A DNA stretch of 64,000 nt, from the IMG/VR virus record IMGVR_UViG_2718218136_000001; one strand, given 5' to 3'. The notes beneath the pieces were generated by a model, which saw nothing but the letters and a program-made list of their open reading frames with translations, had not been told where the DNA came from and ran no database searches. The DNA comes from a virus (lineage: Duplodnaviria; Heunggongvirae; Uroviricota; Caudoviricetes). Positions 1 to 64,000 of the stretch are shown here, piece after piece. Position numbers and translations under genes: made by a program. The first letter of the stretch is position 1. Every line of letters begins with the position of its first letter.

Positions 1-11200: not shown

Positions 11201-11384
11201 CCAGCATCGCCGACTGAGATTTTACGGATATAAATTCATAGCCCTGATTTCGCAGGTCCTGAATCAGTTCACGTTCCAGGTCCGATTCGCTCTGGTAGCT
11301 GTCGCCTGTTGGCTCAGCTTTGATGTACTTATCAAGAACGATAAAGTTATTGGATTCAGCAATGGTGTGTGTCTGATGAGTCAT
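8268..11384 (-). CDS. hsdR: Type I restriction enzyme R subunit (type IC, EcoR124-like)
   Basis: 1038 aa; Walker A TGSGKT, DECH box (FDECHRSQ); own promoter region 11385-11505. Confidence 0.9.
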
Positions 11385-11505
11385 AGCGCATCCTTTGTGC
11401 CGTCTGGCAAGGGCCGGAAGGGGGGTAATGGTGACTTCCGGCGCGTAAAAAATAGTCTATATACTGACCGGGTGTTAAGGTGGTCCGATCGGTAGCAATG
11501 ATCAA

Positions 11506-12737
<1,232 letters not shown>

Positions 12738-12741
<4 letters not shown>

Positions 12742-14300
12742 TTTTGCACCTCGCAGCCTTCAATTTCAGCCACAATCGCATCAATATCTTTACGCAACTG
12801 GTCGATTTTGCTGACCGTGGTTTTCAGCTCAGCATTCAGCTCAGCAATATCGATAATTTCGCGGTTATCTTTCGCTTCCACATAGCTGCTCACCGACAGG
12901 TTATAGTCATTAGCAACAACGGTCTCAAACGCGACAGATTTCGCCAGATGAGCAACATCTTCCTTGCTGGCAAATACCTGCATAATCTGTTCGATATGGG
13001 TATCGGTCAGGATATTGTTGTTAGTCTCTTTTTTGAACAGTTCGCTGGCGTCAATAAACTGAACGTTGGTATCCGTTTTATGTTTGGACAGAACCAGAAT
13101 GTTTACTGCAATGGTGGTGCCAAAGAACAGGTTCGGTGCCAGTGAAATTACGGTTTCGACATAGTTATTGTCAATCAGATACTGACGGATTTTCTGCTCC
13201 GCGCCGCCACGGTAAAAAATACCCGGGAAGCAAACAATCGCAGCACGACCTTTGGCAGAAAGATAGTTCAGCGCATGTAGTACAAAGGCGAAGTCAGCTT
13301 TTGATTTGGGGGCCAGAACGCCAGCCGGGGCAAAACGCTCATCGTTAATCAGTGTCGGGTCATCGCTGCCAATCCATTTCACCGAATACGGCGGGTTAGA
13401 AACGATGGCATCAAACGGTTTTTCATCTCTGAAGTGCGGCTCAGTCAGTGTATTACCCAGCCTGATATCAAACTTGTCGTAGTTGATGTTGTGCAAAAAC
13501 ATGTTCATACGCGCCAGATTATAGGTCGTATGGTTGATTTCCTGACCGAAAAAGCCTTCTTCGATGATATGGTTATCAAACTGCTTTTTAGCCTGCAACA
13601 ACAGTGAGCCGGAACCCGCTGCCGGGTCGTAGATTTTGTTAACGTTGGTCTGCCCGTGCATAGCCAGTTGTGCAATCAGCCTGGAGACGTGCTGCGGTGT
13701 AAAGAACTCACCGCCTGACTTACCAGCATTCGCCGCATAGTTAGAAATCAGGAACTCATAGGCATCGCCGAACAGGTCAATCTGATGTTCGTTAAAGTCG
13801 CCAAGCTTTAAGCCTTCAACCCCTTTCAGGACCGCAGCCAGGCGGGCATTTTTATCCTTAACGGTGTTACCCAGGCGGTTACTGGTGGTATCGAAATCAG
13901 CAAACAGACCTTTGATGTCTGCTTCTGAAGGATAACCGTAAGCAGAACTTTCGATAGCAACGAAGATGCTGTTTAAATCTGCATTCAGTCTGTCATTGGT
14001 ATTTGCTTTCGCCGCTACGTTGCAGAAAAGCTGACTGGGGTAGATGAAGTAGCCTTTAGTTTTGATGGCATCGTCTTTAATATCATCAGTAATTACGCTG
14101 TCATCCAGTTTCGCATAACAGATACTGTCATCACCGGCTTCAATATAGCTGGAAAAATTTTCGCTGATAAAACGGTAGAAAAGTGCGCCCAGAACGTATT
14201 GCTTAAAATCCCATCCATCGACCGAACCCCTGACATCGTTAGCAATTTGCCAGATTTGACGATGAAGCTCTGCACGTTGTTGAATACTTGTCATTTTCAT
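12738..14300 (-). CDS. hsdM: Type I R-M N6-adenine DNA methyltransferase subunit
   Basis: 520 aa; NPPY motif (VSNPPYS) and AdoMet-binding [10 protein letters not shown]. Confidence 0.9.
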
Positions 14301-14476
14301 CCACTTATTTCAGGCTTATGTAATTGGATGTGATTCTACAGCAACTTGGATGCTTTAGCAGTTCGGATATTAGGCTACGAATGACCTGCCTAGAGGTTTG
14401 TTAAGCCGCAAAGTGCTGGTGCTTTATGTCTGTGAAGTTTATAATTGCGTACACATAACGAGTACACGAGGTATTT

Positions 14477-14698
14477 ATGCAATCCATTAACTTCCGTACC
14501 GCGCGCGGCAACCTTTCTGAAGTGCTCAACAATGTTGAAGCCGGGGAAGAGGTTGAAATCACCCGCAGAGGCCGTGAGCCAGCAGTAATTGTCAGCAAGG
14601 CTACTTTCGAAGCCTACAAAAAAGCGGCGCTGGATGCTGAATTTGCATCCCTGTTTGACACCCTGGACTCCACCAACAAGGAACTGGTTAACCGATAA
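14477..14698 (+). CDS. phd: Phd antitoxin (prevents host death)
   Basis: 73 aa, [39 protein letters not shown]...; matches P1 Phd as I recall it. Confidence 0.95.
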
Positions 14699-15078
14699 TG
14701 AGGCATATATCACCGGAAGAACTTATTGCGCTTCATGATGCGAATATAAGCCGCTACGGCGGCCTGCCGGGAATGTCAGATCCGGGTAGGGCAGAGGCCA
14801 TTATCGGGAGAGTTCAGGCCAGAGTTGCCTACGAAGAGATCACCGACCTTTTCGAAGTCTCCGCCACCTACCTGGTGGCTACAGCGAGAGGGCATATATT
14901 CAATGATGCCAATAAGCGTACCGCGCTAAACAGCGCGCTGCTATTTCTACGCCGTAACGGGGTGCAGGTATTTGATTCACCTGAACTGGTAGACCTTACC
15001 GTAGGGGCTGCGACCGGAGAGATATCTGTATCTTCTGTCGCCGACACGTTACGTAGATTGTATGGTTCTGCGGAGTAG
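14698..15078 (+). CDS. doc: Doc toxin (Fic-family kinase)
   Basis: 126 aa; overlapping start with phd stop; Fic-like [11 protein letters not shown] motif. Confidence 0.95.
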
Positions 15079-15082
15079 ATTA

Positions 15083-15262
15083 ATGGCACGTAAATACAAC
15101 AAGTTGTCCCGTGAAGCGTTAAAGATGCTTCTTGATGGCGTGAGCCGCCGCAAGGTAAAGCAATACCTGGTTGGTAAGCAAATTGGAGTCAGGACCGCTA
15201 TTGCTGTGTTATGCCGTCAGGAAATGGTTGTGCTTAAACAGAGAATGCCGGGCAGCAGATAA
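15083..15262 (+). CDS. Small basic protein downstream of doc (pdcA position in P1)
   Basis: ORF track 15062..15262; ATG at 15083 follows the doc stop. Confidence 0.4.
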   Translation: MARKYNKLSREALKMLLDGVSRRKVKQYLVGKQIGVRTAIAVLCRQEMVVLKQRMPGSR

Positions 15263-15289
15263 AGCCCAATCAGTGATTAAAGGTGTGAT

Positions 15290-16333
15290 GTGAAAGCCAT
15301 AATTACTCCCTTTGTACAGAAAGAGCTTGGCCTCGCCACGTTCAAAGTGGATCAGGAGGTCAGAAAGCTGGTGGAGGCTGGCCGTAAATTTATTATGGAG
15401 CCGGTGCCGCGTGAGTTAATCGAGCACATGGAAGACGGCCTCGTTGTTACCGAGCAAACCATGGCAACAAATGAGGCGTTGCAGCCGTTTTTTAACAGCG
15501 ATGAACTGTTTCGCCGTATTGGTGGAATTGACGCGCTGGTGGCGTGGTTGCGTAAGAAAGAGGGTCAATGCCAGGCCGCAGATCGTAGTTGGTGTGACAA
15601 CCATATTGTCCACGCTGAACGAGACAATAGCGCGGTGTTGTTGTGCTGGCATCACGATAACCATTATCGGATGCGTGGTTTTAATGAGCTGAAAGAAACG
15701 CTGCACAATAATCGCGTTAACTGGATACTGGATGTCGCCCGTCAGGAAATGGGCCTTTCAAATAGCCATGATTTAAGTATTCAGGAGCTGTGCTGGTGGG
15801 CTTTCATGCGCAACATGATGCACCTGATGCCGGAAGAAGTCTGCCGCATATCAATAAATAAGATGAAGGCTACTCCGCAGGATAGCGGACCTCTGAAAGA
15901 GGCGGATATTCGCCCGTATGACGATCGCGCTACAGCATATGTTCAGATGATGGAAGAACGCGCCGCGCCGATGCGTGCAAAAGTATGCCCTGTGGATGTT
16001 GACTCCGACCCTGGCATGGCGCATTTCAAAATACCAAAACTGCAATCGCTAAAATTACCTGAGTACATGGACTTTGTTGCTTCCCGTCCATGCTGTGGGT
16101 GTGGAGCTGCGGGAGCTGGCGCTCACATTACGCCTCATATCGTTCGTCATAGTCGATTATGCGCGCATGACATTTACGCAATTCCTCTGTGCCAGTCATG
16201 CCAGCGTGATATTGAGCGTGACCGCGATAATTGGGAGAAGACGCACGGTAGGTTGGCGATGCATCAACGATTGTTCTTTGATTACGCGCTTGGAGTCGGC
16301 GCTATCACAAGTCACTCGTCGAACGTTAGGTAA
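15290..16333 (+). CDS. Cysteine-rich protein downstream of doc (pdcB position in P1)
   Basis: 347-aa ORF; conserved synteny phd-doc-pdcA-pdcB-lpa. Confidence 0.5.
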
Positions 16334-16334
16334 A

Positions 16335-16351
16335 ATTGCTCTAATGTATTG
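16335..16351 (+). promoter_or_regulatory. C1-operator-like site upstream of lpa (attgctctaatgtattg)
   Basis: Consensus match; P1 lpa is C1-controlled (recollection). Confidence 0.55.
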
Positions 16352-16421
16352 CTATTTATTTAATCTATGGTATTATATTCCACGTTGATTAGTTGACATG
16401 GGCTAATCAGTAGGTGACAGG

Positions 16422-16874
16422 ATGTTACTTAACTGGCAGGGACGCCACTTCATGGAAATAAATCACTTACGAATAACATCGTATGAGATTGCGGATTACA
16501 TGATCCGCACCAAATCTCTTCTATCAGCGAAAGAACTCGCAGCAATCCTTGAAAAGGAATACCCGCATCTGGATGTCGATAAGCGCGACGTTTATCTGCG
16601 CTTAAAGGCTATCGCTGTGTCTAAGTATTCGTCTGTTTTGATTGATGACAGTACACGCCCACGTAGATTTCAGATCCACTCTCTGAATCCTGAATTCTTT
16701 CGCCGCAGCCGCGCGCCGCGCCGGTTTGATGAAAAACTCCAGAACGAACTCTATATGACGCAGGACGAAAAGGAACGCCGGGAACACCAGCCTTGGGTAA
16801 TGGCGCGTCAACTTTTCAATAAGGTAGCCCGTCAGCACCGTCATTACGGTAATGCCACATCCGCACGTATCTGA
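16422..16874 (+). CDS. lpa: Late promoter activator
   Basis: 150-aa ORF immediately upstream of pacA, downstream of an operator; call by synteny and size. Confidence 0.6.
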   Translation: MLLNWQGRHFMEINHLRITSYEIADYMIRTKSLLSAKELAAILEKEYPHLDVDKRDVYLRLKAIAVSKYSSVLIDDSTRPRRFQIHSLNPEFFRRSRAPRRFDEKLQNELYMTQDEKERREHQPWVMARQLFNKVARQHRHYGNATSARI

Positions 16875-16959
16875 TTGATTGCTTGCCCGTTCCGGGCCTT
16901 TTGACATGTGACTTTCGTTACCCTCGCGTCAAAAAGAGTTTTTACGAAAGGAAGCATAA

Positions 16960-18153
16960 GTGACCTGGGACGATCACAAGAAGAATTTTGCTCGCCTGGC
17001 GCGAGATGGTGGTTACACCATCGCACAATATGCCGCCGAGTTTAATCTCAACCCAAACACCGCACGTCGTTATCTCCGTGCATTCAAAGAAGACACCAGA
17101 ACAGCGGACAGCCGTAAGCCAAATAAGCCTGTCAGGAAACCACTAAAAAGCATGATCATTGATCACGCTAATGATCAACGTGCAGGTGATCACATTGTGG
17201 CTGAAGTGGCTGAAAAACAAAGAGTTAATGCTGTTGTCAGTGCCGCAGTCGAGAACGCTAAGCGCCAAAATAAGCGCATAAATGATCGTTCTGATGATCA
17301 TGACGTGATCACCCGCGCCCACCGTACCTTACGTGATCGCCTGGAACGCGACACCCTGGATGATGATGGTGAACGCTTTGAATTCGAAGCTGGCGATTAC
17401 CTGATAGATAACGTTGAAGCGCGGAAGGCCGCGCGCGCTATGTTGCGTCGGTCCGGGGCCGATGTTCTGGAAACCACTCTTCTGGAAAAGTCTCTTTCTC
17501 ATCTCCTTATGCTGGAGAACGCCAGGGATACGTGCATTCGCCTGGTGCAGGAAATGCGCGATCAGCAAAAAGACGATGATGAAGGTACTCCGCCTGAATA
17601 CCGTATCGCGAGCATGCTAAACAGCTGTTCCGCGCAGATAAGCAGCCTGATCAACACCATTTACAGCATCCGGAATAACTATCGAAAAGAAAGCCGGGAG
17701 GCGGAAAAGCACGCTTTATCTATGGGGCAAGCTGGCATTGTTAAGCTGGCATACGAACGAAAGCGTGAAAATAACTGGTCAGTGCTGGAAGCGGCTGAAT
17801 TCATCGAGGCGCATGGAGGAAAAGTGCCGCCCCTGATGCTGGAGCAAATCAAAGCCGATCTGCGTGCTCCTAAGACCAATACCGATGATGAGGAAAATCA
17901 AACAGCATCTGGCGCTCCATCACTTGAAGATCTGGATAAAATCGCGCGAGAACGGGCCGCCAGCCGCCGCGCTGATGCCGCATTGTGGATTGAGCATCGT
18001 AGAGAAGAAATTGCCGATATCGTCGATACAGGTGGTTATGGTGATGTCGATGCGGAAGGCATATCAAACGAAGCATGGCTTGAACAGGATCTGGACGAAG
18101 ACGAGGAGGAAGACGAAGAAGTTACCCGCAAACTGTACGGGGATGATGATTAA
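16960..18153 (+). CDS. pacA: Terminase small subunit PacA
   Basis: 397 aa, GTG start, [18 protein letters not shown]...; contains the pac hexamer cluster. Confidence 0.9.
17150..17315 (+). other. pac packaging site: two clusters of TGATCA/G hexamers (Dam GATC sites) inside pacA
   Basis: Four hexamers at 17153-17192 and three to four at 17283-17312, as in P1 pac. Confidence 0.8.
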
Positions 18154-19637
18154 TGGCCAGAAGTTGCGTAACGGACCCACGTTGGCGCGAGCTTGTGGCG
18201 CTATATCGTTATGACTGGATTGCGGCCGCTGATGTGTTGTTTGGGAAGACACCAACCTGGCAGCAGGATGAGATCATTGAGTCCACGCAGCAGGACGGCA
18301 GTTGGACAAGTGTGACCTCCGGCCATGGTACTGGTAAATCGGATATGACGAGTATCATTGCAATACTTTTCATCATGTTTTTCCCCGGCGCTCGCGTCAT
18401 TCTGGTCGCTAACAAAAGACAGCAAGTCCTTGATGGTATTTTCAAATACATAAAGAGCAATTGGGCTACTGCTGTTAGCAGATTCCCGTGGTTGTCGAAG
18501 TATTTCATTCTTACAGAAACGTCTTTTTTTGAGGTGACTGGCAAGGGTGTTTGGACAATATTGATAAAGTCCTGTCGCCCCGGAAATGAGGAGGCGTTGG
18601 CTGGTGAACACGCCGATCATCTCTTGTATATCATCGACGAAGCGTCGGGGGTGAGTGATAAAGCATTCAGTGTGATAACAGGTGCGCTGACCGGTAAGGA
18701 TAACCGTATTCTGCTTCTTTCCCAGCCTACGCGACCTTCAGGCTATTTCTACGATTCACACCACAGACTAGCTATTCGCCCGGGAAATCCTGATGGATTG
18801 TTTACTGCGATAATACTGAATAGTGAAGAATCTCCGCTTGTAGATGCAAAATTTATACGAGCAAAACTTGCGGAGTATGGCGGTCGTGATAACCCCATGT
18901 ACATGATCAAAGTACGTGGTGAATTTCCCAAATCTCAAGATGGCTTTCTTCTTGGTCGTGATGAGGTTGAGCGGGCGACGCGGCGAAAGGTCAAGATTGC
19001 CAAAGGATGGGGCTGGGTTGCATGTGTTGACGTTGCTGGTGGCACAGGACGAGATAAGTCCGTTATTAATATCATGATGGTGTCCGGCCAGCGAAATAAA
19101 CGCCGTGTAATCAACTATCGTATGCTGGAATACACAGACGTTACAGAAACGCAGTTAGCCGCCAAGATTTTCGCAGAATGTAACCCAGAACGGTTCCCGA
19201 ACATAACCATAGCTATTGATGGCGATGGCTTGGGGAAATCGACGGCTGATCTAATGTACGAACGCTATGGCATTACCGTCCAGCGTATCCGCTGGGGTAA
19301 AAAGATGCACAGCCGTGAAGATAAAAGCCTTTATTTCGATATGCGCGCTTTCGCGAATATTCAGGCGGCAGAAGCTGTAAAATCAGGGCGTATGAGGCTT
19401 GATAAGGGGGCTGCGACTATAGAGGAAGCATCAAAGATACCGGTAGGGATAAATTCCGCAGGTCAATGGAAGGTGATGTCAAAGGAAGATATGAAGAAAA
19501 AACTCAACCTGCACTCACCGGACCATTGGGATACATATTGTTTCGCTATGTTGGCGAACTATGTTCCCCAAGATGAAGTGCTTAGCGTCGAAGACGAAGC
19601 GCAGGTTGATGAAGCTCTGGCATGGCTTAACGAGTAA
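18153..19637 (+). CDS. pacB: Terminase large subunit PacB
   Basis: 494 aa; start overlaps pacA stop; ATPase-like GHGTGKS segment. Confidence 0.85.
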
Positions 19638-19640
19638 AAA

Positions 19641-19657
19641 CTTGCTCTAATAAATTG
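19641..19657 (+). promoter_or_regulatory. C1-operator-like site (cttgctctaataaattg) upstream of the icd-ant module
   Basis: 16/17 consensus match, 4 nt after the pacB stop. Confidence 0.55.
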
Positions 19658-19864
19658 TGTTTTTTGACTGCCGATGTTACATTGAACCTGACCTCTTGCG
19701 CCTTGAGGCATTTTCGGTTTATGCTTATCAGGCACCTCATTAAAACGGGTGCCGGGATTGAGACCCCGGATAATGTCAAAGGCGACACAGACGCCGAAAG
19801 CGTCTTTTTTTGTGTCATGCCATCGCACAGCCATACGTAGCGTTTAGCTCCGAAATCAATGGTA

Positions 19865-19955
19865 GTGCTGGCTGGGCTGCCGAAAGGCAGGCCGGTTCCC
19901 TTTGACGCCGGTAGTCTCAACCCAGTCAGTGCTACCGCCATTGAGATTGAGACCT
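19865..19955 (+). ncRNA. Candidate c4-like antisense RNA (immI repressor RNA)
   Basis: Hairpin gtctcaa...ttgagac (19914-19947) whose loop carries gctaccgc, complementary to gcggtagc at 19959-19966 just upstream of the icd RBS; direct repeat tagctcc at 19849 and 19963. Boundaries approximate. Confidence 0.35.
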
Positions 19956-19996
19956 CACGCGGTAGCTCCTTAACTTAGTCAAAGGAGGCTGCCATT

Positions 19997-20218
19997 ATGG
20001 CTACTGTCCCTACCCCAACTCATCCTGAATTCATCTGGCGCTTCTATTCCTGCCAGAAACGTCACTATCACTTCGTTATTGCACCGACAGAAGATGAGGC
20101 CCGTTCTCAGCTTCCTGACGCTCCCTGCATTTTCTCTGCCCGCTTTTCCACTGATTCGCGCAACTCTCTCAGTTACTGGTGCCTCCCTGTTAACGCTTCT
20201 GCTCAGGAGGGACTATGA
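19997..20218 (+). CDS. icd: Icd-like small protein (interference with cell division), translationally coupled to ant
   Basis: 73 aa; ATGA overlap with the ant start; paralog at 58961..59182. Confidence 0.6.
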   Translation: MATVPTPTHPEFIWRFYSCQKRHYHFVIAPTEDEARSQLPDAPCIFSARFSTDSRNSLSYWCLPVNASAQEGL

Positions 20219-21330
20219 GAACGTCATTAGTCACCCGTGAAGAAATGATTGAGGCAATTGAACAGCACACATCCTGTATCAGTACCAGGGATATACCGGG
20301 CGTTATTGCCAACTACTTCATGATCACCAAACAACTTTACCGGAGAAAGGACAAGAACGCTGTTCACCGCATTCTGTTGTCTGATATCCGCGAATACCTG
20401 CTCGAACAGGGGCATCTGAATTACGCAACCGTCGCAGCCGAAACACGCAAGGAGGCACACAGAATGAAAGCAACTAACGTTAAATCAGAAAAAACTCATG
20501 CACCTTCAGTTCAGGAATCGGAGCTGGTGGTTGTTCAGAATCAGTCTGATGAAATTCCCGTTCTGGAATGGCTGGGAGTGCGTGTAGTGACAACTAAGAT
20601 CCTTGCTAAGGGGTATGGGACAGATGCGGATAACATCAAGAAGAACTTTTCCCGTAATGCTGAACGTTTTTGTGAAGGCAAGCATTTCTATAAAGTTATT
20701 GGAGATGATTTGAACAATTTGCGGGTGACTTTAAGTAACTCACAAAATCCTATCTCTCCTAAAGCCCGCTCACTCATCCTCTGGACGGAACGCGGCGCAG
20801 CCCGCCACGCTAAAATGATCGAAACCGATCAGGCATGGGCATTCTTTGAAAAACTGGAAGACAGCTACTTCCGACAAAAAGAACAGCAACCGATCGCAAT
20901 CCCCCAGACGCTTCCAGAAGCTCTGCGCCTTGCTGCCGAACTGGCTGAACAAAAGCAACTTCTGGAACAGAAAGCCCATCAGCTAAATCAGCAGCTGGTG
21001 GCCGCAGCCCCCAAAGTCGATTTTGCCGACCGGGTATCAGTGGCTAAGGGGATCCTGATTGGGAATTTTGCAAAGGTCGTTGGACTTAAACAAAATGCGC
21101 TGTTTGCCTGGTTACGGGAGAACGGCATTCTGATAGCGTCCGGCGGCCGTAAAAATGTACCGTTCCAGCAGTACATAAACGCCGGATATTTCACAGTGAA
21201 AGAAGTGGTGCTGGATGATGAAGAGGGCTACCAGATACGGCTGACGCCCCAATTAACGGGGAAAGGCCAACAGTGGTTGACGCGTAAACTGCTCGATGCT
21301 GGCTTGTTAAAACCGGTGGCGGCTGAATAA
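20215..21330 (+). CDS. ant: Antirepressor Ant (N-terminal domain plus C-terminal antirepressor domain)
   Basis: 371 aa; C-terminal QQYINAGYFTVKEV...GKGQQWL block shared with the kilA-like gene and with the disrupted copy at 59179-60211. Confidence 0.7.
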   Translation: MRTSLVTREEMIEAIEQHTSCISTRDIPGVIANYFMITKQLYRRKDKNAVHRILLSDIREYLLEQGHLNYATVAAETRKEAHRMKATNVKSEKTHAPSVQESELVVVQNQSDEIPVLEWLGVRVVTTKILAKGYGTDADNIKKNFSRNAERFCEGKHFYKVIGDDLNNLRVTLSNSQNPISPKARSLILWTERGAARHAKMIETDQAWAFFEKLEDSYFRQKEQQPIAIPQTLPEALRLAAELAEQKQLLEQKAHQLNQQLVAAAPKVDFADRVSVAKGILIGNFAKVVGLKQNALFAWLRENGILIASGGRKNVPFQQYINAGYFTVKEVVLDDEEGYQIRLTPQLTGKGQQWLTRKLLDAGLLKPVAAE

Positions 21331-21362
21331 TGGAAGAATGCCCGGTTGATGCCGGGCATAAT

Positions 21363-22214
21363 TTATTGCGCGCTTTCGGGGTTGTCGTTTACTGGCTGCC
21401 CCTTCTTGGTTTTACGGCTGCGCGTAACTGATGCGGCTGACTTAACCTTTTTCTCTTCGCGAGTGATGGCAATTTGTTTTTTTACATTTTCAATATCTGC
21501 CAGGCGATATATTTTTGCTTGCGGCCAGCGGTCGCAGATGATCGGTTCTATGGAGTCATAAAGGCTAAATTTTGCTTTTTCGAATTCACCGTTGATGATG
21601 ATTCCATCACGGAGAGTTTCATCGCAGATAAACACGCCACACAGCGGTACATGGTAACTAACTGATTTACCATCATTGTAGTTAGGGCTACTGGAGATGT
21701 AGTGGACGCGCAGCATTGTTTCGCTAAAGCCGTGTACACGCATACGGAATTTTTCATCCTCCGGGTACTGCCTCATTAGCTCTTTTGTTGCTTCCAGGTT
21801 CTCTATGTATTTCGCACTGTGCTCATTGATCCCCGCGCTTTTTTGGATGCGAATGTCCTTATCAATCAGATGAATAATGCGGCCAGCGGTCATGTTGACG
21901 CTGTTCACAGCTTCTGTCTGATAAGTTGTAACCTTGCGCACACCGCGAAGGATGTTAGGCACTGGATATAAAATAGTCTTTGGGATATTGAGGTCTGGGT
22001 ACTGTTCCAGTTCCCGCGCCATTAAAGTCCATTTATCAATTTCAGCCTGAATGCTGTCCGTTTCTTTGAACGGTAGAACGACAACCGGGCGTACAGGACG
22101 ACCGTCGCTGGCGGTATCAACGTGTTGGGCGCGTGCAACAGCTTTTTTTAGAAAGAGATCCCTGAAGCTGACGAACTCCTGGTACAGTTGTTCGCCGTAG
22201 ACATAATTTATCAT
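21363..22214 (-). CDS. c1: C1 repressor of lysogeny
   Basis: 283 aa beginning MINYVYGEQLYQEFVSFRDL, matching P1 C1 as I recall it. Confidence 0.95.
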   Translation of the reverse strand: MINYVYGEQLYQEFVSFRDLFLKKAVARAQHVDTASDGRPVRPVVVLPFKETDSIQAEIDKWTLMARELEQYPDLNIPKTILYPVPNILRGVRKVTTYQTEAVNSVNMTAGRIIHLIDKDIRIQKSAGINEHSAKYIENLEATKELMRQYPEDEKFRMRVHGFSETMLRVHYISSSPNYNDGKSVSYHVPLCGVFICDETLRDGIIINGEFEKAKFSLYDSIEPIICDRWPQAKIYRLADIENVKKQIAITREEKKVKSAASVTRSRKTKKGQPVNDNPESAQ

Positions 22215-22308
22215 TGATCCTCCTCCAGAATTGACATGGTCAATAACGCCCGGCTGAGAAAACCGGTCATTACTGACCTATATTATAGAGGGATCAAACA
22301 AAAATAAT

Positions 22309-22325
22309 AGATTTATTAGTGCATT
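22309..22325 (-). promoter_or_regulatory. C1-operator-like site between coi and c1
   Basis: Reverse-orientation consensus match with three mismatches. Confidence 0.4.
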
Positions 22326-22534
22326 TATTGTGAGTCTAACTGGTTAGTTGCCATGAGATATTCGATTGTGTCAGTGAGGTCATCCAGGTCGTCTTGGGTG
22401 ATGCGGTACTCCTGATTGGATATCTTTGAGTAGTGTTCAGCAATGGCGCGGGCTGCGTCGGTTTCGGCAGGGTCTACAGATAAAGCGTTAGAGCAATGTC
22501 TAACGTCGTCGATGGTTGGTTGAATGAAAGCCAT
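22325..22534 (-). CDS. coi: Coi, C1 inactivator
   Basis: 69 aa directly upstream of c1 on the same strand. Confidence 0.85.
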   Translation of the reverse strand: MAFIQPTIDDVRHCSNALSVDPAETDAARAIAEHYSKISNQEYRITQDDLDDLTDTIEYLMATNQLDSQ

Positions 22535-22772
22535 AATTATGCCTCACTGTATTGACAACACAGAGCCTGAAGCTCTGACCTACTGTTTCACCCATGATCC
22601 ATGCTGGGGTAATCTAACAACATTGCGCTGTGTGTAAGATGAGCAATGCATAGCTGTAATGCCGTTGTATAAGGTTTCCCTGTTTGCTCATTTCCTTCTG
22701 AGCCGCTCTACAACGCTGAAGACACATTAAATAGTGAATCCCAAGTTGTATTACGAAACGGCGGCAAAACTA

Positions 22773-22789
22773 TAATCTATTAGAGCAAT
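22773..22789 (-). promoter_or_regulatory. C1-operator-like site (reverse orientation)
   Basis: ttattagagcaat core, read directly. Confidence 0.45.
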
Positions 22790-22855
22790 TGTCAAACAAC
22801 TATGAAAAACAATCCAGTTTTTTGCTGGTGGAGTGGGATTTTTCTCTCAAAATTT

Positions 22856-22872
22856 ATTGCTCTAATAATTCT
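22856..22872 (+). promoter_or_regulatory. C1-operator-like site (attgctctaataattct)
   Basis: Consensus match 35 bp upstream of the lox site. Confidence 0.5.
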
Positions 22873-22906
22873 TGATTTTTATGCGCAGCTGGACGTAAAC
22901 TCCTCT

Positions 22907-22940
22907 TCGGGCCTAATAACTTCGTATAGCATACATTATA
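22907..22940. other. lox recombination site, loxP variant (ATAACTTCGTATA-GCATACAT-TATACGAAGTAAA)
   Basis: 13-8-13 architecture; left arm and spacer identical to loxP (reverse orientation), right arm differs at two positions. Confidence 0.85.
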
Positions 22941-23138
22941 CGAAGTAAACTTAAGGGTTATTGAACATGAACAATTTACCTGTAAATCCATACAGTTCAA
23001 TACCTTATCAGGTCAAATAGTGATCACTTGATCATTTGATCAAGATTGCGCTACGTAAAATCTGTGAAAAGTTGGCAGTGTTAGTGCTCCAGATTTCGCG
23101 TAGCGCACTTAGCACCACCAATCAATCAGAGGTGAAAA

Positions 23139-23360
23139 ATGGGATATTCAGCTGCTAAAGTGTCCACTCATCTTGAGCTTGAGAAAAACCGTGGTTACTG
23201 GCGGGCAAAAGGGTTTGAGCGTGATAGTTACCAACTGTCATTATCTCGCGGTGAAGAGAAAATAGAACGCACGCGCGGTCGCTGGCGTTTCTATGACGAG
23301 AACCATAAACAGGTAAAGGCAGAGCCGATCCTGTACACTTTACTTAAAACCATTATCTGA
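23139..23360 (+). CDS. Hypothetical small protein between lox and cre
   Basis: 73-aa ORF with aggtga RBS; may instead be cre leader/promoter sequence. Confidence 0.3.
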   Translation: MGYSAAKVSTHLELEKNRGYWRAKGFERDSYQLSLSRGEEKIERTRGRWRFYDENHKQVKAEPILYTLLKTII

Positions 23361-23367
23361 GTGTTAA

Positions 23368-24399
23368 ATGTCCAATTTACTGACCGTACACCAAAATTTG
23401 CCTGCATTACCGGTCGATGCAACGAGTGATGATGTTCGCAAGAACCTGATGGACATGTTCAGGGATCGCCAGGCGTTTTCTGAGCATACATGGAAAATGC
23501 TTCTGTCCGTTTGCCGGTCGTGGGCGGCATGGTGCAAGTTGAATAACCGGAAGTGGTTTCCCGCAGAACCTGAAGATGTTCGCGATTATCTTCTATATCT
23601 TCAGGCGCGCGGTCTGGCAGTAAAAACTATCCAGCAACATTTGGGCCAGCTAAACATGCTTCATCGTCGGTCCGGGCTGCCACGACCAAGTGACAGCAAT
23701 GCTGTTTCACTGGTTATGCGGCGGATCCGAAAAGAAAACGTTGATGCCGGTGAACGTGCAAAACAGGCTCTAGCGTTCGAACGCACTGATTTCGACCAGG
23801 TTCGTTCACTCATGGAAAATAGCGATCGCTGCCAGGATATACGTAATCTGGCATTTCTGGGGATTGCTTATAACACCCTGTTACGTATAGCCGAAATTGC
23901 CAGGATCAGGGTTAAAGATATCTCACGTACTGACGGTGGGAGAATGTTAATCCATATTGGCAGAACGAAAACGCTGGTTAGCACCGCAGGTGTAGAGAAG
24001 GCACTTAGCCTGGGGGTAACTAAACTGGTCGAGCGATGGATTTCCGTCTCTGGTGTAGCTGATGATCCGAATAACTACCTGTTTTGCCGGGTCAGAAAAA
24101 ATGGTGTTGCCGCGCCATCTGCCACCAGCCAGCTATCAACTCGCGCCCTGGAAGGGATTTTTGAAGCAACTCATCGATTGATTTACGGCGCTAAGGATGA
24201 CTCTGGTCAGAGATACCTGGCCTGGTCTGGACACAGTGCCCGTGTCGGAGCCGCGCGAGATATGGCCCGCGCTGGAGTTTCAATACCGGAGATCATGCAA
24301 GCTGGTGGCTGGACCAATGTAAATATTGTCATGAACTATATCCGTAACCTGGATAGTGAAACAGGGGCAATGGTGCGCCTGCTGGAAGATGGCGATTAG
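23368..24399 (+). CDS. cre: Cre tyrosine recombinase
   Basis: 343 aa, MSNLLTVHQNLPALPVDATSD...; essentially the Cre sequence. Confidence 0.98.
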   Translation: MSNLLTVHQNLPALPVDATSDDVRKNLMDMFRDRQAFSEHTWKMLLSVCRSWAAWCKLNNRKWFPAEPEDVRDYLLYLQARGLAVKTIQQHLGQLNMLHRRSGLPRPSDSNAVSLVMRRIRKENVDAGERAKQALAFERTDFDQVRSLMENSDRCQDIRNLAFLGIAYNTLLRIAEIARIRVKDISRTDGGRMLIHIGRTKTLVSTAGVEKALSLGVTKLVERWISVSGVADDPNNYLFCRVRKNGVAAPSATSQLSTRALEGIFEATHRLIYGAKDDSGQRYLAWSGHSARVGAARDMARAGVSIPEIMQAGGWTNVNIVMNYIRNLDSETGAMVRLLEDGD

Positions 24400-24416
24400 C
24401 CATTAACGCTTAAATG

Positions 24417-24433
24417 ATTGCTCTAATTATTTG
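24417..24433 (+). promoter_or_regulatory. C1-operator-like site after cre
   Basis: attgctctaattatttg. Confidence 0.5.
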
Positions 24434-24449
24434 ATATTTATGGTGACAT

Positions 24450-24761
24450 GTGAGAAAGGATTTCAACATCGACGGAAAATATGTATTGCTGTCTGTAAGC
24501 ACTAATATTCAGTCGCCAGCCGTCATTGTCACTGTAAAGCTGAGCGATAGAATGCCTGATATTGACTCAATATCCGTTGCGTTTCCTGTCAAAAGTATGC
24601 GTAGTGCTGAACATTTCGTGATGAATGCCACCGAGGAAGAAGCACGGCGCGGTTTTGCTAAAGTGATGTCTGAGTTTGGCGAACTCTTGGGTAAGGTTAA
24701 CAATGTCCTTTCAATCAGTTCAGCAAGGTCCAAAGCGTTAACAGCTTCCATGATGAAATAA
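24450..24761 (+). CDS. Small protein downstream of cre (cra position)
   Basis: 103-aa ORF; synteny only. Confidence 0.45.
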   Translation: MRKDFNIDGKYVLLSVSTNIQSPAVIVTVKLSDRMPDIDSISVAFPVKSMRSAEHFVMNATEEEARRGFAKVMSEFGELLGKVNNVLSISSARSKALTASMMK

Positions 24762-24893
24762 AAAAAAGCCTGGCAAGGAGCCAGGCTGCACAAAAGAGCG
24801 GGTTTGTATTCCACATCCAATCAATCAAGAAGGAGTATAGCACACAGGTACTGAAGTGAAAAAATGTGATTCGCGATAAACAAAATACCTATC

Positions 24894-24910
24894 ATTGCTC
24901 TAATTGATTG
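24894..24910 (+). promoter_or_regulatory. C1-operator-like site upstream of ref, with an overlapping second partial site
   Basis: attgctctaattgattgctataattg. Confidence 0.55.
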
Positions 24911-24977
24911 CTATAATTGAGCCGCAGTTTTTGTCAACTACGAAGACGTTGCCATTACTTCACTCCTTGACATCATT

Positions 24978-25003
24978 GGCGGCCATTAGGCCGCCTTTTT
25001 TTT
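24978..25003 (+). terminator. GC-rich hairpin (ggcggcc atta ggccgcc) followed by T8, ending 5 nt before the ref ATG
   Basis: Read directly. Confidence 0.6.
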
Positions 25004-25008
25004 GCCAT

Positions 25009-25452
25009 ATGAAAACAATCGAACAAAAAATTGAACAGTGCCGCAAGTGGCAGAAGGCAGCCAGAGAACGAGCGATCGCTCGGCAACGGGAGAAGTTGGC
25101 TGATCCGGTCTGGCGAGAATCTCAATATCAGAAAATGCGGGATACTCTCGACCGCCGTATCGCTAAACAGAAAGAGCGCCCACCAGCCAGCAAAACGCGG
25201 AAAAGCGCGGTAAAAATAAAATCTCGTGGCTTGAAGGGGAGAACACCAACGGCGGAGGAACGGCGCATCGCCAATGCTCTTGGCGCTCTCCCCTGCATTG
25301 CCTGCTATATGCATGGAGTAATATCTAATGAGGTGTCTCTGCACCATATCGCCGGTCGTACCGCGCCGGGTTGTCATAAAAAGCAATTGCCACTTTGTAG
25401 ATGGCACCACCAGCATGCAGCTCCGGCTGAAGTAAGAGAAAAATACCCATGA
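25009..25452 (+). CDS. ref: Ref HNH endonuclease (recombination enhancement function), truncated by in-frame TGA
   Basis: MKTIEQKIEQCRKWQ...; HNH signature SLHHIAGR...CRWHHQ; the reading frame continues for 38 more codons after the TGA to a TAA at 25567-25569. Confidence 0.8.
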   Translation: MKTIEQKIEQCRKWQKAARERAIARQREKLADPVWRESQYQKMRDTLDRRIAKQKERPPASKTRKSAVKIKSRGLKGRTPTAEERRIANALGALPCIACYMHGVISNEVSLHHIAGRTAPGCHKKQLPLCRWHHQHAAPAEVREKYP

Positions 25453-25757
25453 CTGGTCCCTGTTCATGCCGATGGTGTGGTTGGAGGCAAGAAAGAATTC
25501 ACCTTGCTGAACAAGTCAGAGATGGAGTTACTGGCTGACGCCTATGAAATGGCAAACATCATGCACTAATAAATATATTATTTTTAATGATAAATGATTG
25601 ACAACTGACAAGTGACTTCAGTCAGAATCATCACACGCCCGGTACGGATGGATCCCTTTTCAAATATTCCATGGACGGCACAGTCTGAGTACCGGGCGCT
25701 ACCTTCAGTTGTATTGCTAAGCCGCCGCTGGTGGCTTTTCTTTTTTGTAGGGGCGCT

Positions 25758-26399
25758 ATGGATAAGAAAATATGCGTTGTTTCAATGAGCGTCGGCAAAC
25801 CGGCGTCAATGACTGCTGCATGGATCAACAATGAGCTGATCATGGCTGAGCGGACCAGCTACCCTGAACGCCGCCGCGATATGGAACTCCAGCTGCTGCG
25901 CGAATTGCGAGAAAAAGAGGAAAAGGGTTTTATCGTGCTGGTGGAAGAGGAAAACAGCTTTATTACCGGTCGAGTTGGCCAGCGTGTAAGGTTGCGTGAT
26001 CCCTTCATGAACGGCAGACCGGTACTGATTGAAGCAATGCAGATTTACAAGGAATTGGAACGCCAGAAAGCGATCAAGTTACCGCGCAAGGAATCCGGCA
26101 AATACATCCTTCACCAAAGCATCTTCGATTCCGAACACGATAAAAAAGGCGATGAATTTTTCAACATCAACTGGAGCGAAATAACGACAGAACATGTTCT
26201 GACGTTACTATGTTGCTTTGCGACGGAATACAACAACGTTGCCAGCGCCGACTACATCAGGGCAATGGCTGGAGAAGTTGAGGCCCGCCAGGAGCCATCG
26301 TTACTAAGCCCTCTGATTAACAGAATTCGCGGAACCCAAACGCTGGCACAAAAACGGGTGCCGAAAGGGGAATTAACAGGAAAAGGAAATTATCTATAA
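25758..26399 (+). CDS. Protein at the mat (particle maturation) position
   Basis: ORF track 25731..26399; ATG at 25758 (MDKKICVV) has a better RBS; synteny. Confidence 0.45.
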   Translation: MDKKICVVSMSVGKPASMTAAWINNELIMAERTSYPERRRDMELQLLRELREKEEKGFIVLVEEENSFITGRVGQRVRLRDPFMNGRPVLIEAMQIYKELERQKAIKLPRKESGKYILHQSIFDSEHDKKGDEFFNINWSEITTEHVLTLLCCFATEYNNVASADYIRAMAGEVEARQEPSLLSPLINRIRGTQTLAQKRVPKGELTGKGNYL

Positions 26400-26455
26400 A
26401 CGTCAATGCATTAGGGTATACTTCTCCATAGAACTATAAGTAAATGGAGTAAGTA

Positions 26456-27556
26456 ATGAGCGAATATGTTGAGTTAGCATACGCTGCCGCTACAAGCAGG
26501 CTTTGTCTATTTACCGGGACTGGCTTTTCAAAGGCAGTCTCGAACGGCGAAGCACCAACGTGGAAAGAACTATTAAAAAAAGTTTGCAGCAAAGTTCACA
26601 ACGCCAAACAGTTGGAAGACACGTTATTCCCTGATGATAAACCACCAGCACTGAGTCTTGAAGAAGCCGCACAAATACTATCTTTGAAGCTCAACATTGA
26701 AGGCAAGTCGATTTATGATGAAATTGTTGACATCATATCTCCAATACAACTTGGCGAAGATATATCAAATATAAAGGATTTTTTTCAAAAAAGAACATTT
26801 CGTGTCATTACAACGAATTATGACAAGTTAGCTGAATACTTAACTGGAGATGAGGAGGTTCAGTCTATTACCCCAGGCTTACCTATTCCTAAATATCCCT
26901 CCAAAGTTAAAATATATCATGTCCATGGTTCTATTGACTCTCCACAAAACATGATTGTTACATCAGAAGACTATTTTAGGTTTATAAACTCCGACACTTA
27001 TTTCTCTCGAAAACTTAGCACGATGCTGCATGAAAATACAGTTGCGATATTAGGCTATTCTTTAAGCGACACGAACCTAAAAGCAATTATAAATGATTAC
27101 AAAATATTCTCGAAAGGTAACACTCTGTGCTCTAATATATTTTTCATCTCTCGCAGTGAAGTAAGTCAAGATATGAAGGATTATTATTTTTATTGTTTTG
27201 GAATACGAGTAATTGACAACACCGAAATAGACTCTTTCTTTAAGAGATTGAGCATTAACATAATGTTAATTGAAGGCGTCATAGCAAGAGCCAGACAAAG
27301 TATAAAAAGAGTTTTATCAGGCACTTTTAACTATAAGGATGAATACATTAGATTAGAAGATTCATTCTATCAAATAACTTCCTCGATTATATCTGAGGGT
27401 TTCGACTGGAATGACGGACAAGTAGTTGATTTTTTTCAAGAGAATAATAAAACAAAAAAGAGACTTAACAAGAGAGAGTGGTGCTTGGGAGCAATACGAG
27501 CAGCTTGCAAAATGGCTTATATATTTCGGCAGCCTTTTAGAAATTGGTGGAACTAA
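26456..27556 (+). CDS. SIR2-family protein (putative NAD+-depleting defence effector), possibly continuing to 27746 after a +1 frameshift
   Basis: FTGTGFS, TTNYD and YHVHGS motifs typical of defence-associated SIR2 domains; AT-rich; overlapping ORF 27426..27746 in another frame looks like the true C-terminus. Confidence 0.65.
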   Translation: MSEYVELAYAAATSRLCLFTGTGFSKAVSNGEAPTWKELLKKVCSKVHNAKQLEDTLFPDDKPPALSLEEAAQILSLKLNIEGKSIYDEIVDIISPIQLGEDISNIKDFFQKRTFRVITTNYDKLAEYLTGDEEVQSITPGLPIPKYPSKVKIYHVHGSIDSPQNMIVTSEDYFRFINSDTYFSRKLSTMLHENTVAILGYSLSDTNLKAIINDYKIFSKGNTLCSNIFFISRSEVSQDMKDYYFYCFGIRVIDNTEIDSFFKRLSINIMLIEGVIARARQSIKRVLSGTFNYKDEYIRLEDSFYQITSSIISEGFDWNDGQVVDFFQENNKTKKRLNKREWCLGAIRAACKMAYIFRQPFRNWWN

Positions 27557-27814
27557 GTATGAAAATGAATATTTAGACGCCGTTGAATACTCAATGTCCA
27601 ACATGAGCAAAGAAATGAGATTAGGTTATTCGTGGCATGCTTATAGAGCTTGGGAAACAAGATGGTCCACAATCATTGCTTCAAATCGATTAATAATAAA
27701 AAACGCATCGAAGAAATTGGCGTACTGGAGGATGCTAATTCTATAGTAAAAGATATAGTGTAATTGAAGAGCGGCAAAAATTTAACGGGCAGCTACAACT
27801 GCCCGATATATAAA

Positions 27815-28063
27815 TCAATCCGCATTCAGGAGCAATGCGTTATCTATGATGATCTGCTCCCATTCTTCGAATGCCCGGTCGCGGACGCCCTGGGGAACGC
27901 TGTTAGTTTTGAAATCGACGACCGTACGCCATTTCCCGTCCGGACGGTACATGCGCAGAGCTTTACTTCCCCCTTCCCTGCGCACCTCAACGTTATGCTT
28001 ATCAGCAAACTCTTGTAATGCTCGTAGCGTCCCATGCTTTACTGTGTAGTATCGCTTTTTCAA
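27815..28063 (-). CDS. lxc: Lxc/Bof-like C1 co-repressor
   Basis: 82-aa basic protein upstream of darB; size and position as P1 lxc. Confidence 0.55.
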   Translation of the reverse strand: MKKRYYTVKHGTLRALQEFADKHNVEVRREGGSKALRMYRPDGKWRTVVDFKTNSVPQGVRDRAFEEWEQIIIDNALLLNAD

Positions 28064-28500
28064 GTTTTCTCTCCAGCCTGTGCCAAGGCTTCAACTTCCA
28101 AATCGTAAGACTCAAACTCATAGTCCTGGTCGTCAACTTCTTCAGGCACTGGCAGTAAATGCCAGGCTGAGTATATCTGACCATTATCAAAACGCTCCTG
28201 GCTGTAGAGCGTCGCGGCTATGAGTGTTAGCGCCGGGCGGTCATAACGGTAAATTTTGCGAACGTCACGGTCAACGAGACGACCGAAATTACCATAACCG
28301 CGCTCCAGTAATAATTTTTTAATTTCCGGCCAGTATGGACCATAGCTGCGGTACAGGCGGGGATTTTTCAGTAATCGCCCGCGTAGCCCTGACAGGAAGA
28401 AATCAACGTATTCGTCTTCTGTCTTTCCTAACAACGCTGTACGGAGTACCGCCTCAAGATATGTTTTATTCGGTTTTATTGTATCAGATAGTGTGGCCAT
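28060..28500 (-). CDS. Ulx-like protein
   Basis: 146 aa, ATGA-coupled to the lxc-like gene, immediately upstream of darB. Confidence 0.45.
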   Translation of the reverse strand: MATLSDTIKPNKTYLEAVLRTALLGKTEDEYVDFFLSGLRGRLLKNPRLYRSYGPYWPEIKKLLLERGYGNFGRLVDRDVRKIYRYDRPALTLIAATLYSQERFDNGQIYSAWHLLPVPEEVDDQDYEFESYDLEVEALAQAGEKT

Positions 28501-28533
28501 ATTATGCGACGCCCGGCGAACCGGGCGCTCCTG

Positions 28534-31500
28534 TTATGCGTATTGTTGGATGACGGCCAGAACGTCCGCCACGTTGTGTTTTGTCTCGATAATCCACCAG
28601 TTACCCGGGAAATCGCTGTTCTTCGCCTTCGCTGGCAGCCAGCGAGCGCCGAATTTCGCCTTGATTGCGTCTTTCGCACGGAAAAGAACGCCTTTCATGC
28701 CTGAGGCTTCCTGAAGCCCAAATACCTCGCCAGCGGCGAATTTTGGTGCGTACATCATCTTCAGGTCGGCGGTGGATACGCGATAATTCAGACCAAGAGA
28801 CTGAGCTATGCTGGTGGCATCACCCTGTATTGATGATAACTCTTCTTGTTTCTCGTTTCTGGCGGCAATTTCTTCCTCCGTGATGTTGCCAAGGGCCAGG
28901 TTTATCCGATCAGCGTCGGCCTGTTTCTCTTCATCGGTGCGCCCGGCAAGAACCGTGTTAATTCTCTGCAATATCTCCACATGATTCTTGCGCATGCTGA
29001 GCAATTCCGGCGTAACCTCGTTAAGATCCACCAGCCCAAGGATGGCAAGGTCGGAAAACATTGATACCAGGTTGTAGGTCATGCGATAGCTGAGTTGGCC
29101 ATAGGCTGATGGCAACTGCACCGCATCCATTTGATAGGCATCCATAAATTTAGAGCCGTCGTTTACGACATCCGCAATTGCAGGTGTGATTTTCCCTGTG
29201 GTGGCGGCCTCCCTGATTGCTGTTACCCATGATTGAGTCAGTGCGGCGACTGCATGATTCAGATTGGCTTCCCGTTCTGCTGCGATGCGCGCGCTTGCTG
29301 AGTCCATTGCCTGCTTGATCTCGGCTTTATTGCTGTAAATGCCAATGGTGCCAAACTGTGCTGTGGTGATCTCATAATCTGACGCCCGGAACTCATGGGT
29401 ACCGAAAATGGCATTGGTGACCTCAAGTTCAGAATCCCCGTTACGAGTAGCCCCCTGGCTTGTTTTCTCCGGCATTTTTGCGATCGCATCCGCTATTTTC
29501 TCCTGAATTACTTCAGGGGATAGCGTATCTCCGTATGACGCGATTACATCGCCATAATTGGAGCCAAACAATTCAACCAGGAATGTTTCTGCCGAACGGA
29601 TCTGGCGGTTATTCCCTTCCGACATCATACCAAGCACCCATTTTGCAATTGACGACTTCAGCGCGCCGTCACGGCGATCCGGGTAAACCGCATGCTTCAG
29701 TGGGGCCGTATAGGAACCAACAAAATCAATGCTATAGCCTGACTCTGTAGTCTGAACGCCGTATGAGTCAGTGATTTTGATCATGCCGCGCTGCTGGAAA
29801 CGGTAGAAATCGTCACAGGAAATGATGTCGTTAATCCCGGCGATGGAGACGCCACCACTGATTTTCTGCATAACAGCATCTTCATCGGGAGTTACATCAA
29901 CCTGTTTATCCAGCGTCTTCACATCCCAGTTACCCGATTTGGTGCCTTTGAAGGTAAAGATGATCTCCACGTCTGCGCGCTGGCTGTCGAAGTCCAGCGA
30001 CTTAATGCGAACGATATCACCGGCACAATCATAGTATTGGCCTACACGCCATGAGCGATCGCCGATAACAAGGAACTCATTCGCATGGTTAACCAGATCA
30101 GGATCAACATCCAGAATGCCTTTATTTATTGCATCCTCCACCAGCGGGCGCAGGCGTTTGATATCCGTCGCGGCCTTCTGAGTACGGTTCAATAATTTCT
30201 CATAGCGGGAGATGGCCTGAGAGATATTAGCCTTGCGCTGAATGGCGCTTTTCAACGACGCGCGATACTGTGCTAACAACATACGGTCTGTGTGATGGAC
30301 GCTACCCCAGCGGGCTTTCCAGTCTGCGTTATCAGCTGCTTTGGCCATTACCGCCTGTTTGAATTTGGCGACGTCGGCGGTGGTCTTTTCAAGTTCCGCT
30401 TTGCTTCGCTCCAATTCAGCGGTAAGTACCTCCACATCCTCACCAGCTGCGTGCTGCGCCTTGATGTAGTTCTGAAGGTCGATAGTAGCCTGTTCTTTCT
30501 GGCGAGCGCGTTTCGCAGCTTTCGCCTTATCCATTTGAACCTGCATCATTACCAGACGTTCGCCGTCATCCTTCGCGGTATACATCTGCATTTCGATCAT
30601 GTCATTGGCGTCGGCGTTCTCCATTTCTGACTTATCTGAACGGAGGATATCGGAGATCCAGCCTGCTTTACGCTTCAGCGTCTTCAGTCGGTATTCATCG
30701 AAAGACCCCTTGCCGCAGTAGTAGTGAACGCGAACGCTTGCACGGTTGGAGCCAACTCGTGCACCGCGACCGTTACGTTGTGCGATACTGGCTGGTGTCC
30801 ACGGCAACGTCAGGTGGTGGATATCCGTCGTTCCTCGATGCAGGTTGATACCCACCTCTGCCTTTTTGTTGCAGATGATGATCGGAGTCCGGCCCTCCTG
30901 GAAGTCGGCTGCAATCTTTTCCAGACCGCCCAACGACATTTCATTTTGCTGCGCGATATAGGCGTCATACAGAGCCATTTGCTCGTTGTATTTCGCTATC
31001 TGTGCATCTGTTGGTTCATCCGGTAGCTCTTTCGGCGGTTTAACCGCTTTCAGTTTCTTACCGGTTTTACCTGCCTCGGCAACCGTCTGAGCATTCAGGA
31101 TCCCCACCTTTGAAGGTTCAAGGTTTAGAGCATTGCAGATAATGCGCTTGAGCTTCTGGTGCTGCGTTTTTTCATCGGTGAAGATGATTTGCTTACCTTC
31201 CGGGAAAAACTCCTTCAGCGTCGCGATCAGCTTCGCGTATTTCGGCGTAACGGGGTGAGTTACGGTCAGTTCGTCAATGCCAAACCTGGCCAGGCGCTTA
31301 TTCACTTCCTGCTCGAACGCTTCCGGAACCTGCAACTGAATAAACTCGCCCTTATCTATCAGGGAGTATTGCGATTGCTGCGTGATTGAATCATCACTGT
31401 CGTCGTCTTCGCTGGTGGCTTGTTTAGGCAAACTGTCCGCAAGCTGCTGCACCGCATCGGCGTACTCCGGCAGGAAACGATAGGTGATCCGGCGATAGTA

Positions 31501-34500
31501 CAGGTCCATGTCAGTACATACGCGGTCCATATCCCTGATTATTGAGAAGATCGGACGGGCTTTCTCGTGCTCAATCACGCCGTCTTCATTGACCGAGGTC
31601 GTTACGCCATTGTTGGCTTTGGCCGCCGCTTCCGCCTGCTGACGCAATTCTTCATACGCCGCCAGTTGTTCTTCAGTAAGTGGTGCATCCTGCTGGTGTT
31701 CGTCCAGCTCCGGGATCTCCACGGTATCCTTAACGTCTTCCGCCGTTTTAAGCGTTACCCAGCGATGGAATATACCGCGCAGCGCATCAAGGTTTTCAAA
31801 GCCCACCAGCGCCATTTTTTCTTCAACTTCACCGCTAATTTTCTGTACCGTTTCCAGCCTGGTCTTGCCGAAGAATTTAACGAAGTCATCAGGACCGTAG
31901 ATCCCCATGTTCTGCCAGTATTCCTTCGGCAGAACATGAGAAAGCATGTTGTATGCATCGATCGGGGTGTTAACGACTGGCGTTGCAGTCAGGAGAACCG
32001 GCCCGCGCCCGCCATTCTTTTTCATCAGGTACGCGTTTTTAATTGCCATATCTCGCGCCGATTGCGCCACCGCGCTGGTGGGCAGATAGGCCAGTTGTGA
32101 CGCTTCGCGACCATTTTTATAGCTATTGCGGTAGTTGTGACCTTCGTCAGCGATCACACTATCGAAGCCCATATCCTCAAAGTACGGATACTTCTCTGCT
32201 TTTTCGGTGCCGGTATCTGAATACTCCGACAATACCCGGCGACGCGCGGCCTCTTTGCGGTGGGAGTCGGAGTCCATTGCGCTGGCTACGCGTCCGGCGG
32301 CAACGAAGTCATAAAGCATATCCTGTGCATGCTCATCTACGGTGTCATCACGTAGCGGAATGCGGGCGTATTGTTCTTTGGTAAACACGACTGCACGGTA
32401 ATTTGAGTGCGGGATCGCGTTCATCCGCGCCGTGATAGTGGCTTCATCTGCCAGCTTAAGAGCATCGCGCATAACTGGAGTGCCATCAGTACCAAGAACA
32501 GGTTTACCGTTCTCATCGAGCACCGGCACCTGGCGAATCTGATCACCATCCATCAGCACATCAAGACCGACGAACAGGTAGTTACTGAATGCCTCTTCAC
32601 TCAGGAATTCTTTTGCTTCGTAATACCAGTTTTCCAGCACTGATTTAGGCACTACATACGCAGTACGGGTGGAGCGACCGTTCTCATAGTTGAACGCCTC
32701 AAGCGCCAGCGCGGTCGTGGTTTTACCCAGCCCGGTGCCGAAGCCCAGGATGCCGCGCCCATCTTCGGACAGTCGGCGCACCTCGCTATTCTGGTAATCA
32801 AATGGCTGGCGCTTACCGCTTAATCCCTTCAACCCAAGCGGATCGCCAGAGTGTTCATACGGGATATTGCTATTGAACACATCGTTGTATTTGGCAACCA
32901 GCTCATCGTAGCGATCGTGCGTCTTGATCCACTTATTGAACTGGTCCTCAAGCAGTGCCATCTGCTCGCGGTAGCCGTTCGCCGTCGCGCTATCTTTGCC
33001 ACCGATACGCGCACCATTGAGATACTTTTCCAGCTGTGCCGGGAACCCGGTCGCGTTTTCACCTGATTTACGGTCCCACTCGTAGCGGATCTCGCCTGTT
33101 TCTTTATCCTTGCGCTGGACGACACCGTATCGGTGCCCGACGAACAGACCATCACCACCGTGATAGGTGTCAGAAACCATTTCGTCGCCTTCCAGCTGCA
33201 CTGACTGCACATAGCGCAGATCCGGATAGCCGTTTTCCTGCAAAAACTCCAGAATGACGGAACGGTCGAACCAACGGCTATTGAGCTTAAACCGGATATT
33301 CTCTGCTGGCGTCTTGATGCGCTTCTCTTCGATCGCTGCCAGCTGATTAAGGACGTTGTTCTTTACTGGACCGTCGGGGAGCGTGGCGAGGAATTCCTGT
33401 TTTGGAGCCACTATCTCGTTAATGTCGCCGCTGGTGGCGCGGGCGAACGGAACAATCCCGCCATACGGTGAAACCGCAATACCAGGAGTGCTGGCCAATA
33501 AATTAAGCAACTCTTCATCACTGGCTGGCAATTCGCCGGTAAACGCAAGGCGGAAATCATCGAGCTGGATTGGATCGCGGGTAAGATCGCTATAGAGATA
33601 ACGCAGGGTGTCCTGATAGCTGGTGGAGTCATAACTGGCGCTGGAATCATGCGTAACCAGCTTTCCTGTCAGCTCGTCAGAAATAGTGCCATCCAGCTTA
33701 ATTGCACCACGGAAAGCAAACCAGGCGCGCGCACCGCTTCCCGATAATTTAGCTATCGGACCGCGACCAGGGTTACCAAAACGGTCAATCTCTGCCTGCA
33801 AACGGGATACCAGAGAAAGGCGCTGCTGTTCGATTTGTTCAGCACTATGCCCGGCGGCCTTCATATCCTGATATTCAATTAACATCCGGCCAATCATCGC
33901 CCCACGATACAAGCGTTCACGGTATTTTTCAGGCTGGCTGTTAATCCAGTCCACCAGCGGCACCATATCGTCGCTGATTGATGTGGTGTACTTATCGCGG
34001 ACATTTGCCATCTGGGTAAATGTCATACCGAGACGGCCTTCTGTTGTAGTCAGGTTACGCTGAAGAGCCTCCCAGCTATCCGCGCCATAACTGGCAGCAT
34101 CAATTTTAAGTTCCTTCCCGGCATCAGCTTCAATCCAGCGACCACCAGCATATTTTTGCCATACGCCATTAATCAGGCGCATTTCCCCTTCACCAACAAC
34201 GTCTGCGGTCAGTGACGGTTCAGCCATATCGAGCAAAGACCAGTCGATACGGCTTTCGAAACGATGAATCAGCTTCGCTTTAAGAGCCTGGTTATCAATC
34301 TGACCGTCGGCACGAACCTCAATACGCCCCTGGAAGCCCTTTTCCTGGGTGCCATGAACAAACCGGCGGCCATCCTTTTCAAACCACTTGCCAGAAATAA
34401 ACGTTGGCCAAAGCACATTTGCTGATTCAAGAGTGCTTTCATCCACCAGGGAGATTTTCTCAGCCATCTCTGCCGGATGTTTGCGCATCAGCACCACATC

Positions 34501-35301
34501 AACGATTGTACTGGTCCCGTTTGCGTCAAAAGTACCGGTAGGCAAGCGGTGAGCGCCAAGAAATTCAGCTTTACGGGATAGGCGCAGGCGTAACCGCTTC
34601 ATGTTTGAACCTGAAACAATGGACGGCGGCACAATCACACACATGAATCCGCCAGGCTTTATCTTGTCCAGCATGCGGAGCATGAAGTAAGAACCCATGT
34701 CCGTTTCTTCTGCGTAAGGCTTATCGATGTTGCGTGTGTTATCACGACCACCGAACGGAACGTTACCCACAACATGGTCGAATGAATCGTTAGGCGTGCT
34801 TACAGCCAGCTGTTCGAACGGGGAAATCTGTACGCTGTCTTCCGGGTGTAACAGCTGGTTTATACGACCGGAAACACTGCTGATCTCAGTCGCGGTCATC
34901 ACCGTACCAACCGGTTTTGTCTCATTAAAAACGCCGGTGCCCGCCGATGGTTCCAGAGTGTTACCTACGTCCGCGCCGTAGAGCTTCATGATCTCCCAGA
35001 CACCTTCAGCGATCGGCTTTGGTGTGTAATATTCGGAGACGGACCCGCCAATGCCGCCTTCACCGGTGTACCCAGCCAGGATCTGGCGCTGTTCATCTGT
35101 CAGTGTCGCGCCGTCCACCAGCGAATTAAGCAAATCTATCGCCTTCTGATTCGCCTCCCGGCGCAGTCGGTCATAGCTTTTGCCTTCCACCTTTTCCACG
35201 CCGTATTTAATCGGCGCTCGGTGAGATGTTATTGCCCTAATGTATTTTAATATTTCGCTGACACTTGAACAGCGAAACACCCCCATAGATAGCTTGTTCA
35301 T
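28534..35301 (-). CDS. darB: DarB antirestriction protein (methyltransferase plus helicase domains)
   Basis: 2255 aa, same length as P1 DarB; helicase Walker A GFGTGLGKTTT and DEGH box. Confidence 0.9.
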   Translation of the reverse strand: MNKLSMGVFRCSSVSEILKYIRAITSHRAPIKYGVEKVEGKSYDRLRREANQKAIDLLNSLVDGATLTDEQRQILAGYTGEGGIGGSVSEYYTPKPIAEGVWEIMKLYGADVGNTLEPSAGTGVFNETKPVGTVMTATEISSVSGRINQLLHPEDSVQISPFEQLAVSTPNDSFDHVVGNVPFGGRDNTRNIDKPYAEETDMGSYFMLRMLDKIKPGGFMCVIVPPSIVSGSNMKRLRLRLSRKAEFLGAHRLPTGTFDANGTSTIVDVVLMRKHPAEMAEKISLVDESTLESANVLWPTFISGKWFEKDGRRFVHGTQEKGFQGRIEVRADGQIDNQALKAKLIHRFESRIDWSLLDMAEPSLTADVVGEGEMRLINGVWQKYAGGRWIEADAGKELKIDAASYGADSWEALQRNLTTTEGRLGMTFTQMANVRDKYTTSISDDMVPLVDWINSQPEKYRERLYRGAMIGRMLIEYQDMKAAGHSAEQIEQQRLSLVSRLQAEIDRFGNPGRGPIAKLSGSGARAWFAFRGAIKLDGTISDELTGKLVTHDSSASYDSTSYQDTLRYLYSDLTRDPIQLDDFRLAFTGELPASDEELLNLLASTPGIAVSPYGGIVPFARATSGDINEIVAPKQEFLATLPDGPVKNNVLNQLAAIEEKRIKTPAENIRFKLNSRWFDRSVILEFLQENGYPDLRYVQSVQLEGDEMVSDTYHGGDGLFVGHRYGVVQRKDKETGEIRYEWDRKSGENATGFPAQLEKYLNGARIGGKDSATANGYREQMALLEDQFNKWIKTHDRYDELVAKYNDVFNSNIPYEHSGDPLGLKGLSGKRQPFDYQNSEVRRLSEDGRGILGFGTGLGKTTTALALEAFNYENGRSTRTAYVVPKSVLENWYYEAKEFLSEEAFSNYLFVGLDVLMDGDQIRQVPVLDENGKPVLGTDGTPVMRDALKLADEATITARMNAIPHSNYRAVVFTKEQYARIPLRDDTVDEHAQDMLYDFVAAGRVASAMDSDSHRKEAARRRVLSEYSDTGTEKAEKYPYFEDMGFDSVIADEGHNYRNSYKNGREASQLAYLPTSAVAQSARDMAIKNAYLMKKNGGRGPVLLTATPVVNTPIDAYNMLSHVLPKEYWQNMGIYGPDDFVKFFGKTRLETVQKISGEVEEKMALVGFENLDALRGIFHRWVTLKTAEDVKDTVEIPELDEHQQDAPLTEEQLAAYEELRQQAEAAAKANNGVTTSVNEDGVIEHEKARPIFSIIRDMDRVCTDMDLYYRRITYRFLPEYADAVQQLADSLPKQATSEDDDSDDSITQQSQYSLIDKGEFIQLQVPEAFEQEVNKRLARFGIDELTVTHPVTPKYAKLIATLKEFFPEGKQIIFTDEKTQHQKLKRIICNALNLEPSKVGILNAQTVAEAGKTGKKLKAVKPPKELPDEPTDAQIAKYNEQMALYDAYIAQQNEMSLGGLEKIAADFQEGRTPIIICNKKAEVGINLHRGTTDIHHLTLPWTPASIAQRNGRGARVGSNRASVRVHYYCGKGSFDEYRLKTLKRKAGWISDILRSDKSEMENADANDMIEMQMYTAKDDGERLVMMQVQMDKAKAAKRARQKEQATIDLQNYIKAQHAAGEDVEVLTAELERSKAELEKTTADVAKFKQAVMAKAADNADWKARWGSVHHTDRMLLAQYRASLKSAIQRKANISQAISRYEKLLNRTQKAATDIKRLRPLVEDAINKGILDVDPDLVNHANEFLVIGDRSWRVGQYYDCAGDIVRIKSLDFDSQRADVEIIFTFKGTKSGNWDVKTLDKQVDVTPDEDAVMQKISGGVSIAGINDIISCDDFYRFQQRGMIKITDSYGVQTTESGYSIDFVGSYTAPLKHAVYPDRRDGALKSSIAKWVLGMMSEGNNRQIRSAETFLVELFGSNYGDVIASYGDTLSPEVIQEKIADAIAKMPEKTSQGATRNGDSELEVTNAIFGTHEFRASDYEITTAQFGTIGIYSNKAEIKQAMDSASARIAAEREANLNHAVAALTQSWVTAIREAATTGKITPAIADVVNDGSKFMDAYQMDAVQLPSAYGQLSYRMTYNLVSMFSDLAILGLVDLNEVTPELLSMRKNHVEILQRINTVLAGRTDEEKQADADRINLALGNITEEEIAARNEKQEELSSIQGDATSIAQSLGLNYRVSTADLKMMYAPKFAAGEVFGLQEASGMKGVLFRAKDAIKAKFGARWLPAKAKNSDFPGNWWIIETKHNVADVLAVIQQYA
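35231..35247 (+). promoter_or_regulatory. C1-operator-like site in the darB/prt divergent region
   Basis: attgccctaatgtattt. Confidence 0.4.
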
Positions 35302-35367
35302 TGGTAATCCTTAACAAGTGACTAGTGTTAAATTCCGTTAAAACACGATGCGAATTATTCTAATTAA

Positions 35368-38098
<2,731 letters not shown>

Positions 38099-38100
38099 CA

Positions 38101-38130
38101 CCCTCCACGCCCTGACGGGCGTGGAGGATG
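38101..38130. terminator. 11-bp GC-rich stem-loop between convergent pro and ddrA-like genes
   Basis: cctccacgccc tgac gggcgtggagg; no flanking U-tract. Confidence 0.45.
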
Positions 38131-38496
38131 TCACGCTGCCTCTTTAATGTTGGCGGCTATCCATGCCGCCGTGTGCTGTTTAACCTGGTCCAGGTCGATG
38201 TATGTGCCAACATATTGACTCAAATCCTGCAAGGTACCGATAAATGCATCGGTGCTCTGATCGACGAATTTATCAGCCAGGAAATCAGCAACCAGTTTTG
38301 GCACACCATCATGTTCCGAAGGTTGTTTTTCCTCGCCACTACCGCCGCCGGACGCGCCGTACCCCATCTGTTGCATGATCTGGTCAATTTCATCGCTGAT
38401 ATCCAGCAACTCCATGCCACTCGCGGTAGCAGCTTTGGACATCAGAGAATCCAACTTGTCGCTGAGGTCCATTAACTCAATAGCTGATAGTGTCAT
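38131..38496 (-). CDS. Small acidic protein at the ddrA position
   Basis: 121 aa, immediately downstream of darA. Confidence 0.5.
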   Translation of the reverse strand: MTLSAIELMDLSDKLDSLMSKAATASGMELLDISDEIDQIMQQMGYGASGGGSGEEKQPSEHDGVPKLVADFLADKFVDQSTDAFIGTLQDLSQYVGTYIDLDQVKQHTAAWIAANIKEAA

Positions 38497-40412
38497 GCAG
38501 CTACCCCCGCTTTCTGGATTGCTACCAGCAGATCAGCCAGGTGGCGAGCAGCGCCATTAACCAGCTCTTCGTTTTCCTCAAAACGTCCGGCAGCCTGAAG
38601 GGCTGCAATCGCTTCCCGGACATTGCCCCGGGCGTTACGGATCTCCGCCATGTCAGTGCTTTGCATATCCATCATGTTATTGAGATATTCAATGGCTTTA
38701 TTAGCCTCTGCATCTGCTTCGCTAACCGTTTCATCAGGCTGTGCCGGGGCCGGTTCTGGCTGAGTAATCTCACCAACTTCGGTCTGCAATGCATTGATCA
38801 TGCTCTGCACCATTTTCTCGGTGCCAGCGCCACCCGGAAACACAATATTGGGGAAAGTTTTTTGAAACTGAGTTTTCAGCATTACGCGGAACTCGTCTGG
38901 TGAGCTGGTGGCCAGCTCCAGAGCTTTTTGTGCATATTTGCCAAACGGACCATTAGTAAGTGTCTTCGCCAGGAAGTCGAAAGAATCCTCGCGAGGCAAT
39001 AACTTCAGGTCGTACTCACTCATTTGCTGATCAGAAAGCGGGGTATCGTAAGTAGCAATGCCGTAGCGTGCATATTCATAATACGAGTCACCTTCATCAG
39101 GGCGCGGCAGAATCGCTTTGTTACCTTCAGGTATTGCGCCAGGGGCCGCCGGACGCATTTGCAGGGCATATCGATATGCACCTACAGAGACTTCTGGTTC
39201 AGGCGAAGAGCTACCGGTATCCTCCGCTGGTTCAGGTTCGACGTTTTCCGGTTTATGTTCTTCTGGTTGGACCAGATATTCCGATACATTACCCGCTTTA
39301 TAGGCTTTAAACAGCTTGCCGATCGCATCTGCCATGTCCACACCCTGTATGGATTTAGCCTTGATCATGTATACGCTGCCATCCGGATCGGTTAACTGGA
39401 TATACCCTTCGCCATCCCCAATGAATTGCTTCATTGATGCACCATTACTGAGCGTCGCTTCCCCGTCCATATGCATACGATTTTTGATACTGACAAGGCG
39501 ATCCGTCAGCGCGCGAGAGTGCCCACCAGTCATCCCCGCTGGAGCAATGGTATCGCGCCCACCAGTGCGATTGAGCTGATCAATCTCCGTCTGCAAACTC
39601 TCATTCTCTTCATAAAGAGAATCCGCTTCCGATGCAACAGCGTTAATTTTCTGCTCCAGATCTGCCTTCTGCCCTTCTACCGCTGCCACCTGATCCGCGA
39701 AGTCGCTCATGGCATCCTCTTTCTGGTCACTGTCAGCCTGTAGTTGGGTTATTTCATCAACAAGGGCTTTTTTCTTCTTCTGCGCACGCTGGAATTTTGC
39801 CGAGTTTTTCTCTGCAAGGTTGGCAAGTTTCATGGTGACCTGCGCCAGCGTCATATCACGTCCACTCATCGGAGCAACGGTGTGAGTAACGTCTTTTTTA
39901 TTCAGTAAGAACTGGAAAGCAACCAGCGTATCGCTATTGGTGATCCGGTTTTCCGCTGTCGGGCTATGAAACAAAATGCTGATAGTCTGACCATCACTGA
40001 GCGGAATAATGGCTGGCAGGACCGGCAGCCCGTTAACGTTACGTGCCCGACCAATTTCAGCGCCGCCGATCGCGCGCGAGCCGCTCTGGGCCACATCCCC
40101 CGTTTTATCACTCCCCGCAGAGATTCCGGTACCATTCAGCTTCTGGTTCAATGCCCGGACAAATGCCTGCATGGTCCGGTGTAACTGCAAACGAGTAGAA
40201 CTAATCGCCTCCAGTAAATCCGTAGCACACCAGTGGATCGGTGTGTCATAGAAGAACGTAGCCTCGATTTCCTCCAGGGTGTTGGATTCCGTCATCAGAT
40301 AGCGGTCCTCACCGGCCATTAATGCGCGATATTCATCATCAGTCACTGGCGGGGGAAGCACGTCAAGCCCAGGCTTGATCGTCACCCCTTTATTGATATT
40401 GAACTGTTCCAT
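38493..40412 (-). CDS. darA: DarA antirestriction/capsid internal protein
   Basis: 639 aa; shares a KNSAKFQ...KAK segment with the upstream hdf-like gene. Confidence 0.75.
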   Translation of the reverse strand: MEQFNINKGVTIKPGLDVLPPPVTDDEYRALMAGEDRYLMTESNTLEEIEATFFYDTPIHWCATDLLEAISSTRLQLHRTMQAFVRALNQKLNGTGISAGSDKTGDVAQSGSRAIGGAEIGRARNVNGLPVLPAIIPLSDGQTISILFHSPTAENRITNSDTLVAFQFLLNKKDVTHTVAPMSGRDMTLAQVTMKLANLAEKNSAKFQRAQKKKKALVDEITQLQADSDQKEDAMSDFADQVAAVEGQKADLEQKINAVASEADSLYEENESLQTEIDQLNRTGGRDTIAPAGMTGGHSRALTDRLVSIKNRMHMDGEATLSNGASMKQFIGDGEGYIQLTDPDGSVYMIKAKSIQGVDMADAIGKLFKAYKAGNVSEYLVQPEEHKPENVEPEPAEDTGSSSPEPEVSVGAYRYALQMRPAAPGAIPEGNKAILPRPDEGDSYYEYARYGIATYDTPLSDQQMSEYDLKLLPREDSFDFLAKTLTNGPFGKYAQKALELATSSPDEFRVMLKTQFQKTFPNIVFPGGAGTEKMVQSMINALQTEVGEITQPEPAPAQPDETVSEADAEANKAIEYLNNMMDMQSTDMAEIRNARGNVREAIAALQAAGRFEENEELVNGAARHLADLLVAIQKAGVAA

Positions 40413-40413
40413 G

Positions 40414-41025
40414 TTAATTTCCTGCTTTCAGTTGCTTAAGACGACGTTTGAGTTCGCCATTCCGTGCCTTTTCGTTATTGAGTCGGCCCGTCTCCTTATC
40501 CAGCTTCGCCCGCAAATCAGTGATCTGCTGTTGATTGAAAGACACCGAATTCTGCGCGGACTTATAAGCGGCAACCACCTGAGCATTCCGCTGTTTTGCT
40601 TCTTGCAGGCGCTGAAAGTTGGATTTAACTGCCGGTTTCTTGTCTACCGGATTGGCAACACGCTTCGCTTTGGCGATCAGTGATTTCTGGAATTTTGCGG
40701 AGTTTTTGCGGGCCGCTTGCCCCATGACGGTACCAAGCGTCTTGATATCCGGCGACTGAGCGTTAGGAATAGCTTTTCCATTCAGCTTCACAGACGATAT
40801 ATCGCCAGTATCGTTTACCTGTATGGCAAGAATTTGTCCGTCGTTAAGAACCAGCTTTGCTGTTTTAACTTTAACGCCATCTTTCGTTGTTGCGCGGTTG
40901 CTGGAGTCAACCTCAATTACCGTAACACCGGTTTTATTGATCGCCGCGATAAGGGATTTCAGCCCCTTTTCATTAACCTGGTCAAAATCGACCGTTGCAT
41001 ACTTATTTTTCGTCATCTGACACAT
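40414..41025 (-). CDS. hdf: Hdf-like protein (homolog of DarA fragment)
   Basis: 203 aa; similarity to a DarA segment. Confidence 0.6.
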   Translation of the reverse strand: MCQMTKNKYATVDFDQVNEKGLKSLIAAINKTGVTVIEVDSSNRATTKDGVKVKTAKLVLNDGQILAIQVNDTGDISSVKLNGKAIPNAQSPDIKTLGTVMGQAARKNSAKFQKSLIAKAKRVANPVDKKPAVKSNFQRLQEAKQRNAQVVAAYKSAQNSVSFNQQQITDLRAKLDKETGRLNNEKARNGELKRRLKQLKAGN

Positions 41026-41446
41026 CCTGTGCGAGATTTATTACGTAACTTCTGCGGATTTGCTGAGTAACAGGGAAAATCCGATACAACGGGTTAATGA
41101 ACGAGTCGCCATGCGTAACCATGACGTTGAAATGCCACAGTCGCTCTCCTTTACCCATATATTCAGTGGGTATGTACAACCATTCACTGTTTTCGCCCTG
41201 TTCAGCCGACGTCAGACAACGTTGTTCACCTTCAATCACTGTCGTCGGCTTCTGAACATCGCGGATCCAATATCTGACCGTTGCGCCGCGCAAAAACGGG
41301 AATTTAGACCGGTATTTGAACGGCACCCGGATGAAACCCGGTTTAATTTCCACATCACCAAGTTCTAAATGCGTGATGTCCTTGCGTTTTAGCAAATAGC
41401 GATCGGCTAAGGCTAACGCAAGAACGCATACACCCCAGCCAATCAT
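41003..41446 (-). CDS. lydB: LydB-like antiholin
   Basis: 147 aa directly downstream of the holin gene. Confidence 0.55.
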   Translation of the reverse strand: MIGWGVCVLALALADRYLLKRKDITHLELGDVEIKPGFIRVPFKYRSKFPFLRGATVRYWIRDVQKPTTVIEGEQRCLTSAEQGENSEWLYIPTEYMGKGERLWHFNVMVTHGDSFINPLYRIFPVTQQIRRSYVINLAQDVSDDEK

Positions 41447-41772
41447 TTCCCGCCTCCCTTTTTCACCAAACTTGTAAGAACATTCAGAATGCTATCGATA
41501 TTCACTCGTTTCATCCCTGAAATCACCTCATGACCGTTATTGCTGGCTATCGTTACCATTAAGTACGTAATTGATAACTCCCAGCCCTCGTGTTGCCCCA
41601 ATAGGTACGCCACCGCGCCAGCTGTCACTGCAACAAAGATCTCCGTAACCAATCCCAACAAATTGCCAGACTGGCGACCGTCTCGGACATCCATCAGGAA
41701 CGTGCCTATCCCACCAATTACTGAAAGCAGGAGCGCAATAGCAACTGGAGCTAATTCCTGTGTGTCAAGCAC
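41443..41772 (-). CDS. lydA: Holin LydA
   Basis: 109 aa with two to three TM helices and charged C-terminus. Confidence 0.7.
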   Translation of the reverse strand: MLDTQELAPVAIALLLSVIGGIGTFLMDVRDGRQSGNLLGLVTEIFVAVTAGAVAYLLGQHEGWELSITYLMVTIASNNGHEVISGMKRVNIDSILNVLTSLVKKGGGK

Positions 41773-41839
41773 AAGTTCCCTCCTACGTTGTCAGGAGGTA
41801 ATGGTATGCAAAGTAACTTCTCAACCGGTCATTTGTTGC

Positions 41840-42121
41840 TTAAGAGGCATTTCTATTGAGGTACGAATCAATAATCCTTTGTAACTTTTCAAGAATGAGC
41901 CTGTTATTGATGCTGCAAATAATAGTCACGCAATTCTGAAGACTTTCATCCATACCCTTATATTCCGCGAAATACATGCCTATAAAGCCTGCAAGTACGG
42001 CAGCAATACACTCGGCCATCAATTGCCTGCATGACGCTTCGTAACGTTTTTCACAAACCCCATTCAGAAACGAATGCACCCCGCCAAGGATGGAGAGGAG
42101 CATTATTGTGAAATCACACAT
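41840..42121 (-). CDS. Small membrane protein, holin-like
   Basis: 93 aa with two hydrophobic segments. Confidence 0.45.
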   Translation of the reverse strand: MCDFTIMLLSILGGVHSFLNGVCEKRYEASCRQLMAECIAAVLAGFIGMYFAEYKGMDESLQNCVTIICSINNRLILEKLQRIIDSYLNRNAS

Positions 42122-42248
42122 AACTATTTCCTTAATAGTGAATTAAATATCATTGGGAAACGGTATGTACTTTGTGATTTCCACACATACTGGTTTTTGT
42201 TAATTAAAATCCGCAGCTTGCTATAAATAACGATAGTGAGCAGAAAAT

Positions 42249-42809
42249 ATGCTAATAGGCTATGTACGCGTATCAACAAATGAACAAAACACTGCTTTAC
42301 AACGAAACGCTCTTGAAAGCGCAGGATGTGAGCTAATTTTTGAGGACAAGGCGAGCGGCAAAAAGGCTGAGCGCCCTGGGTTAAAAAAGGTACTCCGTAT
42401 GCTTTCCAGAGGTGATACCCTGGTCGTATGGAAGTTAGATCGTCTTGGGCGCAGCATGCGTCACTTAGTTGTGCTGGTGGAAGAGCTGCGTGACAGAGGC
42501 ATTAACTTCCGGAGTCTCACTGACTCCATCGACACCAGTACACCAATGGGGCGCTTTTTCTTTCACGTAATGGGGGCGCTGGCAGAAATGGAACGTGAAC
42601 TTATTGTTGAACGTACACGCGCTGGACTTGATGCAGCTCGCGCAGAAGGTCGAATAGGTGGGCGTCGGCCTAAATACCAGAAAGAAACATGGCAGCAAAT
42701 GCGGCGATTGCTGGAGAAGGGCATCCCCCGTAAGCAGGTTGCAATCATCTATGATGTGGCTGTTTCCACTCTTTATAAGAAGTTTCCGGCGTCATCATTT
42801 CAATCCTAA
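42249..42809 (+). CDS. cin: Cin serine invertase
   Basis: 186 aa, MLIGYVRVSTNEQNTALQ...; resolvase catalytic Ser and C-terminal HTH; ends at cixL. Confidence 0.95.
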   Translation: MLIGYVRVSTNEQNTALQRNALESAGCELIFEDKASGKKAERPGLKKVLRMLSRGDTLVVWKLDRLGRSMRHLVVLVEELRDRGINFRSLTDSIDTSTPMGRFFFHVMGALAEMERELIVERTRAGLDAARAEGRIGGRRPKYQKETWQQMRRLLEKGIPRKQVAIIYDVAVSTLYKKFPASSFQS

Positions 42810-42826
42810 ACCTTGGTTTAAGAGAA
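42801..42826. other. cixL crossover site (caatcctaaacc-tt-ggtttaagagaa)
   Basis: 26-bp imperfect dyad at the outer edge of the left inverted repeat. Confidence 0.75.
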
Positions 42827-43409
42827 CTCGGTACCAGCGGTGAAAAGATCCCCCTGTTGAGCACGGCTAACACATGGAGTGCACGCCAGACTTTCAACGG
42901 CGGGATCACCGGGGCGCTGACAGGGAACGCCGATACCGCAACAAAATTGAAAACAGCCAGAAACATTAATGGCGTCAGGTTCGATGGTTCTGGTGACATT
43001 AATATCAATACTCTGGTATCGCGCGGTCGCGTAACGGCCCTGGAGGCGAATGCACAGGGAACATCCGGGATTCAGCTGTATGAGGCATACAACAATGGCT
43101 ACCCTTCCCCCTATGGCAATGTGCTTCACCTTAAAGGTGCCACCGCTGCTGGCGAAGGTGAGTTATTCATTGGCTGGAGTGGCACGAGCGGTACCCATGC
43201 GCCCGTACATATCCGTTCGCGGCGGGATACTGATTCTGCCAACTGGTCTGAATGGGCGCAGGTCTATACGTCAAAAGATTCAATTCCCGGCGTCAATGCC
43301 AAAGGGGATCAGGATACCTCTGGTAATGCGGCTACAGCGACCAAGTTGCAGACAGCATGTACTATCAACGGTGTCTCGTTTGATGGTTCTAAAAATATTG
43401 AGCTAACGG
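42811..43409. repeat. Left ~600-bp inverted repeat of the invertible C segment
   Basis: Reverse-complement identical to 46514-47111. Confidence 0.9.
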
Positions 43410-44371
43410 TTGAAAATTTAAATCTTGAGCGAACAGTAGAATTAGCCGCTGGGTCATTGCAGAAAAATCAGAACGGCGCGGATATTCCTGGAAAAGATAC
43501 CTTCACTAAAAATATTGGTGCATGTCGCGCTTTTCACAGTTCTATTAGTACAGGTGCAGGGAACTGGACAACGGCACAATTGATTGAATGGCTGGATTCT
43601 CAAGGGGCATTCAATCACCCATACTGGATGTGCAAATGTTCATGGTCGTACGGCAATAATAAAATTATAACCGATACTGGCTGTGGAACTATTCATCTTG
43701 CAGGTTGCGTTATTGAGGTTATGGGTAATAAAGGTGCCATGACCATACGCGTTACTACGCCGAGCACGTCCAGCGGTGGCGGAATCACTAACGCTCAATT
43801 CACTTATATTAATCATGGTGATGCTTACGCTCCTGGCTGGCGACGAGACTACAACACGAAAAACCAGCAGCCTGCATTTGCTTTAGGGCAAACAGGACGC
43901 AGGGTCGCAAATGATAAAGCTGTTGGCTGGAACTGGAATAGCGGCGTTTATGATGCAGATATCAGTGGCGCATCGACATTAATCCTCCACTTTAATATGA
44001 ATGCGGGGAGTTGCCCTGCTGTACAGTTCCGCGTGAATTACAGAAATGGCGGTATCTTTTATCGTTCAGCGCGTGATGGTTATGGCTTTGAAGCTAACTG
44101 GTCAGAGTTTTACACCACAACACGCAAACCCTCTGCGGGAGATGTTGGTGCATATACGCAGGCAGAATGTAACTCAAGGTTTATTACAGGTATTCGCCTT
44201 GGCGGTCTGTCATCTGTTCAGACATGGAATGGTCCTGGCTGGTCTGACAGGTCAGGTTATGTCGTTACTGGTTCAGTTAACGGAAACCGTGATGAATTAA
44301 TTGATACAACTCAGGCAAGGCCAATTCAGTATTGCATTAATGGGACGTGGTATAACGCGGGGAGTATTTAA
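42857..44371 (+). CDS. Alternative tail-fibre variable cassette Sv' (silent in this orientation)
   Basis: Promoterless; first ~185 aa identical to an internal part of S; distinct C-terminal domain. Confidence 0.8.
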   Translation: MSTANTWSARQTFNGGITGALTGNADTATKLKTARNINGVRFDGSGDININTLVSRGRVTALEANAQGTSGIQLYEAYNNGYPSPYGNVLHLKGATAAGEGELFIGWSGTSGTHAPVHIRSRRDTDSANWSEWAQVYTSKDSIPGVNAKGDQDTSGNAATATKLQTACTINGVSFDGSKNIELTVENLNLERTVELAAGSLQKNQNGADIPGKDTFTKNIGACRAFHSSISTGAGNWTTAQLIEWLDSQGAFNHPYWMCKCSWSYGNNKIITDTGCGTIHLAGCVIEVMGNKGAMTIRVTTPSTSSGGGITNAQFTYINHGDAYAPGWRRDYNTKNQQPAFALGQTGRRVANDKAVGWNWNSGVYDADISGASTLILHFNMNAGSCPAVQFRVNYRNGGIFYRSARDGYGFEANWSEFYTTTRKPSAGDVGAYTQAECNSRFITGIRLGGLSSVQTWNGPGWSDRSGYVVTGSVNGNRDELIDTTQARPIQYCINGTWYNAGSI

Positions 44372-44373
44372 TT

Positions 44374-44907
44374 ATGATGCACTTAAGAAATATTACAGCT
44401 GGCAACCCTAAAACAAAAGAGCAATACCAGCTAACGAAACAATTTAACATCAAATGGCTTTATACAGAGGATGGAAAAAACTGGTATGAGGAACAAAAGA
44501 ATTTCCAGTATGATACGTTGAAAATGGCCTATGACCACAACGGCGTTATTATTTGTATTGAAAAGGATGTTTCAGCAATTAATCCAGAAGGCGCAAGCGT
44601 CGTTGAATTACCTGATATTACAGCAAATCGCCGGGCTGATATTTCTGGTAAATGGATGTTCAAAGATGGCGTAGTGGTAAAGCGAACTTATACCGAGGAA
44701 GAGCAGAGGCAACAAGCGGAAAATGAAAAGCAAAGTCTGCTACAGCTCGTCAGGGATAAAACCCAGCTATGGGACTCACAGCTACGGCTGGGTATCATTT
44801 CCGCCGAGAATAAGCAGAAATTAACCGAGTGGATGCTCTTTGCGCAGAAAGTCGAATCCACAGACACCTCCAGCCTACCAGTAACATTTCCCGAACAACC
44901 TGAATGA
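44374..44907 (+). CDS. Alternative tail-fibre assembly chaperone U'
   Basis: 177 aa, N-terminus MMHL(R/K)NI(T/Q)AGN shared with U. Confidence 0.8.
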   Translation: MMHLRNITAGNPKTKEQYQLTKQFNIKWLYTEDGKNWYEEQKNFQYDTLKMAYDHNGVIICIEKDVSAINPEGASVVELPDITANRRADISGKWMFKDGVVVKRTYTEEEQRQQAENEKQSLLQLVRDKTQLWDSQLRLGIISAENKQKLTEWMLFAQKVESTDTSSLPVTFPEQPE

Positions 44908-44935
44908 GACAAGGCCCGATAGCGGGCCTTAATTT

Positions 44936-45463
44936 TTATTCAGGCTTTTGTGGCCATTCAGGATTTGCCGTATCCACACGGCTGACCAGAACACTGTAGC
45001 GTTCCCATGCTTCCAGTCGTGTGCGTTCCTCGTCTGTTGCCATATTCAGCCTGACAGCGCGTTCCAGCGGCTGGATGACTGATTCAGCTTCGGAAAGCAA
45101 TGCGGCCTTTTGTGATTCGGCTTGTTGTTGCTGTTCGTCTGCCGTATAAATCCGTTTAACTACAGCTCCATCCTTAAACATCCACTTTCCTGAATCATCA
45201 GCGCGGCGGTTGGCTGTTATGTCGGGAACCTCAACGACGCTAAAACCTTCAGGGTTAAGCGTGGAGGCATCTTTGGTGATGGCGACAATAATATTATTTT
45301 CATCGTAAACAATCTTTATGGTGTCTGGCTGAAAGTTTTTCACTTCCTCATACCAGTTTTTTTCGTCCTCAGAGTAAAGCCAGATGACTCCGTGCTTCTT
45401 TGTTAACTCATACTGCTCCAGTGTTTTAGCATTACCCGCTTGTATGTTCTTTAAGTGCATCAT
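44936..45463 (-). CDS. U: Tail-fibre assembly chaperone U (expressed orientation)
   Basis: 175 aa directly downstream of S. Confidence 0.8.
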
Positions 45464-45464
45464 A

Positions 45465-57828: not shown

Positions 57829-58350
57829 TTATTTCTTTTCTGGACAAGTAGCATTTGGCTGAATTCGAGTTTCATTATCTTTAGTTGAAATAAGCACAGC
57901 AAGCCCCGTTGTAAACTGGCATGCTTTACCAACTTGAGTTGAAGTGAACACCTTAGTTCCTTCTTTATAAGTCAGTGAAACACCTTCAACAATTGTTTTA
58001 TCACTAACCAAAGAACCAGCCGCTGCACCAAGAGCCGCACCACCAGTACCGCCAGCTACAGCACCCAGTGTCGATGTGCCTTTAACATTATAACCGGCAA
58101 CGCCCCCAGCAACAGCTCCCAGTACCGCACCAAATGTCTGTGCCGCTTCTTTATTAGCTTTATTATCAACTTTCACTTTAGCTGGAAGCACAGAGATAAT
58201 ATTGACTGTCTTTGTTTCCTGCTTCGAATTCAATTGAGCGGTATCATAAACATCGGCAGCATAATCAGCACCGCTAGATTGACACCCAGAAAGAAGAATT
58301 GCAGATACAACAAGAGCGCATAAAGTATACTTTTTAGACATAAGAATCAT
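57829..58350 (-). CDS. Glycine-zipper lipoprotein (lipobox LSGC)
   Basis: Signal peptide plus Cys; GAVAGGxxG glycine-zipper repeats. Confidence 0.55.
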   Translation of the reverse strand: MILMSKKYTLCALVVSAILLSGCQSSGADYAADVYDTAQLNSKQETKTVNIISVLPAKVKVDNKANKEAAQTFGAVLGAVAGGVAGYNVKGTSTLGAVAGGTGGAALGAAAGSLVSDKTIVEGVSLTYKEGTKVFTSTQVGKACQFTTGLAVLISTKDNETRIQPNATCPEKK

Positions 58351-58630
58351 CCCAGAAAAACAAAAACCGGCGAGAAGTTACCACGAGAACGGAAAGTAAA
58401 CAAGAATACTCCCATTGACTTATATCAAATAATCAACTTTTTATAAGCTATCCCTAACTTATTGTGTATAGCTGAAAAGTCAGAGATAAGTTCACCATCT
58501 GCATTATTTCTTAAGTTAATAGTTTATTGCTAACTTAATTTATGTATCGACTATTGATATCCATCTTAAAGTAACAATATCCCTCTGCATTATTTTCATC
58601 ACAAATAATACATCTATTGCACTACGCTCA

Positions 58631-58647
58631 CCTGCTCTAATAAATTT
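58631..58647 (+). promoter_or_regulatory. C1-operator-like site upstream of the second c4-icd-ant region
   Basis: cctgctctaataaattt. Confidence 0.5.
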
Positions 58648-58839
58648 GTATTTTTAAGTCGCGAATGCTATCTTTTCGCATCATATTGACCTTTTAATCG
58701 TTCAGGCTTATAGTTTCGCCGTCGTAGCAAATTCTGCGACCAGGTTTGACAGCCTGAATGATTGTGCGGACAACCGCAGATTTCCGATATTGCGGTATTT
58801 TGTGTCCGTTAAACCGCGTTACGCCCAAATTATGGTGGG

Positions 58840-58955
58840 GCGTGATGGGGAGGCTTCGGCCTGCTGGTTTCACAATCGCCAGTCTGTCAACCCTGTCACG
58901 TCCTGCCACCTGTTTGACAGCGGGTAGCAGGTTGTTAAACCTGATTGTGAGGCCG
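58840..58955 (+). ncRNA. Candidate second c4-like RNA region
   Basis: Hairpin tctgtcaa...ttgacag positionally analogous to the one at 19914-19947; boundaries approximate. Confidence 0.25.
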
Positions 58956-58960
58956 TAACT

Positions 58961-59182
58961 ATGGTTAATGCCAATCCTTGCGCACGCCCAGAATTCATCT
59001 GGCGTTTCTATTCCTGTAAAAAACACCACTATCACTTCGTTATCGCAGCAACTGAAGACGAAGCACGCTCTCAATTGCCTGATGGCCCCTGCATTTTTAC
59101 TGCCCGTTTTTCAACTAACTCGCGCAATTCACTTAGTTACTGGAGCCTCCCCTTCTCTGCCGACGTTCAGGGGGGTTTATGA
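58961..59182 (+). CDS. Icd-like protein, second copy
   Basis: 73 aa, about 70 percent identical to the 19997..20218 product. Confidence 0.55.
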   Translation: MVNANPCARPEFIWRFYSCKKHHYHFVIAATEDEARSQLPDGPCIFTARFSTNSRNSLSYWSLPFSADVQGGL

Positions 59183-60211
59183 AAACACCTCTCGTCACCC
59201 GTAATGAAATAGCCGAAGCGATCGCCCTGCATACTGCCTGTATGCCGACACGGGAGATCCCCGGCGCAATTGCTAACTATTTCATGATAACCAGACGTTT
59301 TTATACCCGAACAGATAAGGCTGTGATCAACAGGCTACTGATAGCCGAGATCAGGGATTATTTGATTGAACAAGGACGTCTACGTTACGCAACAGTGGCA
59401 GCAGAAATGAGAAAGGAGGCACATAGAATGACCGGTAATAATTTAAATGTTGAAAAACCAGCACCTGTTGCTTCAGCTACGCCAGCACCAGCCCTGAATG
59501 TCATCCCCAACACCGGAGACACAATCGACAGCCAAACATTGTTGAAGATGGTCAATGAGGCACGGAAATTATGTAGCGAAAAACCAGTTCGCAACAATGA
59601 TTTCATTGCCAGAGTTAAGGATGAGCTTGAAGGAGAAACCTACGAAATTTTCGTAGGTCAAAAAAACGGCGCAGTAATAGATATTATAACCATGACCTAC
59701 AAACAAGCCCTGCGAGTTGCCGCGCGCGAGTCAAAAGCGGTCCGCCGTTCGCTGATCGACAAACTGGAAGAATTGCAGCAGGCAAACTCCCCTACCCCAT
59801 CGATCCCCAAACATTACCAGAAGCTCTACGCCTGGCTGCCGAGTTGGCAGAACAGAAAATGCAGTTGGAACAACAGCTGGTGGCCGCAGCCCCTAAAGTC
59901 GATTTTGCCGACCGGGTATCAGCGGCTAATGGAATCCTGATCGGGGACTTGCAAAGGTCGTTGGACTTAAGCAAAACGCCCTTTTCTCATGGTTGCGCCA
60001 GAACGGCATTCTCATGGCTTTTGGTGCGCGCAAAAACGTACCGCGCCAGCAGTACATTAACGCCGGGTATTTCACGGTGAAAGAAGTGGTGCTGGATGAT
60101 GAAAATGGCTACCAGATACGGCTGACGCCCCAATTAACGGGTAAAGGCCAGCAGTGGTTAACTAGCAAGCTACTTGATGCTGGTTTGTTAAAACCAGTAG
60201 CAATAGGTTAA
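59179..60211 (+). pseudogene. Antirepressor ant, second copy, interrupted by two frameshifts (about 59800 and 59955)
   Basis: Homology to the intact Ant continues across three frames (ORFs 59179..59940, 59844..60080, 59993..60211). Confidence 0.6.
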
Positions 60212-60288
60212 CAAAAGAAAAAACCTGCCAGCTAACTGGCAGGTTTCTGAGCAGATCGACCAACCCGATCTGGATCGAGTTAGAAAAA

Positions 60289-60305
60289 TTTGCTCTAATA
60301 AATTT
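60289..60305 (+). promoter_or_regulatory. C1 operator, near-perfect consensus (tttgctctaataaattt), upstream of the kilA-like gene
   Basis: 16/17 match. Confidence 0.65.
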
Positions 60306-60373
60306 CGTTTCTAAGTGCAAAGAATCACCATTTCGAGCTGGTGATTGAAGGTTGATGCAAATTTGGAGAAAAA

Positions 60374-61172
60374 ATGCAACAAACATTCAATGCGGATATG
60401 AATATATCAAACCTTCATCAAAATGTCGATCCTTCAACCACCCTGCCTGTTATTTGTGGTGTTGAAATTACGACCGACCGCGCTGGCCGTTATAACCTTA
60501 ATGCTCTACACAGAGCGAGCGGACTCGGTGCCCATAAAGCGCCAGCTCAATGGCTAAGAACGCTGTCAGCCAAACAGCTCATCGAAGAGCTTGAAAAAGA
60601 AACTATGCAGAATTGCATAGTTTCGTTCGAAGGCCGTGGCGGCGGCACTTTTGCCCATGAATGCTCGCAGTGGAGTACGCTGGTTGGATTCTCCCGCGTT
60701 TCGGCTGAAGGTAAACCAGACATTTATCGACTATCGAGCTGGAAGATTACAACCTGCTATTCCGAAGAGCCTCCCAGAAGCTCTCCGTTTGGCTGCTGAC
60801 CTGGCAGAGCAAAAGCAACGGCTGGAGCAAAAAATGCTGATGGATGCACCTAAAGTCGAATTCGCCGAACGCGTTGCTACCGCCAGCGGGGTTCTAATCG
60901 GCAACTATGCCAAAGTGCTCGGCCTGGGCCAAAACTATCTCTTCACCTGGTTGCGTGATAACGGAATTCTGATCGCAACCGGTGAACGCAGAAACGTCCC
61001 CAAACAAGAATACATATCCCGTGGGTATTTCACCCTTAAAGAAACCGTGATCGATACAAGCAATGGAAGCAGGATTTCTTTCACGACTCGTATAACCGGC
61101 AAAGGTCAGCAGTGGCTGATGAAGCGATTGCTTGATGCTGGTGTGCTGGTACCTGTCGCGGCAACGCGCTAA
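60374..61172 (+). pseudogene. KilA-N domain antirepressor-like gene split by a frameshift near 60660
   Basis: N-terminal KilA-N/Bro-N-like ORF 60374..60799 and C-terminal ORF 60636..61172 carrying the shared Ant C-terminal domain; combined length about 266 codons. Confidence 0.55.
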
Positions 61173-61201
61173 CAGACGTAGTAAGAACCACCAGCATTGT
61201 A

Positions 61202-61636
61202 ATGCTGGCTAAAGTCACTTTCCTGAGCTGTATAACGATGAGCGATTTTACTTTTTCTGGCTATGAATTGGCCTGCTTTGTAACACACTCCGGTCTATCC
61301 CGTAGCGCCGGGCATATCCTGTCGCAATGTGCAAATCTCGCGGCAACAACCAGTGAATACTTCATTCACAAGCCTCACCGCCTGATCGCGGCAGAAACTG
61401 GTTATAGCCAATCAACCGTCGTTCGTGCATTCCGTGAAGCTGTAAACAAAGGAATTCTGTCTGTAGAGATTGTTATCGGCGATCACCGTGAACGTCGCGC
61501 TAACCTGTACCGGTTTACACCATCCTTTTTGGCCTTCGCACAACAAGCCAAAAATGCGCTGATTGAAAGCAAATTAAAGATCTCTTCAGCGGCAACCAAG
61601 GTTAAGCTGTTCTCGCTAAGACATTGGCTTATTTAA
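61202..61636 (+). CDS. HTH-containing protein at the repL position (possible short or truncated RepL-like lytic replication initiator)
   Basis: 144 aa; winged-helix-like AETGYSQSTVVRAFREAVNKGIL; synteny after kilA. Confidence 0.3.
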   Translation: MLAKVTFLSCITMSDFTFSGYELACFVTHSGLSRSAGHILSQCANLAATTSEYFIHKPHRLIAAETGYSQSTVVRAFREAVNKGILSVEIVIGDHRERRANLYRFTPSFLAFAQQAKNALIESKLKISSAATKVKLFSLRHWLI

Positions 61637-62040
61637 TTTTTATCCACACCCCCATGTCAAAATGATACCCCCTCCCCCTGTCAGGATGACGTGGCAATAA
61701 AGAATAAGAAGTCACAAGTTAAAAAACAAAAAGATCAGTTTCCGGCGGTGCCGGAACGACCAGACTCAAAAAATGACTTCATGGATCGCTGAGGCAAAAG
61801 CAAAGGCTGACAATCTGCGGTTATCCAAAAAACGCGCTCAAAAACATGAGTTCAAGCAGAAAGTAGAGGCGGCAGCGCGGAAATATGCTTACCTGAAGGA
61901 CAAGGCGTCTCCTGATATTGCGGGATATCAAACTTCGATAATCTGCCGCATTGCATGACGGTAAACGAAGCTCTTAATGCGGTTTAGCCAAAAAAAGATA
62001 ACGAACAATGGGGTATACCGGCAGATTCAGAGGGTGATAG

Positions 62041-62057
62041 ATTGCTCTAATCTGGAG
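62041..62057 (+). promoter_or_regulatory. C1-operator-like site (attgctctaatctggag)
   Basis: 11/17 with a perfect left half. Confidence 0.35.
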
Positions 62058-62500
62058 TCACTGGCGTTTTCAGTTTGAGTCGGAGATGCAATTGATTTTT
62101 TACAGTTAGCGATCGCTTTGCAGGATATGTTTGTATTGGCTTCTGTGTATACATGATAGCCGAAAAATGCTTGTCGATATCGACCGCAAAGAACAAGCAG
62201 GAGATTCTAGTATGGATTTTCTTTGGCGCGGTCTGGCCATTAGGATCATGTTTGCTGCAACATTTCTTCTGATGTGGATATTCACCCTTCCAGGTGATTC
62301 TATAGAAAAAAAGCCAGACATTGATACAATCGTTGCGGTGCTTGAGGCTATCTGCTTCAGGCATTACCCGAAAAGCAGATAGAAGAAGCCCCAGTAACAT
62401 TACGCGTCCTGCAAGACGCTTAACATTAATCTGAGCATATCTATGCTTAGCATACGTAGATTAGCCTCTTACCGACCAAAAGGTCAAGGAGAAGCAGGCT

Positions 62501-62646
62501 ATGAAGCAGCAAAAAGCGATGTAATCGCTCTGATCGTCATCTGTTTAACCGTCATTGTGACGGCACTGGTAACGAGAAAGACCTCTGCGAGTACGAATCC
62601 GAACGGCCAACGGAGTCACTGTCTTCACAGCCTACCGAATCTGAAA
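62501..62646 (+). pseudogene. Degenerate hok/gef-family membrane toxin gene (at least three frameshifts)
   Basis: MKQQKAM (frame 2), VIALIVICLTVIVTALVTRK (frame 1), DLCE (frame 0) and VRIRTANGVTVFTAY (frame 2) together resemble HokC/Gef MKQHKAMIVALIVICITAVVAALVTRKDLCEVHIRTGQTEVAVFTAYESE. Confidence 0.5.
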
Positions 62647-63906
62647 GTAAGAACCTGCGGGAGAGATCCCTGCACTCTTCGTGTGTCAGGTATCTCAATG
62701 CACCCTTTCCTCTCCAAATAAAAAAGCTCCCGAAGGAGCTTTAAAATACAAGGGATGACTCTTAAGCCCACTCATCCAGTTGTAGACGATACGAAGTGAC
62801 GGGCGCACAGCGGCAGTCACATCTTCGTACTAAAGTCGATTGCATCACTGTAGATTTTGCAGTCCAACATTTCAATTTGTAGCAGCTTTTGTCACAGCGT
62901 TACCCGGAAGATTTGATTCAGGGTCGCAGCCATCGTGATATCAACATAGTCCTTCGCCGCAATGCGATCTTAATGAACTGAAGAATATCGCCTTCGATAG
63001 TCTCCACCACTGGACCTGGATTTCCCCAGAGTTTCGAATTGGACCGTGCTGGTTGAACTTCACACCATTCGGACCATAGTCCTCCACATCCTCGCGGTCA
63101 TTCAGGAATTTGCGACGTGCGAACCAGTACGCTGATATCTTCATGCTGCAAAAGTGAGCTGGAATTCAGAAGATACCAGTCGTTCGCCTTTGGCCGCGTT
63201 GCAGTATAGCGGCCTTAATAAATTTACGGTTTCCTTAGTGTTATTGTCCCCATATAAAATCTTTTACTGAACGCCCGACATATCGGAGCTGTTATATCGA
63301 AGAACCGGTCAACTGGAGTTGCGGTGTTTTCAGGAAATGCCCATTGGTCCCTGGCGCATCGAGATCGAAACTTATGTCTGGATAGCGACATCAATGATGT
63401 TGATCCGCGACCAATGTTTAGCGTCACACGCTCCGGGATTCGACCACCAATACTGGCATCTTTAAGTTCCGGGCTAATCATCGCTGACAATGCGGCGATA
63501 GCTCCTGAAACCTCCGTGAATGGTCAAACAAAGCGATGAAAGTTACTGGCAGCGTGAAAGTCGGCGGTGTTCCCCCCTCCCAAACCATTAAGCTGTTCAA
63601 CGGGCCACCGACGTTGTTTCAGTACCAACCTGCGCAAAACCACTGAAAGCACCAGCAACAGACCCCATGGACATACCGGTAAACGGCGCTTCCCAATTCT
63701 GGGCCATGTTCATTGCTGCCCCCTGGCTGATATCCGGTAACCTGGTACTGAGAGTTCGTTAAAGTAACTTTCAGAAATGGCGATACACCGTCAGCCTGGC
63801 TGTAAACCCCATAAGGAATAGGTGCCATTCAAGTTAAAGGCCGGAGTTCTCCGGCCTCCTCCTTTAGCCAAGGCGCTTACGGCGCAGTTTCATTGACTTT
63901 TTGCGG

Positions 63907-64000
63907 AATGTAAATATTGTCATGAACTATATCCGTAACCTGGATAGTGAAACAGGGGCAATGGTGCGCCTGCTGGAAGATGGCGATTAGCCATTAACGC
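63907..64000 (+). repeat. Duplicate of the cre 3' end and downstream flank (identical to 24316-24409), cut by the window edge
   Basis: 94 bp identical, including the codons for NVNIVMNYIRNLDSETGAMVRLLEDGD-stop. Confidence 0.85.

What the first reader, a model, noticed from the sequence alone, without database searches (positions are those of the whole stretch)
63907..64000. Second copy of the cre 3' end at the right edge of the window
94 bp identical to 24316-24409 (last 27 codons of cre plus downstream flank) reappear 39.5 kb away, with identity starting abruptly at aatgtaaat. This marks a recombination junction, and the preceding 2.3 kb (61640-63906) has no recognisable P1 backbone genes. 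It may be the scar of a cargo insertion or a rearrangement involving the cre region.
Basis: seen in the sequence. Interest (0 to 1): 0.5.

Follow-up and report, generated by a model that had tools for sequence, protein, structure and literature searches.

The report
Probable assembly misjoin in P1-like plasmid
The last 94 bases of the window do repeat the end of the cre gene, but they follow ordinary P1 backbone genes riddled with sequencing-type one-base deletions, so this is most likely an assembly misjoin, or at most a private rearrangement, and not a cargo-insertion scar.

Summary
The repeat is real. Window 63907-64000 matches 24316-24409 at 94 of 94 bases (cre codons 317-343, the stop codon and 10 nt), and there are only these two copies.

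The window is a P1-like phage-plasmid, colinear with P1 from coordinate 76293 through lox to 54634. At 63906|63907 the last 14 codons of tail gene 21 (minus strand) abut P1 coordinate 1384 inside cre, with no shared base at the join.

This join is absent from about 143,000 phage, plasmid and E. coli records. An exact 34-mer spanning it is absent from three large contig collections.

That stretch is repL, hok/mok, bplB, pmgG and the end of gene 21, about 97% identical to hundreds of P1-like plasmids. Its reading frames are broken by 72 deletion events between 59.65 and 63.73 kb. These are mostly homopolymer contractions, enriched at Dam/Dcm sites, with few substitutions. The other ~58 kb have almost no indels.

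Best reading (0.6): a non-colinear join made during assembly or finishing, in a region lacking high-quality data. Rivals are a real 39,591-bp tandem duplication (0.2) or a coexisting rearranged molecule (0.12). The 270 bases around the join are error-free, which stops me going higher. There is no cargo and no site-specific recombination signature. Interest is low.

The parts
63907..64000 (+). Second copy of the cre 3' end (Cre residues 317-343, stop codon, 10 nt downstream), cut off by the window edge. It includes the position of P1's predicted c8 promoter (P1 1394-1425).
   Evidence: 94/94 identity to 24316-24409 and to P1 1384-1477. tblastn cre 317-343, 100%. P1 annotation.
24316..24409 (+). 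First copy, inside the intact cre gene and its downstream flank.
23368..24399 (+). Intact cre gene (343 codons, 99.7% identical to P1 Cre), in its normal context: lox, cra, cre, c8, ref, mat.
   Evidence: tblastn single full-length match. Colinearity with P1 1-3468. c8 and ref intact.
22916..22949 (+). The only lox site in the window. It differs from canonical loxP at 2 positions in the right arm.
   Evidence: Pattern search with up to 3 mismatches found 1 match, against 0 expected.
63864..63906 (-). Remnant of tail/baseplate gene 21: its last 13 codons, stop codon and one further base. The upstream part of the gene is replaced by antisense cre sequence that contains stop codons.
   Evidence: Alignment to P1 ends at 54634, and gene 21 is 54592-55407 on the minus strand. 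Minus-strand translation ...I*FMTIFTF|RKKSMKLRRKRLG* compared with the P1 gp21 C-terminus.
63906..63907 (.). The junction: P1 54634 joined to P1 1384, in direct orientation, blunt, with zero microhomology.
   Evidence: Window ...tttttgcgg|aatgtaaat. P1 continues ...tttttgcgg|gcaagt, and cre reads ...ggctggacc|aatgtaaat.
59650..63730 (.). Low-quality stretch with 72 deletion events relative to a close relative, densest in 61.6-63.7 kb (61 events in 2.1 kb). There are almost no insertions and few substitutions. It breaks ant1, kilA, repL, bplB and pmgG into several frames.
63731..63906 (.). Error-free 176 nt (start of pmgG, intergenic region, end of gene 21) immediately left of the junction.
   Evidence: The last deletion event is at 63730. 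Window 63780-63906 is 100% identical to many plasmids.
60374..61169 (+). kilA, split over three reading frames.
   Evidence: tblastn.
61202..62035 (+). repL (lytic replicon, contains oriL), frameshifted. The longest open frame is 144 aa instead of 281.
62326..62706 (+). hok/mok toxin-antitoxin cassette, in the position where P1 has rlfA/rlfB. Hundreds of P1-like plasmids have the same arrangement.
62773..63251 (-). bplB, frameshifted.
   Evidence: tblastn matches in two frames.
63295..63828 (-). pmgG, frameshifted.
   Evidence: tblastn matches in three frames.

Best explanation
The window comes from a P1-like phage-plasmid (IncY type) whose deposited sequence contains a non-colinear join. The 3' tip of tail gene 21 runs straight into codon 317 of cre, 39,591 bases downstream of the intact cre.

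The join most likely arose when the sequence was assembled or finished. Candidate causes are a misjoin, a path switch, or an unmarked contig boundary, in a region the assembler could only cover with unpolished long-read consensus.

Shown:
- The join exists and is unique among the public records searched.
- It has no homology or recombination-site signature.
- It truncates an essential tail gene.
- It follows the only error-dense stretch of the window.

Inferred:
- That the join is technical rather than present in the plasmid population.
- The exact technical cause. It cannot be determined without the reads or the sequence beyond position 64000.
For: 1. Uniqueness. A 221-nt probe across the join matched 740 plasmid, 23 phage and 745 E. 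coli records. It always matched as two separate pieces ending exactly at the join, and no record covered 80% or more of it. An exact 34-mer across the join has 0 matches in the viral, genome and metagenome contig collections.

2. Error contrast. Against P1 there are essentially no indels in window 1-58000, then 12, 4, 9, 10 and 27 missing bases in the last five 1-kb bins. Against pEcoUTI1e there are 72 deletion events between 58.8 and 63.73 kb, nearly all between 59.65 and 63.73 kb, with 3 inserted bases in all and about 10 substitutions in 61.5-63.9 kb.

3. Error type. 49 of the 60 one-base deletions lie in runs of 2 or more identical bases, against 48% of bases in the background. 12 events lie at GATC/CCWGG sites, against 5 expected (p=0.004). 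This is the pattern of nanopore-type consensus error, not of evolution.

4. Consequence. ant1, kilA, repL, bplB and pmgG are each split over two or three frames, while cre, tub and pmgC are intact.

5. Junction anatomy. There is no microhomology at the join. There is no second lox-like site. No foreign DNA lies on either side.

6. Precedent. Non-contiguous misassembly and duplicated sequence are documented failure modes of long-read plasmid assembly (PMC6966772, read).
Against: - The 176 nt before the join and the 94 nt after it are error-free. At the local rate of about 2.9 events per 100 nt, about 8 events would be expected in those 270 nt (Poisson probability about 4e-4, computed). So the join does not sit in the worst-quality sequence, as it would if one raw chimeric read had extended a contig end. 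Either it was polished, or it lies in well-supported sequence.
- A de Bruijn graph cannot join two loci that share no sequence unless reads span the join.
- The same plasmid carries another private structural change that looks biological: a 7-kb deletion across IS hairpin ends. Real rearrangement in this lineage is therefore plausible.
- The source record and its reads could not be found, so the technical origin is inferred, not shown.
Confidence: 0.6

Rival explanations
1. A real tandem duplication. The 39,591-bp segment 24316-63906 (cre codon 317 through the end of gene 21) is present twice head to tail in one plasmid of roughly 125 kb. It would have been made by illegitimate recombination between sister copies, or by deletion within a dimer. 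The window ends 94 nt into the second copy. All genes would still have one intact copy, so the plasmid would be viable.
For: The pattern 'end of segment followed by start of segment' is the defining signature of a tandem duplication. The junction flanks are high quality. The lineage shows another private rearrangement.
Against: There is no microhomology at the join. A two-copy segment gives no reason for errors to be confined to its last 4 kb while 24.3-59.6 kb is clean. The join is not seen in any of about 750 related E. coli records. A 125-kb genome would exceed the P1 headful (own knowledge of P1 packaging). Colinear continuation beyond 64000 cannot be checked.
Confidence: 0.2
2. The junction is real but belongs to another molecule in the same culture. 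This could be a 39.6-kb circle excised from the plasmid, which would carry the lytic replicon repL/oriL but not c1 or repA. It could also be a second P1-derived element. The assembler switched paths within shared sequence, producing a lasso-shaped contig.
For: The junction flanks are high quality while the preceding shared region is unpolished, as happens where reads map ambiguously. P1-like fragments also occur on chromosomes (24 chromosomal places). Decay of P1-like elements into other element types is documented (PMC10879196).
Against: There is no direct evidence for a second element. A circle lacking the plasmid replicon and partition genes would be repressed by C1 from the resident prophage (own knowledge of P1 biology). 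The junction 34-mer is absent from all contig collections.
Confidence: 0.12
3. One reading: the scar of a cargo insertion next to a duplicated cre fragment, with 61640-63906 being the foreign cargo.
For: None beyond the absence of long ORFs in 61640-63906.
Against: That stretch is about 97% identical, end to end, to the repL-hok-bplB-pmgG-21 backbone of hundreds of P1-like plasmids. Its ORFs are missing because of about 60 frameshifting deletions. No IS ends, target-site duplication or non-P1 DNA flank the join.
Confidence: 0.02
4. An ordinary circularisation (start-end overlap) artefact, or a window that wraps around a circular record.
For: Start-end overlap is common in long-read plasmid contigs (PMC6966772).
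Against: Overlap or wrap-around requires the sequence to be periodic on both sides of the repeat. Here 63906 differs from 24315, and nothing else in 1-24315 recurs 39,591 nt later.
Confidence: 0.03
5. The product of site-specific recombination: Cre acting at a pseudo-lox site, or Cin at a quasi-cix site.
For: cre, lox and the cin-type invertible segment are all present in the window.
Against: The breakpoints are inside the cre coding sequence and inside gene 21, not at lox. No second lox-like site exists within 3 mismatches. The two parental sites share no base at the crossover, whereas Cre and Cin need matching spacer or crossover bases (own knowledge of these recombinases). Cin inverts, but this join is in direct orientation.
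Confidence: 0.02

Closest known systems
Misassembly (non-contiguous sequence within one contig) in long-read or hybrid assemblies of bacterial plasmids (Wick & Holt benchmark, PMC6966772, categories S5C and S5F)
   Same: A unique non-colinear join with no homology, next to a stretch carrying homopolymer and Dam/Dcm-site deletion errors typical of unpolished nanopore consensus. Duplicated sequence appears within one contig.
   Different: It is not the common start-end overlap, because the sequence is not periodic. The 270 nt around the join are clean, which a raw chimeric read would not give.
Tandem segmental duplication junction in a plasmid, made by illegitimate recombination
   Same: The end of a segment is joined directly to its own start, in direct orientation. 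Both junction flanks are otherwise normal sequence.
   Different: No microhomology at the join. The second copy is visible for only 94 nt. No depth or size data are available.
Bacteriophage P1 (NC_005856) and P1-like IncY phage-plasmids
   Same: The whole window is colinear with P1 from 76293 through lox/cre to 54634 at 92-99% identity. It carries the usual variable cassettes (type I R-M, hok/mok, tail-fibre invertible segment).
   Different: Gene 21 is truncated and followed by a cre fragment. lyz to ddrB is deleted. Several genes are frameshifted.
Defective P1-derived plasmids (Pfeifer & Rocha 2024, PMC10879196)
   Same: Loss of phage functions from a P1-like backbone. Here the lysis genes and ssb are missing from their usual place.
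   Different: Those elements are recognised by gene loss and gain seen across lineages. The cre/gene-21 join here is private to one record and sits beside sequencing errors.

Membership tests
P1-like phage-plasmid backbone (Punavirus / IncY) | Colinear gene order and high nucleotide identity with P1, including lox-cre, the immunity regions, the kilA-repL lytic replicon and the tail and baseplate operons. | tested here: met
   Blocks at 92-99% identity covering P1 76293-94800, 1-3468, 9752-20029, 27546-46628, 48142-51585 and 53412-54634. Hundreds of IncY plasmids match.
P1-like phage-plasmid backbone (Punavirus / IncY) | Plasmid replicon and partition genes (repA, oriR, parAB). | not testable with these tools
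   These lie at P1 59-63 kb, which a normal arrangement would place beyond window position 64000. There is no tblastn hit for repA in the window.
Tandem duplication | A junction joining the end of a segment to the start of the same segment, in direct orientation. | tested here: met
   63906|63907 joins P1 54634 to P1 1384. The first copy starts at 24316.
Tandem duplication | The second copy continues colinearly for the whole unit, with doubled read depth. | not testable with these tools
   The window ends 94 nt into the copy. The source record was not retrievable.
Start-end overlap / circularisation artefact or window wrap-around | Identity extends on both sides of the repeat up to a sequence end, so the sequence is periodic with the replicon length. 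| tested here: not met
   The left extension of identity is 0 nt. No other repeat has the 39,591-nt spacing.
Long-read / hybrid assembly misjoin | A junction found in no independent sequence of the same element family. | tested here: met
   0 of 740 plasmid, 23 phage and 745 E. coli records cover the junction probe. 0 exact matches in three contig collections.
Long-read / hybrid assembly misjoin | Local sequence quality typical of unpolished long-read consensus near the junction. | tested here: inconclusive
   There are 72 deletion events in 59.65-63.73 kb with homopolymer and Dam/Dcm bias. However, the last 176 nt before the junction and the 94 nt after it are clean.
Long-read / hybrid assembly misjoin | Few or no reads support the junction. 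| not testable with these tools
   No read data are available.
Cre-lox recombination product | The junction lies within a lox or pseudo-lox site, with a shared spacer. | tested here: not met
   There is a single lox at 22916-22949 and none near 63906 or 24316 within 3 mismatches. Zero shared bases at the crossover.
IS / transposon or cargo insertion | Foreign DNA bounded by element ends and a target-site duplication. | tested here: not met
   Both flanks are P1 backbone sequence. No repeat other than the 94-mer is present.

The most novel reading that the evidence does not exclude
The join is real. This P1-like phage-plasmid either carries a 39.6-kb tandem duplication running from within cre to within gene 21, or sheds a 39.6-kb circle that retains the lytic replicon but lacks c1 and repA. 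In either case the join was formed by homology-free illegitimate recombination. Together with the IS-hairpin deletion of the lysis genes, it would document an actively rearranging, defective phage-plasmid.
Probability: 0.3. Interest if true: 0.25.

Novelty: not a real feature. Interest (0 to 1): 0.08.

Why it matters
It matters mainly as quality control. The apparent 'gene-free 2.3 kb plus duplicated cre end' is ordinary P1 backbone damaged by sequencing errors, next to a suspect join. It should not be annotated as cargo, as pseudogenes, or as a recombination hotspot.

If the join were real, it would be one private structural variant of a very common plasmid family. That would be of modest interest for how phage-plasmids decay, and it would not reveal a new mechanism.

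Tried and rejected
- **Finding the source record or the sequence beyond 64000.** A junction probe was run against phages, plasmids and E. coli genomes. An exact 34-mer was searched in the viral, genome and metagenome contigs. Exact-product look-ups were made for three frameshift-specific ORFs. All were negative, so the continuation is unknown.
- **Window wrap-around or start-end overlap.** Rejected, because nothing else is periodic at 39,591 nt.
- **Cre/pseudo-lox or Cin origin.** Rejected: only one lox-like site exists, the join is in direct orientation, and no crossover bases are shared.
- **Restriction-ligation origin (engineered construct).** By eye I found no recognisable restriction site at ...GCGG|AATG... 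or at the parental ...GGACC|AATG.... This is inspection, not a systematic scan.
- **Cargo or IS insertion.** Rejected, because both flanks are backbone.
- **Natural pseudogenisation of 59.6-63.7 kb.** Rejected, because there are 72 deletions, almost no insertions and few substitutions, with homopolymer and methylation-motif bias.
- **A near-identical sister plasmid.** The closest found, CP099239.1, is only 96-99.3% identical block by block and mosaic, so it could not serve as a same-strain control.

Full report
**1. The observation**

Window 63907-64000 is identical at 94 of 94 positions to 24316-24409. A whole-window repeat search finds these two copies and no others, 39,591 nt apart (family D4). 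Identity stops exactly at the left edge, because 63906 differs from 24315. On the right it is cut by the window end.

The segment encodes Cre residues 317-343, the stop codon and 10 nt of downstream flank (tblastn). The first copy lies inside an intact cre gene (23368-24399, 99.7% identical to P1 Cre) in its normal context of lox, cra, cre, c8 and ref. The core observation is therefore correct and far beyond chance.

**2. What surrounds it**

The window is a P1-like phage-plasmid. It is colinear with P1 NC_005856 from coordinate 76293 through the lox origin (window 22933 = P1 coordinate 1) to coordinate 54634. The usual variable cassettes are exchanged (annotation).

The alignment to P1, and to every related plasmid, ends exactly at 63906 = P1 54634. 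That position is 43 nt into the 3' end of gene 21 (baseplate/tail tube, minus strand, P1 54592-55407). Only the last 13 codons and stop of gene 21 remain (RKKSMKLRRKRLG*). Upstream of them, the minus strand reads antisense cre with stop codons.

On the plus strand the cre fragment has an in-frame stop 13 codons upstream and no start codon before the junction, so no fusion protein is made.

The join is blunt. P1 continues ...tttttgcgg|gcaagt and cre reads ...ggctggacc|aatgta, so no base is shared on either side.

**3. The '2.3 kb without P1 genes'**

This claim is wrong. Window 61000-63906 matches P1-like phages at 96.8-96.9% and plasmids at about 97% over its full length; 375 plasmids cover at least 80% of the probe. 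The annotated features under the match are kilA, repL, a small hypothetical gene, hokD, bplB, pmgG and gene 21.

The mechanical ORF list nevertheless shows only short fragments there. Comparison with relatives explains why:
- Against P1 there are essentially no indels in window 1-58000. The last five 1-kb bins then miss 12, 4, 9, 10 and 27 bases.
- Against pEcoUTI1e there are 72 deletion events, nearly all between 59.65 and 63.73 kb: 60 of one base, 11 of two bases and one of nine. 61 of them fall in 61.5-63.73 kb. There are only 3 inserted bases and about 10 substitutions in 61.5-63.9 kb.
- 49 of the 60 single-base deletions hit runs of two or more identical bases, against 48% of bases in the background.
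- 12 events lie at GATC or CCWGG motifs, against 5 expected (p=0.004).
- ant1, kilA, repL, bplB and pmgG are each split across two or three frames. cre, tub and pmgC are single full-length matches.

This is the signature of unpolished nanopore-type consensus, not of evolution. Outside this zone I found one suspicious homopolymer contraction in about 58 kb (G5 to G4 in mat at 25750).

**4. Is the join found anywhere else?**

No. A 221-nt probe centred on the join hits 740 plasmids, 23 phage records and 745 E. coli records. It always hits as two separate places that end at the join, and no record covers 80% or more. An exact 34-mer across the join is absent from the IMG/VR viral contigs, the GTDB genome contigs and the JGI metagenome contigs.

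Look-ups of three ORF products specific to the frameshifted region found no contig. The source record, and therefore the sequence beyond 64000, could not be obtained.

**5. Mechanistic readings**

*a. Site-specific recombination is excluded.* There is only one lox-like site, at 22916-22949. The breakpoints lie inside coding sequences. The join is direct rather than inverted, and no crossover bases are shared.

*b. Insertion of cargo or an IS is excluded.* Both flanks are backbone.

*c. Circularisation overlap or window wrap-around is excluded.* The sequence is not periodic.

*d. Three readings remain.* These are an assembly or finishing misjoin, a real tandem duplication of the 39,591-bp unit 24316-63906, and a junction belonging to a coexisting rearranged molecule into which the assembly path switched.

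For the artefact:
- The join is unique.
- It has no microhomology.
- It truncates an essential tail gene.
- It follows the only error-dense stretch in the window. That stretch shows the assembler had no high-quality support just there.
- Misassembly and duplicated sequence are documented failure modes of long-read plasmid assembly (PMC6966772).

Against the artefact:
- The 176 nt before the join and the 94 nt after it are error-free. At the local rate, about 8 events would be expected in those 270 nt (probability about 4e-4). The join is therefore embedded in polished or well-covered sequence, not in a raw chimeric read.
- The plasmid carries a second private structural change that looks biological (see section 6).

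I put the artefact at 0.6, a tandem duplication at 0.2 and a coexisting molecule at 0.12. All other readings together come to less than 0.1.

**6. Things seen in passing**

- At 38095-38134 a 40-nt hairpin joins the end of pro (P1 20029) directly to the end of ddrA (P1 27546). As a result lydE, lydD, lyz, ssb, isaA, isaB, hxr and ddrB are absent.
- In Salmonella plasmid pZ1323SSL0064-3 that same segment is bracketed by two inverted copies of a 1.3-kb transposase element. Their outer ends carry the two halves of this hairpin. This suggests a deletion across the IS-end hairpins.
- None of 489 matching plasmids has this junction. The flanks here are clean. If the missing genes are not elsewhere in the unseen part of the genome, this element is a defective phage-plasmid. 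Such decay is described for P1-like elements (PMC10879196).
- Other notes: a type I R-M cargo, a second icd/ant/kilA-like module, hok/mok in place of rlfAB, a lox variant, and a mat frameshift.

**7. Comparison with known things, and verdict**

The element is an ordinary member of the P1-like IncY phage-plasmids. The finding itself most resembles an assembly misjoin. It formally also has the junction signature of a tandem duplication, but the defining second feature (colinear continuation and doubled depth) cannot be tested here.

There is no new mechanism, gene or element. Interest is low. The practical value is to prevent 61.6-63.9 kb from being read as cargo or pseudogenes, and to flag the record for re-polishing and junction validation.

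Noticed in passing
window 38095-38134 (context 37800-38400): A 40-nt hairpin (TTGACACCCTCCACGCCCTGACGGGCGTGGAGGATGTCAC) joins the end of pro directly to the end of ddrA. About 7 kb present in P1 (lydE, lydD, lyz, ssb, isaA, IS1, isaB, hxr, ddrB) is missing and gives no tblastn hit anywhere in the window. In Salmonella plasmid pZ1323SSL0064-3 that segment is flanked by two inverted 1.3-kb transposase elements whose outer ends carry the halves of this hairpin. None of 489 matching plasmids has the junction. It looks like a real IS-hairpin-mediated deletion that would make the prophage lysis-defective.
   Followed up: partly
window 59650-63730: This is the only low-quality stretch of the window. 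It has 72 deletion events with homopolymer and Dam/Dcm-motif bias, which frameshift ant1, kilA, repL, bplB and pmgG. The record needs re-polishing, and any pseudogene calls here would be spurious.
   Followed up: yes
window 25750: A G5-to-G4 contraction, relative to both P1 and CP099239.1, frameshifts mat (maturation control). It is either a residual homopolymer error or a real mutation.
   Followed up: partly
window 22916-22949: The single lox site differs from canonical loxP at two positions at the outer end of the right arm (...TATACGAAGTAAA instead of ...TATACGAAGTTAT).
   Followed up: no
window 8193-14400: A type I restriction-modification cargo (hsdM, hsdS, hsdR) lies between pap and phd/doc, where P1 has pmgT through humD. 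It is 99.9% identical to several pig-farm E. coli IncY plasmids. It contains a 300-nt direct repeat, 99% identical, at 11630 and 12239, probably within hsdS.
   Followed up: partly
window 20018-21324: A second, diverged icd/ant/kilA-like module lies between pacB and c1. It is 54-80% identical at protein level, and 81-87% at DNA level in patches, to the module at 58961-61169. Related plasmids such as CP099239.1 have it too.
   Followed up: no
window 62052-62719: A hok/mok type I toxin-antitoxin cassette replaces P1 rlfA/rlfB downstream of repL, as in hundreds of P1-like plasmids. It is about 85% identical to the hok loci of Rac-type and lambdoid prophages.
   Followed up: no
window 26400-27816: The EcoPI res/mod type III R-M genes of P1 (P1 3469-9751) are replaced by about 1.4 kb. 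The close relative CP099239.1 annotates a DUF2971 protein between mat and lxc.
   Followed up: no
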